The translations under genes and the position numbers were made by a program. The notes below the pieces were generated by a model. It ran no database searches and had not been told where the DNA came from. It saw only the letters and a list, made by a program, of their open reading frames with translations. This document shows, one piece after another, positions 1 to 64,000 of a DNA stretch of 64,000 nucleotides; the first letter of the stretch is position 1; every line of letters starts with the position of its first letter. This DNA is from a virus (taxonomy: Duplodnaviria; Caudoviricetes), in the IMG/VR virus record IMGVR_UViG_3300025066_000012, positions 49,520 to 113,519 of that record, one strand, 5' to 3'.

Positions 1-193
1 CAATAAAAATTATTATTGATATTATCAATATATAGCGAACCAGTTCTCTCCAATCCAGACTTATGATCTACGGCAGGACACTTACACTTATGCGTAAAGT
101 TGCCGCTGTTAGTCTCGATCATAGAGACTCCCTGACTACTTGCTATATCAGAAATCCTCAGAGAAGATAATATCTCTTTTTTAGAAAAACGTC

Positions 194-1285
194 TCAAAAC
201 AAAATCCTCTCCCAGAGTGGGCGTATCTTCCTTTTAACACCCAAGTTATCTAGCTCTGTATCAATGTCAATAATATTTGGGGCCCTAAATAATTTAGGCT
301 CTGATAATGTTCCGTCCAAATATAGCCCAGTTCCAATATCAGATATCTTTTCTGCTCCACCGGTGTCCAATATAATCCTGCTATCTACTGCAGATGCAAC
401 TTTTAGAGCAATTCTTGCTGGAAAGTTTGCCTTCATTAAGCCGGATATAACGGTTGCTGACGGCCTCTGGGTCGCCAGAATTATAGATATACCTGCGGCA
501 CGGCCCTTCTGAGCCAACAAACATAGCTTCTTTTGTATCAACTTATCTTGCAAGGTTAGATCTGCCCACTCATCAATAACTAAGACAATTGGCTCCATAA
601 ATGTTTTTCGCTTTGCTTTCGCGTTATATTCCTTTGCACTTCTTGTTTTTGATCGCTGCAAGAAAACAAAACGCTCTTCCATTATTTTGGTGATATCTTC
701 TATTATATCTGTAGCCTCTTCTGCTGAATGCACAATTCTCCTTACAGAGGAGACTCCCTTGTAGCAAGAGAACTCGACCATCTTTGGATCTATAAGGTAG
801 ATGATTGAGTCGCCACCAATTAGTGACAATATAAAGTTATGCAATAGCACGCTCTTCCCTGAGCCAGTAGTTCCCCCTATTAGAATGTTTGGCATCTTAT
901 TAAGATCTAAACTTATAGTGTTTCCGTGTGCGTCAACGCCGAGGGCCACAGGAACATAGTGCTCCCTATTTAAGGTCTGATACGTTTCTGCAAAGGATGG
1001 CGATGGAATCTGCCGAGTCTGTATATGAAGTCTATACACTCCGCTGTTCATTGCCGTAAAGCCAGTCGGATAAGAGTAAGCTCTGAGGGCAGTGCCCAAG
1101 TCCCTTAGAGAGCGATCTATCTTTAGAGAGCTCTCTCCCTGCTTTAATGATATATCATATATATCGATATATTCTTTTTCCTCTAAAAAAACGGAGTCAA
1201 CCTTTATTTTAAACGCAGTAAGCAGGCTCTTTAAATTATCTTCTTTTGTTTTCTCGAAAATTTGGACCCGGTTCTCTTCCGACAT
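194..1285 (-). CDS. FtsK/SpoIIIE-family DNA translocase (motor domain only)
   Basis: Walker A GGTTGSGKS, LIDPKMVEF, Walker B LVIDEWADL, LAQKGRAAGI, LATQRPS, ILDTGGAEK. Confidence 0.92.
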   Translation of the reverse strand: MSEENRVQIFEKTKEDNLKSLLTAFKIKVDSVFLEEKEYIDIYDISLKQGESSLKIDRSLRDLGTALRAYSYPTGFTAMNSGVYRLHIQTRQIPSPSFAETYQTLNREHYVPVALGVDAHGNTISLDLNKMPNILIGGTTGSGKSVLLHNFILSLIGGDSIIYLIDPKMVEFSCYKGVSSVRRIVHSAEEATDIIEDITKIMEERFVFLQRSKTRSAKEYNAKAKRKTFMEPIVLVIDEWADLTLQDKLIQKKLCLLAQKGRAAGISIILATQRPSATVISGLMKANFPARIALKVASAVDSRIILDTGGAEKISDIGTGLYLDGTLSEPKLFRAPNIIDIDTELDNLGVKRKIRPLWERILF

Positions 1286-1472
1286 TAATACTCTTAACCT
1301 CCTCTAGAATGTCCTGCAGCGCCGCACGATATCCTATACGTGCAATATAGGCACCGTCCTTTGTGGGGTCCAGAGAAAATTTGCTAGCCTCATCTTTCAG
1401 GAGTCTAATAATTTCATTATTCTTTGATATCTTTTCAAGAATTAATGAGATTAATTTTTCCTTAGCTATCAT
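1236..1472 (-). CDS. hypothetical protein
   Basis: ORF in a tightly overlapping minus-strand run. Confidence 0.55.
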   Translation of the reverse strand: MIAKEKLISLILEKISKNNEIIRLLKDEASKFSLDPTKDGAYIARIGYRAALQDILEEVKSINVGREPGPNFRENKRR

Positions 1473-1822
1473 TTCGCTCCCTGATTTTTCTTTACCCTAT
1501 CAATTTCCCTCTTAAGCTCTCTTATCTCTAAGGCTAACTTAATATTATCATCTCTTAATTTTAGTGACGATCTTAGCGATAGAACTATAAGGCCAAAGAT
1601 TCCCTCTCCTGGGTTTGCCTCATCTAGTGAATCTGCTGCCACCAATAACCTATTCAAGGTAGATACAACATTTTTATGATATCCAGGTGTTTGATTATCA
1701 GGATGTGTCTTATCTGAAAGAAGCTTTTTGTAATCATTGAAGGCTGCCTCTGTATCGTTTCGTGCCTTCTCTTTTTTTGAATCTAAATATCGATTATTTG
1801 TAGGAACCCTTACATCAGACAT
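1469..1822 (-). CDS. hypothetical coiled-coil protein
   Basis: ORF with SD (GGAGG), overlaps neighbours. Confidence 0.65.
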   Translation of the reverse strand: MSDVRVPTNNRYLDSKKEKARNDTEAAFNDYKKLLSDKTHPDNQTPGYHKNVVSTLNRLLVAADSLDEANPGEGIFGLIVLSLRSSLKLRDDNIKLALEIRELKREIDRVKKNQGAK

Positions 1823-2144
1823 TGAAGCCCTCCTTTGATATCAGCATTATATATATGCCACATCTTTTGTGCATTCTTAGAAAAGCCTGTATTTCATGCA
1901 GTCCTTCTTCGCTTATAATACCGAATTGTCTGTATAAAAAATTTATTATATTAACACACTTGTTATGATCATTGCACGGAGCATCAAACAGATTACATGC
2001 ATGCCCCAAAAAGTGGGAAGCCTTTTCTCTGGTTTCTTTTTTAACTTTTGATAGATCTACGATTGGGTTAACTATAGAATTGCAGCAAATAAATCCAGAC
2101 TCTTCGACATGGCCGTTACAGCCAAATAAGATCAAAACATCCAT
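1815..2144 (-). CDS. hypothetical Cys/His-rich protein
   Basis: ORF only. Confidence 0.6.
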   Translation of the reverse strand: MDVLILFGCNGHVEESGFICCNSIVNPIVDLSKVKKETREKASHFLGHACNLFDAPCNDHNKCVNIINFLYRQFGIISEEGLHEIQAFLRMHKRCGIYIMLISKEGFNV

Positions 2145-2231
2145 TAATTTCCTATAGCCTTACGACTTATGCGGCAGAATCAAAACAATATAGCTAGGAT
2201 TAATTGGCCGTTATGTCCAAACCCACAATGA

Positions 2232-3854
2232 TTACCAAGTCCATTCAATCTGACAGTATATAAGGTGTACGTCATCTTCATATTCATCTTCTTCGTGCTC
2301 GCCAATCCTTCCAATGCGAATATGAATATATCCAGTGTTACTAGTTGCTAGCGCAACACTAGCGTGAGTAGCTATTCCGACCTTAAGATTCCCTACTATT
2401 AGCGTTTGGACGTTGTCTGCAGCCCAAGTAAACGAAAAGGGATCGCCCTGAACTTGAACATCAATTCCGCCGCTATCGCTATAAGACATTCCTGTAGCTA
2501 TTTCCCCGTCGGGCTGGGAGCCCTCCCCTACCCACGCCGTAGTTACTACAAAGCTAGCCGGATTAGCTCCGGATGCATTTTTCGGAACAGCAACAGGGAA
2601 AGACGCATAATAGGAACCGGAAGCAGGATAATTTTTCGAAAGGGCACAAACATCGCCAGCTGCAGTTCCAGTGCCTGAGTATATTTTGTCATCTGACGGA
2701 TTAGCCCCGTGAGAACATAAATTGTGTGGCATAACCTGTGTCGCCGTTGTTGTCGGAACTCCAGATGGAGCACCTGCCGCTATCTTCACCGTGTCGGTCC
2801 CGGCAGTCGCTGTTAAAGTAATTCCTGCACCAGCAGTTAAGTTGAGGGTATCTGTTGCACTATCCGCCTCAACGGGGCCTCCAGCGGCGGTTCCTCCGTC
2901 AGCGGCAACAGTTACTGTGGAAAATAAATTTTGTTCAGCGGGAGCCTGCGAAACAAACTCGCTTACTCCGTCATAAACCAGAACGTCACCAGAGCTCGGA
3001 GCAAGCGGGCTCGCAACTGTAACACCCTGAATCTTTCGAGCATCCCACCAAGCAGCGTCATTAAGCGCTGTAATCCCTGCGGCGGTCTTGGCCAAAACTA
3101 TATCGCCAGATACATCAATTTCAAGAGAGAACTCAGATCCAGTTAATTCAATTCCTTGTCCATCAGCAGTATAAGCACCAATTGCAGCATCTGTATAGAA
3201 GTCTCCGTTAGCATCTATACCGAGCGGAGTTCCTCCAGATCCAGATGGAATTCCGGTAATTCTGATTGGCGGATTAACTGCGTCTACAATGTGCAAAGCC
3301 CTAACTGGAGTTACTGTTCCTATGCCTACTCGGCTAGTATCATAGTCGTAAACAAATCCGTTGTCGCCGCCGAACGCACCAGCATCATTAAACTGAACGT
3401 TCTTATCTGATCCACCAGCAGAGGAAGATAGGTCTAAGTAGTATTTCTTTTCACCGCTAACCGGGTTTTCTATGTATTCCGGTATGGCGAGATTAACCAA
3501 TGGATCTCCAGATAGAAGCGCAGCAGCCCTTCTTGACGCCGGGGATCCATATACAAGATCAGAATAGCTTTGGATATTGACATGCTGAACTGCCGGAATT
3601 GTCCCGTTGTATCCTCCGAGGTTTGCGTGAGCCAACTGGCCTCGCACATGGCCTCCATCTGTTAAAAGGACTTTAGAGGAGCGTCCGTTCGCGTGCGTGC
3701 CATCGTGTACGTGTCCAGCGACAAGTGGGTGAAACGCATCAACGACTGTATTATATCCGTATTCTCCGCCGTACAAACGGTTCATTACATCCGCCGTGAC
3801 AATTGTCACGGCGGATGTATATCTAGTTAATTGAGTGTCGGTATCGTTGGCCAT
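2232..3854 (-). CDS. probable virion structural / tail-fibre-like protein
   Basis: Gly/Ala/Thr-rich beta-type sequence with phage fibre-like segments (VQFNDAGAFGGD, RVGIGTVTP, YTADGQGIELTG, PSSGDVLVYDG, DTLNLTAGAGITLT). Confidence 0.7.
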   Translation of the reverse strand: MANDTDTQLTRYTSAVTIVTADVMNRLYGGEYGYNTVVDAFHPLVAGHVHDGTHANGRSSKVLLTDGGHVRGQLAHANLGGYNGTIPAVQHVNIQSYSDLVYGSPASRRAAALLSGDPLVNLAIPEYIENPVSGEKKYYLDLSSSAGGSDKNVQFNDAGAFGGDNGFVYDYDTSRVGIGTVTPVRALHIVDAVNPPIRITGIPSGSGGTPLGIDANGDFYTDAAIGAYTADGQGIELTGSEFSLEIDVSGDIVLAKTAAGITALNDAAWWDARKIQGVTVASPLAPSSGDVLVYDGVSEFVSQAPAEQNLFSTVTVAADGGTAAGGPVEADSATDTLNLTAGAGITLTATAGTDTVKIAAGAPSGVPTTTATQVMPHNLCSHGANPSDDKIYSGTGTAAGDVCALSKNYPASGSYYASFPVAVPKNASGANPASFVVTTAWVGEGSQPDGEIATGMSYSDSGGIDVQVQGDPFSFTWAADNVQTLIVGNLKVGIATHASVALATSNTGYIHIRIGRIGEHEEDEYEDDVHLIYCQIEWTW

Positions 3855-3885
3855 TTAAGATAGGCTCCCATAAATATTCGCCATT

Positions 3886-4170
3886 TTATTTGATATTCTT
3901 AAAATGCTTTTTAATTTTATCACTAACCTTAAACTTCACTGATTGATAAGTGTCCAACACCATTTCTTCTTGAGTTTTTGGGTTTCTAACTGGCCGCGCG
4001 GCGTGAGTATATAGGTAGTACTTTCCGAATCCAACAACTGATACTTCTCCGTCTTCCTCTAGGCCCTCTAAGATCGAGGCGATTGTTGCATCCAACACTT
4101 GGTATGCCTCCTTCTGAGAGAGTAGAGTCTTCGAAGCAATTCTTTTTGCCAATTCTTTCTTGTTTATCAT
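3886..4170 (-). CDS. HU/IHF-family DNA-binding protein
   Basis: NKKEL..IA, V.VVGFGK, R..RNPKT.E, VKFK. Confidence 0.93.
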   Translation of the reverse strand: MINKKELAKRIASKTLLSQKEAYQVLDATIASILEGLEEDGEVSVVGFGKYYLYTHAARPVRNPKTQEEMVLDTYQSVKFKVSDKIKKHFKNIK

Positions 4171-4242
4171 AAGTTCAACTTGTCCTCACGCACGCATGAA
4201 CACGTGTGTTATATCTATAAGGCTATAATTATTAATAGTAAA

Positions 4243-4446
4243 TCAAAGTATATCGTTATCAAATTTCCCATAAAATTTTCTGGACTTATCTAGGTCTGCG
4301 TCCAATTCTTTTGGCTTCTGTGCATAATAATTATAAACATCAATTAAATCATTTTCATCCATGCTCTTGGTATCAATACCATAATTTTGATATATTTCAT
4401 TTACCTTCTCTTCAAATTTCGTCAACCCTCCGTCTCTATATAACAT
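4243..4446 (-). CDS. hypothetical protein
   Basis: ORF only. Confidence 0.5.
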   Translation of the reverse strand: MLYRDGGLTKFEEKVNEIYQNYGIDTKSMDENDLIDVYNYYAQKPKELDADLDKSRKFYGKFDNDIL

Positions 4447-4460
4447 AATTCAAAAGTCCA

Positions 4461-4832
4461 TTATTTTTTATCTGCTTTTTTGATAATTTGCCTACAGATT
4501 TTCAGCATATCATTTACCGGCATTTTAAGCTTAAATGAGTTTATGCAATATGCACACCAAACAACATTCCCATCTATATATCCTTTCTCTGGATCAATAC
4601 AGTCTAATGACATTTTCAGTGGATCATGTACATGATTCCCATTAACTTTCACTATATTAAGTTCTATATCAGAGTAGAAGCATCGTCCGTCTTGCTTGAC
4701 GAACAGATCTTCTATATACTCTCTTGTAATGGTGAATGGCAGCTGCCTTTTGGAGGCTCGCTTTCTTGCACTTCTTAGTGAGGATCCGAACATTACGCCG
4801 GGATACTCTATACATTTTTCTCTCCACTTCAA
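4461..4832 (-). CDS. HNH-like endonuclease-fold protein
   Basis: Q.GRCFYS ... SLDCID..KGY..GNVVW....IN..K pattern of phage HNH-like proteins. Confidence 0.7.
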   Translation of the reverse strand: MKWREKCIEYPGVMFGSSLRSARKRASKRQLPFTITREYIEDLFVKQDGRCFYSDIELNIVKVNGNHVHDPLKMSLDCIDPEKGYIDGNVVWCAYCINSFKLKMPVNDMLKICRQIIKKADKK

Positions 4833-4841
4833 AATGCCCCC

Positions 4842-5099
4842 TTATTCCTCTCCCAATGGCTTGTTAAACACATTGACCATGACATGAAGGCCCTTTTTCG
4901 CCGCAGTAGCTTTAATCACAGTTCTTAACGCTGCAGCAATTCTTCCCTGCTTTCCAATGACCTTCCCAACATCATCCCTTCCAATTCTAACTTCCAGAAG
5001 GAAGCCTTTATCGGATTCGGTCTGAGTTACTTGAACCGAGGTTTCGTCATCAACAATATTTCTGACCATTTCGGTCAACAAAGACTTAATCTCTAACAT
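4842..5099 (-). CDS. khpA: KH-domain RNA-binding protein (KhpA/UPF0109)
   Basis: DVGKVIGKQGRIAAALRTV, 85 aa. Confidence 0.9.
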   Translation of the reverse strand: MLEIKSLLTEMVRNIVDDETSVQVTQTESDKGFLLEVRIGRDDVGKVIGKQGRIAAALRTVIKATAAKKGLHVMVNVFNKPLGEE

Positions 5100-5100
5100 T

Positions 5101-5673
5101 TCAAAGCTCCTTTATGCTTATAATTCTTGATGCTACTTCTTCTTTCCTAGGAACAGTAAGCTCCAAAAGGCCATCCTTCATTGATGCCGTCGTCTTTTGG
5201 ACATCAAATGAAGGGTTTATATAAAATCTACTCTTAAAGTTTCTTCTGGCTATGCCGCGAACTATCATGCCCTTTTGAACAATAATATTCGGAGTTTTAG
5301 CCGGATACTCTTCGATATCGACACCACTTTCCACCTTTGTCGCCAGAACCTCGATAACAGAAGCAGCATTGCCGAGCTCAGTTCGAATATTTTCTGCCGG
5401 CCCAATTGAAGTCAGCTTTGTTCCAGATCCAGTTATACAAATCTCACTGCCCCCGACTTCAAGTGTGACATCTTTTGGAGAATATCCCGCAAGAGCAAAC
5501 GCCATATGAAAGCCGCTATCATCACACCACTGATCACACCTTGGAAATTTTCCAGAAGAAGAAACTTTCTTATTCGAAGAAACCTCTCTGAAAAACTCAT
5601 CATCTGTCCATAGCATTTCCAAAATTCTAGCCGGAACAGAAACCCTGCTAATTACATCCTTTACATCTTTCAT
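5101..5673 (-). CDS. small heat-shock protein (Hsp20/alpha-crystallin) with insertion
   Basis: ALAGYS..DV, RGIARRNF...F, ASMKDGLLELTVP. Confidence 0.85.
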   Translation of the reverse strand: MKDVKDVISRVSVPARILEMLWTDDEFFREVSSNKKVSSSGKFPRCDQWCDDSGFHMAFALAGYSPKDVTLEVGGSEICITGSGTKLTSIGPAENIRTELGNAASVIEVLATKVESGVDIEEYPAKTPNIIVQKGMIVRGIARRNFKSRFYINPSFDVQKTTASMKDGLLELTVPRKEEVASRIISIKEL

Positions 5674-5679
5674 ATCAAT

Positions 5680-5985
5680 TTATTCCTCGTCTTCAATAGG
5701 GGTATCAAGATTTGCAGCAATTGAGTTAGCTGCGTCAACAATATTATGAATGGACCAGCTTGTGACGCTTGCAATTGATGCTCCAATGATTGGATTGATA
5801 TCAAAATACAAGGACAAAAGTGCACCGACCCAAACTCCAGTACACATGGAGCAGTTTATGAGCTTTTCTAGCCATAGACTTTTGGATAAAAGCCTTCTAA
5901 CTGGAGCCATAAGATCTGATGCAACTATTATTATAGTTATTCCAGCGGAACTTAGACAAAATATTAACAAATCAGTTAAATGCAT
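5680..5985 (-). CDS. small membrane protein (DUF1360-like)
   Basis: hydrophobic helices, L.NCSMCTGVWVG motif. Confidence 0.6.
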   Translation of the reverse strand: MHLTDLLIFCLSSAGITIIIVASDLMAPVRRLLSKSLWLEKLINCSMCTGVWVGALLSLYFDINPIIGASIASVTSWSIHNIVDAANSIAANLDTPIEDEE

Positions 5986-6164
5986 TCTTCTTCCATTTAG
6001 ATATAGTTTACTTTATTTATATTTAAATATCAATATTTTTAAGTTAGTCTATGCCGAATTGAGGCGGGGCGCAGGAATCCTGTGAACCTTTTGCCCGAGG
6101 AGCGAGCCGCTCGTTTCGCTGCTCGCCTCAATTATATTTTAGGCAGGATATTTGAAGCGGCAAG

Positions 6165-6404
6165 TCAACCTTTAGATTCGCCCTCATATAAGGCTATTTG
6201 TCGATCCAGATACCACTTTGCTTTTCTCAAATCTTCTAATACATTTTCATGCTTCTTCCCGGCCCTAGAGATATACTTAACAGTATTGCCTAGATTAAAT
6301 CCAAGCTCCCACGCTTCGATAACATTGATTGCCTCATAAGTAGACGAGCCGTCCGACAATCTTTCCCCGCACTGATAGTGGCTCGGATGATCAACTTTGC
6401 TCAT
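6165..6404 (-). CDS. DUF3310-family phage protein
   Basis: VDHPSHY, GFNLGNTVKYISRAGKK, EDLRKAKWYL; start moved to ATG 6404, which overlaps the upstream stop (ATGA). Confidence 0.88.
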   Translation of the reverse strand: MSKVDHPSHYQCGERLSDGSSTYEAINVIEAWELGFNLGNTVKYISRAGKKHENVLEDLRKAKWYLDRQIALYEGESKG

Positions 6405-6571
6405 CTGTCGAAGTCTCCATTGACAGGCCATTCCTCTGTGCAAAACCCAACATCATCCCCATCTGACTCATTCTCATAAATGAATTCTTCTGCAGCTTCC
6501 TCCGTAGAAAACACGGCAACAATTCTGTTCTCATTTGCATATGATTCTTCTGTAACTATATAAATTGTCAT
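6401..6571 (-). CDS. small acidic hypothetical protein (56 aa, not in ORF track)
   Basis: MTIYIVTEESYANENRIVAVFSTEEAAEEF..., with SD; fills the gap. Confidence 0.65.
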   Translation of the reverse strand: MTIYIVTEESYANENRIVAVFSTEEAAEEFIYENESDGDDVGFCTEEWPVNGDFDR

Positions 6572-6578
6572 TTTTCCC

Positions 6579-6821
6579 CTATAGTGGATCTAAATATGGC
6601 TGGGATCTCAGAGTAAAGGCCGGAACATCAGTCTCGGAAATTATCATATCAATCTCTAGGCCGCGAAACTCTTCTTGCTCAAGAAGCATATCCTCTAAGC
6701 TTCCCTGCTTAAGCGGATATGCTGCATGAATTTCAATTACACCAATCTTCCCGTCGTTATTAGTATCAGTTGTTACTACATAATAAGTCATATAACTGGT
6801 AAACTTTTTCTTTTTTGGCAT
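6579..6821 (-). CDS. hypothetical protein
   Basis: ORF only. Confidence 0.55.
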   Translation of the reverse strand: MPKKKKFTSYMTYYVVTTDTNNDGKIGVIEIHAAYPLKQGSLEDMLLEQEEFRGLEIDMIISETDVPAFTLRSQPYLDPL

Positions 6822-7547
6822 TTAAATAACCTCCTTGTCTGCGTCTTCGATAATATGTTCACTTGATATATTATTTGTCAACCTAGAAGAACTCTGAACT
6901 TTGTCACCACCAATGTTCCACAAAGATACTATGCCATGAACATCGCACAAGGTGACCTCTGGCGTATTATCCTGCTTTCTATCTCCGCCATTAGCGAAGT
7001 AGTTTGGATTTATATCTACCAAGGCGGTACACACTGTTCCGTCCGAATCATCAACAGAGCACACAGAATGGACTCTCGCTATAGACTCTAGGATTTCACG
7101 TCGTTCCTCATATGGCATAAAGACATAACCCTTCTTTCTCATTAGCCATTCATCGGAGTTTAAGATTACAATTACATTCCCATACTCTGATGCATCCTGT
7201 ATCATTCTTACATGCCCAACATGAATTGGGTCAAATCCGCCTGATACGCAAACGGTGGTATACGGAGTTGGAACTGGTTTCGGATTATTCATATTATCTT
7301 TCTCCTTAATAAGTTTTGATTTATCTATACATCTTTGACAGACAACTACTCCCGCAATTGTTGGCGAGTTTACTACTTCAAAGTTATTTGATTGATTTCC
7401 ACAGGCATCACAGATTGCAGATTCATCCTCTGGCCCCCATGACTGGTAATCTGCCGCACAACCTACTGAGCAAAAAGCATTATATCCAACATCATATGTT
7501 GTATAGGCCTTATTACACTCTCTGCATTTAGAGATTATTTTCGCCAT
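6822..7547 (-). CDS. cytidylyltransferase-like (HxGH) enzyme with N-terminal Cys-rich region
   Basis: VSGGFDPIHVGH, LNSDEWL.RKKG, FANGGDR, K.QSSS; CxxC pairs in the first 80 aa. Confidence 0.88.
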   Translation of the reverse strand: MAKIISKCRECNKAYTTYDVGYNAFCSVGCAADYQSWGPEDESAICDACGNQSNNFEVVNSPTIAGVVVCQRCIDKSKLIKEKDNMNNPKPVPTPYTTVCVSGGFDPIHVGHVRMIQDASEYGNVIVILNSDEWLMRKKGYVFMPYEERREILESIARVHSVCSVDDSDGTVCTALVDINPNYFANGGDRKQDNTPEVTLCDVHGIVSLWNIGGDKVQSSSRLTNNISSEHIIEDADKEVI

Positions 7548-7550
7548 TAC

Positions 7551-7727
7551 TTACCTGCTCAGAATGTGTGTTGAGCTTTCATGCTGCCCTGCGCCGGTCT
7601 GCCTGACAAACCTTGCCTTCTCATGTAGCTCACCGATTGTTCTTGCCCCCGAGTATGAAAGCCCACCCCGAATGCCCCTCTCTAAATCACTCAGTATATC
7701 CGCTACAGGGCCTTTGTACGGAACAGC
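7551..7727 (-). pseudogene. orphan 3' fragment of a second IMPDH-family gene
   Basis: translates [30 protein letters not shown]...ESSTHILSR*, 46/58 aa identical to the C-terminus of 12443..13462; in-frame TGA directly upstream, no start. Confidence 0.9.
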
Positions 7728-7833
7728 TCAGTCAGTTGCATCAGGTTATCCTCTTCCATAATATACTTTATTATGTTTTAATAATCAAGAATATTAAGGT
7801 ATCTTGTCATAGTTCTCAGAGCGCCTCACGAAT

Positions 7834-8052
7834 TTATGCAAAGCTTTTAATCACGTTGGTCTGAAGCATGGTAAATTCAACTATCTCACAATCCTTAAAC
7901 ATTTTTCTTGTCCCAGAATAAGAATTTGAGTTTAACCAGTTAGTAATTGCCGCTAAAGACCTATAAGCTTTTCCGTTTTTCTTCCAACTTGGATAAGATC
8001 CTCCGTCTGAGAATAATCCAGTTAGTTTATTTCTAATCTTATAAATCTTCAT
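7834..8052 (-). CDS. hypothetical phage protein
   Basis: YKIRNK.TGLFS.GG..P.W.K.GK pattern; similar to 40562..40840. Confidence 0.65.
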   Translation of the reverse strand: MKIYKIRNKLTGLFSDGGSYPSWKKNGKAYRSLAAITNWLNSNSYSGTRKMFKDCEIVEFTMLQTNVIKSFA

Positions 8053-8061
8053 ACAATCCTC

Positions 8062-8298
8062 TTAACTATCTAAATGCTTCCTAATCTCTTGAAACAGCCT
8101 TCTTAGATTTGGAAATACAACATTATCCTTACCCTTGGCGCTTAGAAAGGCGGCTGTGAATCCATGGTTTCCAAGATACTTTTCAGTGACCCTTGTTCCA
8201 TTAACCTTGTTTAAATAAATCCAAGGAAGATTAGCTTGGAACTCAACAGAGATTCCGATGCGATCAAGGCGGGCTGTCAGTCTTTGAATCTTAGTCAT
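8062..8298 (-). CDS. hypothetical protein
   Basis: ORF only. Confidence 0.6.
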   Translation of the reverse strand: MTKIQRLTARLDRIGISVEFQANLPWIYLNKVNGTRVTEKYLGNHGFTAAFLSAKGKDNVVFPNLRRLFQEIRKHLDS

Positions 8299-8301
8299 TA
8301 T

Positions 8302-8910
8302 TTAACCTTTCAATAGAAACAGAAGCTTTTCCTTATCTGCATCCGAAGCAGCCTCAAAGACTGCTTCAATATTTCCGAAGCCTTGATCATTCTTGACCTT
8401 ATAATCAATGATGAAGCTTAGATTCTTATAGAGAATATTGTGGATATACTTGCTGGTAGCAGCAGCATAAACAGCAGCTTCAGCAGCACAAGCCGCAGTA
8501 GCAGCTTCAGCGGCAGCATAATAAGCAGCAGCACAAGTAGCAGCTTCAGCGGCAGCATAATAAGCACAAGTAGCAGCTTCAGCAGAATAAGCAGCAGCTT
8601 CAGCAGCACAAACAGCAGCATAAGCAGCAGCACAAGTAGCAGCTTCAGCAGAATAAGCAGCAGCATAAGCAGCTTCAGCAGCACAAGCAGCAGCATAAAC
8701 AGCATCAGCAGCAGCATAAACAGCATCAGCAGCATCAGCATCAGCAGGATTCCTCAGCCATGCTTCAGCAGTTTCGATTGCTTTCAAAGGTCGTTTATCC
8801 TTCGGATACACCTTCTCAAAGAGAGGCAGAACTTCTCTTGCAAAGATGCAAGCAACCCAAGCGGACAGAGGCTTGTCGAGTCTTAAGTCTTTAACGGATA
8901 AGAGGCTCAT
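8302..8910 (-). CDS. Imm5-like domain protein with Ala-rich repeat tract
   Basis: WVACIFAREVLPLFEK.YP.DKRP.KAIETAEAW followed by A/Y/C/E repeats. Confidence 0.7.
   Translation of the reverse strand: MSLLSVKDLRLDKPLSAWVACIFAREVLPLFEKVYPKDKRPLKAIETAEAWLRNPADADAADAVYAAADAVYAAACAAEAAYAAAYSAEAATCAAAYAAVCAAEAAAYSAEAATCAYYAAAEAATCAAAYYAAAEAATAACAAEAAVYAAATSKYIHNILYKNLSFIIDYKVKNDQGFGNIEAVFEAASDADKEKLLFLLKG
8455..8746. repeat. GCT-rich imperfect tandem repeat (AEAATCA / AAYAA units)
   Basis: repeated gcagcttcagc / gcacaagtagc blocks. Confidence 0.9.
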
Positions 8911-9014
8911 TGTCTTCAACTATCAACAGATATCTAAATCTTATTTATAACTTTAAAAGTTCTCGTCGGCCTGCGGTGGTGGCAGCCGCCCGACGACTTG
9001 CCGAGCGGCTTCAA

Positions 9015-9283
9015 CTACAATTTAGGCGCGGGAACTGTTGCGTCAAGACTCGTTGCAGATTCCTTTTCACGAGTCTCGATTAAGCGGTCCAGATACCACC
9101 TTGCCTTCTTCAAATCTTCCAGAACATTGTCATGCTTTTTCCGGCCCTAGATATATACTTAACAGTATTTCCCAAATGGAATCCCAGGTCCCATGCTTCG
9201 ATAACTTTAATCGTTTCATAAACCGAAGAGTCTCCCTGGGCAGCGCCGCTCTGATAGTGATTCGGATGTTTTACATTGCTCAT
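9015..9283 (-). pseudogene. second DUF3310 gene with 1-nt frameshift
   Basis: MSNVKHPNHY...GNTVKYISRAGK / HDNVLEDLKKARWYLDR; 269 nt, one A short in the run at 9136-9140. Confidence 0.85.
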
Positions 9284-9294
9284 TTATTTCTCCA

Positions 9295-9967
9295 TTATTC
9301 CAACCTTCCCTTTAAAAGATCACTAAATTTAGTAACCTTGCCAGTCCTGTGATCTGTAACTTTATCTCTTTGAATCTGATAAGTTTTAATCTTATCTCCC
9401 CTCATTCCCGAGCCAACCTGAGAGGATCTAATCCTTGAGCGTTTTTTCCCAAGCGTATCAGATTCTATCTCATAAAGCTTTGCCCGAAGTAATCTTAAGG
9501 CGTTCTCTTTATTCAGGCGTTGAGAGCGCTCCTGCTCACATCGCACAGATATCTGAGTTGGGATATGCTTTAGCTGAACAGCAGAGTCAGTTGTATTCCT
9601 GTGCTGACCTCCCGCTCCAGAGCCACGACAGGTTTTCCATTCAAGATCTTTTTCTAAAATCTTTATGTCAGCCTGCTTAGGCTCCTCTAAAACTGCAACA
9701 GTTATTGTTGAAGTATGAATTCGCCCTCTTTTGTCAGTAGGGGATGCTCTCTGAAAACGATGACCCCCCGCTTCTCTGCCAAACATCTTTAAAGCATTCT
9801 TCCCTTTTACTAGGGCGATTATAATCCCTGGACGAGAATCTATTAGGCTTAAGCTAAAGAGAGTTCCGGCGACAGACCTTGGCGTAAATTCCAAATTGAT
9901 CTTTAACAAGAAGTTTGCTGTCCCTGCCGCCTTCGGCGGCTCTAATCTCTAATATAATAGAATTCAT
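9295..9967 (-). CDS. class I peptide chain release factor, 223 aa, expressed via +1 frameshift at CTT-TAG-C (9859-9853)
   Basis: SD AAGGAG + ATG 9967; frame 0 gives ILEIRAAEGG.DS.LL (PCRF start) and stops at codon 38; +1 frame gives EAGGHRFQR, SPT, GRIHTS, GSGAGGQH, R..KIKTY. Confidence 0.88.
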
Positions 9968-10049
9968 ATCTACTCTCCTTAGTTTGTTCTGGTTTAATAC
10001 CAGAAGCCATAATCATTTTACCTAGAATAATCTCCGTCAACAATCCATT

Positions 10050-10550
10050 TTATTTTAGACATATCTTATTTCTCTCTTTAGGATAAACATAAACAAGAGT
10101 ACTATTCTTAAATAGTCTTACCTCGCCGGATGGAAGGTCTGTTAGTCCAACGATTCTCACACAAATGGTGCTGCCCAGATGTGATCCATTGTTGGCTCCA
10201 GTCTCTGTTCCAATCATCCACCTTGCTCCTGAATCATCCCAAAAGAATTTATCGTTGCCTTCAATAAGAACCTCGCTCAGTGTGACTTCTTTTTCATCGC
10301 CAAACACCATCGCCACAGTCTCAAGTGGTAACGCCTTCACCAAGCCCTCTAGAGAGGAACTCATTTCTTCGTCATTCATAATGCATGTGCCAGAAACCAT
10401 CCAAGATTCTTCTTTTTCATCCCAAGAGACATCTAATTCCAATCCAAATAGATTAAAATGTCCTCCGTGATATTTTTCATTTCCCCTGTCATTAATACCG
10501 GGGCCAGGATGCGGTGCTAGATATGGGTGTAATCTTTTTTTCATTTTCAA
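10050..10550 (-). CDS. hypothetical protein
   Basis: ORF with SD GGAG. Confidence 0.6.
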   Translation of the reverse strand: MKMKKRLHPYLAPHPGPGINDRGNEKYHGGHFNLFGLELDVSWDEKEESWMVSGTCIMNDEEMSSSLEGLVKALPLETVAMVFGDEKEVTLSEVLIEGNDKFFWDDSGARWMIGTETGANNGSHLGSTICVRIVGLTDLPSGEVRLFKNSTLVYVYPKERNKICLK

Positions 10551-10553
10551 CTC

Positions 10554-10790
10554 CTATTCGGTTCCATTAAGATAAAGTTTCAGTGCTTCTCGGTAATCAA
10601 AGGTCCTTCTTACACAATCATATTCCCATCCGCGTAATCCTCTGCGTTTACACTCAATAGTGATTACTCCATACTCTGCCGAATCAAAATTTATCCAATA
10701 TTCATCCCCGACCTCTTCCCGGACAATATCCATAAGATTCTTAACAATCGCATCTTGTAACCATTGGTTAATTTCAATTGTAGTTTTCAT
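10554..10790 (-). CDS. hypothetical protein
   Basis: ORF only. Confidence 0.6.
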   Translation of the reverse strand: MKTTIEINQWLQDAIVKNLMDIVREEVGDEYWINFDSAEYGVITIECKRRGLRGWEYDCVRRTFDYREALKLYLNGTE

Positions 10791-11233
10791 TGCTCAATCC
10801 TTTCAGTCTTATCCCACATGTCTAGCTGCTGCTCGTTAAGCTCTTGCCTCTTTGCATTATCAAAAATAACTCTTTCCTCATAGTGTTTATCGCAGAGAGT
10901 GCTGTTCCAAGCAGTTCTTCTGAGCTTACCTTTTCCTCCGCAAGTCTCGCAGATTTCGTAAGACATTGTCTCTGCAAAAGTAATCACTCCCGAGATAAAA
11001 TCATCGCCGCCGTTAAAATAGGCTCTGAGTCCTCCAAACTTTTCTTTTATTTGACAAAAATAAAACGAGTGCATATAGTGACCGTTCAAAGGCGGTTCTG
11101 CACCGTCCTCTATGATGGCCTTTCCCGTGTACTTAAGGTAGTGCTCAATATGCGCGCACATTGCCTCAAGAAGATTCGACCACCCCTCTCCAACGCAGGG
11201 GTAGCAATTGCTCAAGAGATCTGAATATTTCAT
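10787..11233 (-). CDS. conserved phage protein with C-terminal zinc ribbon (paralog of 62119..62769)
   Basis: GW..LL, QIKEKFG.LR.Y, ICE.CG..G, W..TLC; start uncertain. Confidence 0.7.
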   Translation of the reverse strand: MKYSDLLSNCYPCVGEGWSNLLEAMCAHIEHYLKYTGKAIIEDGAEPPLNGHYMHSFYFCQIKEKFGGLRAYFNGGDDFISGVITFAETMSYEICETCGGKGKLRRTAWNSTLCDKHYEERVIFDNAKRQELNEQQLDMWDKTERIEQ

Positions 11234-11503
11234 AGTCAATCGAGCCTCCCACGTCAATACAGTCTTCGCACAAAGTAACGCGCCGAGGCCCGCGTGACCC
11301 AACTTGGCTTAGGTTATCGCACTCTTTCTTGCAACCTGTGCAGATTCCCATTTCTTTCTCACTCATTTTCTTTCTCCGGTAAATCTAGGGCTCCGCAATT
11401 ACATGCGTGCCAGTCTTGATGCCAAGGGCAATCTTCTGTGTGATCTACGACTCTATCGTAAATAATAAACTTAGTATTTGTATACTTATTTTTCATTTTC
11501 TAC

Positions 11504-11716
11504 CTACGCCTCTCCAAGTGATTCAAAAAAGATCCCCACTGAAACAAGATTTGGTTTGGGAGCTGAAAGCCGAACATCCTCAATAGCTCTGACTCTTTGC
11601 AGAATTTGGTCAACCAAAGCTAAGTCTCCCACTTGAGGTATATCTTGTGGCGGCAATTCAGCCAGATAAACAAACCCTCTGTTCTCTATTTTACAGCAAT
11701 CGTTATATTTGAACAT
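11504..11716 (-). CDS. hypothetical protein
   Basis: ORF only. Confidence 0.5.
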   Translation of the reverse strand: MFKYNDCCKIENRGFVYLAELPPQDIPQVGDLALVDQILQRVRAIEDVRLSAPKPNLVSVGIFFESLGEA

Positions 11717-11736
11717 TTTCTCTATTAACCCAAAAA

Positions 11737-12024
11737 TTATACGAGGACCGGATTAAGGGGAAGTTCTTCCGGGTAGTATGTCGAAACATTGGCTGAATCA
11801 TAATAGTGAAGAAGAGAGGAGGACTTAAACTTAAATCTACCCTTCTGAACACTTGACATATACTTTCCGGTCTTCGCGCTAGCTAGCGTAGAGTCTTCAA
11901 TATATTTTAGAGCCTGCTCTCTTGCATCAAAGAGGGCAATGTTTTCTTCAGTCTCAGAAACATTATCAGTCCATCCGCCATAGCCATATTCGCGTTCAGT
12001 TTTAAATCCAATTAATACAAACAT
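11737..12024 (-). CDS. hypothetical protein
   Basis: ORF only. Confidence 0.6.
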   Translation of the reverse strand: MFVLIGFKTEREYGYGGWTDNVSETEENIALFDAREQALKYIEDSTLASAKTGKYMSSVQKGRFKFKSSSLLHYYDSANVSTYYPEELPLNPVLV

Positions 12025-12031
12025 AATTTCC

Positions 12032-12229
12032 CTAAACCTCTCTAACTATATAAAAGTCGTTCCTCTTATAATCCGGAATTGTTTTCCACGGAGAAATTTG
12101 ACCTCTATGAAAACAATACTCTGCACATTCAATCCAACTGCCGGTATATTTGGGAGGAGAATGCTTGCTTAAAATATACAGCTTTCCATCTCTTTTTGAT
12201 TTATATATTGTCATTCTTGCTATTTCCAA
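12032..12229 (-). CDS. small basic protein (similar to 35953..36135)
   Basis: shared IYK.K..GKLY ... P.Y.G pattern. Confidence 0.6.
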   Translation of the reverse strand: MEIARMTIYKSKRDGKLYILSKHSPPKYTGSWIECAEYCFHRGQISPWKTIPDYKRNDFYIVREV

Positions 12230-12435
12230 CGAGATGAATAAGAGTTTGCCATTTTGACAAGCTTATAGTTTGAATCAGGTGACTCCCCGTAAAGAATAAT
12301 GCTCGCTACAATTAACGAGTTGCCTCCCAATTGTTCTAGAAGATTAATCGTTGCCTCAGTCGCACCTAATCCGGCGTTCTTCCTCCTAACAATTAGGTCT
12401 AATACGGCAGCCTCCTGTGGTGAAAACATTATCAT
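12220..12435 (-). CDS. hypothetical protein
   Basis: ORF only. Confidence 0.5.
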   Translation of the reverse strand: MIMFSPQEAAVLDLIVRRKNAGLGATEATINLLEQLGGNSLIVASIILYGESPDSNYKLVKMANSYSSRWK

Positions 12436-12442
12436 ATTTGCC

Positions 12443-13462
12443 TTATTTGCTCAAAATATGTGTAGAACTCTCGAACTGTCCAGCGTTAGTTTGTCTTACA
12501 AAGATGGCCTTTTCTTGCAATTCTCGAACAGTCCTCGCTCCAGAATAAGAAAGTCCAGAGCGAATACCTCTTTCCAAATCGGCTAACACGTCTGCCACAG
12601 GCCCCTTGTATTGTACGGTCGTTGCTATGCCCTCTGCCGAGGCTTGCCGCCCGCGCCAATCCATCTGAGCATCTTTAGAGGCCATTCCTCGATAAGACTT
12701 AACTCTGCCCTCATTCGTTATAAGTATTTCGCCAGGAGTTTCGTCCGTTCCAGAGAGCAGTGAGCCAATCATTACAAAGCTTGCTCCTGCGGCAAGAGCC
12801 TTAACTATGTCTCCAGAGTTGCGAATACCACCATCTGCGATGATTGGCGCACAATAACTTGACTGAGAACAATCGATAATAGATTGTAACGCAGGCACTC
12901 CGTGTCCCGTCTGAATTCTTGTGCTACAGATGCTGCCTGAACCTATTCCCGTCCTTATGCTATCTGCTCCCCAATCAACCAAAGATTCATATCCATCTTT
13001 CGTTGCGACATTTCCGGCCATTATATGAATCAAACTTCCAAATTCTTTTTTCAAATTTCTTAAAGCAGTCTTCATCAGAATGTGATCGCCATGTGCCGTG
13101 TCAACGCAGATGGTTCTAACGCCAGCATCTACGAGTGTGCGCGCACGCTGAAGCTCATCTGTTGACGTTCCTATTGCGGCAGCTATATGCGTTACGGCTC
13201 CTGAGCTAATGGCCTTTTTTGCAATCAAAGCCTGCCGCTCAGGCGTGTTGTACCTGTGAACAATTGAAAGACCGCCAGCCTTGCCCATTGCTATAGACAT
13301 TTTTTCTTCTGTGATCGTATCCATTGGGCTTGATATAATCGGCAGCCTAAATTCAACATCGCCAAGCAAAGTGGTCGTGCTAACTTCTTTCCTGCTGCGT
13401 ATATCTGAATATTGAGGCGCAATTAAAACGTCTCCATAGCTTAATGCTTCTTTAAATTTCAT
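12443..13462 (-). CDS. guaB: IMP dehydrogenase / GMP reductase family, no CBS domains
   Basis: SSPMDT, VDTAHG, AGNVAT, catalytic [26 protein letters not shown]. Confidence 0.9.
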
Positions 13463-13507
13463 TCTTTTTCATCCTCGTGGCGAGGTTAAGCCCCGCCGCA
13501 TCGTTCG

Positions 13508-13744
13508 TCAATCTTCCTTTTGAGTATTTGGACTTCCATTTTTGACACACTTCAGCAGTTTTTTTAATGCTATTACATTAAAATATTCGTCTTTAGCATT
13601 CTCAAAAAAACTAATTGTATCATGGCAATATTCGCATAGAAAGCTTTGTCTTTTCTCCCCAGACTCCACCGTGCAATCGTTTTCGCGATTACCATATTTA
13701 CATCCATGAACAGAGCAGCAATGCTCGGTGTGTACGTCGCTCAT
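13508..13744 (-). CDS. small Cys-rich protein
   Basis: HCC..HGCKYG, CEYC. Confidence 0.65.
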   Translation of the reverse strand: MSDVHTEHCCSVHGCKYGNRENDCTVESGEKRQSFLCEYCHDTISFFENAKDEYFNVIALKKLLKCVKNGSPNTQKED

Positions 13745-14404
13745 CTAACAAGCTGCCCAACCGCCGACAACCCAAGCTATCTTCCTGCTTGGCCTTTGCG
13801 CGCCAGCATCCTCCACTTTCGCTATCGCCTTAGACTCTTTTTCTGACCAAGAAGCCACTCTCTTGACAGCTGTCTCGCTAAGTAAGTTAGAGCTACAAAG
13901 CGGACACTTTGGAAGTTGCGGATAAGATATATAACTTGACAATGCTTCTGACTTAATTGGGAAATTATATTTTGCTTTAAGTCTGTCTAAGCTAAGACGC
14001 GAAGAGCATGTTGAACACCCGACAAATGTTGATTTTCTGTTGAAAAATGATTCACACAAAGTCGTCATTCCGTGATACTTCTTTTCTTTGGTCTTTCTCA
14101 GCACTAACTTTGCATCTTCAATCTTCTTATTTTACCTCTCTGTTAGAGAAAGGGGAACAAAGAAGGAACATGCAATAGCGCTATCTCGCTTGTTATGATA
14201 CTCCAAGATATAATCTCGAGCTTCAGATTCAGAGTTAAAGCTATGACCCTGAAAGCGAACCCCTCGGGCGAAGGTTGTTGAGTTACCGGCGTAAGCACCA
14301 GAGCCAGACTCATAGGTATCTTCTTCTACACAGTTATCCCATGCCGTCCGAACACCCTCTCTGTCTGATGCATTTACTCTAATGATATAATCATGTGCTC
14401 CCAT
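13745..14404 (-). pseudogene. probable single gene split by an in-frame TAA (14134-14132)
   Basis: the two track ORFs 14132..14404 and 13745..14104 share a frame: ...LTER*NKKIEDAKLVLRK... Confidence 0.6.
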
Positions 14405-14405
14405 A

Positions 14406-14669
14406 TTATTCTCCCTCTTTGCTAGAACGCAAGTCTGTTGCTATCAATTTTTTATCCCAAGCCTTATTAAATTCTTCTTTTAGAAAATTACTAATTGCAG
14501 AGTCATCATATTCCCACCCTACAACTTCGCCATGAGACAAACCTTTGGCCGCCTCTGTAACAAGATATTCATCAATTGCTCCCTTATCATTTATATCGAA
14601 GTCGCTCAAATCTATATCGACTTCCGCTTCATGAGTAAGGATATAATCTATGGTTATTTTAATTTTCAT
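14406..14669 (-). CDS. hypothetical acidic protein
   Basis: ORF only. Confidence 0.6.
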   Translation of the reverse strand: MKIKITIDYILTHEAEVDIDLSDFDINDKGAIDEYLVTEAAKGLSHGEVVGWEYDDSAISNFLKEEFNKAWDKKLIATDLRSSKEGE

Positions 14670-14893
14670 TAATTAACCCATTCTCTCAAGTCAATAATGT
14701 CATACCAATCATAATGGCACCCGCGAATTTCCCACTCTCCGAGCCAATGACCATGCAGACCTTTCTGAGAAGCTTTGCTCTTTAACTCAACCTCCGCTCT
14801 CGCCTCTTCCTTCGTCTCAAACGTGGCAATCCAATCTTCTGTCCCGGGCGATGGATAATAATTATCTCCTGCTATTAAAAGAAACTTTTTCAT
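14669..14893 (-). CDS. hypothetical phage protein
   Basis: FLL.AGD.YYP..G..DW ... DWY.IIDL pattern. Confidence 0.65.
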   Translation of the reverse strand: MKKFLLIAGDNYYPSPGTEDWIATFETKEEARAEVELKSKASQKGLHGHWLGEWEIRGCHYDWYDIIDLREWVN

Positions 14894-15870
14894 TACTTTG
14901 TAACTCCAAAATGTTCTTTATAAATATTGATAATGAACTCTTCTATCTTCTCTCTATTAGATTCCTCGGGAAGAGAGCTATTTTCAACAGCCTTCTCTAG
15001 TAACTCCAGCCTATTATCAATTTCATTAGAAACTTCTTTAGCTGGAATATCTCCCTTGCGAACCTCTAATAAAAAACTTCTATCCAAAAGAGGCATGGTT
15101 ATATTTCCCGTCCTCATTAACTCAATCGCTTCGCCAGCGACTCTTAGTGCGTGCATCATAGCCTTATAGTCTGCTCCATCTGCATCGGCAGCGGCCCTAG
15201 CTCGCCTCCCATGTTTATTCTTAGCCGGATATAAGACATTGTCAAGAGAATAGCCTATCCTTGTTGTCATAGGGAGATATCTCCCGCAAACCGTAAGGGC
15301 TAGAATCTTTTTACCATCACCTGTGCCAACTTCAATTTCTCGCAACTCTATATGCTCTCTTGAACATAGAGATCCCAAAGCATCTATGTGAAGCTCCAAT
15401 CTATCTTCTGGTGGAAGCCTCTCAAACAAATCTATAGCAGCCTCTACGTCATTTAGCCTATCTCCCTTAACAGAATATCTCGATGCTTGGCTGCGACAAT
15501 ATCCTACCATAGCTTTGATCTTCCTATTTAACAGATGTGGCTTAAGCTCGATAACTCTATCCCAAATAGGAGAGCTTTCAATCCAGAATTCTTCCGGAGT
15601 AAACAGCATATCTATTGCGTTGGTTTGACCTTGCATACAAAGATCTAGAAATCTTCCTAATTCAATTGATTCCATATCAATATCTTCTGATGTATTTTTT
15701 CCGGCAGAGCTAGTCGATGCGGTGATTCTCTTTCCTTTGAACAAAGCCATGTCATCAAAGCTGGACAAAAATACCTGCTTGTAATCTGTATCTGAGGTGG
15801 GCAGGTTTGTGCCATAAACTCTGCTTCCAAAAAGCATTTTTACGATTATCTTCATTCTATGCTCCTGCAA
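14893..15870 (-). CDS. Pol-beta-superfamily nucleotidyltransferase (RlaP/Nuc-transf-like)
   Basis: FGSRVYGTNLPTSDTDYK, NAIDMLF, DYKAMMHALRV, LL.VRKG. Confidence 0.85.
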   Translation of the reverse strand: MQEHRMKIIVKMLFGSRVYGTNLPTSDTDYKQVFLSSFDDMALFKGKRITASTSSAGKNTSEDIDMESIELGRFLDLCMQGQTNAIDMLFTPEEFWIESSPIWDRVIELKPHLLNRKIKAMVGYCRSQASRYSVKGDRLNDVEAAIDLFERLPPEDRLELHIDALGSLCSREHIELREIEVGTGDGKKILALTVCGRYLPMTTRIGYSLDNVLYPAKNKHGRRARAAADADGADYKAMMHALRVAGEAIELMRTGNITMPLLDRSFLLEVRKGDIPAKEVSNEIDNRLELLEKAVENSSLPEESNREKIEEFIINIYKEHFGVTK

Positions 15871-15881
15871 ATCCTATCTCA

Positions 15882-16448
15882 TTACAAAACTTCATCTATA
15901 ACACCAAGAGATAAAGCTTCCTCTGCGGTCATAAACCAATCAATCTTATTCTTTAAGATCTTTTTGAGCTTCTTTTTTGTAATGCTTGTTTTCTCTAAAG
16001 TGATATCCTCAATCTTTTGTTGAAGCCTTCTGGTTTCTACAATCTTCTCTTCTAAGTCTTGTATTTTTCCCCAGAATCCGGTTGATACCTGATGATACAG
16101 TGGAGTTGAGTGGGCGTATCCGAATCTCTTATGTCCAGAGATAAGAATCATAAAGCCACAAGACATTGCCGCACCAGTTACGATTGTGTAAATGGGAGTC
16201 TTGCTGCTCTCCATAATGCCAAGCAATCCCAAGCACTGGTAAACTGCCCCACCGTAAGAATCAATATACATCTTAATAGGATTTGGAACATACTTTATGT
16301 TATATATTCCATACATCTTTTTTAGAAAGGCATCATGTTCGTTTATCAAAACAATGCTCTTAGTCAAATCATTCATGGACTTTTGATCAACCTGACTCGG
16401 AAGATAAAGATTCCTCTCTTTGGGGGCCGGAAGTGTCGCTGAGTCCAT
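15882..16448 (-). CDS. ClpP-family protease
   Basis: YIDSYGG.V, G.AMSCG (catalytic Ser), LYHQ, DWFMTAEEAL.LGVIDEV. Confidence 0.9.
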   Translation of the reverse strand: MDSATLPAPKERNLYLPSQVDQKSMNDLTKSIVLINEHDAFLKKMYGIYNIKYVPNPIKMYIDSYGGAVYQCLGLLGIMESSKTPIYTIVTGAAMSCGFMILISGHKRFGYAHSTPLYHQVSTGFWGKIQDLEEKIVETRRLQQKIEDITLEKTSITKKKLKKILKNKIDWFMTAEEALSLGVIDEVL

Positions 16449-16449
16449 T

Positions 16450-16680
16450 TTATTTTTCCTCCTTACTTCCGTAAACATCATCTAGCCACTCTTGGATAGT
16501 TGCGCCAGCTTCATACTCCCAAATGCCCTCTTCGTTTTTACGCCTTATATCAATTCTTACAAAGCCGCAGTCCTTGCACGCGTCTGCGAGTGAGTCTGGC
16601 ATGTGAAACCACTCAACCGTTTTGTTGCAGCAGTTACAATGATCGCCCAATACTATTTGTCCGTCAAATTCATGCGGCAT
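16450..16680 (-). CDS. small zinc-ribbon protein
   Basis: two CxxC pairs. Confidence 0.55.
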   Translation of the reverse strand: MPHEFDGQIVLGDHCNCCNKTVEWFHMPDSLADACKDCGFVRIDIRRKNEEGIWEYEAGATIQEWLDDVYGSKEEK

Positions 16681-16903
16681 TTTTATAAATCTCCATAGAA
16701 GTTTCCTTCGCTTCTGCTAGACTGCGACAGTAGCCTCTTGCAACACAGACTGGCGGGGTATCGCCAAACCCAAGGTCTAGCTCATACCTCATTATAACCC
16801 AACTATATTTCTCGGAACTATCTTTTGTTATCTCTACGCTGGAGAATCCATCACCAGCAGACCAGACCGTTCTCTTATTCCACTTCATTTTAAATAATCC
16901 CAT
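16670..16903 (-). CDS. hypothetical protein
   Basis: ORF only. Confidence 0.55.
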   Translation of the reverse strand: MGLFKMKWNKRTVWSAGDGFSSVEITKDSSEKYSWVIMRYELDLGFGDTPPVCVARGYCRSLAEAKETSMEIYKNAA

Positions 16904-17543
16904 CTGGAAGCATACCAGCCTCTTTCATTGCTTTGATCGTTAGTGGAAAACTCCCTTCGGCAGCAACTAGCGTTAGCATTTTTTCAGCTATAGTTCTAAT
17001 TTCTACCTGAGAGTGCTCGCTGTTTCTTAGTTTCTGAAAGTGAGCGAATGATCTCCAGTTAAACATAACATCGCATGTAATTTGGATTCCATATGGAAGA
17101 TAGAATCTGGCGCTCTCTTTCGCCCTCTTTCTTGAAACTCCAGACTTTTCTAATCGTTCAATACAAGAATGATACCTCAAGAAAGACGCCTCTATGTGTG
17201 CCCTAAGCGCACACTGCTGTGCTACAGGCCAATCATTTGGAATGTAATAGTCATCAGAAACAAATTCCCGATAACGTGCCGATTGACCATTCAAGCTCAC
17301 ACCTATTCTGTGCTTTAGAAGGTGAATGTGTGACGCAATGTCTGATTTAACTAAGAAATGTAGACTTGACTTCTCGTAAGGCGTGTGATGGCCCTCTTTC
17401 GCCAACATAGACAAGAGACTTCCGATTCTGCCCCTCTTTTTCTCTGTTAATTCACGACTTGTACTTGTCCAAGCTGACAACGCATGTGTCTCATCTGTCC
17501 CGTATACACCTACAAGCTCTACGCTATTCTCGTAATTCATCAT
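16890..17543 (-). CDS. thyX: FAD-dependent thymidylate synthase
   Basis: HHTPYE, KHR..S....SARY, KESARFYLP, FNWRS..HF..LR...HSQ.EIR. Confidence 0.92.
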   Translation of the reverse strand: MMNYENSVELVGVYGTDETHALSAWTSTSRELTEKKRGRIGSLLSMLAKEGHHTPYEKSSLHFLVKSDIASHIHLLKHRIGVSLNGQSARYREFVSDDYYIPNDWPVAQQCALRAHIEASFLRYHSCIERLEKSGVSRKRAKESARFYLPYGIQITCDVMFNWRSFAHFQKLRNSEHSQVEIRTIAEKMLTLVAAEGSFPLTIKAMKEAGMLPDGII

Positions 17544-17681
17544 TCAACTCCTTTCCGCCCACACTGACCCGGGCAAAATCTTCACATCCGCTTATCCTAA
17601 TTAATTGATCAAGCAACCACCCACTTAACCATGCCCATAAGGCCCACCCGCTACAAGCGGGGTAACTTCATTTTGCAATCT

Positions 17682-17873
17682 TCAAAGAGGAAGAGTATCT
17701 CCATACTCTGGCACTCTTCCGAATCTCCAAGTTGATTTCCTTATTGTTCTGTATCCATTTCCATCATTCACAAACTCTAATGCTTCCTCTTCCATTTCAG
17801 GAGGAAAGACCGCCTGAACTATTATTGGAACATCAGGAGCAGTCGCAAAAACAAAAAGCCAATAATCTTGCAT
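17682..17873 (-). CDS. hypothetical protein
   Basis: ORF only. Confidence 0.5.
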   Translation of the reverse strand: MQDYWLFVFATAPDVPIIVQAVFPPEMEEEALEFVNDGNGYRTIRKSTWRFGRVPEYGDTLPL

Positions 17874-19067
17874 TTATTCACCCCTACAGATAACCGTAAA
17901 CTGTTTCTCTTGGTCAAAGATTCTATTGGCAGCAGAAGTTATACCTGACGGCGTAACCGCCTCGACGCTCTTCATATGATCTTCGATAGAGGATAGCCCG
18001 TCGAGCCTACGCTTAATTGCCCAAAAAGCTAAGCTATAGCTATCTTCCATAGCAGAGTAGAAAGAGGACTTTATTTTATTCTTGGCCCTCTGAACTTCCT
18101 CTTCACTAGGCATATCCAATTTAATCCTAGTTAGCTCCGTGTCTACAATTTCTATAGCCGGAGTTATATTCTCTTCTCTTGTAGAAAACTCAATCATAGA
18201 AGCGGCTCCACCCTGGAAGTCTGTTGTTCCGGCAGAGATACTATATACCAATCCGCGCTTCTCTCTTACCTCTTCAAATAATCTAGAATCCATACCTCTT
18301 CCTAGGACAGCTGATAGCACCATGATTTCGCTATCAATCTCAGAGTTCGTCGGAACGGACGGCATAGCCAACCAAACATAAGAGTGCTCCACTCCGCCCT
18401 TAACAAGCTCCCCGTATCGCCTGCCGAGATAGTTTGACCCCTTAAACTTGTGTGGATTTCTAGTTCTTCCAGACGCCTTACCAAAGTATTTATTTAGAAG
18501 AGCCTTTGAATTCTTCTTGTTCAGATTACTGCAGATAGAAACTATAGCATCTTTTCTGTTGCAAAATTGAGCATGGAAGCGCCTTACTTCGTCTACTGTA
18601 AATTTCGATATAGACTCCTGTGTTCCGATTACTGGATTAGATAAATAGTTATCAAAGAATTCATCAGAAAACATATTCCACATGTATGAAGAGACGGCAT
18701 CTAATGATGACATTTCCTCTTCTTTTACTACCTCTATCTCTCTAATTACATCTTCATCTGGAAAGATTGGATTAAAAATCATATCCGACAGAATGTCCAT
18801 GCATGGTTCTAGATTTTCATAGGGAACAGAAATATAATAAGCGACTGCCTCGTGCGATGTAAACGCATTAGAGTGGCCGCCGTAGAATCCTATTTGCCTC
18901 TGAATGTCGTATGCAGTTCTTGCGGCCGTTCCTTTGAACAAGGAGTGTTCTAGCATATGAGCTATGCCAGGATTATATCCGCCTTTCTCTTCCACTCTGG
19001 CCCCGGCATTAAATGCCACTATGATTGTAGCAATCCTACTGTGCGTTTTTGATATTTCATGTATCAT
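17874..19067 (-). CDS. M16 (pitrilysin-like) zinc peptidase
   Basis: GIAHMLEH (HxxEH), NAFTS, SRLFEEVREKRGLVY. Confidence 0.93.
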   Translation of the reverse strand: MIHEISKTHSRIATIIVAFNAGARVEEKGGYNPGIAHMLEHSLFKGTAARTAYDIQRQIGFYGGHSNAFTSHEAVAYYISVPYENLEPCMDILSDMIFNPIFPDEDVIREIEVVKEEEMSSLDAVSSYMWNMFSDEFFDNYLSNPVIGTQESISKFTVDEVRRFHAQFCNRKDAIVSICSNLNKKNSKALLNKYFGKASGRTRNPHKFKGSNYLGRRYGELVKGGVEHSYVWLAMPSVPTNSEIDSEIMVLSAVLGRGMDSRLFEEVREKRGLVYSISAGTTDFQGGAASMIEFSTREENITPAIEIVDTELTRIKLDMPSEEEVQRAKNKIKSSFYSAMEDSYSLAFWAIKRRLDGLSSIEDHMKSVEAVTPSGITSAANRIFDQEKQFTVICRGE

Positions 19068-19085
19068 ATTTTCTTTATTAACTCC

Positions 19086-19124
19086 AAAAAAAGGAGGCGA
19101 AGGTTAGACCCTTCGCCTCCTTTT
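19086..19124. terminator. intrinsic terminator (bidirectional-type)
   Basis: AAAAGGAGGCGAAGG-loop-CCTTCGCCTCCTTTT. Confidence 0.85.
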
Positions 19125-19159
19125 AACAGAAGCAAAAGCTTCTGGTATATTTTAGACAG

Positions 19160-20296
19160 TTATTTCTTTTCGTCAATAACAACTTTCTTTCCGTAGGGAA
19201 AATTAACTCCCTCATCCTGCTTACATACGGCCCAAAGAACCCTTGCTCGCGGCTTTGCCGGGAACGGGGCATAACCATCTGTAAAGACAGCAAGTCCGTC
19301 ATACTTCTTCTCATCAACTAGCTGAATCACAGGATGGAAACACGTACCTCCGCGACCCTTAATGGCAATCTTTGCAGTCTTCTTTGAGAAGGGCTTAGGC
19401 TTACCATAAATCTTAGTATCAAACTGAATGAAGTCAACTTCAACGTGGTCAATCATTCCGTTTAATTCTGTCGCAAAGTATTCCAGTTGCTTATTAGAAA
19501 CAGAGCCAGAGGTATCAAAAGCGACAAGCAGCTTGCTTGTATAATTGCGCTTTGTTCCGGGTGACTGAAACTCATAGCGTCGGTTAGGGCGCATACGAGT
19601 GTTCTTTCGACCCATCATTACCAGCTTGTTAATAAACCAGCGAACCTCTTTCTTCCAGTTTACCTTCGGCTTGTTTGCGGCGATAATCTGTGCAGCAATG
19701 CCACCGGGAATGTTGCCCCAACCCTTCTTTTCCTGGGCCTTAATCGCCTTCTCTGCGATACCTCTAATCTTCTCTTCGACAATATCACCATCAAAGTCGC
19801 CCCACATTGAGTGGTCGTCAACGGTATCTCCGTACTTGTCACCAAGTCCATCAAATCCGCCCTCTTTGTCGGCCTCTTTCTTTAGACTTTCATAGTACCA
19901 CTCTGCCGACTGATTATCAGGAAGCCCAAGTGTAGAGGGATAAACAGCCCCCTCTGGCAGACCCTCAATGTGACAGTTAATAGCACTGTCGGCAGCAATG
20001 TTATAGCCCTTCGCGTTATATGCGAAGTGCTTTGAGCGAGTAAGGTGGTGAAGCAGAATGTGCAGAGCCTCATGCTTTAGCACACCGCGAAGCTCAGTTG
20101 CGGTTAGCTTCTGAACAAACTCGGGGTTGTAATATAGTGCTAGGTCTACACGGCGGATAACTCCAACCGCCATTGTGGGCAGGTCCAGCCGCTCCTTCTT
20201 GTTCAGAAAGAGGAATACCTCTCCGTAAAGAGGTTGAAACGCAATCAGCTTAGAGATAGCTGAGTCGAGCTTATTTTTAACGCTAGTGTTTGCCAT
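19160..20296 (-). CDS. metallopeptidase-like + vWA protein (DUF2201-type)
   Basis: HEALH, NIAAD.AIN, DTSGS MIDAS, GRGGT.F, FTDGY. Confidence 0.88.
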   Translation of the reverse strand: MANTSVKNKLDSAISKLIAFQPLYGEVFLFLNKKERLDLPTMAVGVIRRVDLALYYNPEFVQKLTATELRGVLKHEALHILLHHLTRSKHFAYNAKGYNIAADSAINCHIEGLPEGAVYPSTLGLPDNQSAEWYYESLKKEADKEGGFDGLGDKYGDTVDDHSMWGDFDGDIVEEKIRGIAEKAIKAQEKKGWGNIPGGIAAQIIAANKPKVNWKKEVRWFINKLVMMGRKNTRMRPNRRYEFQSPGTKRNYTSKLLVAFDTSGSVSNKQLEYFATELNGMIDHVEVDFIQFDTKIYGKPKPFSKKTAKIAIKGRGGTCFHPVIQLVDEKKYDGLAVFTDGYAPFPAKPRARVLWAVCKQDEGVNFPYGKKVVIDEKK

Positions 20297-20368
20297 AATA
20301 ATACTCCAATGTATTTAAAGAGAAAGTTTAGACACCTGATAACCCTATGCCTACCTGTGGGCGCAAAA

Positions 20369-21445
20369 TTACTTTGAGAGATAAATCTGCTTTAGATGCT
20401 CTCGGAAGTCATCATCACTCTGCCAATCCATGACAATCTTCTTCGTCTTTGCTCCGGCAAGCATGGCTACCCATGCCTGAGAAGCAACATCATTCGGAAG
20501 CATCATAAAGAATGCACGAAGGTTTGCACGCTGCTTATCCTTCATCTTTGTGAGGCTTCGGCTGTTTACCTCAGCGACAACCGACCTAGACATAGCGGCG
20601 ATAACCTCAATGTCGTTGCAGGCCGACTCAACCTTTGACTTAACCTTATCGAAGGTGTCAATGATTTCTTCCGGGCGAAGATGCGAGAACTCATTGGTCA
20701 GAAACTTCTGGAAGGAAATGGCGATTTCTCGCCCCAACCAACCCTTCGTAACCTGAGTTAGCATTCCATCGTCAGTCCGACTATCTAGGTTCATGTGGAT
20801 AAGGGTGTCGCTGAACGCAACCCAACTTCTGCGAGAGGGATACACTCGGCCAGCCTCAAGGTTTCCAACCGGAGGGTCGAGAAGGTTCTGGTTGCGGTTG
20901 ACGAATTCAACAACAGCCTTATGAACCTTTTCATTTCGAGCCCAATCCATCCACTCAATAGCTGAGGGGTCAAAGTCGATGTGGAACCAGCGATCATTAA
21001 GCGCCGGGTCTAGCTCGACAACATCGTAATCATCGTCTGAGTTTACAGCAGAGACTACACGCCAACCGTCAGGCAGCTTCTCTCCGTCCAAACGACGGTC
21101 GAGACAAATCTCGAAAACAGCCTGTAGCACATCCTTTGATGCCCGGTTAAGCTCGTCAAAGAAAAGGATTCCCTTTGAATCCTGAGCGCGGGGCCACCAT
21201 TCCTGCTTAAGAAAGCGAATGATGTTCTTTGCCTCATCCTTATGGGGCATACCCTTAATGTCTCCAACCTCACACTGAGAGAGCCTTACGTCAAAAAAGC
21301 CATAAGTATCGCCAGTTTCGGCTTCTAGTTCGTATGCCACCTGTCGAACGACAGAGGACTTTCCAACACCATGCTTCGCGTGAAGCATGATGCTTTTATC
21401 ATAAGGCATATTCTTTAGAATTTCCTTGGTCTGACTAATGTTCAC
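20369..21445 (-). CDS. MoxR-like AAA+ ATPase
   Basis: HGVGKS, ILFFDELNRA, LDPALNDRW, PSRRSW. Confidence 0.9.
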   Translation of the reverse strand: MNISQTKEILKNMPYDKSIMLHAKHGVGKSSVVRQVAYELEAETGDTYGFFDVRLSQCEVGDIKGMPHKDEAKNIIRFLKQEWWPRAQDSKGILFFDELNRASKDVLQAVFEICLDRRLDGEKLPDGWRVVSAVNSDDDYDVVELDPALNDRWFHIDFDPSAIEWMDWARNEKVHKAVVEFVNRNQNLLDPPVGNLEAGRVYPSRRSWVAFSDTLIHMNLDSRTDDGMLTQVTKGWLGREIAISFQKFLTNEFSHLRPEEIIDTFDKVKSKVESACNDIEVIAAMSRSVVAEVNSRSLTKMKDKQRANLRAFFMMLPNDVASQAWVAMLAGAKTKKIVMDWQSDDDFREHLKQIYLSK

Positions 21446-21496
21446 AACGTATCTCCTAGCAGCGGTTACAGTTCGTGGAGGATTCCACCCCCCTAT

Positions 21497-21525
21497 ATAG
21501 TAGGCTCCCGAATGATATTAGAAAA
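21497..21525 (-). promoter_or_regulatory. promoter motif TTTTCT-N17-TACTAT, copy 1
   Basis: upstream of AAA gene; identical spacing in 8 copies. Confidence 0.75.
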
Positions 21526-21598
21526 ATATCAAATGCTGCTTATCTTCGTAGTAAATGGTTATTTCGAGAAACCAAGGGGACCATCCCCTCACAGCACT

Positions 21599-21627
21599 AT
21601 AGTAGGGCAATATGTTATATCAGAAAA
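21599..21627 (-). promoter_or_regulatory. promoter motif copy 2
   Basis: TTTTCTgatataacatattgcccTACTAT. Confidence 0.75.
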
Positions 21628-21630
21628 TAT

Positions 21631-21975
21631 CTATTCGCTTGTCTCTTCGGATGTTAGGCTCGATAAGTCTGGCGGAAGAATAGACTTAAGATCCGTTAAT
21701 TTTTCTCGAAAAGACTGCAAGGCCGACGTTAAGTCTGCTAGCTGTCCTTGCTCATCGTCACCGGCTTCGGACCCGGCCTCTGCTGAGTTCGTTAGTGACG
21801 ACATAACGTCCCGAATCAAACTAAAGTCAAGGGCTCCTAGTAAGCCCCCATCTTCGCCTATCATATTACTTGCAAAGTTGGTTGCCTCATCAAATCTTGC
21901 CTCTATGTTTTCAAGACGCTCATCTATTGATGATAACTTTTCTCTGACAAATGCTTCAAACGCTATACTTGACAT
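21631..21975 (-). CDS. acidic coiled-coil protein
   Basis: ORF with SD. Confidence 0.6.
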   Translation of the reverse strand: MSSIAFEAFVREKLSSIDERLENIEARFDEATNFASNMIGEDGGLLGALDFSLIRDVMSSLTNSAEAGSEAGDDEQGQLADLTSALQSFREKLTDLKSILPPDLSSLTSEETSE

Positions 21976-21988
21976 GTTTATTCCTTGT

Positions 21989-22594
21989 TTAATCAGTGTT
22001 TTTGTCTATGTACGATTCGAATCTCTTTGAGAAGGATTCTGAATCACTTCCATAGTGGGAGGCCAGACATTGCCTGTCCCACATATAATGTGCAATTTCA
22101 TGAGCCAGGGACAGATAGTTTAGCCTAGGTGATAAATCTGTCAAAAGGATAGATGAATTACCTCTAATCTCAGGGGTTGCATCATAGAAGGCATACACCC
22201 TTCCTCCCTCCCATCCAATGGATTTAAAGTAATCAGCAAATCTACTTGAAGAAGACATTTCCTTGCTGCCTATAATAAAGATGTTTAAATTAAATCCGCT
22301 TTGGCAGTCTGAACCCCGAAGCCCATCACTAAGCAAATATAAAGAATAATACGATACAATCTCTTCTAGAGCAGACTTTATGTCTACCAATGGATATGCC
22401 GTAGTTAATGCTAAATATTTGCTACTCTGAAACGATACAGTATAACTTATCATCAAATTAGCTGTACCGGCGTAATCGCTTACACTATGTGTCGTTTTTA
22501 GGTCTGCTATATATCTGGACTTATGTGGCTCGGCAAATGCCGAAGAGAATCCAAATATTATTATAGCACTAACGATCAGTAGTTTTTCTATCAT
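21989..22594 (-). CDS. exported zincin-like protein
   Basis: signal peptide (SAFA-E), LAHEIAH. Confidence 0.6.
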   Translation of the reverse strand: MIEKLLIVSAIIIFGFSSAFAEPHKSRYIADLKTTHSVSDYAGTANLMISYTVSFQSSKYLALTTAYPLVDIKSALEEIVSYYSLYLLSDGLRGSDCQSGFNLNIFIIGSKEMSSSSRFADYFKSIGWEGGRVYAFYDATPEIRGNSSILLTDLSPRLNYLSLAHEIAHYMWDRQCLASHYGSDSESFSKRFESYIDKNTD

Positions 22595-22754
22595 TCTTTC
22601 TGCCGCCCCTGCGACCTATAACCTCAACCTTAAGATTCGGATTCATTCTAATCATTTCAACATGATCAAGCGGAACTCCGACATGCTCGAAAACTACCTT
22701 TGTGTCTTTGTTGACAACTCTTATGTTTAAGTAAGTCTCTCTTTTTGATCTCAT
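22569..22754 (-). CDS. hypothetical protein
   Basis: ORF only. Confidence 0.55.
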   Translation of the reverse strand: MRSKRETYLNIRVVNKDTKVVFEHVGVPLDHVEMIRMNPNLKVEVIGRRGGRKNDRKTTDR

Positions 22755-22764
22755 CTTGTTATCC

Positions 22765-23694
22765 TTATTGGGCGTTTTGCATTAGTCTTTCGACTCGCTC
22801 CGTTAGCCAGCGATTATTAACCTGTGATACCGCTGGTAAAATCCACGGCAGATTATCTGTTGATATTGCCTCCGCAACACTCTCTAGGAGTTCTCGGTCA
22901 GGTACACTTGCAAATAAGATAATCAGCGATTCAAAATAATCCACATTTTTTGTGATATCAGCCTCCAAACCCTTATTCTGTTCATATCGAAGACTATACT
23001 TGAGGTTATTAATCTTGTCAGATAGCAAGCGCGTTACCTGCCTCTTTAAAGAGATCGGGGCAGACTTAGCAATCTTCCTAATAAGACCCTCTGACAAGGC
23101 CTCGTTTTCTGCGGCAGAAGATACAATATTGTATTTAATATCGACTCCGCCAACCTGTCTCTTGACTTTCGAGAAACAGAAGTCATAAAAGTTTGAGTCC
23201 TTAGAGTTGAGTAGTCCATGCGCCTTTAGCGTTTCAGCACATTTATCATTTCCACGAAGTTCTGCGCCTGTCAGAGCCTCTAAGTAATCATAGCCTGCAT
23301 CAACGAATGGCTGAATCCGCAGCTTCGTAGAGAGAAAATCCCAAGCATCTTCCTGTTCGGTATCTTCCTCGGAGAGGAACCAGTACAGTTTTGATATCCA
23401 CTTCATTGAAAACTCAGCAGAAAGATTCATCTTATAATAAGAACCGCTGGAGGCTGTTGCACAACTGAGTATCTGTTCCAATAGAACACTCTGTTTGTCT
23501 GGAAAATTCTTCCAGATATACTCGAATGTATCGTCATTAATAATCTTACTCGATTCGGGAGTCGAGTAATAGCCTCCCATATTTTTAAGAGCCTGACTAA
23601 CTGCGTATGCCAAGATATCCTTCTGGCTCGGACTAACAATCGGATTGCCACTATCAAAAGTATCAAGTTTAGATGGCATATTTATATTCTCCAA
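22765..23694 (-). CDS. alpha-helical protein, paralog family
   Basis: C-terminal LP.I.....W....VE..M shared with 23716 and 31336. Confidence 0.65.
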   Translation of the reverse strand: MENINMPSKLDTFDSGNPIVSPSQKDILAYAVSQALKNMGGYYSTPESSKIINDDTFEYIWKNFPDKQSVLLEQILSCATASSGSYYKMNLSAEFSMKWISKLYWFLSEEDTEQEDAWDFLSTKLRIQPFVDAGYDYLEALTGAELRGNDKCAETLKAHGLLNSKDSNFYDFCFSKVKRQVGGVDIKYNIVSSAAENEALSEGLIRKIAKSAPISLKRQVTRLLSDKINNLKYSLRYEQNKGLEADITKNVDYFESLIILFASVPDRELLESVAEAISTDNLPWILPAVSQVNNRWLTERVERLMQNAQ

Positions 23695-23715
23695 AATCTA
23701 TCGTATGAAATGTTA

Positions 23716-24462
23716 TTAAAAACTCGTAGCATGACTCATTCTTTCTTCCACAATTTTCGATACCCATCTTGACTTTAGATTTCTGTTAGCCAGGATAAGG
23801 GGCAGTGATGCAGTAGAAACCTTTGAAACCATTATTGCAAATGGCCTTTTGGCAATCTCTTTTGTTATCGCAACCTCTAAGCCCTTGTATCCAAACGGTG
23901 CCGCCATTGCCCCCATCACCCTAATGTCTGCCATTTTATCTGTTAACATTTCATCTAAACACTCGACTGCGCCGAGTCTTCCGAATACTATTTTGCGTAT
24001 CTTCATATCACCATCATTCTTTAGAGTCCGCAAAGTATCTATAGAACAATGTTGTGCCGCAAACATTCTCTCATCAGTAATCTTTGACTTTGCAAATTTA
24101 TTTACAAATGATATATCTGAATAAAACCCATTATCCAAACAGTATTTTCTGGCAGAAGGAAGCTTTGATTTCTTGATGATCTGATCACCCAACTGTGGAA
24201 ACCTGCTAATGGAAGCTCTAATAAATCGATTTACAAAAGTCCGTAAATAATAACCCTGATTATAGCTAGCATAGCCATAGCTCACATTAGAATCGGAATT
24301 TTTAATAACCTCAAATCCAGCATCTGTTAGGAGCAGCGCTTTGGCTTGGCCGAGAGTGATATTATCACAAACCTTATCACTTTTGTCTCGAAAGGCGGAC
24401 CAATCATCAGCCTCTAAAACAGCGTCAATGTTACTAAAAAATTTAAGATTCTTACTCGCCAT
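23716..24462 (-). CDS. alpha-helical repeat-like protein, paralog family
   Basis: L..D....IR units; shared C-terminus. Confidence 0.65.
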   Translation of the reverse strand: MASKNLKFFSNIDAVLEADDWSAFRDKSDKVCDNITLGQAKALLLTDAGFEVIKNSDSNVSYGYASYNQGYYLRTFVNRFIRASISRFPQLGDQIIKKSKLPSARKYCLDNGFYSDISFVNKFAKSKITDERMFAAQHCSIDTLRTLKNDGDMKIRKIVFGRLGAVECLDEMLTDKMADIRVMGAMAAPFGYKGLEVAITKEIAKRPFAIMVSKVSTASLPLILANRNLKSRWVSKIVEERMSHATSF

Positions 24463-25291
24463 CTTTGTTTCCCATTCTTAAGCTATCAATACTTTCAGTT
24501 GTAAATCCTGCTGCGTTTCTATGTCCACCGCCGCCGAATTCAAGAGCTACCTCTGACACATCTATTCCATTTTCTTTTGACCTTAAAGAGAACCTGTATC
24601 TATATCCATCGAAAAAATAAACCGCAGCGTAATCTGCGCCTTCACTTAAAATATTCCCTATCTCTGATTGAAAGCAGGAAGAGTTTACGGCAATTACTTC
24701 GTCGCCAAGGATGTTTACCTTATGAGCATTCGAAACTACTGTTTTTATAATAGAGTTCTTATACTTTAAGATATCCCTTCCGGACTCCACCATTTGATAC
24801 CAGCCACTAGAGTATATCATTCCAATCTTGTTATTTAGATTGTCCCAATTTGCAAAGGATCTATCATAGGAATCAACAACACTTAAGATTTCTTTTGAAT
24901 TTGGAATAGCCCAAGTCCACAAATCTCTGTCTTGAACGTGCTGAATCAGTGCTGGAACCGGAATATCCTTGAATAGATATTTCCACGCCAATACTGCTCC
25001 CGACTGATGCATATCAAAGTGGCAGTATTTTAAATCTGCACAAGCTTTCTCTGCCGTCTTATGGTGGTCTAAGACCACAATGCTGGCGGCATCCCTTGCT
25101 ATCTCCCTCATTATAGGCTCAGGGTAACAAAAGTCCACAATAAATACACTGCGGCCTTTGACGTTCGGAGGCTTGCAGTTGTGAAAGACCGGAACATATG
25201 TTGCTCCGCTCCCATATTTTTGATAGAATGACCATGCAGCACCAAATCCGTCTGGACAGCCCGCATGATACAGAATCATTATTTTTGCCAA
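24452..25291 (-). CDS. DHH/DHHA1 phosphoesterase
   Basis: YH..C.DG, VDF, LDHH, DRDLW, SLRS, GGGGH..AAG. Confidence 0.92.
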   Translation of the reverse strand: MAKIMILYHAGCPDGFGAAWSFYQKYGSGATYVPVFHNCKPPNVKGRSVFIVDFCYPEPIMREIARDAASIVVLDHHKTAEKACADLKYCHFDMHQSGAVLAWKYLFKDIPVPALIQHVQDRDLWTWAIPNSKEILSVVDSYDRSFANWDNLNNKIGMIYSSGWYQMVESGRDILKYKNSIIKTVVSNAHKVNILGDEVIAVNSSCFQSEIGNILSEGADYAAVYFFDGYRYRFSLRSKENGIDVSEVALEFGGGGHRNAAGFTTESIDSLRMGNKDGE

Positions 25292-26311
25292 TTAAACCTC
25301 CTTCGGAGAGTGTGAATACTTAATGCTTTTCACAAGAGGACACTCGTTTGTAATAATGAGTGTTATCGCCTTAGACATAGCATCAAAGGTTTTAAAGGTT
25401 CTAAGAGAATTCTCACTGAACATCTTAAACTTTTTAAGCTTTTTTAAAATATCACACTTGCTTATCACAAGATTCGTTGTTCCAGTAAGATTGATCGACG
25501 CTATTAACATATCCAAGTTTAGCCAATTAACTTTTCTCGGCCTACCAGTCGTTACGCCAAACTCTTCTCCCAAAGAAGCAATCTTTGAAAGCTCAGGATC
25601 TTCAAGTAAGCTAGAAGGAAATCTTGGATCTTCGCCAGACCTAGTATCATAAATCTTCGCAGCACCCCAAATGTTTTCAATCTTCTGCGGAGGAAATCCC
25701 ACAGAACATGCGGCATATGGAAGTGTGGTAGACGAAGTTACATACGGATAAAGTCCGTAATCAATATCAAGCCAAACTCCCTGAGCCCCCTCACATAATA
25801 CATTTCCACTTAATTTTTCATCCCAAATAATATCTGGAGACAAAACATCTTTAGCTAAGATTCCGGTTCTAGCAGATTTATCAGCATAGCAAGGAGCAAT
25901 ACCTTTGCTTGTTGTTCCTAGCTTTGCAGCTAGATGCCTCTTATCATAAGCGATATGCTTATCAGTTACAATGTGGCATCTTGGAGAAACCTTGACCAAG
26001 CTTGTGTCGAATCCATTATCTTCTAAATAGGATAATTCCTTCATAAAAGACTTCGGATGAAGAACACACCCAGGACCAACAACAGAGGCTATTCCATAGA
26101 ATACGCCGGATGGAACAAGGTGAGTGCTATACTTTTTATCATCAACCCAAACTGTGTGTCCTGCGTTGTTTCCTCCCGCCCACCTTACAACGAAATTATA
26201 CTTACCACTACTCGCCAAGTAGGCTGTAATCTTTCCTTTTGCTTCATCACTGGGGTTTTAACCCCAGGCTAAACCAATTACAATATCTGCAAAATTGACT
26301 AACCTGGACAT
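25292..26311 (-). CDS. purA: adenylosuccinate synthetase (short form) interrupted by a 12-nt stop-containing insert
   Basis: SD GGAGG + ATG 26311; GLAWG*NPS-DEAKGK, GGNNAGHT, HLVPSG, GTT.KGI.P.Y.DK, EGAQG..LDID.G.YPYVTSS, E.GVTTGRPR. Confidence 0.9.
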
Positions 26312-26405
26312 AAAAGCACCTCCTTTTCTTTCTTCTGCCTTGGGGTGTTAAGGTTTTTTCTACTAATTTCAAGGCAAATAGTAGAGGCCACTATTACATA
26401 CCAGA

Positions 26406-27002
26406 CTATCCGACTGGCTCGATAAAAATAACTTTTTGGATTTTTGTCGGTCGCTTAAAGAAAGAGATTCCTTCTCCATGACTTGTTAGCTGGCCGGAGA
26501 ACGAAATAGAATCTCCTTTGTCAAAGTCATGTGCCTTACTTGTTTTAAAGTAATACTTCCACCCATTCTTGTCAATGCAAATTAGGGCTGGCATTGGAAA
26601 CTCCACATTCATTTTTGGCTCCACAATCTTTTCAACAATTACTGGTCCGATTAGATTCCTGGCTCCGACAATAAGCGCGGTAGGGGGATCTAAGACCATA
26701 GCTTTCATTTGAGATTGAGCCCACTTATTAAGTGAGTTAATCCAGTTGTCTGACAATCTATAAGGATTATTGCAGATAACGTCCTGACTGGACGTTAAGA
26801 ATGAATTGCTTGGACTATTCTTTAGGCCGACTGCTAGCAGCGGAATGACCATTGGGTCGAGCTTATCTAGCTTTTCTTGACCGAGCTTATCTTGCTTCTT
26901 AGGGTCGGCTTTCGCCCTCTTCTCTCTGATCTTAGGTTTAGGATTTGACGAGGGACTACTGCCGAATATCTTAATCATAAAGCCTTCCGTACTATACTCC
27001 AC
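26406..27002 (-). CDS. hypothetical protein, possible C-terminal OB-like fold
   Basis: ORF; beta-rich C-terminus. Confidence 0.55.
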   Translation of the reverse strand: MEYSTEGFMIKIFGSSPSSNPKPKIREKRAKADPKKQDKLGQEKLDKLDPMVIPLLAVGLKNSPSNSFLTSSQDVICNNPYRLSDNWINSLNKWAQSQMKAMVLDPPTALIVGARNLIGPVIVEKIVEPKMNVEFPMPALICIDKNGWKYYFKTSKAHDFDKGDSISFSGQLTSHGEGISFFKRPTKIQKVIFIEPVG

Positions 27003-27008
27003 CCGAAT

Positions 27009-27037
27009 ATAGTACGGAAATGCATTGTTTCAGAAAA
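27009..27037 (-). promoter_or_regulatory. promoter motif copy 3
   Basis: TTTTCT-N17-TACTAT. Confidence 0.65.
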
Positions 27038-28429
27038 TTATTTAGTAGACCTTGCTCTGAGATCTCTTCGGGCCTTGTCCGCCCTATCTCTGCCGCGAGT
27101 TCTTTCCAGCGGGTTGATGCCCCGAGAAGACCTCCTTTGGCCGGCAATGCTCTGACGATACATTCTTCTCGCAGCAGCATTAGACGGTCCGGGCAGTTCC
27201 TGCCTTACCCTTCTCATCAGCTTTCTCTGCTCTATATTGGTTAGATAGCTCGTTCCATCTCTCTTTATGCTTCTTTCAGAAAGAGGCGTTAATTTATTTG
27301 GCTTACTCGGATCTGATGCATAGAATACTTCACCATCAGTCTTTCTCATATAGAGATTACCATCTGAAATAAAATCTGCGCTATTGAAAGTAGGTGTTGC
27401 TGGTGCAGCAGCCTGTGGTCTATAGAACTGTAACTTCATTTCCATCTTTGGATTCTTAGCTTTATCTGCAAGATACGCCTTATGGATATAATCTTTTTGA
27501 GCATTATTCAGATCATTATAATCCTCTATATCATTTACAGTTCTTTTAGCTGCTTTATAAAAATCATTTCTAGCAGCCAAAACCATCTCCGGATCTCCAT
27601 CAGGGAACTTCATATATGCATTATATATTGTAGCCTTTGTGGCATTAGCCGTCTGAGTCTGAGCTGGCTGAGCTGGCTGAGCTGGCTGAGCTGGAGCAAT
27701 CTGATTCAACCTAGCTAAAGCTTGAACTGGAGTTAAATCAGTTGACTGAGTAGCTGTAGTTTTTTCTTTGGTAGCGTCATTCCACGCCCTAGAAGTCTTC
27801 GGACCCCATTTCCCATCTGGATCTAATTGATTTCCATCTGAATCTTTAGCGCCAAGAGCATTTAATTTATTCTGAACATCAGTCCAATTAGCAGATCCCT
27901 GCTGCTGCTGACTCTGCGACTGCTGACTCTGCGACTGCTGACTCTGCGACTGCTGACTCTGATTGCCAACAGCGGGATTTAACCATTTCCCAGCAACTGG
28001 ATCAAAATTAGTTTTATTGATAGTTCCATCGATTATCATCAGGGCTATATGCTCCTCGGTGCCTGAAAAATCAGCTTTTGTCGCATCTATTACATCTGCT
28101 GACGACTTATCGGTTCCATAAAACAATGCCGCATAAACTTCTCCATCGTCAGTCCCCCAACCTTTGACGGCAGCGTCAAACATTGCTGTCGCGCCTGACG
28201 CAGAGCCCAAAACCTTGTAATGATCAGAGACCTTGTGATATTTCCAATAGTATTCCACCGAAGACCAAGTTACATACGGATATTTAGTTTTATTTGGATA
28301 ATTGGTTTGAGCTGGACTCAGCGAACCCATCTGTTGAGCTAAGGATAATATGTTATTCTTGAAATCTTCATACCCAGACTTGCCCAAAGCTTTTGCTAAT
28401 TTTAGTAATTCATTCTTTGCATTAACCAT
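27038..28429 (-). CDS. leader-bearing protein with peptidoglycan-binding-like domain and low-complexity linkers
   Basis: VQNKLNALG...DGKWGPKT..A; QSQQS and AQP repeats. Confidence 0.7.
   Translation of the reverse strand: MVNAKNELLKLAKALGKSGYEDFKNNILSLAQQMGSLSPAQTNYPNKTKYPYVTWSSVEYYWKYHKVSDHYKVLGSASGATAMFDAAVKGWGTDDGEVYAALFYGTDKSSADVIDATKADFSGTEEHIALMIIDGTINKTNFDPVAGKWLNPAVGNQSQQSQSQQSQSQQSQSQQQQGSANWTDVQNKLNALGAKDSDGNQLDPDGKWGPKTSRAWNDATKEKTTATQSTDLTPVQALARLNQIAPAQPAQPAQPAQTQTANATKATIYNAYMKFPDGDPEMVLAARNDFYKAAKRTVNDIEDYNDLNNAQKDYIHKAYLADKAKNPKMEMKLQFYRPQAAAPATPTFNSADFISDGNLYMRKTDGEVFYASDPSKPNKLTPLSERSIKRDGTSYLTNIEQRKLMRRVRQELPGPSNAAARRMYRQSIAGQRRSSRGINPLERTRGRDRADKARRDLRARSTK
27659..27693. 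repeat. 9-nt tandem repeat (AQP)
   Basis: ctgagctgg x ~4. Confidence 0.85.
27905..27961. repeat. 15-nt tandem repeat (QSQQS)
   Basis: ctgctgactctgcga x ~4. Confidence 0.9.
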
Positions 28430-28431
28430 TG

Positions 28432-29127
28432 TTACTCCATAGTCCTTATATCGGATATAATTTCTTTATAAACTTCTTTTTTCGCATTAGAAATTAAATT
28501 ATCCATATTAATTCTTTTTTCTAACATTATTTTCTGAGCTTTACTCAGCCCTTCTTTTACATTAATTAATATAATATTATTAGAATTGCTAAATTTTGAA
28601 AAATAAATAGATCCAGTACTTTTCTTTAGCCAAATTTTACCATTATCTGCAACATAATAATCTTTCTTTATTAAATCATAATCTTTATTATTCGACAGAG
28701 ACATTAAGAAGTCAAAGAAGTCAAAGTCTTTCGAGCTAAAATCATTATCTTTCTTTTTTCTGTCAATATTAATCGGATGCTTATCTTCTTCAACATCAAT
28801 TATAGAGGGCCCGCCAAAGCCACCCTTATGTCCTGCCTCGGCATCTTGTCCATCAATATCGTAAGAGTCTCTTTCTCGAAACCCCAAATGTCCATCGGTT
28901 GCACCGCCAGGAACATCGAGAAGTCCCAGGGCTTCTTTGTACAGAGTATTCAGCCTTTGTTTACTTGTAGATTTTTTGCCCGGTTCGCCCTCGGCCTTAT
29001 TGGTAAATATGCTTTCATCTGGACCGAACACAACTCGGTTTACATCCGGAGTCCTCTCTCGAATCACCGGGCCTCCCTCATAGTATTCTATGAGATCTAA
29101 TAAACTTAGTTCTTCGCCCTCTTCCAT
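28432..29127 (-). CDS. hypothetical protein
   Basis: C-terminal DNGKIWLKKSTGSIYF resembles SDGNLYMRKTDGEVFY in the adjacent gene. Confidence 0.6.
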   Translation of the reverse strand: MEEGEELSLLDLIEYYEGGPVIRERTPDVNRVVFGPDESIFTNKAEGEPGKKSTSKQRLNTLYKEALGLLDVPGGATDGHLGFRERDSYDIDGQDAEAGHKGGFGGPSIIDVEEDKHPINIDRKKKDNDFSSKDFDFFDFLMSLSNNKDYDLIKKDYYVADNGKIWLKKSTGSIYFSKFSNSNNIILINVKEGLSKAQKIMLEKRINMDNLISNAKKEVYKEIISDIRTME

Positions 29128-29157
29128 AACTTATGTTTACCCAATAAGGTATAGTTA

Positions 29158-30510
29158 CTATCTGCTAAACTTTGGCATTCCGGAGCTAAAGGCGGATGAT
29201 AGGCTACTAACAACATCGTCCATTGCCTTGTTTGCTACGGCTGTTGGCTCAGTTACACTCTGACCCAGCCAGGCTGGCGCTACATATTCTGTCGATCTAT
29301 CATCCTCTAGGGCCTTCAGAGAACTTAACGCTGACTGATCTTTGCTCTCTAAGTCTTTTAGGAGCTTAAGCAGGCCACCCCAATTTCCGGGATAGCTTCC
29401 GGGCTTAGAAACACCTTCCACAGAGATAGTCCTAAAGCCTGAGCCCCAACTCATAACCTGCTTAACTCCGGCGGTTCCCTCTGGAACAAGGTGTTTGTCA
29501 TACTTCGTTAGGAAGCTCTCAAGATTATCTCTTGTATCACGGTTCCATTTTCCAGTCGCCTCTGCTCCTACCAAAGTCTGTATACTCTGAAGAGGGCCTC
29601 CGGTCCGAGTAGCCTTAGCTTGTGACCCATCACTCTTCGCATTTATCTTATCTATTGCGCTACGAATAAGCCAATCAAAGTTTGGAATCTCCCTAAGAAC
29701 AGCCTCCTTAAAGCCTCTTCCTCCCTCCGTAGCAGAGAAGTTTGGATCAGACCAAAGACGAGAGACGTGCGAGACCATGAAGTCGTCTTCTTGGTTGTCA
29801 TAATAGTCGACGTCCAGATCGTCGGGGTCGCCAACTTTATATTTAGCCAGATCGGCACTAAGAAGTTTTTTATTCCAAATATTAAGTGCGACTTGCTCCT
29901 CTTGAGAAAAATCTATTCCCTTCTGAACGCTCTTTCTGGTCGGCATTTCTGCAAGCTTTATATTTGAAGCTATAATTGAGTCTAGTTTATCTGCGAGTTT
30001 TATTTCACCAATTTCATCTAGATGGTTGGCTAATTTTTGTAATTCTTTAAGCATGTTTAAATTCCTTCCTTTAATGTTATTAAACGTTAATAATGACGAG
30101 CTAGAATTTAATCCGCTCTGTATAGTTGATTCGGATTGTCTCTCGGCAGCTTCCGCCGCAGCTTCGCCGCCTGGAAATCCAGTCTCTGTATCAAAATCTT
30201 CAATGTGGCCATATTCGTGAACCAATGTTTTTGCGACCATCTCTATAATTGATTCAACCTCATCTTCACTAGCATTTGGCGGAAACTTAGATAAAACAAA
30301 ATGTATCTTATCGATCTTCCCATCGTTATTCTTGTCTTCCGAAGATACATAGGCTATAGCATTTGGGTTATCAGCCGGGGGAGAATGATCCCATACTATT
30401 TGGTTTGCACTATTTAGCATAGCTATAATTTCAGGCCGCAGTCCAATAGACTTAACCCTCTCTACAACTTGCGGCCAGTAATGCGGACCTTGTGCTCTCT
30501 TCTTTAGCAT
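29158..30510 (-). CDS. two-part protein: HExxH domain plus internal leader-bearing domain
   Basis: LVHEYGH; internal SD+ATG at 30054. Confidence 0.7.
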   Translation of the reverse strand: MLKKRAQGPHYWPQVVERVKSIGLRPEIIAMLNSANQIVWDHSPPADNPNAIAYVSSEDKNNDGKIDKIHFVLSKFPPNASEDEVESIIEMVAKTLVHEYGHIEDFDTETGFPGGEAAAEAAERQSESTIQSGLNSSSSLLTFNNIKGRNLNMLKELQKLANHLDEIGEIKLADKLDSIIASNIKLAEMPTRKSVQKGIDFSQEEQVALNIWNKKLLSADLAKYKVGDPDDLDVDYYDNQEDDFMVSHVSRLWSDPNFSATEGGRGFKEAVLREIPNFDWLIRSAIDKINAKSDGSQAKATRTGGPLQSIQTLVGAEATGKWNRDTRDNLESFLTKYDKHLVPEGTAGVKQVMSWGSGFRTISVEGVSKPGSYPGNWGGLLKLLKDLESKDQSALSSLKALEDDRSTEYVAPAWLGQSVTEPTAVANKAMDDVVSSLSSAFSSGMPKFSR

Positions 30511-30516
30511 ACTTCC

Positions 30517-30936
30517 TTATAAACCTTTTGGATCAATTATTCTTGGCTTTGATGGCCTAAAATATCGAGTAGTTGTCCCTATGATATCAATAGAACCTGG
30601 CCTAATAATAGAAAAGAAGAAGTGAAATGGCCTAGATGATGCCGCCTCTCTTCTGATTTCTATCCAAGTTCTTTGCCTAGACGCTATATCTGACTGATTT
30701 CCAAGAAACATATGCACGATATTTTGTGCGTTCGCTCTAAAGTCTTGAGCTATAACTTCATTTAGTTCAGGATTATGAAGACCATATAGCACGTCCCTTC
30801 TGTCTCCCCACTCTTTACCAAAATAACGTCTGTATTTCATCCTAACAGTAGTAGAAACTCTTATAGGAAGGCCAGATCTAGGGTCTGTAACTCCTGAATC
30901 TTCAAGTCCTGCATTTTTTACAAATCCATTATCCAT
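30517..30936 (-). CDS. hypothetical protein
   Basis: ORF only. Confidence 0.6.
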   Translation of the reverse strand: MDNGFVKNAGLEDSGVTDPRSGLPIRVSTTVRMKYRRYFGKEWGDRRDVLYGLHNPELNEVIAQDFRANAQNIVHMFLGNQSDIASRQRTWIEIRREAASSRPFHFFFSIIRPGSIDIIGTTTRYFRPSKPRIIDPKGL

Positions 30937-30999
30937 ATAGATATCCTACTCTTTTAGCATTAGATATTAGCAGATAAGTATAAAAACAATAGAACGCAG

Positions 31000-31032
31000 A
31001 AAGCCCCGATTGCCTAGGCAATCGGGGCTTTT
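31000..31032. terminator. intrinsic terminator
   Basis: AAAGCCCCGATTGCC-TA-GGCAATCGGGGCTTT perfect inverted repeat. Confidence 0.85.
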
Positions 31033-31049
31033 CCTGTTTGTGGGAACGA

Positions 31050-31328
31050 TTAAAGTTCTACGTAATGAGCAAGAACCTTATAAATAGTATCTAATCCTTC
31101 AATCTTTGGCCACTTCTCAGCCTTCTTATATCCCATCCTGATATTCTGTACACCCTCATTGGCATAATGCTCTTCAACCTTATCGAGCCTAACTGCCATG
31201 ATTGATCCGTCTACACTAATCATTAATGTATCCAGAATCTCTGGATGCTCTTCCCAATTAAACTTTCCAAAGGCATTCTTATGCAGCGGCTCTTCGAGCC
31301 AAACAAACTCTGACATTCTATTCTCCAA
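31050..31328 (-). CDS. hypothetical protein
   Basis: ORF only. Confidence 0.6.
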   Translation of the reverse strand: MENRMSEFVWLEEPLHKNAFGKFNWEEHPEILDTLMISVDGSIMAVRLDKVEEHYANEGVQNIRMGYKKAEKWPKIEGLDTIYKVLAHYVEL

Positions 31329-31335
31329 ACATTAC

Positions 31336-32190
31336 TTAAATAATAGCGTTAATCTTTAGCTCTGCTTCTTGCGCTCTTTCGTGAGCTTCCATTCTTCGCT
31401 CAACAAGTCCTAATACATACTGTGAATCTGTCCCCATAATCGAAGGAAGCAAGTGGATTGGGAGAGTCATCGCCAACGTAATCAGAACCCGCTCATGCTT
31501 TGAGTCAGAGATAACCAAAACTAAATCATCATAGTTCGGGTAAAGCTCTTCGTTATCAACGAGAGCCTTAACTGCTATCTCAGATGCCTCCGCACTTGAC
31601 TCGCTGCGAATCTTTCTTGCTTCCTCTTTGGTCAGACTGCCATTAGCAATGTAGGCTTTGTAAAACATTCCTCTGCATGAAAAAGCATGTTGTCCCGGTG
31701 TCTTAAACACGCTGTCTTTGACAAAGGCTTCAAATGAATCGGGTTCGTACTCTGCATACTTATTAAGAACGGACCTAACTGCGGGCTGAATATATCTTGA
31801 TTTTTCCGGCCCATACTTATATGACAGGTGAAAGAGATTCTTCCAGTCAAAATCTATATTGCGCTCTGCGGCACTAAGGATGCAGTTTGCATCCCCCCTT
31901 TTGAAATCTAAAAGATTTGATTCGATAAAACCAGTAGACGAATAAAACTCAACTCCCTTTTTAACAAAGGGAGATAATGCTACTGAGGCTAGATTGGCGT
32001 GCCTAAGATACGATTCAAACAAAGACCTTGTTCCTTTTTCTAGAAAGTTAGTGGAACTTAATATAGAATCTATAAGACCAGAGTCAAAGACCTTGCTCTT
32101 CACATCATCTAAGTCTAGATGACTATTCGCATAACTATAACGCTCAAATAGCGCACTCAATCCAAATTGAATAATTTCATCTTTATTCAT
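31336..32190 (-). CDS. alpha-helical protein, paralog family
   Basis: C-terminal LLPSIMG...Y....VERRM. Confidence 0.65.
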   Translation of the reverse strand: MNKDEIIQFGLSALFERYSYANSHLDLDDVKSKVFDSGLIDSILSSTNFLEKGTRSLFESYLRHANLASVALSPFVKKGVEFYSSTGFIESNLLDFKRGDANCILSAAERNIDFDWKNLFHLSYKYGPEKSRYIQPAVRSVLNKYAEYEPDSFEAFVKDSVFKTPGQHAFSCRGMFYKAYIANGSLTKEEARKIRSESSAEASEIAVKALVDNEELYPNYDDLVLVISDSKHERVLITLAMTLPIHLLPSIMGTDSQYVLGLVERRMEAHERAQEAELKINAII

Positions 32191-32443
32191 TGTCTAGATA
32201 GTCCTTAATGAGGTCATCAAAAAACTGCCTCTTCGAATCAATAACTTTAATCTTGCTTGCCTGATTTAGCCACTCCCATGATTGCAGAACGTCCTTAACA
32301 GGTAGCGCATAAAAATATTCCCTCACCTTGATATGAGTTTTATTATAGGTGCTTTGACATGAGTTTATCGCAATAGCGATAAGCATATTTATAACAACCT
32401 CTTTGGATAGAGGCTCTTCTTCTACAACTTCTTCATCAGACAT
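32183..32443 (-). CDS. hypothetical protein
   Basis: ORF only. Confidence 0.6.
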   Translation of the reverse strand: MSDEEVVEEEPLSKEVVINMLIAIAINSCQSTYNKTHIKVREYFYALPVKDVLQSWEWLNQASKIKVIDSKRQFFDDLIKDYLDNE

Positions 32444-32482
32444 ATTCTAATCCTTTCAGCAAATACGTGGGTCCACCCAACT

Positions 32483-32511
32483 ATAGTAGGGCCGTGGGTC
32501 ATATCAGAAAA
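32483..32511 (-). promoter_or_regulatory. promoter motif copy 4
   Basis: TTTTCTgatatgacccacggcccTACTAT. Confidence 0.75.
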
Positions 32512-32522
32512 TATTAGGATGA

Positions 32523-34121
32523 TCAATCAGCTGGCGGGCTATAGATCGTAACTTCCGTTGTCAGCAGGATTCCGCCAGAAGATGCAGCGTTTTCTAAGGC
32601 AACTCTAACCACTTTTACTGGATCTATAATTCCTGCGCTTATCATATCTTCCTGTAAGTCTCCAACTAGCGCATCAAATCCCATCAAAACGTTGCCTGAG
32701 CTTATAATCTTTTCCATATGCAAGTGATATTCTATACCTGCGTTTTTTAGAATCTGCACAAATGGGGCCCTCATAGCTGAGGCAATCACATCACATCCAA
32801 CTATTTCTTCTGTAGTTAAATTTGAATTCTCTTTAAATTCCCTTAAGGCCGGCAAGCAATGTAACAATGCTGCGCCACCACCGGGAACTATACCTTCTTC
32901 GATAGCAGCTTTAACCGCATTGATAGCATCTTCAACTCTATCTTTTCTTTCTCTTACTTCCGCTTCCGAAACCCCTCCAACTTTCAATACTGCTATAGAG
33001 CCGGTTATTGCTGATAGCCTCTGCCTAAGCGCAGCAATTTCATAACCCTCTAGGTTTGGCTCTTCCATCCTCATTTGCATAGACTTAATCCTCCCTGCAA
33101 CATCATCAGGCGTTCCGGCTGCGTCTATGATAGTAGTATCATCTCTTGTGACAGAAACCCTCCTAGCCGTCCCCAGGTCGTCTAACGTAGCTTTATCAAG
33201 CGGGGAGCCTACCTCGTCTGTAAACAAAGTTGAATTACATACTGTCGCAATATCACCAAGTATATCACGCCTTATCTCACCAAACCCAGGAGCCCTAACC
33301 GCACAGGAAGATAGTGTTCCGCGAGCCCTGTTTAGAACCAGCGTCTGCAATGCCTCACCCTCGGTTGTCTGTGAGATAATCAATAGCGGCTTACCAGTTT
33401 CTGCAACCGCAGTAAGAATAGGCATCAATTCATAAGTTGATTTAATTCTTCCGTCATAAGTTAATATAAACGGATCTTTAAATTCAACAGTCATTCTGTC
33501 TGTATTCGTTGAGAAGATTGGATTTATATACCCCCTATCAAATGATAGGCCCTCAGAATAAATAACCTTTGTCTCTGTTCCCGCTGATTCCTCTACTGAA
33601 ATTAAGCCATGATCTCCAACAGAAGAGACTGCTCCGCCTATGATTCTTCCCAACTTTTCATCATTGTTCGCAGATATGATCGCAACACTATTTATTAAAT
33701 CTTCACTAGAAACACTTTGCGCAAGATCCTTAAGCTTTGCTGAGACAACCTCAACAGCTTTATCAATCCCTCGTTTAATTAAAACCGGATTGTGTCCAGC
33801 TGCGACCATCTTTGAGCCTTCGGTATAGATAGCTTGGGCCAAAACTGTTGCAGTTGTAGTTCCGTCACCAGCCAGAGAGTTAGTAGAGCTAGCTACGCTC
33901 TTTATTAGTTCTGCGCCCATATTCTGGATTCTATCTTTTAGAACGATAGCTCTAGCCACAGTTACTCCATCCTTAGTAATGAGCGGTGGACCAAAGTCTC
34001 TATCTATTGCTGCGTGTCGGCCCCTTGGACCTAGAGTTGCCTTAACTGCGTTTGCAAGGATATCAAGACCTTCTTGCAGGCCGAGTCTTGCCTCGGCATT
34101 AAACTTAACTTCTTTAGACAT
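32523..34121 (-). CDS. groL: chaperonin GroEL
   Basis: TLGPRGR, ITKDGVTVA, AGDGTTTATVLA, FDRGY, APGFG, EEGIVPGGG, GIIDP.KV; no GGM tail. Confidence 0.97.
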   Translation of the reverse strand: MSKEVKFNAEARLGLQEGLDILANAVKATLGPRGRHAAIDRDFGPPLITKDGVTVARAIVLKDRIQNMGAELIKSVASSTNSLAGDGTTTATVLAQAIYTEGSKMVAAGHNPVLIKRGIDKAVEVVSAKLKDLAQSVSSEDLINSVAIISANNDEKLGRIIGGAVSSVGDHGLISVEESAGTETKVIYSEGLSFDRGYINPIFSTNTDRMTVEFKDPFILTYDGRIKSTYELMPILTAVAETGKPLLIISQTTEGEALQTLVLNRARGTLSSCAVRAPGFGEIRRDILGDIATVCNSTLFTDEVGSPLDKATLDDLGTARRVSVTRDDTTIIDAAGTPDDVAGRIKSMQMRMEEPNLEGYEIAALRQRLSAITGSIAVLKVGGVSEAEVRERKDRVEDAINAVKAAIEEGIVPGGGAALLHCLPALREFKENSNLTTEEIVGCDVIASAMRAPFVQILKNAGIEYHLHMEKIISSGNVLMGFDALVGDLQEDMISAGIIDPVKVVRVALENAASSGGILLTTEVTIYSPPAD

Positions 34122-34241
34122 GTATTCTCCTGAGAATTAATTTATCTTATTCGCGTGGCGGATATAAACATTATACTTCTGTATTCATCCGAAATATACT
34201 ATTAATATTGAATTATTTACCAGAATACGTTCGGAGGGATA

Positions 34242-35276
34242 ATGCTTACAAAATTGAATAACTTAGCTAACTTTTTAGATAATGCTGGCCAGAGCGAGCT
34301 TGCTACCAAAGTTTGTGACCTTGCGTCTTATTGTATGATTTCTAAATATGCTGATTTAAATCCTAATAATTTCTTCTTGCTTAGCATAGACGATCCAGAG
34401 CTCGCCAAGTGGGATAAGCTTCTGCTTGAAATAGATGCTCCGTCAAAACTTGCTTATGAAATAAAGGGCCCACAAAAAGCTATGAAGGGCATTATCACCG
34501 AGCTATTTTCTTTGAAAGCTAAATTTAATACTCCAATATCTGAAACGCAAAGAGCTGAGACTATTAAGTCTTTATCCAGACTAACTGATCCAGAAATTGT
34601 AGTTACAGGAAAAGACAAATTATATCTTTCAAAGGATTACAAATTAGCTGCAACAAAAATAAAGCCAAAGTTTTGGGGCAGAGCACTCCCTGTCGCCGGT
34701 GGCCTTATATCAGTTGGACTAGCAGCCAAAAACATATCCGAAGCAACACATAATGCCAGGGTTATTGTCGAAAAATTACCACTAGATAAGTATGGGCTTT
34801 CCACCAGAATGATATTCTCCCCTGCCGTCCCACTGGTAGGAAGGTCTATCTCAAAGCAAATTGAAGAAAATAAAGATAATCCAGAGAATCTACTAGAATT
34901 ACTGGAGGTATCCAAGGTTATCTCAACTTTTTATATAGACTTCCTGCTAGCCCTCACCAACAGCGTAATGCTTGTTATTGATATCTTAACCGTGATATCA
35001 GCGGCTATTGACGGACCGCTTCCAATAGCAGATGCAATTGCCGGAACAATTGGATTCATTCTAAGCTTGGGCCTTATCGGAGTTGAGCTTGGTACAGAAT
35101 ATCTGTCGGAGAAATACTGGTCTAAAGTTTTTGATAAAATCAGAGGAATAGCCTCAGAGAATATTAAAGCGATAGAAGAGTCTTATAGGCCAGCATCAGC
35201 GCCTGCGCCGGACACAGCCCAAGGGAAGCTACCTTTACTTTCCTCTTTTGGGAGAAGTTCTCTTCCACCAGCTTAG
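34242..35276 (+). CDS. leader-bearing protein with hydrophobic C-terminal hairpin
   Basis: SD GGAGG; N-terminal LNNLANFLDNAG; DGPLPIAD between hydrophobic helices. Confidence 0.7.
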   Translation: MLTKLNNLANFLDNAGQSELATKVCDLASYCMISKYADLNPNNFFLLSIDDPELAKWDKLLLEIDAPSKLAYEIKGPQKAMKGIITELFSLKAKFNTPISETQRAETIKSLSRLTDPEIVVTGKDKLYLSKDYKLAATKIKPKFWGRALPVAGGLISVGLAAKNISEATHNARVIVEKLPLDKYGLSTRMIFSPAVPLVGRSISKQIEENKDNPENLLELLEVSKVISTFYIDFLLALTNSVMLVIDILTVISAAIDGPLPIADAIAGTIGFILSLGLIGVELGTEYLSEKYWSKVFDKIRGIASENIKAIEESYRPASAPAPDTAQGKLPLLSSFGRSSLPPA

Positions 35277-35396
35277 CCACTCTCTCTCCCACTCTTCTCG
35301 CGAAACCTTTGCCCTATATCCATTTCTGTTTGAAAAATAAAACACAACAGCCCCTGACTCTTTTGACTCTTTTGACTCTTCTGGCATAACGTCTCC

Positions 35397-35930
35397 TTAC
35401 TTGGTTAAAGAATACTGCCTACAGTATTCGCTCATAACAGCCGTACCGGCCTGACTAACATTCAGACAATATCCTGGGCCATTCATCGGAATGTAAATTG
35501 AATCATTCCTTAAAAGTATCTCTGCCGGAACTCCGGTCTGCTCATTGCCCAATACAATTATTGTCTTTTCTTCAAAGTTAAATTCATAATCATATATACT
35601 TTGAGCATCATCTGTCAGCTCTACCGAGACAATCTTATAGCCATTGGCATTACAATATGCTGTGAATTGCCTTGGATTAGAGAAGGTTTTGAAGCTCACA
35701 TAATCATACAGAGATCCTGTTCTTGTATTTAGATAACTTCTGTCTGGCAGCGTTCCGATTACAAATACATCACTTATCCCGAAGCAAGCGGCACTCCTAA
35801 TCATAAACGCTAGGTTTTCATCAAACAAAAAGTTAATCGTAGCAATCGCTGCTGGCAACATTATGTTGCTCTTTAGCTTTTCGTTGTATCTTTCTCGTCT
35901 AGTCTTATCCCTGTTTGTATCCAGAAACAT
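35397..35930 (-). CDS. SpoU/TrmH-family RNA methyltransferase
   Basis: NL..MIRSA..FG, VLGNEQTGV, IPM.G...CLNVS.A. Confidence 0.92.
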   Translation of the reverse strand: MFLDTNRDKTRRERYNEKLKSNIMLPAAIATINFLFDENLAFMIRSAACFGISDVFVIGTLPDRSYLNTRTGSLYDYVSFKTFSNPRQFTAYCNANGYKIVSVELTDDAQSIYDYEFNFEEKTIIVLGNEQTGVPAEILLRNDSIYIPMNGPGYCLNVSQAGTAVMSEYCRQYSLTK

Positions 35931-35952
35931 TTCTAATCCAATCAGTGTCTAG

Positions 35953-36135
35953 TCAACTTCTTTCTCCGACAGTTTCGAAGTCACGCTCAATATGTTCTTT
36001 AAGCTTTATCTCAACCTTATCACCGAACCACATATAAGGCTCCGCATTATAATGCGGGCCAAGATAAGGAGCTTTGCTCACACCAACAGTATAAAGCTTG
36101 CCAGTCTTTTTGCGCTTAAAGATTTTCATTTTCAA
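35953..36135 (-). CDS. small basic protein
   Basis: similar to 12032..12229. Confidence 0.55.
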   Translation of the reverse strand: MKMKIFKRKKTGKLYTVGVSKAPYLGPHYNAEPYMWFGDKVEIKLKEHIERDFETVGERS

Positions 36136-36158
36136 ACTCCGCTTTCATCTAATTTTTA

Positions 36159-36611
36159 TTACGGAGAGATTACCTTATAGATTCTTCCAAACTTCACAAA
36201 CTTATCCCCAGACACAATTAGTCTTGATAGTTTGATCAGAAAGTCTCCCTCCCCACTTCGGTATTGGGGATTCTCTGACTCACGAAGAGACTCTAGTTTA
36301 TCCAAAGAGTCCTTCCATTTGTCCAAGAAGTTCTCTGGACTCTCTCCGGTGGCAGCTACAAAGTAACGTCGGTAGTCGGCCAATGAAGTTGCAGAAATAC
36401 CCTCCTGCTTAGACCAAGAGGCCTCATCGTCTGTAACTTTTTTAGACTTAGATGCAGTAGATAGAACTAACTTTTGTGAAGTGTCAATTACATCTGATTG
36501 CTCCCATCCATAAAATATATTAGAAACAGTAGGTGTAACGGCAACCTTCTCTTCAACATAAGAATAAAATTTGTTAACCTTATACTTGGCTTTAAAATCA
36601 GAAAGAGCCAC
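36159..36611 (-). CDS. hypothetical protein
   Basis: ORF abutting the glutamine synthetase gene. Confidence 0.6.
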   Translation of the reverse strand: MALSDFKAKYKVNKFYSYVEEKVAVTPTVSNIFYGWEQSDVIDTSQKLVLSTASKSKKVTDDEASWSKQEGISATSLADYRRYFVAATGESPENFLDKWKDSLDKLESLRESENPQYRSGEGDFLIKLSRLIVSGDKFVKFGRIYKVISP

Positions 36612-37691
36612 TTATCCCTCCAGTGGACAAACCAGAGAAACAAGTGTCGCAGCAACTCTGTACGGGTCTGCATTTGAGTTTGGTCGCCTATCCTCAAAGT
36701 ATCCGGCCCCATCATGCTTCACATGATGGGGGATTCGGACAGATGCCCCACGGTCTGCTACTCCATACTTATATTCGTCTACAGAACAAGTCTCATGCTT
36801 TCCGGTGAGCCTTCTCTCTAGTCCCTCTCCATAAGATTCTTTCGCCATAGCAAGAGCCTCTTCGGAACCCAAAGCCTCACAAGCCTTATTGATAACAGAA
36901 ATACCACCAGCCTCCCGCATGGTCTTTGTGCTAAAGTTAGAATGCATACCACTTCCGTTCCAGTCGCCCTCTAAAGGCTTCGGGTCAAAAGTAATCCCAA
37001 CCTCTTGTAGCTCACAAATTCTTTGCAGAATGAATCGAGAAACCCATAGATGGTCGCAGGCTTGAAGCGTGTTAATTCCCGGCCCACCGACCTGATACTC
37101 CCACTGCCCCAATGCAACCTCTGCATTAACTCCAACAATAGAGAGCCCAGAACTAATACAAGCATTCAGATGTAACTCTGCAAGATTTCTTCCGACCACA
37201 TTATCTGTGCCAACTGAGCAGTAATACTGTCCCTGCCCTTTTAAATCCTCTTTGTGCCCAAAGATTCCGCCGTCTTTGGTCATAAAGTATTCTTGCTCAA
37301 AGCCAATAACAGGCTCTGTCGCATGATGCTTTATCATTTCATCAACAAGCTTTGCTCGATGATTTGTTTCGTGCGGAATCATATCTAGGCCCAATACATC
37401 ACATAAAACCAGCACACCATTTTCTCTGTTTGAATCTACACATGCAAACACTGGTCGAAGCACTAAGTCTGACACCTCTGTCGTTGCCTGACTAGTGCTA
37501 GACCCATCAAAGTTCCATAGAGGAATATCCTTTAGTGATAGATTCCAATTTTCATCGGAAGAAGAGATAGTTAAAATCCTAGTCTTTGACCGTAGCTTCT
37601 GAGTCTTGCCGCCGTCTAGCCACAGATATTCACACTTCAATGTTGTCTGCTTCAATGGAGGGGCTGTCGGCTCTGCTGTTGATTGTGTCAT
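36612..37691 (-). CDS. glnII: glutamine synthetase type II
   Basis: EYLWLDG, LRSKTR, WNFDGSST.QA, GFEQEY, NAEVA.GQWEYQ, GDWNGSGMH.NFST, RLTGKHET, RGASVRIP, GYFEDRRP.SN.DPY. Confidence 0.95.
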   Translation of the reverse strand: MTQSTAEPTAPPLKQTTLKCEYLWLDGGKTQKLRSKTRILTISSSDENWNLSLKDIPLWNFDGSSTSQATTEVSDLVLRPVFACVDSNRENGVLVLCDVLGLDMIPHETNHRAKLVDEMIKHHATEPVIGFEQEYFMTKDGGIFGHKEDLKGQGQYYCSVGTDNVVGRNLAELHLNACISSGLSIVGVNAEVALGQWEYQVGGPGINTLQACDHLWVSRFILQRICELQEVGITFDPKPLEGDWNGSGMHSNFSTKTMREAGGISVINKACEALGSEEALAMAKESYGEGLERRLTGKHETCSVDEYKYGVADRGASVRIPHHVKHDGAGYFEDRRPNSNADPYRVAATLVSLVCPLEG

Positions 37692-37704
37692 TGTTATTCC
37701 TGTA

Positions 37705-38580
37705 TTATAGATTTATAAACGTTTTTTCATACTTATCTATAGACGACTCACTCAACATAGAGTTGAATCCCATAGATTCAAAATCGTCTGTTATGCTAGC
37801 CATATCTAGCATAGATTTTGTAATAATTATTCTACTCTCTTCGTCTTTAAGGTCAATAAATTTTATTAAACTATAGCTTTTTTCATAAGATTTTCTGAAC
37901 TTATCGTTCTTCAATCTTTCATCTAGAGCGCCAGCCGTAGCCAGAATCGTTGAAGCTGTCTTTTTTCCTACGCCTCTGACGCCAGGAATGTTGTCTGCCT
38001 TATCTCCAACCATCGCCTTCCACGAAACATAATCATATTCCGTGTTCGGTCTATATTCTTTTGAGATAGGATTATACAGCCTCACTGTGTCTGGATGCTT
38101 ATTCAGCAGCTGAATGAAGTCAGTATCAGAAGATATAACCACTACCTCATCATCAACGTGATGATAGTCGATTATATACTGAACCAAGTCGTCACACTCT
38201 TGGTCAGGGTGATAGACCGTTATCACCGGATAATCTTTTTGAAGCGCAGAAATAATTACTCTCTTCTGCCGATGGAAAGACTCCCAATATTTAACAACTT
38301 CTGGATCAGATGTATCTACAGTTCTATTTCCTTTATAGTTTGGGTCGGCCAACAGCCTTGCTGCTGGCTTTCCGTCTAATGGAAAGTATACAACGTCCGG
38401 GGAGAACTGATCTATAGTAGAGCGTAATACTCTAAAGAAATTATAGACAATCTGAAACTCTCCATCAGCTGGTCCGGTATCTTTAGTTTTCTGATAACCA
38501 CTCCACTGAAAGCGGCACCGATGAATCATATTGTAACCGTCTATAATTAGGACTTTTTTAGATGATACTTTTGATGTCAA
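37705..38580 (-). CDS. 5'-3' exonuclease / flap endonuclease (PolI N-terminal or T4 RNase H-like)
   Basis: IIDGYN, YKGNR, ECDD, ISSDTDF.QL, GDKADNIPGV.GVGKKTA. Confidence 0.92.
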   Translation of the reverse strand: MTSKVSSKKVLIIDGYNMIHRCRFQWSGYQKTKDTGPADGEFQIVYNFFRVLRSTIDQFSPDVVYFPLDGKPAARLLADPNYKGNRTVDTSDPEVVKYWESFHRQKRVIISALQKDYPVITVYHPDQECDDLVQYIIDYHHVDDEVVVISSDTDFIQLLNKHPDTVRLYNPISKEYRPNTEYDYVSWKAMVGDKADNIPGVRGVGKKTASTILATAGALDERLKNDKFRKSYEKSYSLIKFIDLKDEESRIIITKSMLDMASITDDFESMGFNSMLSESSIDKYEKTFINL

Positions 38581-39247
38581 CAGACTTCTCCGTAGCGTCT
38601 TTCATAGTCTTTCCGCTTCCATGGACCCGGAACATAACTATGAGGTTTTTTGTCTTATCATTTACAGAACACAGCGTACACGTATTACATGTAATATCCG
38701 CTTTGCCCTCTACGCCATTTCTGGCAGGACACAGAACTGCTCGCTTGCCCATAAACCCAAAGCTCTTTGGAATGTTACTTCCAGATACAGCCAGCGTTGT
38801 AGACCATCCGGCGGCGACCGCATCCTCTACGTCTTTAACAGTATTACACGATGCCCTAAACCACTTCTTTAGTGGAGCAGAATAGCCTTCCCTCCAAGCA
38901 TGTGTATATCCGATGTTAATCAATCCAGCGGACTCAACCTCTTTACACTCCAAGAGTGTGCCGGGAACATCGCCAACGATATCTCCTGCCACTCTATGTC
39001 GAGCCACCCTTGCGCTCTTATCCATCTTCTTCAAGGCTTCGGTAAGAGTCTTAGCCTTAAGCTTTCCATTCTCTATCTTCTTTCCAAGAATCCTCAAATA
39101 GAAAAGCCCCCAAGCATAGCATCCACCGTCCTTGAATGAACAAGAATCGGGACACGAACTAAGGGGGGAATACGATGCGGTTATCTTGCCAATCTTCTTA
39201 TCCGAAGATTTAGATACCCAATGAACTAGCCTTGCCTTATTAGTCAT
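38558..39247 (-). CDS. Cys-motif phage protein (gp88-like; possible Fe-S/radical-SAM-like)
   Basis: SCP.SC......CYA, R....GD, GYTH, CPA...C..C.LC. Confidence 0.65.
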   Translation of the reverse strand: MTNKARLVHWVSKSSDKKIGKITASYSPLSSCPDSCSFKDGGCYAWGLFYLRILGKKIENGKLKAKTLTEALKKMDKSARVARHRVAGDIVGDVPGTLLECKEVESAGLINIGYTHAWREGYSAPLKKWFRASCNTVKDVEDAVAAGWSTTLAVSGSNIPKSFGFMGKRAVLCPARNGVEGKADITCNTCTLCSVNDKTKNLIVMFRVHGSGKTMKDATEKSVDIKSII

Positions 39248-39280
39248 AAATACAGCTTCCAATCGCGGAGATAACAGAAA

Positions 39281-39317
39281 CTAAGGATAGCCGCAGATAT
39301 TCCGCGGCTATCCTTAG
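39281..39317. terminator. hairpin / terminator
   Basis: CTAAGGATAGCCGC...GCGGCTATCCTTAG. Confidence 0.7.
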
Positions 39318-39339
39318 CTATAGATTCAATCAGCAGTTA

Positions 39340-39537
39340 TTACTCAGTCAGGTTGTCGTTAAGAAACGAACGAAGAGACTGAGCCTCGCGGACTGTCATA
39401 TTAACCGTATGACTCGGAATTCGCCAGTCCTCAGACCGTACAACAATCTGTAGTCGATTGCTTCCTGCCTGCTTACGAGTATCTCCATTACGGAGGTTTA
39501 GAATTAGTGACTTAGTCTTCTTTGTCTTGTTTAGCAT
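39340..39537 (-). CDS. hypothetical protein
   Basis: ORF with SD. Confidence 0.65.
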   Translation of the reverse strand: MLNKTKKTKSLILNLRNGDTRKQAGSNRLQIVVRSEDWRIPSHTVNMTVREAQSLRSFLNDNLTE

Positions 39538-39742
39538 TTAATCTTCCTTTTCAAAAATCATAATCCCCGATTTCTTAGGGGATTTTCTGTTAATACTCTT
39601 AGGCCTAGAAGTCTTTGCCTCAGAGTCTTTCTTTACAATAACATCGCCTGTAGGCGATGTGTCCTTTAAACTATCTGTTTCACTCTCAATTAATGTTGAT
39701 TTCATCTATCCCTTCTTTTAAATGTTTCTGACGTTTCAGAGG

Positions 39743-40045
39743 TCAGTCTAACCAGCCCGACTCGTGCCCCTGCAATGATACGATATCATTAATTGTCACA
39801 GCACAATCGCTATTTGCTGCTGTGAAATACCTGATAACATTAGCCTCTAGGTCAATTGACGTTACGATACCCTTTATTAGCTCTCCGCCCCCTGACCTTA
39901 CTCGGATACAATCCCGAGACTCAAAGTCCCTAATGTGGAAGCAGTTAAACTCATCAAATGGTCGGCCACTTAGCCGACCAAACTCTGCTCTATTACTCAT
40001 CTTTTTCTCAATCGTTAGTTGTTTTCGCCTGCTGTTCGCAGACAT
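39743..40045 (-). CDS. hypothetical protein
   Basis: ORF only. Confidence 0.6.
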   Translation of the reverse strand: MSANSRRKQLTIEKKMSNRAEFGRLSGRPFDEFNCFHIRDFESRDCIRVRSGGGELIKGIVTSIDLEANVIRYFTAANSDCAVTINDIVSLQGHESGWLD

Positions 40046-40193
40046 TTCCGCACATCTACATGATAGCCACGGAAAGTTTGTTCATCCACAGAATTTTTAA
40101 TCCTCTTTAGATGAATTTAGAATCTTCTTGCGAAGAACCTTGTGAGGCCCCGGATTAACCCGGAGCACATTCACGCCAGGGGTTCAGCGAACT

Positions 40194-40222
40194 ATAGTAG
40201 GGTTGAGAATGATATTAAAAAA
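40194..40222 (-). promoter_or_regulatory. promoter motif copy 5
   Basis: TTTTTT-N17-TACTAT (one mismatch). Confidence 0.65.
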
Positions 40223-40319
40223 GCAGTTTAGGCCCATTAACTTTGGTTGAATTTAATTTCAAAAACCTGCTAATATTCATCGGTAAGGCACAAATAATAT
40301 AACTTATTTAGAGCAGCAT

Positions 40320-40565
40320 ATGAAGTACCTAAAATATTTTTTCCTAATACTATTACTATTTAGTATTGCAATTCCGGCGAAGCCTATCTTGGACGGTACA
40401 ACGCCCAAAAATGTAACAGCAAATAATGCCTACATTTTAAAGTCCAGAGTTTCTCAGACTCCATACCATACCGATAGCAGCCCCAATGAAAAGATAGCAA
40501 TTAGATCAAAAATCATAATTTCCAATCCAATTATGACAACAATTATAGCTGAGCTGCCAGATTAA
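40320..40565 (+). CDS. small exported protein
   Basis: signal-peptide-like N-terminus. Confidence 0.45.
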   Translation: MKYLKYFFLILLLFSIAIPAKPILDGTTPKNVTANNAYILKSRVSQTPYHTDSSPNEKIAIRSKIIISNPIMTTIIAELPD

Positions 40566-40840
40566 CTAGAGAGATCTCCCAGATAGAATAGGACAGACTC
40601 CGACTCTCCCTCCACTAAATTTACTATTTCCCACTTAAGAGATTCTTCTTGTAAATTGTTCGCAGACTTTGGCTTCCATGGTTTTATCTTTATTTTAGAT
40701 TTAATTGCATTAATTGCGTTATGCCTTCTGGCCCAAATTGCACCGACCGTTGTCCAGCTTCCACTCTTAGATAAGAACAATCCACTGCTAGGATCTCTAA
40801 CTTTAAATCCAAATATTTTTATCTTTTCTTTCTTTGCCAC
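40562..40840 (-). CDS. hypothetical phage protein
   Basis: FKVRD..SGLF.....W...G..W; similar to 7834..8052. Confidence 0.6.
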   Translation of the reverse strand: MAKKEKIKIFGFKVRDPSSGLFLSKSGSWTTVGAIWARRHNAINAIKSKIKIKPWKPKSANNLQEESLKWEIVNLVEGESESVLFYLGDLSS

Positions 40841-40866
40841 ATCCTCTCCGGTTTTGCGCGAATGGT

Positions 40867-41679
40867 TTAGGTAGACATTTGTAAGATCAGCGAAACTACT
40901 TCTTCTGTTCGCTGATCATTAAGTAAATCTAAAGAAAAGATTATCTCTTCTGCTGACATTTTGGCAACGACGAGTCCTAAAATGTCTTTATTAATAATCG
41001 CGGGGCCAGACTTAATTTCATCAATCAAGTAAGAGACATCATCTCTTGTTGCCATCGCTAATGAACGACGCCCATTCCAAGTAAGTCTAGCGTCACCAAT
41101 ACTCCTTGGAAGAAATTCTTTATAACAACTCACAAGGCCAACTCTTTGAATTAGCTTGTGTATCAATCTGTGTTCGGCGGCACTGATCCTGCGGCTTCCA
41201 GACCTACTCCTAGACACCTTATCCTTCAATACGCGACTAGCAATATTTGCAGGAAGAATATTGCAAGACTCAGCCGCCAACCTTTGGTCTTTAGATGTAA
41301 CTAATCTTTTTGCCATAATTATTTTCTCTTTTGCATTCATGTGACCCACTGAGCAGTAGGCAAAAATACCCTGTGAATGATTCTTTAAAATAGCTTTATC
41401 ACCTGAGGAATAAACAATTGTTTTAACTAAATTATCAATTACACCGCCGAAGGATCTGCCATCATTCAATGAATAAAAATACCTATACCTCGGATAGTGA
41501 TTCCATCTAGAGTCCTTTATCACAGCAATCTTGGCTCTATCAGAAAGGGCCATCCAATAATTTAGAATTTTCTCTTGATCCTTAAACTCTGGCATCCAGT
41601 TATACTTTGTTTCGACCCCCTCCAAAGAGAGAAGTTCTTTCATAAAATTATCATAATTTTTATTAATCTTTTTTGGCAT
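40867..41679 (-). CDS. alpha-helical hypothetical protein
   Basis: ORF; weak resemblance to 23716..24462. Confidence 0.6.
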   Translation of the reverse strand: MPKKINKNYDNFMKELLSLEGVETKYNWMPEFKDQEKILNYWMALSDRAKIAVIKDSRWNHYPRYRYFYSLNDGRSFGGVIDNLVKTIVYSSGDKAILKNHSQGIFAYCSVGHMNAKEKIIMAKRLVTSKDQRLAAESCNILPANIASRVLKDKVSRSRSGSRRISAAEHRLIHKLIQRVGLVSCYKEFLPRSIGDARLTWNGRRSLAMATRDDVSYLIDEIKSGPAIINKDILGLVVAKMSAEEIIFSLDLLNDQRTEEVVSLILQMST

Positions 41680-41719
41680 CTTAATTTTCCATACATACTA
41701 TGCTGGTGATCATTAGCTG

Positions 41720-42073
41720 TCAAATTCCGTGTGGAATCGGCATACGAACTCCGCCCACACTACCTACACAAACGACGACAATTTTATTGAAAATTGCCAT
41801 TACATTTCGTTCTTTATTTTTCAATACTTTAATCTTAAATACAAGACTTGTTACTCCTGACTCATAGAAAGAAACATCTAATGTGATTATATCTCCACAC
41901 CGGGCATCATGCAAAAAGTCAGCAGATTCAATATGGCGAACAACACAGTTTAGATTTGTTAGTTCTTTTGCATGAACCTCACAAGACTCCGCTGCCCATC
42001 CCAATAAGATTGGCCCCGTAAGGCAATCATGCTCATCCAACTCCGCTTGAGTTACTGGGTATCTAAATATCAT
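41720..42073 (-). CDS. hotdog-fold acyl-CoA thioesterase-like protein
   Basis: V...ELD.H..L.G..LL.W, F......GD, G.TSL. Confidence 0.75.
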   Translation of the reverse strand: MIFRYPVTQAELDEHDCLTGPILLGWAAESCEVHAKELTNLNCVVRHIESADFLHDARCGDIITLDVSFYESGVTSLVFKIKVLKNKERNVMAIFNKIVVVCVGSVGGVRMPIPHGI

Positions 42074-42083
42074 ATATTACATC

Positions 42084-42308
42084 CTAAATTTGGAAGTCGT
42101 AACATCTTGACGGGTAAAGATCTAACCGCAATCCTTCTGCTGGAAGTCTAATTACATTAAAGCCAACAGGATTTACCTTGTCCATAATCTCACAGGTTTT
42201 TATGGCCTCTTCCTTCTTTGTAAAGAATCTTGGCGTTTGATCTTCCGGCCATGAAGAGCCTGAGTATGGCAAATGGCCGCGCTTTGTTATGAAAAATACA
42301 TACTTCAT
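42084..42308 (-). CDS. hypothetical protein
   Basis: ORF only. Confidence 0.55.
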   Translation of the reverse strand: MKYVFFITKRGHLPYSGSSWPEDQTPRFFTKKEEAIKTCEIMDKVNPVGFNVIRLPAEGLRLDLYPSRCYDFQI

Positions 42309-43369
42309 TAGAAGGTCAGTGCTGGCGGGAGATCTCCGCCACTCTCTGAGCCTGGAACATATACTCCGCCATTGTCTATGTATTCTCTGAGGCCCCTTAA
42401 GCCCTTGGCGTTATCAACCAAGAAGAGAGCATGCTCTTGCTTGAAGTTTTTCATAGCCAGAAAAACAGGAAACATACTTGCCAGGGAGAAAACCGTAGAC
42501 CTGAATGTATTAACTGTGGATCGACTCAACCCATAGGCTGAATTAATATACTTCACCTTCGCCTTCTCGTTGTAAGCTTTGAAATCAATATCATTGCAGT
42601 CAACAAAAACCTTGAACACGTGCTCTGTGAGACTTGCGTCAAAGTCTAGCTGATATCTCTTGCTATACTTGAAAGCGCGGAGTGCATTAAAAACCTTAGA
42701 TGGAAGAGTTCCAGAATCATAAACCCCTCCATTGTTAAGCTCTAGAGTTCCATTATTAAATGCATCCATAGCTGCGCTTTCATAATAAATCTCTCCATCT
42801 TTCCATGCCATCATACAATTCTTGAAATCAAATCCAGACAAAAGGTCTTCAACCAAAGAAACTGGCCTCTTTATGAATTGGTGATTTACAAGCCTGAATC
42901 TATTATAATCACCATTCGCCTGCGTTGCCTCAAAAGTGTTCGCCCACTGAGTTGACGTAAGCAGCGTTGACAGACCTAAGGCATCAAACTTAGGAATAGA
43001 CTTCCTAGTATCGAACAATGCATTGCCCTCGACGGTGTCCTTTTCTGGATGATCACAAACAAGCTTATGATATTCATTATCATCTTTAAAGACTTCGTTA
43101 TCATCTGCAAACCAGATATCTATATCAGAAAACGAACCAGAAAGCAATCCCCCTGGTCTGATTGGAACATTACTCTTAATGTTCTTTACCAGAAGATTCC
43201 AGTGGAAGTCTTGCTGGCAAGCCTTCTCAAGAAGGTACAGATAGACTATCGACCCACCGGCAACGATGGGATCTAAATCTCTTAGCTTCTGATTCGGAAT
43301 CAGAAAATTTTCTACAAGGAAATTAATTCTATCATTCTTTTCAACACAAATCATACTTGCTCCGCTCAT
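42308..43369 (-). CDS. poly(A) polymerase/CCA-like nucleotidyltransferase fold
   Basis: IVAGGS, SDIDIWF, LL..FDF..C..A, R..KY..R. Confidence 0.7.
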   Translation of the reverse strand: MSGASMICVEKNDRINFLVENFLIPNQKLRDLDPIVAGGSIVYLYLLEKACQQDFHWNLLVKNIKSNVPIRPGGLLSGSFSDIDIWFADDNEVFKDDNEYHKLVCDHPEKDTVEGNALFDTRKSIPKFDALGLSTLLTSTQWANTFEATQANGDYNRFRLVNHQFIKRPVSLVEDLLSGFDFKNCMMAWKDGEIYYESAAMDAFNNGTLELNNGGVYDSGTLPSKVFNALRAFKYSKRYQLDFDASLTEHVFKVFVDCNDIDFKAYNEKAKVKYINSAYGLSRSTVNTFRSTVFSLASMFPVFLAMKNFKQEHALFLVDNAKGLRGLREYIDNGGVYVPGSESGGDLPPALTF

Positions 43370-43384
43370 TCTTGGTTAGTAAAC

Positions 43385-43837
43385 TCAAGCCAATAATTTG
43401 TAAATGCAAAACCTACTCCCAACCTCTTTGACAATCGGAAGGCCTAAGAGAACATTTCTCTGAAAACCGCGAGTTGTTTTGCCGTCTGCCTTAATATCTC
43501 TTCTTACCGATAGATAAGCAATTCCGTTCGGAGCTAATAAGCTCTTTATTTTTTCAATCACAATATCAGACTCTTCTACGGAAAGAACATTCAAAACGTA
43601 TGTACACAATATGGTGTCGTACTTCTTTGACACAAGATTTGCTGGTTGCCAATGCGGGTCATAGCCACCTACTCGATAACCCTTCTTATCTAAGTAGGTT
43701 AAATCATCACCGCGACCGCAGCCATAATCCAGAACCTCTCCCACAATTAGCTTCTCTGACTCTAAATGAGATACTATCGAGGAAGGTTTATTCCTTTTGA
43801 TCGCCGTTTTCCAGCTGGAAACATCCTCGGCTGGCAT
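43385..43837 (-). CDS. class I SAM-dependent methyltransferase
   Basis: VLDYGCGRG.D, GYDP, YD.I.C.YVLNV. Confidence 0.88.
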   Translation of the reverse strand: MPAEDVSSWKTAIKRNKPSSIVSHLESEKLIVGEVLDYGCGRGDDLTYLDKKGYRVGGYDPHWQPANLVSKKYDTILCTYVLNVLSVEESDIVIEKIKSLLAPNGIAYLSVRRDIKADGKTTRGFQRNVLLGLPIVKEVGSRFCIYKLLA

Positions 43838-43840
43838 TAC

Positions 43841-44686
43841 CTAATACTCCCTAATCCCATGCTCAGATGCCAGCCTCTTCTTAAGACGATCAATCGCTCG
43901 TATTTCTAACTTTCTAACCCACTCTCTCGAAATTCCCATTTCTTTTGAAACTTCTCGCAGAGTCTTTGGCTCGTCTGTTAGAAATCTATATCTCAGAATG
44001 GCGCTCTCATCCTTTGGCATATTATCAATGAGCGAATTAAGAACGAGACTCATCTTATCTTCTTCGGATAGAACTCTGGACAGTTCTTTGTCCGCTCTTT
44101 CGTCAGGTATCAAGTCCAGTCGGAAGTTGCCCCGGCTTCCATCGTCACTCTTAATTGGGGCGTCAAGCCTGGTATCAAAACCTCTTAAAGAACCAGACAT
44201 AGACTCGACTGAGTCCCTGCTGACATTGAGCTTTTCCGCTACAAATTCAAGCTTCTTTTCTCCTGATAAACCTTTTTCTTCTGCTAGATTCATTGTCTTT
44301 GAGAGGTTCGAGAACAAAACTCTATCATCCCTTGTGGTTCCGAGCTTCACGATAGAGCGGTAAGTCATAACATGCTTTCGCATATTAGCCTTCACCCACC
44401 ACATAGCATACGTTAAAAACGTAACCCCCTTATCTTCGTCAAACATTTCTGCGGCCTTCAAAAGCCCCGCTATACCCTCTTGAATCAAGTCGCTATACGA
44501 TAGATACTGGTTCCTCTTCTTAAAAGAATATGCTTCTCTCGTAACAATTCTCATGTTAGACAGAATAAGACTATCTAGCGCCGCCTTATCCGCCTGCTCT
44601 TGCCACTTCTTAACGAGTTCCGTCTGTCCGGCATGTGATATAATCGGATTGTTTTTTATAATCTTATCTATTAGATTTGTATCCAT
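43841..44686 (-). CDS. sigma-70 family factor, RpoH-like
   Basis: DLIQEG..GLLKA...FD, TYA.WWVKA, RpoH-box-like IVKLGTT...R.LF.NL, TLREV...MGISREWVRKLE. Confidence 0.92.
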   Translation of the reverse strand: MDTNLIDKIIKNNPIISHAGQTELVKKWQEQADKAALDSLILSNMRIVTREAYSFKKRNQYLSYSDLIQEGIAGLLKAAEMFDEDKGVTFLTYAMWWVKANMRKHVMTYRSIVKLGTTRDDRVLFSNLSKTMNLAEEKGLSGEKKLEFVAEKLNVSRDSVESMSGSLRGFDTRLDAPIKSDDGSRGNFRLDLIPDERADKELSRVLSEEDKMSLVLNSLIDNMPKDESAILRYRFLTDEPKTLREVSKEMGISREWVRKLEIRAIDRLKKRLASEHGIREY

Positions 44687-44698
44687 TGTGCTCCAATG

Positions 44699-44944
44699 TT
44701 ATTTTTCAAAAGTTTTATCGATCTTTCGTTCAGCTCTCTTAAAGCGCTCTTCTCTTTCGCTATAAATAAGATCATCATACAGATGATCCCAACTATCTTC
44801 ATAGTCTTCATCATATTCATCTGAATGAATTTCGCGCGAAATACCGTCTGAGCGTGGCTTTGGTTTCCGCCGAGCATTATTCGCGTCTAAAATAGCTTTT
44901 CTATTAAAATCTTTCATGTCCTTCTTTTGTGGCTTTAGCCACAT
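44699..44944 (-). CDS. hypothetical protein
   Basis: ORF with SD. Confidence 0.6.
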   Translation of the reverse strand: MWLKPQKKDMKDFNRKAILDANNARRKPKPRSDGISREIHSDEYDEDYEDSWDHLYDDLIYSEREERFKRAERKIDKTFEK

Positions 44945-45024
44945 ATTCTCCTATTATCTATAGTTAATTACGAAGCATTACCCCATTCAGATGCCTTGGT
45001 GTAGAGATCTATCTCAATTTCAGG

Positions 45025-46179
45025 CTATGACATATCCCATTCTGGCCTCAGGCCAATTCCTACGGGAAAACGAGGTACTCCGTCGTCTGAAAGCTCAAAA
45101 AACTGAACGGTTAACTTCTCTCCGATATACTTACTTCCATTCTTAAACAACTCGGCTCGCCTTTCGTGAGTCCCCTTTGGTCGCACTCCAAACTCGTCTC
45201 CAGAGTCAGTAATGCATCGCCAAACAACAAGTCCGGACTCTCTTCCGTCCCCGTCTGTAAAGCCTACAACCTCATATTCGTCTGAAATGAAGCGCTTGAT
45301 TTTTTGCAAACTATACGAACGATTCTTATAGACGTAAGGACTTCCGACGTTTCTAGCCATTAGTCCCTCATAAGAATCCTTGATAGCCGCAGCCTCATGC
45401 TCACCTAGCTCGTTCTCTGTCTTTGCAAGCGAAGCCTTCGCTACAATAACATTAGGAGCCTTAGCTAGACCATACTCAAAGTTTTGATTATGTTCTGTAT
45501 AGATAGCCTCTCCATCATCAGTATGGGTAATCATCCTCTCTTCAAAGGGGAGAGACGTATGGGGAAGATCATAAATGTGATACTCTAAGAGATCAGTATC
45601 CGGCCTCTGCTTCTTTGCCGCAGAGATAATCCTCTGGAATGTCCAGCCATGAACGTAGACCTCACCATCTGTACACTGTCCTTCGTCTAGAAAGAGTTCT
45701 AGCTGTGACCGAATGTTCTCAAGAACGTCAAGAGGCTTTCCCGTTCGTGACCAGATAGTAACTACTCCATCTTCCTTTCGAGCAAGAAGTCTCAGCCCAT
45801 CATACTTAACCTGAGTATAACAGGGGAATTTAATCTTCGACGCATACTTGTCGTATCGGTGAGCAAGCATCGGAAGGAACAGGCCATCTGACGTAGAAGG
45901 AATCTTAGTTTTGTCTTCTACATATCCTTCGTCCTTCTTCTTACTATGCGAAGACTTAGCCTCTGAACATGCCTGCTCGTAAATCGTAGTCTCATTGGCC
46001 CTGCCAATATTCTTTCCCTCTCCTACATAGCGAGAGTCAAGCTGCTTCTTTCCATCGGCATAACCATGCTCGGTTTCAATATAGCAGGTTCCGTCGCCCA
46101 TCTGACGAACAGAGATATTCCATTCCTTAAGCTTTCCGCTCTTTGACTTGCCATACAGTGTATTAAATTTCATTTTCAA
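45025..46179 (-). CDS. ATP-dependent DNA ligase
   Basis: KYDGLR, DGEVY, YHIYD, EGLM, K.KRF, GVPRFP. Confidence 0.93.
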   Translation of the reverse strand: MKMKFNTLYGKSKSGKLKEWNISVRQMGDGTCYIETEHGYADGKKQLDSRYVGEGKNIGRANETTIYEQACSEAKSSHSKKKDEGYVEDKTKIPSTSDGLFLPMLAHRYDKYASKIKFPCYTQVKYDGLRLLARKEDGVVTIWSRTGKPLDVLENIRSQLELFLDEGQCTDGEVYVHGWTFQRIISAAKKQRPDTDLLEYHIYDLPHTSLPFEERMITHTDDGEAIYTEHNQNFEYGLAKAPNVIVAKASLAKTENELGEHEAAAIKDSYEGLMARNVGSPYVYKNRSYSLQKIKRFISDEYEVVGFTDGDGRESGLVVWRCITDSGDEFGVRPKGTHERRAELFKNGSKYIGEKLTVQFFELSDDGVPRFPVGIGLRPEWDMS

Positions 46180-46412
46180 TCCTTACAGCTAGTGTTAATT
46201 TCAATCCAACTCTGGATGGAAGCATATTCAACTTGCATAACAAACTTTAATTCAAATCTCTGTCCCCAATATTCAGGCTCGACTATTGAGAGAAAACAAG
46301 TTCCGTCTGTTCTTTCATAACAGAAGTAATGGTTCCCAATAATTGGCTCTAACGCCAATTCTGCGTCAATGGTTGCAGGCTCATCGAGTCGCTCAACTTG
46401 AACAAAGCTCAT
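46176..46412 (-). CDS. hypothetical protein (DUF2452-like)
   Basis: EPIIG..Y..YER.DG..FLSI..P..W. Confidence 0.55.
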   Translation of the reverse strand: MSFVQVERLDEPATIDAELALEPIIGNHYFCYERTDGTCFLSIVEPEYWGQRFELKFVMQVEYASIQSWIEINTSCKD

Positions 46413-46687
46413 ACTTCCTCAGAATCTCTCGGAGAAAACTCAGCTTTTGCAAAAAACATATCTGTTGGGTCACGCTGATATTCAATCTCAGTTACTTTAT
46501 AGCGAGTGGTATCACCCTTGTTTGCGAGAATCAAAAAGTCTCCGCTCTCAATGCCTCGCCGCCAACCGGCGAGCTTAATATTGATTCCACCATTAGTTAT
46601 GGTCATAACCTTATAGCTATTACCCCATCCTCGCGTAGACAAATCATGCTCTGCAATACTGCGCTTCTTACTCATTATCAATTCCAA
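46409..46687 (-). CDS. hypothetical phage protein
   Basis: ORF only. Confidence 0.6.
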   Translation of the reverse strand: MELIMSKKRSIAEHDLSTRGWGNSYKVMTITNGGINIKLAGWRRGIESGDFLILANKGDTTRYKVTEIEYQRDPTDMFFAKAEFSPRDSEEV

Positions 46688-46877
46688 TTCCTTTAAAGTT
46701 ATAGTTTCCGTCTCTAACCGCCTCTAACTCTGCCTTGCGAGCAGAATTATATGAAGGGCTCTTAGCTTCTTTAACAGAGCAGTCTGTGCAAATAAGCTGC
46801 TCGTTAAACCATGACATAGAATATGAGCTAACCTTCGTTAGACACCTATGACAAAATCCGCTCCAATCAAGATTCAT
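46668..46877 (-). CDS. small zinc-finger phage protein
   Basis: C.RC....MSWFN...IC..C...E; start set at MNLDW. Confidence 0.65.
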   Translation of the reverse strand: MNLDWSGFCHRCLTKVSSYSMSWFNEQLICTDCSVKEAKSPSYNSARKAELEAVRDGNYNFKGIGIDNE

Positions 46878-46878
46878 T

Positions 46879-47265
46879 TTAATACTCCGCTTCCTGCCTA
46901 ATCTCTTCAAAAGCCGGAGGCCAATCGCTAAAGAGATAATTTTTCAGATACCGAACAACCCTCTTGCTGGCCGCCCAATCGCCATAAACGCCTTCACGAT
47001 GATTGTAATACCCGCCAATGTGCCAGTCAGTGATATCATTGACTGGCAAACCGGCTACACCGCAGTAATTCTTCCCATCTTTCCAGTTATAAATAGTTAC
47101 AACTGAACCACCCTCAAACTCAATTACCCATTCTGCATCAGTCTTGTAGCCTCCCTCCACCGGCTCTCCAAGCTTCGCAACAAGAGTTGAATAGCTGACA
47201 CATACCCCGTCAATGAGAGACGTTCCAGCTGGAGAACGCTCATTAATACTTACAATCTTTGGCAT
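46879..47265 (-). CDS. conserved phage protein
   Basis: GTSL, LGEP, KTDAEW, TIYNWK, WHIGG. Confidence 0.7.
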   Translation of the reverse strand: MPKIVSINERSPAGTSLIDGVCVSYSTLVAKLGEPVEGGYKTDAEWVIEFEGGSVVTIYNWKDGKNYCGVAGLPVNDITDWHIGGYYNHREGVYGDWAASKRVVRYLKNYLFSDWPPAFEEIRQEAEY

Positions 47266-47319
47266 TATAAATCCTTTCTTTTAAGGAACACCAGCAAATC
47301 CAGGTGTCTTTAAATAGAG

Positions 47320-47359
47320 ATTCCCCGCCTCGGAACCTTTCAGCCCGAGACGGGGAGTC
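47320..47359. terminator. hairpin / possible terminator
   Basis: ATTCCCCGCCTCGG...CCGAGACGGGGAGT. Confidence 0.55.
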
Positions 47360-47399
47360 GTATTCTCATTTAAGCAGCTTTGCCCATAGGTTGTGTTGC

Positions 47400-47672
47400 T
47401 CAAATTTCCTCTGCTTCTCGCAATAGAGAGTCAATGCTTCTCCACATAGAGGTCGCTGATTGCCACTTCTGAATATGCAACTTTCTTTTTAACTTCCGAA
47501 ACTTGCGCTTAATCTTCCGTGCTTCTTCCGGTGAATAACCATCAAATGGATTTTTCTTTTCTGACTTTAGGAAAATCCACAAATCTTTAGGGATAATTCC
47601 AAAGTTAGTTTCTAAGATAAAGTTTTCAATTTCAGTGACATTAAACCCATGTTCTTCCATTGTTATTCTCAA
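47400..47672 (-). CDS. hypothetical protein
   Basis: ORF only. Confidence 0.55.
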   Translation of the reverse strand: MRITMEEHGFNVTEIENFILETNFGIIPKDLWIFLKSEKKNPFDGYSPEEARKIKRKFRKLKRKLHIQKWQSATSMWRSIDSLLREAEEI

Positions 47673-47897
47673 CTTTATATTATGGTTATTTTAATGTGAT
47701 TACTAACTACCCCTGACAAGATAGCTTTCATCTGCTTAAGCGATAAACCCCGAAAATATCGTAACACGATAAAAGAACATCTTGGTCAGGGGCATAATTT
47801 TATATATTTATATATCTATACAACAGTGTCTCGTGTTTCTTTTCTCCGAACCCACCAAAGGTCCAAAGACCTACCTAGCGTCCCAGGTTCCTTGACA

Positions 47898-48197
47898 TTA
47901 TACGTCCTCTTCTGGAGGTGGCAACTTCTTTTTCTCTGCTTCGTTCTGCCGGTCGATTCGCTTAATCCTGCCGGTGATACGCTCGGCAGCGTATACCCGC
48001 TCATCTTCGTCAAGCTCTGCTGCAAAGAAGTAGAAGACAGCTTTGCCGCCTTCGGTCAGCCCATCATTCAAGACTTTAAGCTCTTCTTCAATTGCTGCAA
48101 TCCTCATCATTTCGCGAAGAAGTTGCTGACCAGATTCAAGGATTTCACGGTCCTCAATCTTATCAATCATTTCTCTGACGTCGTTTAGCTTTGCCAT
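47898..48197 (-). CDS. hypothetical helical protein
   Basis: start set at MAKLND downstream of promoter copy 6. Confidence 0.6.
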   Translation of the reverse strand: MAKLNDVREMIDKIEDREILESGQQLLREMMRIAAIEEELKVLNDGLTEGGKAVFYFFAAELDEDERVYAAERITGRIKRIDRQNEAEKKKLPPPEEDV

Positions 48198-48249
48198 TTG
48201 CTTGCCTTCTAACCGTCGAAAATTATTACAGGAGAATCTACGCCCAAGC

Positions 48250-48278
48250 ATAGTAGGCCTATGGACTATAATAGAAAA
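48250..48278 (-). promoter_or_regulatory. promoter motif copy 6
   Basis: TTTTCT-N17-TACTAT. Confidence 0.75.
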
Positions 48279-48479
48279 TTATTTATCGGTGGATGGGCTA
48301 CGACTTTCTTCGCGATTTTCTTCGCGACTATCGGAGGATGATAAATCATCTGAGCTCTTTATCAGCGAATCTAGTTCCGCAGCCTCTTTCTTTAGCCCAT
48401 GTTCATTGAGCCACGATAGTATGTCGTTTAGTTTTTCATCTATATTCATATTTGATTTCCTTTTCGTCATAGCACTCAT
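48279..48479 (-). CDS. small protein consisting mostly of the shared leader
   Basis: KLNDILSWLNEHGLKKEAAELDSLIK. Confidence 0.6.
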   Translation of the reverse strand: MSAMTKRKSNMNIDEKLNDILSWLNEHGLKKEAAELDSLIKSSDDLSSSDSREENREESRSPSTDK

Positions 48480-48543
48480 TATATTTAAAGTAATAAATGT
48501 TTATTTTGTGCTCACATTACAACCATATAGCCATACTAATTAT

Positions 48544-48909
48544 CTAAATATTAGCTATATATGTGCTACCGAAAACTCTACTGGCATCATCATGGTTCTT
48601 TTTATTAGCTAAATTAGTTAACTTCATTATTCTTGCTTCATCATTACGCGAATGATGCCCATAAGCAGGAACCGGAGGAAGGCTATCTATGTTTGGAAAG
48701 AAGTAAAATCCATCTGAATCTAATTTTACTTCATACGGATGAGTGATCGGCTCTGCTGGCCGCACAAGCTCAGGGTCTGGCCCAGTAACTGGCTCAAGTT
48801 CAAGATTAGTTTCGGCATCAGAAATACTAAGCTCAGGCTCTTCCTGGGCCTTTTTCCTTAGGGCTAATTCTAAATTCTTTTGAATTATAAGATAGCGTTC
48901 TTCTTGCAT
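48544..48909 (-). CDS. hypothetical protein
   Basis: ORF; RKKAQ motif. Confidence 0.55.
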   Translation of the reverse strand: MQEERYLIIQKNLELALRKKAQEEPELSISDAETNLELEPVTGPDPELVRPAEPITHPYEVKLDSDGFYFFPNIDSLPPVPAYGHHSRNDEARIMKLTNLANKKNHDDASRVFGSTYIANI

Positions 48910-48929
48910 TCACTTATCCGTAACAGCTG

Positions 48930-49334
48930 TTATTCAAATAATGATTCTTCAGAAGCTTCCATGTCAGACTTACCCATCTCTCTTAGGACTTCGGATAAAT
49001 CTTTCTGTATCTCAAGATATGTAGCCCAATCTTCCTCTGTCATTTCTCCGTCAGAAATTGCGATGCCGAACACTTCCATTTCACGACGAACACGACTAAG
49101 ACGTTCGTATAAAGATTCCTTTACATCTTCGCCAACCGGATCATAAAGTCCAAGCTCCATTGATCTAAGCTCCGTATCAGACGGACCCTCTTCATCCTCC
49201 GGCCAGTAATACGGAGCTTGTGCTCTCTTCTTTGAGGCTCTCGTAATTAATCCATCTAAAAGGCTGGCCTCTTCGGTTAGCCCTTTAGAGTCTAGCTTAT
49301 TGGCAATGACAATCAGTTCTTTTAAGTATTTCAT
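48930..49334 (-). CDS. leader-bearing acidic protein
   Basis: LKELIVIANKLDSKGLTEEASLLDGLI...KKRAQ. Confidence 0.7.
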   Translation of the reverse strand: MKYLKELIVIANKLDSKGLTEEASLLDGLITRASKKRAQAPYYWPEDEEGPSDTELRSMELGLYDPVGEDVKESLYERLSRVRREMEVFGIAISDGEMTEEDWATYLEIQKDLSEVLREMGKSDMEASEESLFE

Positions 49335-49478
49335 ATTTTAATTCTCCGCACTCTATTCTTAATTATTAGCATAGCTAATCAAATATTTTTATAAAAATTA
49401 GTTGCCAAGCAAAATCCTAGTCCTATATATTCTAAGCAACCACGAACCACTCAGAGTCTTTCAGAGCAACCTCTAGGC

Positions 49479-50027
49479 TTAAGGGTTTCTTCTGCTCCGA
49501 ACAACCTTGGCGAAACTCCAGTCGAAAGCCTCTTCCCCATCATATACAGATCTTAATGTTGGATGCCAGCCGGAACTATATACCATAGCATCAATGTGAT
49601 CTGCTCCATTTAAAAATAATTGAAAAATTCGATGGTTACCATCATCCACAATCAATTGATTTTTATCTGTATTGTAATAAAGAACCGGAAGTCCCTCTGT
49701 ATGGCTCAGCTCACCTCGATATATATCTGCAAGAATATGATCTCCCTGACTTTGCAACATCGTCAGAGATTCAACAGGAATGTTCTTGATAAGAATTGCA
49801 TCTTCTAAGTCATGTCCAGTCCCTTCATATATTTCCTCTGGAAGATTCAGATTCCCGCCCGCCTCGGGCAATAACTTCACAGCCCGATCTGCTTCGTCTG
49901 TGAGCCCTTCTGCCTCTTCTCTCCGCTCCTCCACGGAAGCTTGCTTTAAGAGGCTTACAACGCGCGTGGCGGCTGTGGAGTGCCCCTCTCGATCTAACCA
50001 GCCCACTAGTGTTTCAGCCTTGATCAT
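49479..50027 (-). CDS. leader-bearing ParB/Srx-like protein
   Basis: P.L......LIVDDGNHR. Confidence 0.65.
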   Translation of the reverse strand: MIKAETLVGWLDREGHSTAATRVVSLLKQASVEERREEAEGLTDEADRAVKLLPEAGGNLNLPEEIYEGTGHDLEDAILIKNIPVESLTMLQSQGDHILADIYRGELSHTEGLPVLYYNTDKNQLIVDDGNHRIFQLFLNGADHIDAMVYSSGWHPTLRSVYDGEEAFDWSFAKVVRSRRNP

Positions 50028-50035
50028 TTTGCATC

Positions 50036-51151
50036 CTAAGCGTCAAAGAAAACAAGAGTTCCGGTTGGTTTCCAATCTTCTGCCTCTGGGTCAGCAGGCA
50101 CCGAAGGTCTTATTCCTATATTTTTCAATTGCACATCTATTCGCCTAGAGATATGAAGAATCAACATGTGTTTTATTAGTCTAATCACCCACTCCGGATC
50201 TAAACTAAACTCCTCTGCCATTTGATCCTCGAAACCAGAGCTCCACCTTTTGTATTTAATATTCTCTATATTGTTTTTGATTTTTTCAGCAGCTTTGTTT
50301 ACAACGCTTGTTGTTTCTGGCTCTCTAAGTATCTCTGCCAAAATCTTATTTCGTTCTTTTGCCGGTAGGCCCAAAGTTCTCTTTCGAAGCATTGCTATTG
50401 CGATTGAGTTATCATCATCATTCCATATAAGATCGGTAATTTCGCTGGAAATACTTAAAATGAAGGAAGAAAGGCCGGCATGTAATCCTGGATGAATCTT
50501 TTTCATATCATTATTATTTATTAGCTTTTCCATAACCTTCCAACCCTTGGGCCTTTCGGATATAAGCTCAGGCTGCAAAAATTTGCCAGAAGAATGAACC
50601 ATCAATTCATATTCGGCACCTAGAAGATCGTTAAAGATCATCCCTCTTGTGAGATCTTTTTTATCATCTTCAGCTGCAAGATCATATATCTTTATTAGTC
50701 TGTTGTTTCCAATATCCCACACAACACCAAAGACACCAGATCCAACAAACTTTGGTCGGCTTCCGTCACCAGCTGTTTGTACAGCTAATATAAATTCTGG
50801 CGTGATTTCATCTGAACTTATATGCTTCCCTCTTCCAAGATTAAGACTTAATACATCCTCCATAATCCAATCGAGATCCATTGAGGGAGCAGACCTCTCT
50901 TCTCCTGGCAAATTCCAGCCGGGATATGGACTAGTTTCTCTGATTAGTTTATCTACACTTGGAGTTGATGGTTCCATTGTTTTTCTATCTAGGTCTGGTG
51001 AGTCGAGAGAGAGCTGGTTCTCTTCTTCTTCGATATCCCAATCATCAGATATATTCTTGGAGCCACGCCACAGATTTTCTACTGCCCGAGCCTCTGGAAC
51101 TAATGCTTCCTTGGAGAGAAAGCTAGATAATTTTAATAGATGAGTCTTCAT
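50036..51151 (-). CDS. leader-bearing protein kinase-like enzyme
   Basis: VGSGVFGVVW, LIKI, VMEKL, DVQLKNIG, LVFFD. Confidence 0.72.
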   Translation of the reverse strand: MKTHLLKLSSFLSKEALVPEARAVENLWRGSKNISDDWDIEEEENQLSLDSPDLDRKTMEPSTPSVDKLIRETSPYPGWNLPGEERSAPSMDLDWIMEDVLSLNLGRGKHISSDEITPEFILAVQTAGDGSRPKFVGSGVFGVVWDIGNNRLIKIYDLAAEDDKKDLTRGMIFNDLLGAEYELMVHSSGKFLQPELISERPKGWKVMEKLINNNDMKKIHPGLHAGLSSFILSISSEITDLIWNDDDNSIAIAMLRKRTLGLPAKERNKILAEILREPETTSVVNKAAEKIKNNIENIKYKRWSSGFEDQMAEEFSLDPEWVIRLIKHMLILHISRRIDVQLKNIGIRPSVPADPEAEDWKPTGTLVFFDA

Positions 51152-51232
51152 GTTTTATTCCAAATCACTGTTTGCGTTTCGTACATGAATATTTTTATAA
51201 TTAGTAGGAAATAATGCTAATTAGTTTCAATT

Positions 51233-51267
51233 AAAAAAGGGTAGCCCCGATGCGGAGCTACCCTTTT
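51233..51267. terminator. intrinsic terminator
   Basis: AAAAGGGTAGC.CCG...CGGAGCTACCCTTTT. Confidence 0.8.
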
Positions 51268-51284
51268 CCTTTTGTTATTTAGTC

Positions 51285-51635
51285 CTATTTCCAGTTCGGT
51301 TCTTCTTCCGGCTCTCCATCATCATATTCCCAGCCTACAACTTCGGCATCCTTTGGAACATGTTTGGCCAGTACAGTCTCAAGCATTTCATCAAAACTAA
51401 CTTTATCAGGTCCGAAATATCCATCTTTCTTCCCATACAGGTCGGGCTACAAAGTAAGTCTTCAATTTGATATCGGGGTTTGCAATAGTTCGATGGAATC
51501 TATCAAGCAATCGGTATTTAGTTGGTTCCTCATTCAGAAGAACGCCATAAGCATAATGCTTACCCGCATACGCACTCACGTCTGTGAGCTTGCGCGAATA
51601 TTCAAAATCTTTTCAATTATAAATTCATTAGTCAT
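51285..51635 (-). pseudogene. probable frameshifted gene remnant
   Basis: three consecutive protein-like segments in different frames ending ...AEVVGWEYDDGEPEEEPNWK*. Confidence 0.4.
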
Positions 51636-51787
51636 CAAACATTACCCCTAATACATAAGGCTAGCAACAGAAATGAGCCAGTTAAATATGAAACTATCAA
51701 CATCCATAAGATAGCAGACATCATTTATCCTTGATGCTGACTAGCAAAAAATAGAGTAAACCAATGGCCAAAGCGGTTGATACAAGA

Positions 51788-52042
51788 TTAGTGAACCATA
51801 TAGTCATAGTCGTCTCTCTCAAAGGCCATTGGGTAGCCCGAGAGAGTTCTGGTCACATGCCTGCGAAGATTAAATTCTAACTCTTCATCACCCGCACTTC
51901 CGTGCGCAAACATAGACATGACAGCGCTTGTGATTAATTCAAGTGTAGAATAGCTATCCATATAATCGGAGGAAGTTTCAAGGAACATAGCAATAGCCTC
52001 TACGAGTTCTTCTTCTGTATAAATATCAAATGGCTTGCTCAT
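51788..52042 (-). CDS. hypothetical protein
   Basis: ORF only. Confidence 0.6.
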   Translation of the reverse strand: MSKPFDIYTEEELVEAIAMFLETSSDYMDSYSTLELITSAVMSMFAHGSAGDEELEFNLRRHVTRTLSGYPMAFERDDYDYMVH

Positions 52043-52047
52043 CAGAC

Positions 52048-52692
52048 TTAATCCTCAGGTAGATATGGAATATCTTCATCGGCATCTTCGGCTGGCTCAA
52101 ATGGATCAACCTTCGGATAAACTCCCTTTGTTTCTATGTCCAGCTTAGGGACTAGGTTAGGGACCAGGTTAGGGACTAGGCTGACAAAAGAGAAATCAAA
52201 TGAAAGCTGTGCAGGCTCGCTTAACCTCTCAATTTCATTTAAAAAATCAACCGATAGAGCCGGAGATGAAACCTCAAAAGAAAAATTTGAAGAGACCGAA
52301 TCTTTATTAATAGATTCAAATCCATTAATTTCATAATCAAAAATATCACCATTCTGATTGGAGAGCCGCCCCTCAAGTTCTGCAAAAATAGAATCAAAAG
52401 TTATAGGAACATCCATAACTATATCATCAGAAGTAGATGTATGTCGATCTTCAAAGATATCTGTATGATTTGAGAAGTATTCGTAACTCCTTTTCTTCTC
52501 TGCTTTTAGCACAAAGGGATGCTTGGAATCATTATCCTTTAGAAACTCTTCGATTATGTATTTTGGCTCACACTCTAGAACAACAGCGTCCGTCGCTCGA
52601 TTGAATAGCCTGTATGTTTCTGTGCCAACTCTCACCACATAGTAGAGAGGAAGGTATATATCCGTATCGCCGTCGTTGTTGTTGTTGCTCAT
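52048..52692 (-). CDS. acidic hypothetical protein with 12-nt VPNL repeat
   Basis: ORF with SD; gggactaggtta x3 near 52148-52180. Confidence 0.6.
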   Translation of the reverse strand: MSNNNNDGDTDIYLPLYYVVRVGTETYRLFNRATDAVVLECEPKYIIEEFLKDNDSKHPFVLKAEKKRSYEYFSNHTDIFEDRHTSTSDDIVMDVPITFDSIFAELEGRLSNQNGDIFDYEINGFESINKDSVSSNFSFEVSSPALSVDFLNEIERLSEPAQLSFDFSFVSLVPNLVPNLVPKLDIETKGVYPKVDPFEPAEDADEDIPYLPED

Positions 52693-52744
52693 AATTGATT
52701 CTCCAATTAAAACAAATTTTTATTAATAGTTATTTGCAATTCTT

Positions 52745-53233
52745 TTAGAAAGAATTGTTCAGAGGGAATTCGCGAAGAAGTGTTACAGAAGTAATTAGCT
52801 GCGCGTTGATAATACAATCTTCTTGTGCATTTTTTAGAGTAAAGTAGTCGGACAGAAGGAAGCACTTATTGGTCTGCACAAGATCCTTAAACGATCTCAG
52901 AATTGATGTGCCTCCACTCTCACAGTTTGAGGTGAGCCAAAAATTACTTACACAATGTTGTCCAACATAATTGATCAATATGCGGTGGGTGTATTCCCCG
53001 CTCTTTGTCTCGGTAATATCATCTTCCCCGACGGTATCGGAAAAATCAGATACACTGCCAACCGGCATAGAGAAAACCTTTTCCCGAAGAAGACTTAGTG
53101 CAATCTGCAGACCTCTAACCTCAGAGTCACTCCAATTGCAGAGTTCTGTTTCACCGAAAAGCCTTTCGGCCTCTTTAACGAAATCTTGAAGAGCAAGGTA
53201 CGTTTCAATTGGATCTGGTGTATTGGAGTTCAT
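52745..53233 (-). CDS. hypothetical protein
   Basis: SD GAGG before MNSNTP. Confidence 0.6.
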   Translation of the reverse strand: MNSNTPDPIETYLALQDFVKEAERLFGETELCNWSDSEVRGLQIALSLLREKVFSMPVGSVSDFSDTVGEDDITETKSGEYTHRILINYVGQHCVSNFWLTSNCESGGTSILRSFKDLVQTNKCFLLSDYFTLKNAQEDCIINAQLITSVTLLREFPLNNSF

Positions 53234-53372
53234 AATATCCTCTGTGCTGAGATTGTGCTTAACTGGCGGGACCAATGCAAATTTAACCACAACCATCATT
53301 CTGACCACTATTTTTGGTAATGAAGTTTTATGAAGAGTATGTCAAGAGGTAGACGCACCGCTCCACTTGACG

Positions 53373-53401
53373 ATAGTAGGCACAAGGCTTATAATAGAAA
53401 A
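53373..53401 (-). promoter_or_regulatory. promoter motif copy 7
   Basis: TTTTCT-N17-TACTAT. Confidence 0.75.
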
Positions 53402-53566
53402 CGCTTAAAGGCTCGGATGCGCCGCCAGCCTTACAGGTCGGTGCTAGCGGAGCCCCAAAAATATGTGAAGATTTTGCCCGCTTGTCGGGCAATGTTATCG
53501 CGCGCGGGGCCTAAGCTATTAATAAATGTTGGTAAATTAATCCACCGCTTCCAGGGAATAAATCAT

Positions 53567-53989
53567 ATGTTTTGCGCCAGCTTAATTGTTCTTCAAAATA
53601 AAGATAATAACTTTCTTATCCTAAGGAGAGCTACAAATATAAAAACCTTCCCAGGATTATGGGGTCTGCCGGGAGGCAAAGCAGAGGGCAATGAAACTCC
53701 CGAAGAAACCGGAAAGAGAGAACTGCTTGAAGAGACTGGAGTTATAGTATTGAAAAGTCTTCTAACTCCGCTAGCAATAACTACTTCTAATGAAAAAGAT
53801 TATTACTTTTTTCTGGCCTACACCTTTGGGTCTGAAGTAATGCTGGATCATGAGCATACAGATTTCAATTGGGTTTCTCTTGAGGATTTGCCGATTAAGT
53901 GTGAAATGGGGATTCCGGAGGAAGCAATGGAGAGATTGAGGGAGTTGAGCCTAACCGACCTACGCTTTGAGCGCGGAACACAAGGTTGA
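53567..53989 (+). CDS. Nudix hydrolase
   Basis: GGKAEGNETPEETGKRELLEETG Nudix box; EH..F.W. Confidence 0.9.
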   Translation: MFCASLIVLQNKDNNFLILRRATNIKTFPGLWGLPGGKAEGNETPEETGKRELLEETGVIVLKSLLTPLAITTSNEKDYYFFLAYTFGSEVMLDHEHTDFNWVSLEDLPIKCEMGIPEEAMERLRELSLTDLRFERGTQG

Positions 53990-54471
53990 GCTATCAGGCA
54001 GCAAGCCCTGTCTGATCCTTATCAAGTAATTTCTATCATATGCTTCGGCCTACTATATCTCTGTGGAGAAATGCGCCGTAAAATTGACCTGGCCTTTCGA
54101 GCGTGAACGAAGCTCGATGAAAGGATGATCTAAGTGCCTAAACTGTTTCATTGCAGCATATACAGCCAGAGTAAGAATCCCAGATTCAACTCTTCGTTGG
54201 TTGCCCGGATGGAGAAATGGTTTAACAGAGTTTTTCCGGCATCCTTGGGGACATTTCTGGGTTGACTTACCGGATGGAAGACGCATTAGTTACGATGCAA
54301 TCAACAAAGATGTATCAGCACTAGGACAGCTTTGGTTTGTCGGAGAGTGGAGACACGGGCGACATACAGTTGGAAGTCTAACAATTACTATTGATAATAA
54401 AGGTGAGAAATTTTAATTCTGCTAATACTTTGACTAAAGTTGTAAAACAAAAAACTTTACAGAGGTTTCAA

Positions 54472-54789
54472 ATGTTAATAGAATTAGCAAAACTAGCTAG
54501 CGATCTGGATATTAAGGGCCACTCCGAAGAGGCAGACGCTCTAGATGATCTCATAAATAAGATGGCCCAAGATGATTATCATGATGATTATCATTTTGGG
54601 TTTGGCGAAGATGAAATGGTAGATCTTCTTAAGCCTGATCCAATTAGAACGATTAAAGAGCTAAATAGAGCTACAACGTTCGCTTTAGAAGATGAAGATT
54701 TTAAAAGCTCAGCAAAAGAAACTTTCTATAATTTTTTTCGAATAATTAAGCCATTCTTAACTGAAGGCGAGATAGAAAATCATGGTTGA
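54472..54789 (+). CDS. leader-bearing small protein
   Basis: SD GAGG; MLIELAKLASDLDIKGHSEEADALDDLINKMAQ. Confidence 0.7.
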   Translation: MLIELAKLASDLDIKGHSEEADALDDLINKMAQDDYHDDYHFGFGEDEMVDLLKPDPIRTIKELNRATTFALEDEDFKSSAKETFYNFFRIIKPFLTEGEIENHG

Positions 54790-54976
54790 TAGTTGCCAGT
54801 CCCTTGAAGACGAGACTGTCAACTCAGGTAATCTGTGGGCAGAAGAAGTCAAAGAAGATACATTAGAGCAGTCTATAGAAGATTTAATTAATTCGATAAT
54901 TAATTGTACCGAACTTGCTCTTGATTTGGCGAAAGCCGCTGAACAAAAAGCTATAAAGATATTAAATGGGGATTAG
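54782..54976 (+). CDS. hypothetical protein
   Basis: overlapping plus-strand run. Confidence 0.55.
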   Translation: MVDSCQSLEDETVNSGNLWAEEVKEDTLEQSIEDLINSIINCTELALDLAKAAEQKAIKILNGD

Positions 54977-55285
54977 ATGGAACCGATCACATGGGGAGCG
55001 TTAGGAGCTATAGTTCTTTTTATAGTCTCTGTAAGTACGTTCATTTTTAAACTAACAAAGGACTATGATATTAAGACTAATGCAAAGATTGCAGCGGCCA
55101 TAGATTCTTATAGGTTAGAAGCTGAAGCTAGGATTGCTCCAATAGTTTTAGAGATAGGTTATCTAAAACAAACATCTGTTCGACAGGAAGATCTAACAGA
55201 ACTCAAGTCTGATGTCAAAACCTTGGTTGCCAGACTGGAAGATATGAGAATGCTCATACTTGCGCTGAGAGATTCCGGCCAGTAA
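54977..55285 (+). CDS. single-TM coiled-coil protein (holin/hemolysin-like topology)
   Basis: N-terminal TM helix followed by coiled coil. Confidence 0.55.
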   Translation: MEPITWGALGAIVLFIVSVSTFIFKLTKDYDIKTNAKIAAAIDSYRLEAEARIAPIVLEIGYLKQTSVRQEDLTELKSDVKTLVARLEDMRMLILALRDSGQ

Positions 55286-55319
55286 ATCTCCGGCTAAAAG
55301 CTTAATACGAATAACGAAC

Positions 55320-55351
55320 AAAGGCCCCACCGCGTAAGCAGAGGGGCCTTT
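55320..55351. terminator. bidirectional terminator between convergent runs
   Basis: AAAGGCCCC...GGGGCCTTT. Confidence 0.8.
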
Positions 55352-55387
55352 GTAGTTTTTCTGGTCTATAGTCTAGCGCGCAGATGA

Positions 55388-55600
55388 TTATCTCATAATT
55401 GTTGGACGAAAATACTTGCCGAGTGCGGCGTCATGTTGGCAATTCAGACAACTTCCAAATTCATACTCTGTCTTGCAGCAGCACACCGAGCACCATTCGA
55501 TATAGCTTCCATTGTCATTGCCTCTTTGGTGACTTTTCCTTGGATTGTGCTCGACCGACGCATATCACCATGCACGGCTTCTAGCGTTAGGCTTAGACAT
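55388..55600 (-). pseudogene. small zinc-ribbon gene with in-frame TGA at codon 12
   Basis: SD GAGG; MSKPNARSRAW*YASVEH...WCSVC...CLNC. Confidence 0.45.
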
Positions 55601-55833
55601 TGTTACCTCTTCCAACAGGTGATGCACATTACTGTGCTTGGTAAAATCTTCTCAACATGGCAGCGTGTCAGAAACCTTTGGATAAGACCTCTAAACATGC
55701 AATACAAAACATACCGTCAGATGGTGCTCCGCATTCGCCACAATGATCATCACAATGACCATGTGGATGCACTCTATCTGGATTACACTTAAGATTATTA
55801 CGGAACGATTAGACATTAACAATGACAATCTCT

Positions 55834-56160
55834 TTATTGGTTTCCGTCTACATATTCCTTTGCAGCCTCATGGTAAGCTGAACCTTCCGGCCAGCGATGC
55901 CACTTGCCTTCACAGTCTGGACACATCCAGTAAAGAACTCCATCATAAGTCCCAGAAACTTCAACTCCGATAGTTTTCATGAAATGCTTGGCGGGACCAT
56001 AGTGATGATTGCTCAAACACTCTGACTTGTAATTCCGGTCTTTCCTCTTTGTTTCAAACTCCGCGTCCCTATCACAAGAATCACTACACCTCTGGTATTC
56101 TGGAATCTCAGAGTGAACAAGTGAGCGGCTACAGTGGGGACAGTTTAGTGAATCAGACAT
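55834..56160 (-). CDS. zinc-ribbon phage protein
   Basis: CPHC ... IGVE...YDGV.YW.CPDC...W.R. Confidence 0.7.
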   Translation of the reverse strand: MSDSLNCPHCSRSLVHSEIPEYQRCSDSCDRDAEFETKRKDRNYKSECLSNHHYGPAKHFMKTIGVEVSGTYDGVLYWMCPDCEGKWHRWPEGSAYHEAAKEYVDGNQ

Positions 56161-56282
56161 TTGTTATCTTCTCAATCTCTTTGCGAAAGAATTGCATAGG
56201 ACCAATCGACCCCATACTTTCCTCTAGCTCAGAGAGCCAGGGAAGCACAAACCGGCGAAAGACAATCGGACGGAATCAAAGA

Positions 56283-56483
56283 TTAATCTTTTTGAGGAAG
56301 GTTCGCACAGACTTCTCCGCAGTCACAAGCGTAATTATGCAGAGCGTCCCAAAGACCTAACTCTGCAATGGGGATATCTTTATCCGTTAAACCATACCTT
56401 TTAGCAATGAAGCCCACAATAAGGTCATGTGCCTCGTAGGCAACCGCGACAGAATTGGTATTTTTAATTCCATTTGTACGCAT
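56283..56483 (-). CDS. hypothetical protein
   Basis: ORF only. Confidence 0.45.
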   Translation of the reverse strand: MRTNGIKNTNSVAVAYEAHDLIVGFIAKRYGLTDKDIPIAELGLWDALHNYACDCGEVCANLPQKD

Positions 56484-56485
56484 AT

Positions 56486-56692
56486 CTACTTACTCTTGCG
56501 CTTACTCTCGACCTTTTCCTCTACAGGCGAAAGCTGGGCCTCTAGGCGAGCCCTTTCCTTTCCTGAGTTACCGGGGCGAGAGTCAAGCAGAGCAAGGCGC
56601 TCCGCAATGGTTAGAGAGGCATACTTAGCGGCGCGAGCCTCGGCGGCTTCACGGCGGGTCTGACGGGCAAAATGAGTATTCTTATAAGGCAT
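56486..56692 (-). CDS. small basic protein
   Basis: ORF with SD. Confidence 0.65.
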   Translation of the reverse strand: MPYKNTHFARQTRREAAEARAAKYASLTIAERLALLDSRPGNSGKERARLEAQLSPVEEKVESKRKSK

Positions 56693-56752
56693 AATATATT
56701 TCCTAATTGGCTTGGGTTAACAGCTTTCTGCAATCATACATTTAAAGGAAAA

Positions 56753-57046
56753 TGGCATCCCCGGCAGGATTCAAACCTGCGACCTACGGATTAGCTTACC
56801 CACTACAGCTTTCGCTGCTGCCGAAGCATTTGGGGTCTGGACTTTCTCTCAACCATATCCAAAATGGACTTAGGCTACCCCCGTCAAGTCTCTACACTTT
56901 CCTCTTACGAGGCTTAGCTCGGGATTACCATCGGCGTTATCCGTTAAGGCTTCCCCGAATTTGAGGGTATATGCAAACCGAAATTTCTTTCAGAAAGCTC
57001 CATGTATCTTTAAGTCCGTTGCTCTATTCAGCTGAGCTACGGGGAC
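56753..57046 (-). tRNA. tRNA-Arg(UCU), intron-containing (exons 57046-57012 and 56794-56753)
   Basis: spliced: GTCCCCG TA GCTC AGCTGAATA GAGC A ACGGA CT TCT AA TCCGT AGGTC GCAGG TTTGAAT CCTGC CGGGGAT G CCA. Confidence 0.9.
56795..57011 (-). mobile_element. group I intron (IC3-like), 217 nt, no ORF
   Basis: follows exon U, ends in G; core AAATTCGGGGAA, AATCCCGAGC, GTAGAGACTTGACGG, GAGAAAGTCC. Confidence 0.88.
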
Positions 57047-57242
57047 ATATCCATTCCTATAATCAAATCAATCTATCAACACTATCTTGTCAATTCTCTA
57101 ACATAAACTCCGCAGAGTAAAGCATTCTCTTTTGCTGCTCAGGTAACGCACCAAACATTCTTCTTTGGAAGAATAGATAATGCCATTAAGTCACCACACC
57201 AATGATTCTAAAACATAGAATAAAAAACTTCATTTAATTCCC

Positions 57243-57677
57243 TTAATCCCTTGGCACTAGGTCTACGTTGTCAACTTTAACTTTGCAAGCTAAGTTATAT
57301 GATAGACCATCTTTATCAAAGATAATAACATCATATGCTTCATGCGGATGCTGATTATTATTACTGGCTCGGCTTAACGCGGCCTTGCTAAAGCCTGAAT
57401 AAGTATTCCTAACGATCTCTAGAGAAGAGAACTCGCTACCTGTGTCACCAGGAAAAAGGATCAAACAAAGCATATCCTCTGACTCATCGCATAGCCACCT
57501 TTTAATGACACCACTATCGCTGTCACGAAAGTAGCTTCTGCCGTCATCCGTGTACCCGGTGATCTTAATAAAGTCAGCCAGCTTATTCTCTGCTACATTT
57601 TCCCTCTTAGTGAGTTCGTTCTTAAGCTGCTCATATGTAAACTCTTCTATGCTTGTCGTGTAAACTCTATTAATCAT
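57243..57677 (-). CDS. hypothetical protein
   Basis: ORF with SD AGGAG. Confidence 0.6.
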   Translation of the reverse strand: MINRVYTTSIEEFTYEQLKNELTKRENVAENKLADFIKITGYTDDGRSYFRDSDSGVIKRWLCDESEDMLCLILFPGDTGSEFSSLEIVRNTYSGFSKAALSRASNNNQHPHEAYDVIIFDKDGLSYNLACKVKVDNVDLVPRD

Positions 57678-57736
57678 ATTAAAACTCCTAAACTATCAAT
57701 TTTGCGAACTGTTATCACTTCGTAAACTCTGAGTTC

Positions 57737-59179
57737 TTACAGAGTAATCTTCTCGTAACGCTCAGACATGATAGTCTTAAGCATAATCTTCTCGGGAGAG
57801 AAGTCGGAAGAGGAAAGAATGCTAGTCAGAATCGAAGGACTGAATCCAGACACAAGAGCCGTGCCAGCCTCATCAAAGCGAACCGGGACATTGCCACCAT
57901 GAGCATTGAGATTCCAAAAGACAATATTCGGAAGCTCATAGCCTGCGTCAACATACTTCTGTCGAATGGACTCCATAGCGGTCAGGTCAGCGTTCTGAGC
58001 ACACTGATTAAACTCCATATCAGAGATAATCAGAATAGAGTTAGGCATATCACATGCTTCAACCGAAGCTCGCTGTGCGTTAGTCAGAATCAGAGAGAAC
58101 ACAGCCTCAATGTCTGTGGACATTCCCCAATCTGCACGGCGAAGATTCTGCATCTTCTCTACAATGTTCTTTCCAGCAAGCTTCTGTAGCTGCGGAGTTG
58201 AAGAGAATGTAATGAAGCAATCCTTGAACGGACCATTGTTACGGTCTGCAATGTAAGCTCCAAGTCCTACAGATACATCCATCGGCGTAACCGAAGACTT
58301 GTCAGAGTAGCCACAAGTCATGCTTCCAGATACATCAATGACCGGGAGAATACGATGCGGATTATCAATCATCCAGTTAGGCATGGCATCCCACTGAGAC
58401 TGAATCATACGAATCTGGTTCTGGTCCGGTGTCAAAGACTGGTAAGCCTGAGAAGAAAGCTGGTGAGGATAGAGGACACCAGAGTTTACCTTGGCTTCTC
58501 CGCTTTCGAGAGCATCAAGGTACACACTCCAAGTTTCGTCAGAGTGACGAGCAAACGCCTTCTTATAGTTATTCATTGCAACAGACGGAACATGACCATA
58601 CTCAATGGAGTCCCATTCCTTTGCACACATCTGAGTCTCAACAACCTTTGTTCCCTTGACCAAAAGCTTTCGATAAGCCTTCGGAGAGAGTCCCATATGA
58701 TTGCGAATCATATTTGCATAACGAGACTTTGCAGACTTTTGACGCGGCATCCACTTTGAAGCTAGAGCATCGCCAGCATTGAGAGCCGAAGCAATCAGAT
58801 TCAGAACATCAGTCCGAACCGTTGTGTCAAGCAGACACAGAAGATCATCGTATCGACCGTAATGAGGAATCAAATGAAGATTGGAGCGCAGAGCCTCCGT
58901 ATGAACGACCGAAAGGTAGTTTGCGAGTACCCGGAAGATACGACGTTCCCCGGCTCCCTGACGGGCATCACGCGCCCAGAAAAGGGTCTTTAGAGCGTAC
59001 TCGGGATTCTCTTCAAACGCAGCAGAGAAAAGCTGAATAATATCAGAGTCAGAGTGCGAACGCATAGCGGCAATCTGAAAGAACAAATCGACCGAAGCCT
59101 TTGCGCTTGAAAGGTTTGTCACACAACCGTTTTCGGTTACGCCAGAGTTTTCGATAGAAGCAATAAGAGGGCTATACAT
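57737..59179 (-). CDS. DUF2828-type TROVE-like + vWA protein (Ro60-like architecture)
   Basis: TENG, DLFF, FWARD.R.G.GER, YGRYDDL, KWMPR, Y..VPS.AM, LYPHQL, DVSGSM, ISDMEF, VFWNL, VSGFSP. Confidence 0.88.
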   Translation of the reverse strand: MYSPLIASIENSGVTENGCVTNLSSAKASVDLFFQIAAMRSHSDSDIIQLFSAAFEENPEYALKTLFWARDARQGAGERRIFRVLANYLSVVHTEALRSNLHLIPHYGRYDDLLCLLDTTVRTDVLNLIASALNAGDALASKWMPRQKSAKSRYANMIRNHMGLSPKAYRKLLVKGTKVVETQMCAKEWDSIEYGHVPSVAMNNYKKAFARHSDETWSVYLDALESGEAKVNSGVLYPHQLSSQAYQSLTPDQNQIRMIQSQWDAMPNWMIDNPHRILPVIDVSGSMTCGYSDKSSVTPMDVSVGLGAYIADRNNGPFKDCFITFSSTPQLQKLAGKNIVEKMQNLRRADWGMSTDIEAVFSLILTNAQRASVEACDMPNSILIISDMEFNQCAQNADLTAMESIRQKYVDAGYELPNIVFWNLNAHGGNVPVRFDEAGTALVSGFSPSILTSILSSSDFSPEKIMLKTIMSERYEKITL

Positions 59180-59197
59180 AATGAGTTCCTTTTAAAC

Positions 59198-59568
59198 GGG
59201 ATACGTTTTTATTTTAATTAATAGTTAAAGTTTTTAGTTGCTGTTAGTATCCAAAAGACAAAAGACAGGATAGAGTTTGCACATTTTTTATACACTCACT
59301 ATGCGTTCGTGAGCTATTCGTTTTATTTATTGTTTGCTGATCTCTATCCTTAAAAAGCTGGATGCACTTCTATTCCATTGATTATGAATTGCTGTTGGCA
59401 TCCGAAAAAGAACGACAGGGTAGATTGGTGGTCTGATTGTTTAAGCTCACCAGTCCAATGAGCGACTCGCTTTCGCTTTTATTTATTGTTTGCTGTGTCT
59501 ACCCTTAGACAATACTGGGTGCATTTATTTTTAATTTCAAGTTAAATTTTAATTGCTGTTAGCACCCA
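59198..59568 (-). ncRNA. array of five CAGCAA hairpin units (putative structured RNAs)
   Basis: units 59516-59568, 59417-59505, 59359-59404, 59267-59350, 59198-59253; covarying closing stems; invariant CAGCAA 2-3 nt 3' of the 5' arm. Confidence 0.75.
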
Positions 59569-59643
59569 AACTCTTATTACTCAATCCCTCTCAACTAGGC
59601 TATTCTTTTCTGAAAGATTCCTTGCCTAAGGAAATCTCTGATA

Positions 59644-59722
59644 TGGTCCGAGGGGTGGGATTTGAACCCACGTATCTTTCGCTTATAAGACGAATGCTTT
59701 TCCCAGACTTGGCCACCCTCGG
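59644..59722 (-). tRNA. tRNA-Ile(UAU)
   Basis: CCGAGGG/CCCTCGG-A-CCA acceptor, TTCGT-CT TAT AA-GCGAA, GTGGG TTCAAAT CCCAC; weak D stem. Confidence 0.8.
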
Positions 59723-59792
59723 ATAAGGGTGTCTGAAAAACATTATCAGCATATACTTAGCGTCATCAGAAAGATATTGGCCTTAACTATTT

Positions 59793-59996
59793 CTATATTT
59801 CTACTCCAAAATTCCAAACCATTTTGGACAGCGATTCCGATTCGTCCACACTTTCTTTTCCGCCACTCATAAACTCCGCAGAGTAAAGCAGTCGCTCCTT
59901 ATTCTTTTCGGCCGAATCATTGAAGTATGATTCTTTAGCTAGCTGAGAAGGGTCTATAGGCTCTGTGACTGCGCCTTCCCAATGGGCGTCAACATA
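59793..59996 (-). CDS. hypothetical protein, start unclear (SD-linked ATG is out of frame)
   Basis: RLLYSAEFM segment duplicated at 57102-57124. Confidence 0.4.
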   Translation of the reverse strand, partial: YVDAHWEGAVTEPIDPSQLAKESYFNDSAEKNKERLLYSAEFMSGGKESVDESESLSKMVWNFGVEI

Positions 59997-60007
59997 TCCC
60001 GACTCCT

Positions 60008-60334
60008 TTACCACCAACTTGAATACACAATTGTATATCCTCGATTGAGATACTCTAGGGCAATTCCAATGAATTCCTCTGTCTCTGCGATATCCTCTGT
60101 TGTTGACTCTCCCCAAAAGAATCCGCTAGCAGCCTCAAGAGTATTATGTTCTGCTTTGAGCTTTAGAAGATCCTCTTCTTCCAGCTTCAAATCAATACAG
60201 TTGAAAGACTCTTTGCCTCCGCGACTCTCATAGAGATTCTGCATCCAGCCCTGTAGGTTGGAGTGCTTTCGCCACTGACAAATCTTGGTTCGTTCATCAC
60301 TCTTCTGAGCGTAAGCGTACTGGTCAAGTCCCAT
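60008..60334 (-). CDS. conserved phage protein
   Basis: MGLDQY, WRKH..L.GWM, FNC, GFFWG, Y.SWW. Confidence 0.75.
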   Translation of the reverse strand: MGLDQYAYAQKSDERTKICQWRKHSNLQGWMQNLYESRGGKESFNCIDLKLEEEDLLKLKAEHNTLEAASGFFWGESTTEDIAETEEFIGIALEYLNRGYTIVYSSWW

Positions 60335-60381
60335 TCTTTTCTCCACATATATGCTATATTGTTCGTAAATAGAAACTTTAA

Positions 60382-60747
60382 TCAAAGGAATGTTCGATTC
60401 AATCTTCGATTTTCATCAAACCAATAAACAGAGTTAAGCCTCTTTCTGGCTAGAAGTTTCATACAGCCCTTGCATGGCCTAGACTTTGCCAAAGCATCCT
60501 GAGAAACAATCCTAACACAAAGCAAGTCCGCTCCATAAATCTGGTCGCCACGAAGATTCTTAAGAGCATCCCTTTCAGAATGAATTGAAAACCTACGCTT
60601 ATCTCCACCGGGCGGAGCAATCGGAAAATTATATCCCGCGCCAAGAATCCTGTTAGACTTCCAGATTACGCTACCATGACGGTAGTGCATAGGAGATTTC
60701 TTTGCCTGCGAAACTGCAAGCTCCAAAATATCGTCGGGAATCTTCAT
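60382..60747 (-). CDS. cytidine/dCMP deaminase-like zinc enzyme
   Basis: G.GYN, IHSE, SRPCKGC. Confidence 0.85.
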   Translation of the reverse strand: MKIPDDILELAVSQAKKSPMHYRHGSVIWKSNRILGAGYNFPIAPPGGDKRRFSIHSERDALKNLRGDQIYGADLLCVRIVSQDALAKSRPCKGCMKLLARKRLNSVYWFDENRRLNRTFL

Positions 60748-60774
60748 TTAATGTCCTTTGCGGTACACCCGGAT

Positions 60775-60803
60775 ATAGTAGGGACAAGGATCGTATTAGA
60801 AAA
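60775..60803 (-). promoter_or_regulatory. promoter motif copy 8
   Basis: TTTTCTaatacgatccttgtcccTACTAT. Confidence 0.75.
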
Positions 60804-60972
60804 ACCACTGACGCCCCGACCGGGCAAAACATTCACATAAATCTATCGCGGCGTTAGATTTATTCTGCAAGATGGATCTGTCATTACAATAACATAAACA
60901 ATACAAAGCACAGTAAGCATAGCACATGCTTTGGCTCCGGTTACTCCGCCTTTAACTAGCCTCTTTCTAATA

Positions 60973-61227
60973 TTAAATCTCGTCATATTCTTCCCGATCT
61001 AAATAGTGGGCATCAATAATGTCACTAATGCGGCTTGGAGTTGAGTTCCCAAGCATTGGAACGCAAATAATATCTGGCTCACTATCCTTAGTTAAATCAT
61101 ACCCGTCAATTGCTCCGCCAAACTATACACATAGCCAGCGATCATTAACAATCCTAACTAACTCCGCTCCATCAATAATAGATAGAATATCTATTGCTTC
61201 ATACATGATTTCTGTGTTGCTCAACAT
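60973..61227 (-). pseudogene. 84-codon gene with in-frame TAG at codon 35
   Basis: MLSNTEIM...DRWLCV*FGGAIDGY...EYDEI*. Confidence 0.55.
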
Positions 61228-61229
61228 AA

Positions 61230-61970
61230 TTATCCTTCAAATGTTAAAAACTTATTGATATAATCTGGCTCTTTGCCAAACATTGGAGTCTCTAGATTCT
61301 CTGACCATCGAGAGCGAAGCGCACCATTCTGCTCATAAACAATCCTATCTACTGTCGCTCCGCGCTTCTCCCATACCTTAGTGTCATTCCAGTTGACGGG
61401 AACATCAAGGCTCATCAGCATATCCTGCTTGTCTGAGCTATTCTTTTTGTGCAACTCTTTGTGAGAGAAGTGAGCCTGAGCAAGCATTGAAATACTATTC
61501 TTCTCTGCGTCTCTCTGTCGCCATAGGAAAACATTATTAACTTCTTCCTTTGCTATGTTCCAAAACCGTGCATCAAAGTAAGCGGGAGCAGGAGGATTAG
61601 ACCCGTTTTCCACCTCCCATGCCTGATTGAAGGCAACAGAAGCAATCGACGCGGCGACACTACACATCTTCTGTAGCCTATATCCAAACCAAGCATCAGT
61701 AGTTTTGGTCTGCCAATCTACCAATAGAATTGTTATTTCATCTGACTGTGTATATCCAACTTGGCATCCCTGGATTTTACCACAGAGAGCCTTTGTCGCA
61801 CCGACCATACAGCGATGAAACATTTCATCGAATGGTCTGTCAAGATTACGAGTCAGAGTGTGAAATGCTTTGCCATCAAGCCTTCCCATGACAGGAATCT
61901 TTCTTTGAAGAAAGAAGTTACTTGTCTTCTCGTAGTCTTTCATTCGGTCACCGAGAGTCTTGCCAGTCAT
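61230..61970 (-). CDS. tRNA(His) guanylyltransferase Thg1-like protein
   Basis: RMK.YE, RLDGKAFH, YTQSDEI, FDAR, WRQ.DA.KNS. Confidence 0.93.
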   Translation of the reverse strand: MTGKTLGDRMKDYEKTSNFFLQRKIPVMGRLDGKAFHTLTRNLDRPFDEMFHRCMVGATKALCGKIQGCQVGYTQSDEITILLVDWQTKTTDAWFGYRLQKMCSVAASIASVAFNQAWEVENGSNPPAPAYFDARFWNIAKEEVNNVFLWRQRDAEKNSISMLAQAHFSHKELHKKNSSDKQDMLMSLDVPVNWNDTKVWEKRGATVDRIVYEQNGALRSRWSENLETPMFGKEPDYINKFLTFEG

Positions 61971-62118
61971 AGTTAGTCCTCCGTAGGTCGTGGAATCAGC
62001 GCAATTGAACGCCTAATAACAGATAGCGGCGTGCTTCTATACTCGTATGGCAGACTTTCTAGCTCCGCATACCACCCAAACAAACTCTTATCATTCTTGT
62101 CTGGATTCAATTCTCTCG

Positions 62119-62769
62119 CTAGACGTACTGCTTCTGTAAATGAGGATCATCTGCCTCAATAACTCCGTCCATCACCGACTTAAACTTATCTTCCATTGAA
62201 AACGGGAATCCATCGGGAAGAAACTTTTCTTCACCTCTTCCTGGGCTCTTATCGCTTAGGTATTCCATAGCCTCTTCGTGAGTTTTCGCTGGCTCTTTCC
62301 TCCAGCTAGACTCGCTTCTAATTGAGATATATGTATCTAAAGCTTTTAGGATAACGTGCTCTACACTACATGCGTGACACGATGCCCGCAACCACCCTCC
62401 CCAAATCGTGACTCTATCTTCGCTCCCGCAGGCCTCACAGACAGAGCAAGATAGTTCCTCATACTTGGATACAATCTTTCGAGCCTCATCATTGTAATTG
62501 TCAAGGTATACCCTAAGCTCTCCAAACTTCTCTTTGATTTGCCCATACTCTACCGGAGTATAGCTATCACCATGTTCGGCAATACCCTTAGAGTTTAGAG
62601 CACTTAGCTCTTCACTCATTGATTTTAACAGAGGTGCCCATCCTTTCGAAATACAAATGCCGCGCCCCATGCAGGACTCCATATCTGAAAGATGCCATTG
62701 CTTAAAAAGAATAGGATATTTATCTACTAGAGCTAGTTCCCAATCACTTGTGCCTTCTCGATTTGCCAT
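62119..62769 (-). CDS. conserved phage protein with zinc ribbon (paralog of 10787..11233)
   Basis: GW..LL, QIKEKFGELRVY, CEACG, GW....C..C. Confidence 0.7.
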   Translation of the reverse strand: MANREGTSDWELALVDKYPILFKQWHLSDMESCMGRGICISKGWAPLLKSMSEELSALNSKGIAEHGDSYTPVEYGQIKEKFGELRVYLDNYNDEARKIVSKYEELSCSVCEACGSEDRVTIWGGWLRASCHACSVEHVILKALDTYISIRSESSWRKEPAKTHEEAMEYLSDKSPGRGEEKFLPDGFPFSMEDKFKSVMDGVIEADDPHLQKQYV

Positions 62770-62797
62770 ATTATTTTCCCCTTCTTCCTTTAGTTTT

Positions 62798-63145
62798 TCA
62801 AGTTTGCTCTTCCATAATCTCGACAGCCTTATTTATAGCTTTTGAGGGAACAGACTGAATGAAGTCTAGAAATTGTTCAATATCTTCATATAGAACTTTA
62901 TTCTCTACAGAAATAGCCGAACCCATATTAGAAATTGTATCAAAAGACGGAAGGGGAATGGGAGCTTTAGGCAATGACGATAGATTTGTTACGGTCCAAG
63001 CTAGTGTTCCGTTGGGAGTTGCATATAAGTCTCCCGACTGCCACTCCCACTTAGAGCCAAGCTCCCACAGTCTATACCATAGAGGTTTCCACATTTCAAG
63101 TTCTTCGACAGTCCAACTATGACTCTTAGATCTGTACATCTTCAC
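62798..63145 (-). CDS. hypothetical protein
   Basis: ORF only. Confidence 0.6.
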   Translation of the reverse strand: MKMYRSKSHSWTVEELEMWKPLWYRLWELGSKWEWQSGDLYATPNGTLAWTVTNLSSLPKAPIPLPSFDTISNMGSAISVENKVLYEDIEQFLDFIQSVPSKAINKAVEIMEEQT

Positions 63146-63770
63146 GCACCTTAATGTTTCTTACAATGTCTTCAAGACTAGCCGCCGTTACTAATTCCGG
63201 CTCAATTTTTTCTGAGATACCTAAAAATACTTTCGGTCGAGTTAAAAGCTTAAAATGCTCAACGCTTCTTGTAGACCAGTGCCCCCACAGAGAATAGCTT
63301 AGCTTCGCAGGAACAACTGGAACTTTATTACGCGCAATAATCTTTTCAATACCTCGCTTGAATTCGTGCATCTCACCATCAGTTGTAATCTTTCCTTCTG
63401 GAAAGATACACACCAATCGTCCACAGTCCAGATTTTTTGAAATCTGATTGAAAGCCTCAGTGTAAATGGTTTTACTTTCCTTCTTGCTACAAATTGGAAT
63501 CACTTGTCCGATGTTAAGGAACCATCGTAGTGGCCCCATATAGTATCCAATGTAAAGCACAAACCGAATGGGCCTAGGACTCACAGAAGATAGGAGCAAC
63601 CAATCTACAAAAGATATATGATTGCAAACCAAAACACACGCACCATCCTCTGGAATGTTATACTTTCCTCTTACTTTAAAGACGAAAAGAACGCGCGCCG
63701 CAATACGGCACAGTGTTTGCATCACCGCAAAGAACATGAGAGTCAACGGCTTAGTGTGTGCTGTATCCAT
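63126..63770 (-). CDS. PlsC-family acyltransferase
   Basis: NHISFVD (HX4D), IFPEG.IT.DG, F.RG, PVVP. Confidence 0.92.
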   Translation of the reverse strand: MDTAHTKPLTLMFFAVMQTLCRIAARVLFVFKVRGKYNIPEDGACVLVCNHISFVDWLLLSSVSPRPIRFVLYIGYYMGPLRWFLNIGQVIPICSKKESKTIYTEAFNQISKNLDCGRLVCIFPEGKITTDGEMHEFKRGIEKIIARNKVPVVPAKLSYSLWGHWSTRSVEHFKLLTRPKVFLGISEKIEPELVTAASLEDIVRNIKVREDVQI

Positions 63771-63828
63771 TTGCCCTTCTATTTACAGCAATATTAGTTA
63801 GATTCTATTCCTATTTATTCACAATCAT

Positions 63829-63999
63829 CTAATGAAGTAGGGGTTGAGCGTAAAAGAATATGAAGTTTTCAATATCAATCTCGCGAGTAAGAATAAGAGA
63901 GTCACCTCTTGCCCAACCTTGAATCGGGTCTGGACCCCATGAGGGATTGCTGCACTCGCCATTCATATAGGCATCATCATAAAGTTCGATAAGCACAAT
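63829..63999 (-). CDS. 3' end of a gene entering from beyond the window
   Basis: open frame ...IVLIELYDD...YAQPLLH*. Confidence 0.5.
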   Translation of the reverse strand: MVLIELYDDAYMNGECSNPSWGPDPIQGWARGDSLILTREIDIENFIFFYAQPLLH

Positions 64000-64000
64000 C

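Follow-up and report, generated by a model that had tools for sequence, protein, structure and literature searches.

An RF1-type release factor gene on a large-phage fragment with a probable programmed +1 frameshift at an amber stop codon

RESULTS

The release factor locus and its setting

The window analyzed here, a stretch of 64,000 nucleotides, is part of the 113.5-kb IMG/VR virus record IMGVR_UViG_3300025066_000012, which is a fragment of a large phage, since its completeness is estimated by CheckV at 34%. Apart from the release factor gene described below, ORFs of the window match baseplate, DNA ligase, HNH endonuclease, GroEL-like, and TROVE-like families; the GroEL-type chaperonin gene is full-length (32523-34121, minus strand; phrog_5725, 7e-149). 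An Imm5-like protein with a long internal Ala/Tyr/Glu-rich repeat region (AAEAAYAAAYSAEAAT...) is encoded at 8302-8919 on the minus strand (Pfam PF21805, 1.6e-5). The window uses the standard genetic code, with TAG terminating 11 of its 86 predicted ORFs, and the alternative genetic codes tested on it improved coding density too little to indicate recoding. The whole 113.5-kb contig was found to carry one tRNA gene and no suppressor tRNA; the single gene, encoding tRNA-Ile with the anticodon TAT (59644-59722, minus strand), adjoins a DUF2828/DUF7788 gene (TROVE/Ro-like, phrog_850) at 57737-59179 on the same strand.

The release factor gene lies on the minus strand and is distributed over two reading frames. 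A Shine-Dalgarno (SD) sequence, AAGGAG (9975-9980), can be read 7 nt before the ATG (9967-9965) that initiates ORF1, and SD-like 4-mers precede 62% of the predicted genes in the window compared with 10% in the background. ORF1 comprises 37 sense codons in frame 0 (9857-9967; MNSIILEIRAAEGG...CRRNSL) encoding the N-terminal strand and helix of release factor domain 2 with the EIRAAEGG motif; it corresponds to positions 100-133 of the Pfam PCRF family, in agreement with the initial annotation, which had taken it for the start of that domain. It is terminated within the putative shift cassette CGG AAC TCT CTT TAG C (9853-9868), which has the same register as the family consensus CGGAGG-NNN-CTT-stop-C and consists of a degenerate SD, GGAAC (9867-9863), a 3-nt spacer, TCT, the slip codon CTT (9859-9857), the amber stop TAG (9856-9854), and a C at the +4 position (9853). 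The CUU-U slip codon in front of an amber stop that had been noted at the outset is this CTT TAG (9859-9854).

The remainder of the factor is found in the +1 frame, where the initial annotation had placed it. This continuation, ORF2, extends over 186 codons from AGC (Ser38) to the last sense codon (9298-9855), is closed by the TAA of the full-length factor (9295-9297), and encodes the rest of domain 2/4 and the GGQ-bearing domain 3; the +1-frame ORF (to 9295) matches PCRF positions 153-194 and the whole Pfam RF-1 domain (3e-32). Codons for the tripeptide "anticodon", Ser75-Pro76-Thr77 (SPT), are located at 9736-9744, aligned with PVT of Thermotoga maritima RF1, and the catalytic GGQ (Gly119-Gly120-Gln121), encoded at 9604-9612, falls in invariant alignment columns. 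A +1 step at the cassette yields a 223-aa fused product (P0001), which in a thirteen-way alignment with continuous homologues shows no gap across the junction (e.g., NSL-SLSLIDSRPG in P0001 and NSL-ELSVIEDRSG in P0072). Readthrough in frame 0 gives 40 codons without similarity to release factors, followed by TGA, as had been stated initially.

Directly upstream of the release factor, a short ORF (9942-10043, minus strand) has a terminal sequence, ...MASGIKPE..., similar to the C terminus (...LASGVKPE) of a 194-aa protein at the same position in a sister phage (L002 2396-2980); it may be the remnant of a lost or broken gene.

Type of the encoded factor

By its sequence, the encoded protein is an RF1-type class-I release factor without domain 1. 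It contains the PCRF and RF-1 domains with GGQ and scores highest against the NCBIfam model of prfA (227 bits), followed by prfB (165 bits) and PrfH (84 bits). The prfA match spans model positions 105-332 of 347, and all of these scores fall below the respective cut-offs (400 for prfA and 166.65 for the PrfH model TIGR03072) because domain 1 is missing. Among PDB structures, RF1 entries score 175-140 bits versus 119-102 bits for RF2 entries, the best match being T. maritima RF1 (1rq0; E value of 1e-50), ahead of all RF2 entries and PrfH; the strength of this match settles the fold. No gene for RtcB, the partner of PrfH, was detected on the 113.5-kb contig. ArfB, a protein of ~140 aa in which the GGQ domain is accompanied only by a basic C-terminal tail, was considered and rejected: only residues 99-133 match its model, and the codon-recognition domain is present.

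The residues flanking the tripeptide, Gln and Ile-His-Thr, are RF1-like, and the tripeptide itself departs from the PxT of RF1, being SPT here and PPT or PPN in most relatives. Under the tripeptide rule of Ito et al. 2000, Ser in first place combined with Thr in third might reportedly broaden reading to UGA besides UAG, which we treat as a lead only. According to evidence reviewed in PMC1586002, domain 1 is needed neither to recognize codons nor to release the peptide, and serves RF3-dependent recycling.

Conservation of the shift site

In each of 80 viral loci, we determined the positions of the N-terminal and GGQ motifs; 76 loci could be classified, of which 53 need a +1 shift (54 with a slightly wider motif test). 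The initial annotation had proposed to look for conservation of the CTT-stop context and of the frame change at this codon, and both are conserved: counting from the E of EIRAAEGG, the frame-0 stop is reached at exactly 93 nt in 54/54 frameshifted relatives, with CTT as the codon before it, and the recurrence of the shift at the exact codon, always after CTT, excludes chance. Most frameshifted relatives also carry GGAGG, GGGGG, or GGGAG 3 nt upstream of CTT. The nearest relative, a sister phage (L004/L005) recovered from two metagenomes, is 77% identical, groups with the window gene with a support of 99 on a quick IQ-TREE tree with SH-aLRT support, and retains TAT CTT TAG C amid diverged flanking sequence.

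When IMG/VR was scanned independently for a degenerate DNA pattern made up of the N-terminal motif, a fixed spacing, and CTTT, at least 85 release factor cases emerged, all with CTT-stop and with GGQ in the +1 frame. The stops among the 85 matches listed are TGA in 65 (76%), TAG in 17 (20%), and TAA in 3 (4%). Another 21 distinct matches listed have GGQ in neither frame; 13 of these 21, which lack a stop at the site, appear to have matched by chance. When contigs of cellular genomes were scanned, almost only ordinary cellular prfA was recovered, and the one match with the cassette (L084) probably represents a phage contig that was assigned to a MAG during binning. In protein searches, most homologues are annotated as ORF2-only proteins that cover ~83% of the fused query.

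The +4 base is C in the window (9853), in 10/10 amber loci of the first DNA set, and in 14/17 amber IMG/VR matches listed, and is mostly C among the IMG/VR gates listed. UAA accounts for 3.5% of the gates among the IMG/VR matches listed, whereas 22% of the ordinary genes in these loci end in it (P = 1.6e-6, with relatedness ignored), and its depletion at the gate, combined with the mostly-C +4 position, argues for selection of slow termination across the family. Three amber gates listed (L179, L253, and L280) have T at +4, a base found in 0/65 of the RF-confirmed opal gates listed; opal gates among the matches listed have C, G, and A at this position.

The stimulatory elements of the window copy are reduced. 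Where the consensus has an internal SD, the window reads CGGAAC-TCT, of which only GGA can pair, consistent with the weak SD-like element described initially, and the sister phage reads CGAAAT-TAT, so that the clade of the window, as judged from these sequences, has lost the stimulatory SD. A search for downstream RNA structure that could act as a stimulator or compensate for this loss found none (z = +1.2). Given the degenerate SD and the lack of downstream structure, the window copy may shift less efficiently than the consensus form.

Relatives without a net frame change were also seen. Ungated relatives make up only 10/76 loci, and 14 relatives have zero net frame change and 1-2 in-frame stops within the same short gene region: at 93 nt after the motif in L007, L008, and L031; at 111 and 135 nt in L063, L064, L066, L071, L073, and L078; and at 90-123 nt in L049, L067, and L081-L083. 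Examples are CTA TGA C or TAT TAG A at the shift-site codon, and TGA and TAG placed 24 nt apart. These 14 loci could represent readthrough gates, recoded phages, or paired shifts.

Identity of the gate stop

In the 120 homologues nearest to the window, out-of-frame dipeptides imply ~35 amber and ~41 opal forms (amber, ~44%), where Phe-Ser is read as TAG and Phe-Asp or Phe-Glu as TGA on the assumption that Ser is encoded by AGY, as it is in 10/10 amber loci of the first DNA set. The idea that the amber form is unique to the window was rejected on the basis of these ~44% and of the ~20% among the IMG/VR matches listed.

On the quick tree, at least 8 switches between UGA and UAG are needed to account for 9 amber rows, and these rows are no more clustered than shuffled labels. 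PPT, PPN, and SPT loops occur in both the amber and the opal classes. A column-by-column comparison of 42 amber with 80 opal sequences singled out the junction residue only (best other P value of 4e-4 over 680 tests), and we found no convincing link between stop class and either the tripeptide motif or the stop-codon use or GC content of neighboring genes. In continuous homologues the post-slip residue (Ser, Asp, Glu, or Asn) is variable; the protein therefore leaves the identity of the stop unconstrained and free to drift.

DISCUSSION

The arrangement of this locus leads us to propose, with considerable confidence, that the 223-aa factor lacking domain 1 is made only by programmed +1 ribosomal frameshifting. 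In prfB, the P-site tRNA-Leu on CUU re-pairs on UUU when a poorly recognized stop followed by C occupies the A site, and decoding resumes in the +1 frame. By analogy with this established mechanism, ribosomes starting at the ATG at 9967 would translate 37 codons and come to a point at which tRNA-Leu pairs with CUU in the P site while UAG-C fills the A site. There, slippage and termination would compete for two outcomes: (i) an RF1-type factor terminates and a 37-aa peptide is released, or (ii) the tRNA moves forward by one base to pair with UUU, and decoding resumes at AGC (Ser), giving the rest of the factor. Since only RF1-type factors compete at UAG, the yield of full-length product should be inversely related to RF1-type termination activity, rising when termination at UAG is slow and falling when this activity is high. 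The activity in question would be contributed by host RF1 and, if it reads UAG as its sequence predicts, by the phage factor itself.

Two explanations without programmed frameshifting deserve consideration. Under the first, an assembly or sequencing error, or the decay of a pseudogene, has placed an extra T in the TTT run and broken a continuous gene. The T3 homopolymer at the site would suit such an event, as would the adjoining DUF3310 gene (minus strand, 9283-9110 and 9113-9015), which the deletion of a single A from the A-run at 9136-9140 has truly split into products of 57 aa and ~32 aa. The two splits nevertheless differ in kind. DUF3310 is intact in the sister phage (L002 3692-3961), and its 90%-identity cluster contains two alleles, one truncated to 57 aa (6 contigs) and one intact at 92 aa (8 contigs), which mark its split as a genuine polymorphism due to an indel or as phase variation. 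(The same protein would result from a -1 slip on the A-run.) For the release factor, in contrast, the two 90%-identity clusters that contain the window gene and the sister gene (>30 contigs from JGI, NCBI, ENA, and Logan) hold ORF2-type forms only, with no continuous allele in either; the initial annotation had named a continuous ORF in close homologues among the findings that would speak against it, and had noted that other frameshifts of the window look like decay, a distinction that the DUF3310 alleles bear out. Moreover, the same junction recurs in the sister from two metagenomes, in every frameshifted relative, and in the 85 release factor matches listed from the pattern scan, and both reading frames are under purifying selection: between window and sister L004, dN is 0.06 and dS 0.43 for ORF1, and dN is 0.20 with saturated dS for ORF2. 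We thus consider error or decay extremely improbable, and the comparison of alleles supports a programmed, prfB-type +1 shift.

The second explanation is that ORF2 is translated alone from a TTG at 9909, or that the UAG is suppressed, with ORF1 being a separate small peptide. Gene callers do annotate ORF2 alone, and the +1 frame is open from 9909. However, no SD precedes 9909, and a product initiated there would lose the strand and helix of the EIRAAEGG region, which ORF1 encodes and which continuous homologues possess; the out-of-frame N termini of ORF2-type proteins are conserved only at cassette nucleotides. Suppression, for its part, would yield the frame-0 extension unlike any release factor, on a contig where TAG serves as a stop and a suppressor tRNA was searched for in vain. 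Translation without a frameshift is accordingly very improbable to us.

What the gate senses is a separate question. The initial annotation had suggested a feedback sensor that makes the factor only when UAG termination, i.e., RF1 activity, is limiting. The dependence on RF1-type activity follows from the established mechanism and leaves this reading plausible, and for the amber class self-feedback would be the simplest expectation. The idea that the stop is matched to the specificity of the factor itself fared less well: UGA is the usual gate among relatives that share the RF1-type recognition loop (65/85 matches listed), and this majority, together with the repeated flips and the lack of a co-varying residue, weakens it and makes strict autoregulation doubtful. 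Three readings would fit these observations: (i) the factors read beyond the two codons of RF1; (ii) the gate reports on host RF1/RF2; and (iii) specificity is set by features that our comparisons did not detect. The gene could be a natural RF1-type counterpart of prfB autoregulation, with the alternation of UAG and UGA reflecting either relaxed or omnipotent stop specificity (PPT/SPT loops) or the sensing of host release factor limitation and a topping up of termination capacity, although we hold this to be fairly unlikely in that specific form.

An alternative is that the gate reads the host and not the phage factor, either reporting whichever host factor is limiting (RF1 at UAG and RF2 at UGA) or simply setting a fixed low translation rate, which would amount to cross-regulation or attenuation without feedback from the phage factor. 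This would agree with the free alternation of UGA and UAG in genes that share the RF1-type recognition loop, with the switches on the tree unaccompanied by any co-varying residue, with a post-slip residue that allows stop identity to drift, and with the avoidance of UAA only, the stop read by both host factors. Against it, the RF1-type product of the amber class is predicted to read UAG, so some self-feedback would be hard to avoid if the product is active, and matched autoregulation is the known use of the cassette in bacterial prfB (PMC12421855). On balance, we regard a purely host-reading gate as somewhat unlikely.

Programmed +1 frameshifting at CUU-stop-C is a textbook case of translational autoregulation that, to our knowledge, has been described only for RF2, and our search of the literature found no description of frameshifting in phage release factor genes. 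The same device is encountered here in viruses, with another type of factor and at a nonhomologous position; its copies number in the hundreds and include natural UGA, UAG, and UAA variants. The phage cassettes suggest either that a recoding cassette of 15 nt evolved convergently or that it was transferred, and their variants offer a natural series for testing the effects of stop identity, +4 base, and SD on shift efficiency. They also raise the question of why large phages should carry a release factor that lacks domain 1. For annotation, the practical consequence is that gene callers systematically truncate these frameshifted phage genes.

The closest known system is bacterial prfB, in which the +1 frameshift depends on an SD, a 3-nt spacer, and CUU UGA C (surveyed in PMC12421855) and reaches ~28% in E. 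coli (PMC5373646). Like prfB, the phage gene encodes a class-I release factor and combines the slip codon CUU-U with a stop in the A site, a C at +4, and the remainder of the protein in the +1 frame, and most members of the phage family share GGAGG or GGGGG exactly 3 nt upstream. It differs in that (i) the factor is RF1-type and not RF2-type; (ii) the site lies at codon 37/38 in domain 2, whereas that of prfB is at codon 26 in domain 1, a domain absent here; (iii) the stop is UAG, found in 0 of 8,164 prfB motifs (PMC12421855), and varies between UGA, UAG, and rarely UAA across the family; and (iv) the window copy lacks the SD and is carried by a phage. The two sites are not homologous, the phage protein starting at prfA model position 105 and its shift site falling between PCRF positions 133 and 153, which confirms the different location pointed out in the initial annotation. 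Across 8,164 genomes, the prfB gate was TGA in 98.6% and TAG in none, a bias that has been taken as an argument for autoregulation (PMC12421855).

The best-scoring family, bacterial prfA, shares with the phage factor the GGQ motif, the Gln and Ile-His-Thr residues of the third-base pocket, and the signature GSGxRxDKIRTY...VTDHR; the phage factor differs from it in lacking domain 1 (its match begins at model position 105 of 347), in having SPT in place of PxT, and in scoring far below the equivalog cut-off. Unlike the phage gene, cellular prfA is not known to use frameshifting: a 2025 survey of more than 12,000 bacterial genomes reported no frameshifting in prfA and no UAG in prfB motifs, frameshifting has not been demonstrated for prfA (PMC12421855), and the RF1 family is described as being without it (PMC1586002). 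PrfH (RFH), which pairs with RtcB2 (PMC1586002), is likewise a class-I release factor paralogue without domain 1, but the phage sequence is much nearer to RF1 (227 versus 84 bits), its contig has no RtcB, and a frameshift gate is absent from PrfH. Among viruses, the closest parallel is the class-I release factor gene of Mimivirus and Megavirus, a viral termination factor likewise made through internal stops by recoding, in that case frameshifting and readthrough, which has been read as prfB-like autoregulation (PMC3521657). That factor is of the eRF1/aRF1 type, belongs to a eukaryotic virus, relies on other recoding signals, and has no sequence relation to the phage gene.

Follow-up and report, generated by a model that had tools for sequence, protein, structure and literature searches.

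How does an uncultured large marine phage express a purA-like gene whose reading frame is closed by a stop codon inside the P-loop? The gene lies on the minus strand of the window, the 64,000-nt stretch of viral DNA analyzed here (positions 49,520 to 113,519 of IMG/VR record IMGVR_UViG_3300025066_000012), and a short coding gap divides it into an upstream mini-ORF and a long downstream ORF (Table 1). The 12 nt of the gap are probably skipped during translation by programmed bypassing, a reading that is supported by strong comparative sequence evidence for the gene family and less firmly for the window allele.

Table 1. Features of the interrupted purA-like gene in the window
Feature	Position	Strand	Remarks
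Shine-Dalgarno sequence AAGGAGGT	26318..26325	-	direct reading; 6 nt 5' of the ATG
ATG start codon	26309-26311	-	direct reading
Coding segment 1, MSRLVNFADIVIGLAWG	26261..26311	-	ATG and 16 codons; first strand and first half of the P-loop
Codons closing segment 1	GCC 26267-26269, UGG 26264-26266, GGU 26261-26263	-	
Candidate take-off codon GGU	26261..26263	-	Gly of W-G-D-E; GGT in 12/12 interrupted variants
Stop codon UAA	26258..26260	-	directly 3' of GGU; followed by AAC, CCC and AGU
Coding gap, UAAAACCCCAGU	26249..26260	-	12 nt; GLAWGDEAKGK regained on removal
Hairpin CUGGGGU-UAAA-ACCCCAG	26250..26267	-	perfect 7 bp; stop within the loop
Candidate landing triplet AGU	26249..26251	-	equals GGU at positions 2 and 3 only
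Coding segment 2, DEAKGK...	25292..26248	-	resumes at GAU; 318 sense codons and stop; PF00709
Stop codon of segment 2	25292-25294	-	

The mRNA at the break reads GCC UGG GGU UAA AAC CCC AGU GAU GAA GCA AAA GGA AAG. The 5' arm of the hairpin consists of the last base of the Ala codon together with the Trp and Gly codons, and the 3' arm is its reverse complement. Uninterrupted relatives read ...VVGLAWGDEAKGK... at this site, so the 12 nt separate the P-loop codons for Gly and Asp. An earlier note on this DNA had proposed a 12-nt, stop-containing hairpin in the PurA P-loop at 26243-26270, an interval that correctly brackets both the hairpin and the gap. Its structural claims hold on direct reading: deletion of the 12 nt restores the motif of ~100 uninterrupted relatives, AGU matches GGU at two of three positions, the insert is bounded by a GT...GT repeat, and the rest of purA is undamaged, with no second lesion over the 318 downstream codons. 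The 18-nt palindrome CTGGGGTTAAAACCCCAG occurs once in the window, and 100 shuffled sequences contain no match to it with up to three mismatches allowed. The hairpin folds with a predicted energy of -12.1 kcal/mol (z = -2.25; 3 of 200 shuffles are equally stable) and, taken alone, is only moderately unusual.

By sequence, the interrupted gene belongs with classical PurA. The match to Pfam PF00709 (positions 1-159 of the family model) spans the break with one TAA inside, and the downstream ORF matches the same family at 2.5e-75. The window protein scores 6e-73 against the NCBIfam purA model and 2e-19 against PurZ, and its best PDB matches are classical PurA structures; PurZ of the 2-aminoadenine pathway was ruled out as its identity on these grounds. 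The protein is a short form of PurA of ~335 residues, like its ~3000 metagenomic relatives.

The insert is not unique to this assembly, a circumstance that the earlier note had named as counting against its reading. The 308-aa truncated call of the window allele is found on at least 12 contigs of the ENA and Logan assemblies and on one additional JGI metagenome contig. These sum to at least 13 contigs from independent samples, all with an identical insert, and more members of the window cluster with the same insert are present on JGI and NCBI contigs. The contigs with the window allele are 99.4-100% identical to the window and constitute one nearly clonal population that has been seen many times. 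The window's 90% cluster has no full-length member and consists of 308-aa calls and a fragment; among 5.8 billion clusters, the full-length protein closest to the window PurA shares only 72% identity with it. The assemblies searched contain no insert-less allele from either the window lineage or the P0019 lineage. A blastn search of the window DNA against cultured phages returned no match, and tblastn against cultured phages reached at most 37% identity; there is no cultured model.

Equivalent stop-hairpins are present in many forms at the same codon of related phage purA genes. N-termini are truncated or out of frame in 13 of the 120 closest protein clusters. The DNA of these 13 clusters, combined with pattern scans of IMG/VR and the JGI metagenomes, yielded at least 12 distinct gap variants at one purA codon, including that of the window, which is 65-75% identical to its diverged interrupted relatives. 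All gaps sit 3' of TGG GGT, and the stop directly follows GGT in all 12 variants (TAA or TGA). A changed genetic code was ruled out by the presence of both TAA and TGA at the site. The Gly codon of 69 intact loci is GGT in 30, GGA in 18, GGC in 16 and GGG in 5. The short class comprises gaps of 11 nt (UAACCCCAGGA; L241), 12 nt (that of the window and UAAACCCCAGGC in L024), 13 nt (UAACUACCCCGGC in L029 and L032; UAACUACCCCGGA in L106) and 14 nt (UAAAUACCCCAGGU; L019). The long class comprises gaps of 29 nt (L026) and 30 nt (L022), both with AGC at the 3' end, and of 32 nt, ending in GGU (L013 and L060) or GGC (L018). L242 contains a 7-nt remnant, UAAAUGU, without a hairpin. The gap lengths (7, 11, 12, 13, 14, 29, 30 and 32 nt) cover all three values modulo 3, a spread that neither readthrough of the stop nor one frameshift could accommodate as a shared mechanism. 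No second lesion is present in any of the 12 variants.

The candidate landing triplet is GGU, GGC or GGA in eight of the 12 variants, AGY in three and UGU in one. Among the 11 relatives, it is GGU or GGC in six, GGA in two, AGC in two and UGU in one, and the window has AGU. AGC occurs in two independent long-class variants (L022/L023/L031 and L026/L107), each found in 2-3 samples, and the populations of these variants are clonal like that of the window. The 7-nt gap of L242 corresponds to the 14-nt L019 form minus its 3' arm, a relationship that shows that such putative cassettes can decay. The window gap differs from the 14-nt L019 form by two 1-nt deletions, and the window allele looks like this form after the loss of one loop base and one G.

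A pattern scan of 185,579 prokaryote genomes returned six matches, all false, and the search of IMG/VR for gaps of 37-67 nt passed nothing purA-like through the motif filter. Metagenome matches to a 10-nt TAAYTGGGGN class and to 28-37-nt classes ending in TGGGGN were rejected as ordinary genes, and among the matches listed, the metagenome pattern scan returned mostly ordinary purA starts or unrelated DNA.

The two gap classes form different hairpins. Every short-class relative has a counterpart of the window hairpin (-11.5 to -17.3 kcal/mol), and in this class the Trp and Gly codons themselves serve as the 5' arm. As the reverse complement of the codons for Ala, Trp and Gly, the 3' arm ends in GGC or GGU, a Gly codon, and this built-in codon abuts the resume codon. 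The long class starts with UGACC-UUCG-GGUCA, or with UAACCC-UUCG-GGGUUA in L060, and folds at -22 to -28 kcal/mol (z of -4.0 to -6.4). No such hairpin is obtained when the intact relatives L162 and L165 are folded over the same site. Several sequence changes retain pairing: G faces either C or U at the third position of the Ala codon, and the U of UGG is paired with A or G. L060 carries a double, compensatory change, with UAA for UGA at the stop and UUA for UCA in the 3' arm, and both L026 and L060 contain one extra C-G pair, contributed by the two sides of the UUCG loop. In the outermost helix of L013, the Val codons GUC GUC are paired with the landing and resume codons GGU GAC. These pairings are taken from per-sequence folds, as the MAFFT alignments A1 and A2 misplace the loops.

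Both flanks of the gap are under selection as parts of one protein. The contigs within each variant are identical or nearly so, and selection was instead measured between lineages. Over the 318 downstream codons, the interrupted lineages compared are saturated at synonymous sites (pS of 0.63-0.82), and dN/dS is 0.07-0.15 where computable, including 0.07 between L018 and L022, which have GGC and AGC landing triplets, respectively. The upstream mini-ORF displays a pS of 0.59 and a pN of 0.04 between the window and L019 (last 12 codons before the stop), a pS of 0.78 and a pN of 0.04 between L013 and L018, and a pS of 0.81 and a pN of 0.04 between L029 and L019. The large excess of pS over pN indicates that the peptide sequence of the upstream piece is under selection. 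This piece, 14-17 codons that encode the first strand and half of the P-loop, matters only if it is joined to the rest of the protein. DEAKGK is kept immediately 3' of the gap in every variant, and the first canonical in-frame start past the gap lies downstream of the P-loop, so that re-initiation would yield a dead enzyme. Conservation of the gaps themselves greatly exceeds that of synonymous sites. The 13-nt gap is the same in L029 and L032 at a pS of 0.66, and L013 and L018 differ at only 2 of 32 gap positions at a pS of 0.69.

These observations lend support to the possibility, raised in the earlier note, that the hairpin is a translational bypass element: equivalent gaps occur in relatives, the gap lengths fall in all frames, and both flanks are selected. 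On the bypassing reading, the ribosome would translate segment 1 and arrive at the break with UAA in the A site while peptidyl-tRNA-Gly sits on the P-site GGU; a stop would likewise occupy the A site at take-off in the other variants. In place of termination, the tRNA would release GGU. The ACCCCAG arm would pair with the just-read CUGGGGU, and the resulting exit-side hairpin would pull the mRNA forward by the length of the loop and the arm. The anticodon would then re-pair at the triplet by the 3' foot of the hairpin, which is AGU in the window and GGU or GGC in most relatives. Decoding would restart at GAU to generate one polypeptide with a normal GLAWGDEAKGK P-loop, for which the predicted tryptic junction peptide is LVNFADIVIGLAWGDEAK. 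We infer the hop itself, the zipper role of the hairpin and the useful decoding of the AGU allele from these comparisons. Two features of the window count against bypassing, namely the mismatch of AGU to tRNA-Gly at the first position and the nascent chain of only 17 residues at take-off. Moreover, no mini-SD is present 5-7 nt before the landing triplet in the window gap UAAAACCCC or in the long-class 3' gaps, e.g. AAUCUCAACAUAAAAA. With a short nascent chain and no mini-SD, two bypass stimulators of T4 gene 60 are absent.

Interrupted purA genes are scattered among intact ones in a tree of 185 relatives, in which the window allele is sister to the long-class genes. In an IQ-TREE analysis of 55 rows, the well-supported branches require at least seven changes between the interrupted and intact states, and a single interrupted clade is rejected by the AU test (lnL difference of 438; p-AU of 3e-53). 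The scatter fits repeated precise loss, transfer of the 5' end by recombination and repeated gain alike; repeated precise loss is plausible given that GGT...GGT direct repeats flank the palindrome. The gene order (198-aa ORF, purA, DHH and 248-aa ORF) is equal in intact and interrupted loci, which leaves no space for an extra gene, and no nuclease or other additional gene was found beside purA in any interrupted locus examined. The 5' side of the gene tends to differ between the two states. A discrete spacer of 26-312 nt with a strong SD precedes purA in seven of eight interrupted loci, whereas intact loci have a purA start that adjoins the preceding gene or runs into it (-14 to +31 nt in ten). 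No phage tRNA-Gly was found as a possible helper of the hop; the sole tRNA is Ile-UAU. Elsewhere in the window, an RF1-like release-factor gene (9295-9967) contains a conserved CUU-UAG +1 shift site. A strict scan of the phage genome for an SD followed by a short ORF returned only purA and this release-factor gene, while an earlier stop-in-hairpin genome scan was too permissive, and its 70 matches were noise.

No report of bypassing in purA was found in our literature search. The closest known system is the bypass cassette of T4 gene 60 (Huang 1988), which reads GAU GGA UAG CC UUCG GG CUA UC ... GGA UUA and in which ribosomes go elsewhere when the landing site is non-cognate. The homologues of gene 60 are all located in myovirus genes for the topoisomerase large subunit, next to a MobA-type homing endonuclease gene, and conserve a pairing of take-off and landing codons, a stop that follows take-off and a take-off stem-loop with a CC-UUCG-GG tip, as well as a mini-SD (GAG, GGG, GGA or AGG) 5-7 nt before landing, an A/U-rich 3' gap and a nascent-peptide signal in the N-terminal extension that includes Y16, Q19, V22, R24, T40 and other residues (Manning and Atkins, bioRxiv 10.1101/2022.08.31.505936). 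The long purA class resembles gene 60, as GGU-UGA-CC-UUCG-GG-UCA is like GGA-UAG-CC-UUCG-GG-CUA: the stop pairs with its complement below a CC-UUCG-GG tip, and paired codons (with AGC as the candidate landing triplet in L022 and L026), a stop, a UUCG stem-loop and an A/U-rich gap are all found in this class. The tip is present in L013, L018, L022, L026 and L060, whereas the loop of the window hairpin is UAAA, without UUCG. The 5' arm of the window's short-class hairpin comprises the take-off codon and the codons before it, and such a hairpin cannot form in the A site alone. The purA system further differs from gene 60 in its host gene, which is not a topoisomerase gene, and in the lack of an adjoining MobA or nuclease gene. 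Its gap is shorter (11-32 nt versus 50 nt), and its nascent chain of 14-17 residues, an ordinary PurA N-terminus, contrasts with 46 residues in gene 60 and contains no homologous peptide signal; the mini-SD is also missing. UUCG hairpins are generic stable hairpins, and the likeness to gene 60 may be convergent. The purA gap would thus work by analogy with gene 60, and neither membership in that group nor homology to it is claimed.

Other systems share individual features with the purA gap. The terminase of the Streptomyces phage phiHau3 contains two 10-nt gaps after rare UUA codons, with MS support in Escherichia coli, and a regulatory role tied to the bldA tRNA has been proposed (Antonov et al. 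2023, PMC10732093). The phiHau3 and purA cases have in common a phage gene, a gap of ~10 nt and local RNA structure that brings landing close to take-off. They differ in that the A site of phiHau3 holds a hungry sense codon, UUA, rather than a stop, and in the gene and the host phylum. Pairing of the mRNA that leaves the ribosome drives forward bypassing according to Wills et al. (bioRxiv 10.1101/2024.12.09.627546), and this exit-side pairing is the role proposed here for the purA hairpin with its just-read 5' arm. The bypass elements, or byps, of Magnusiomyces capitatus mitochondria (Lang et al. 2014, cited in PMC10732093) resemble the purA inserts in that they are short, numerous and untranslated, could fold into hairpins, have take-off and landing codons that match (as in most purA variants) and are apparently mobile in coding sequence. 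The purA inserts differ in being found at one site of one gene family in viruses of prokaryotes. Byps, in contrast, are mitochondrial elements of 27-55 nt that occur by the dozens per genome in many genes.

Bypassing has to be weighed against readings in which the family or the window allele is defective. That the whole set consists of pseudogenes created by selfish or accidental lesions is scarcely credible. Although purA is auxiliary and missing from many phages, the low dN/dS of the downstream ORFs, all of which stay open despite saturated synonymous change, the synonymous-only change in the 14-17-codon upstream piece and the lack of a second lesion in 12 of 12 variants all argue against it. 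A recent gene-killing mutation, listed in the earlier note as an alternative, is therefore contradicted for the family; for the window allele with its AGU landing, it keeps some weight. It is rather unlikely that the family is bypassed while the window allele was recently crippled, the loss of a G having turned GGU into AGU so that little or no full-length PurA is made and decay lies ahead. AGU shares just two of three positions with GGU, non-cognate landing fails in T4 gene 60, the gap is two 1-nt deletions away from the L019 form, and L242 illustrates cassette decay; the clonal population leaves no selection test, and PurA may be dispensable to the phage, so a crippled allele could persist. 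This reading is countered by the 318 codons without further lesion and by the wide occurrence of the window allele across samples. The AGC triplets of two independent long-class variants also suggest that AGY is tolerated, in line with the dN/dS of 0.07 between L018 and L022.

The remaining alternatives remove the insert from RNA or DNA. Excision from RNA by an unknown micro-intron, by splicing of the bulge-helix-bulge (BHB) or group I type or by cleavage and ligation would suit gap lengths in all three frames as well as hopping does, but we consider it improbable. An archaeal BHB micro-intron has two 3-nt bulges, a 4-bp helix and a symmetric intron, whereas the purA stems are continuous over 7-9 bp, and their 5' arm is coding (Trp and Gly codons), which makes the removed part asymmetric about the helix. 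A group I intron, full or core-less mini, would be expected to show a U...G cut and a ribozyme core. At the Rfam gathering threshold, the 64-kb window yields only a tRNA and neither a group I nor a group II intron, and the frame is not restored by any cut that puts U at the 5' exon end and G at the intron's last position. Splicing would also need neither a stop after the Gly codon nor a matched Gly triplet on the 3' side. A DNA-level switch would lose the palindrome by replication slippage between direct repeats in part of the population, and only those genomes would express PurA. Palindromes stimulate slippage deletions between direct repeats, such repeats flank the gap (GT...GT in the window and GGT...GGT in relatives), and the scattered tree distribution (at least seven changes; p-AU of 3e-53) suits easy precise loss. 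This switch is nevertheless highly improbable, for the insert-less allele is absent from the window and P0019 lineages in the assemblies searched, the deletion is irreversible and cannot maintain the insert, and the gap sequences are kept over saturated synonymous divergence. The reversible form of the switch suggested in the earlier note is likewise without support, as the insert-less allele was not seen in assemblies.

Within the bypassing reading, a more specific model can be put forward tentatively, and we hold it to be possible rather than probable. The short class may be a self-contained bypass cassette of 11-14 nt that operates without a long peptide signal or an internal SD. An inverted copy of the Ala-Trp-Gly codons would strip the P-site codon by strand displacement, zip at the mRNA exit and supply the Gly landing codon. 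Such a cassette would come and go among phage purA genes without an accompanying nuclease gene (at least seven tree changes), may be related by descent to the gene-60-like long form at the same codon, and may have its output tuned by the RF1-like factor.

To our knowledge, T4 gene 60 is so far the single well-studied natural model of efficient bypassing. If the bypassing reading is true, approximately one-ninth of the closest protein clusters would be mis-called in annotation as N-terminally truncated or wrongly started enzymes. The purA genes would then constitute a second gene family and a natural mutagenesis series in which the gap measures 11, 12, 13, 14, 29, 30 or 32 nt, the hairpin has either of two architectures, the landing triplet is cognate or non-cognate and the nascent chain has not yet left the exit tunnel. 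This series would bear on the minimal signals for a hop, on mRNA pairing as its sole driver and on how strictly the landing site must match at short range.

In the interrupted loci, where a gap breaks the purA coding sequence at the same codon, purA is preceded by a discrete spacer with a strong Shine-Dalgarno sequence, and the spacer spans 26–312 nt in seven of the eight. In the intact loci, the start of purA adjoins or overlaps the preceding gene, with distances of -14 to +31 nt (n = 10). The leader of short-class purA genes (gaps of 11–14 nt) is also longer by three residues and begins with MS[KR]L. Either the gap and the 5' end of purA may move as one unit, or a costly hop may be offset by strong initiation. 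Within the 5' UTR, the element ACACCCCAAGG is complementary to the take-off region CCUGGGGU, which lies ∼75 nt downstream, and CCCCAAGG is also found upstream in two related loci, L029 and L032. A pairing between the 5' UTR and the take-off region is a possible alternative structure that would compete with the gap hairpin.

A reduced form of the gap is observed in one relative, represented by a single 60.9-kb contig (L242, positions 146–233), in which only 7 nt (UAAAUGU) interrupt purA and the hairpin is absent. This gap corresponds to the 14-nt cassette devoid of its 7-nt 3' arm, and the 320 codons on its 3' side remain open. The L242 gap is either a cassette in decay or the site of a GGU-to-UGU hop that occurs without a hairpin.

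In the window, purA is surrounded by metabolic and chaperone genes. Many purA relatives at ∼55% identity carry a giant-virus MAG label in IMG/VR; despite these labels, the Shine-Dalgarno sites of the window genes are of the bacterial type.

Features of the window and of a related phage
Feature	Position	Strand	Remark
FtsK/HerA-type ATPase gene	194-1285		weak match to poxvirus A32 packaging ATPase
RF1-like class-I release factor gene	9295-9967	minus	split over two frames
GMP reductase/IMPDH-family gene	12443-13462		score 6.6e-103
DHH/DHHA1 phosphoesterase gene	24452-25291		start directly at purA stop
Spacer region before purA	26312-26405		
5' UTR element ACACCCCAAGG	26338-26348	minus	
GroEL-type chaperonin gene	32523-34121		
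Glutamine-synthetase-like gene	36612-37691		
tRNA-Ile(UAU)	59644-59722		single tRNA
RF1-like release factor, relative	420-1200 (L249/L250)		

The RF1-like release factor of the window lacks domain 1 and would comprise ∼222 residues if both frames were joined. ORF1 (37 residues) aligns to positions 105–137 of the RF1 profile, and ORF2 contains the RF-1 domain, including GGQ. The codon-recognition tripeptide is S-P-T in the window and S-P-L in a 75%-identical relative. The frame breaks at ...UCU CUU UAG CUU..., a site of the same +1 shift type (CUU-stop-C) as that of prfB, with UAG as the stop; 'CUU UAG' was not found in the text of the literature searched. The U CUU UAG C site is conserved in the 75%-identical relative, whose contigs bear a 32-nt purA gap. 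Take-off at the stop in purA could face competition from a release factor that the phage itself encodes.
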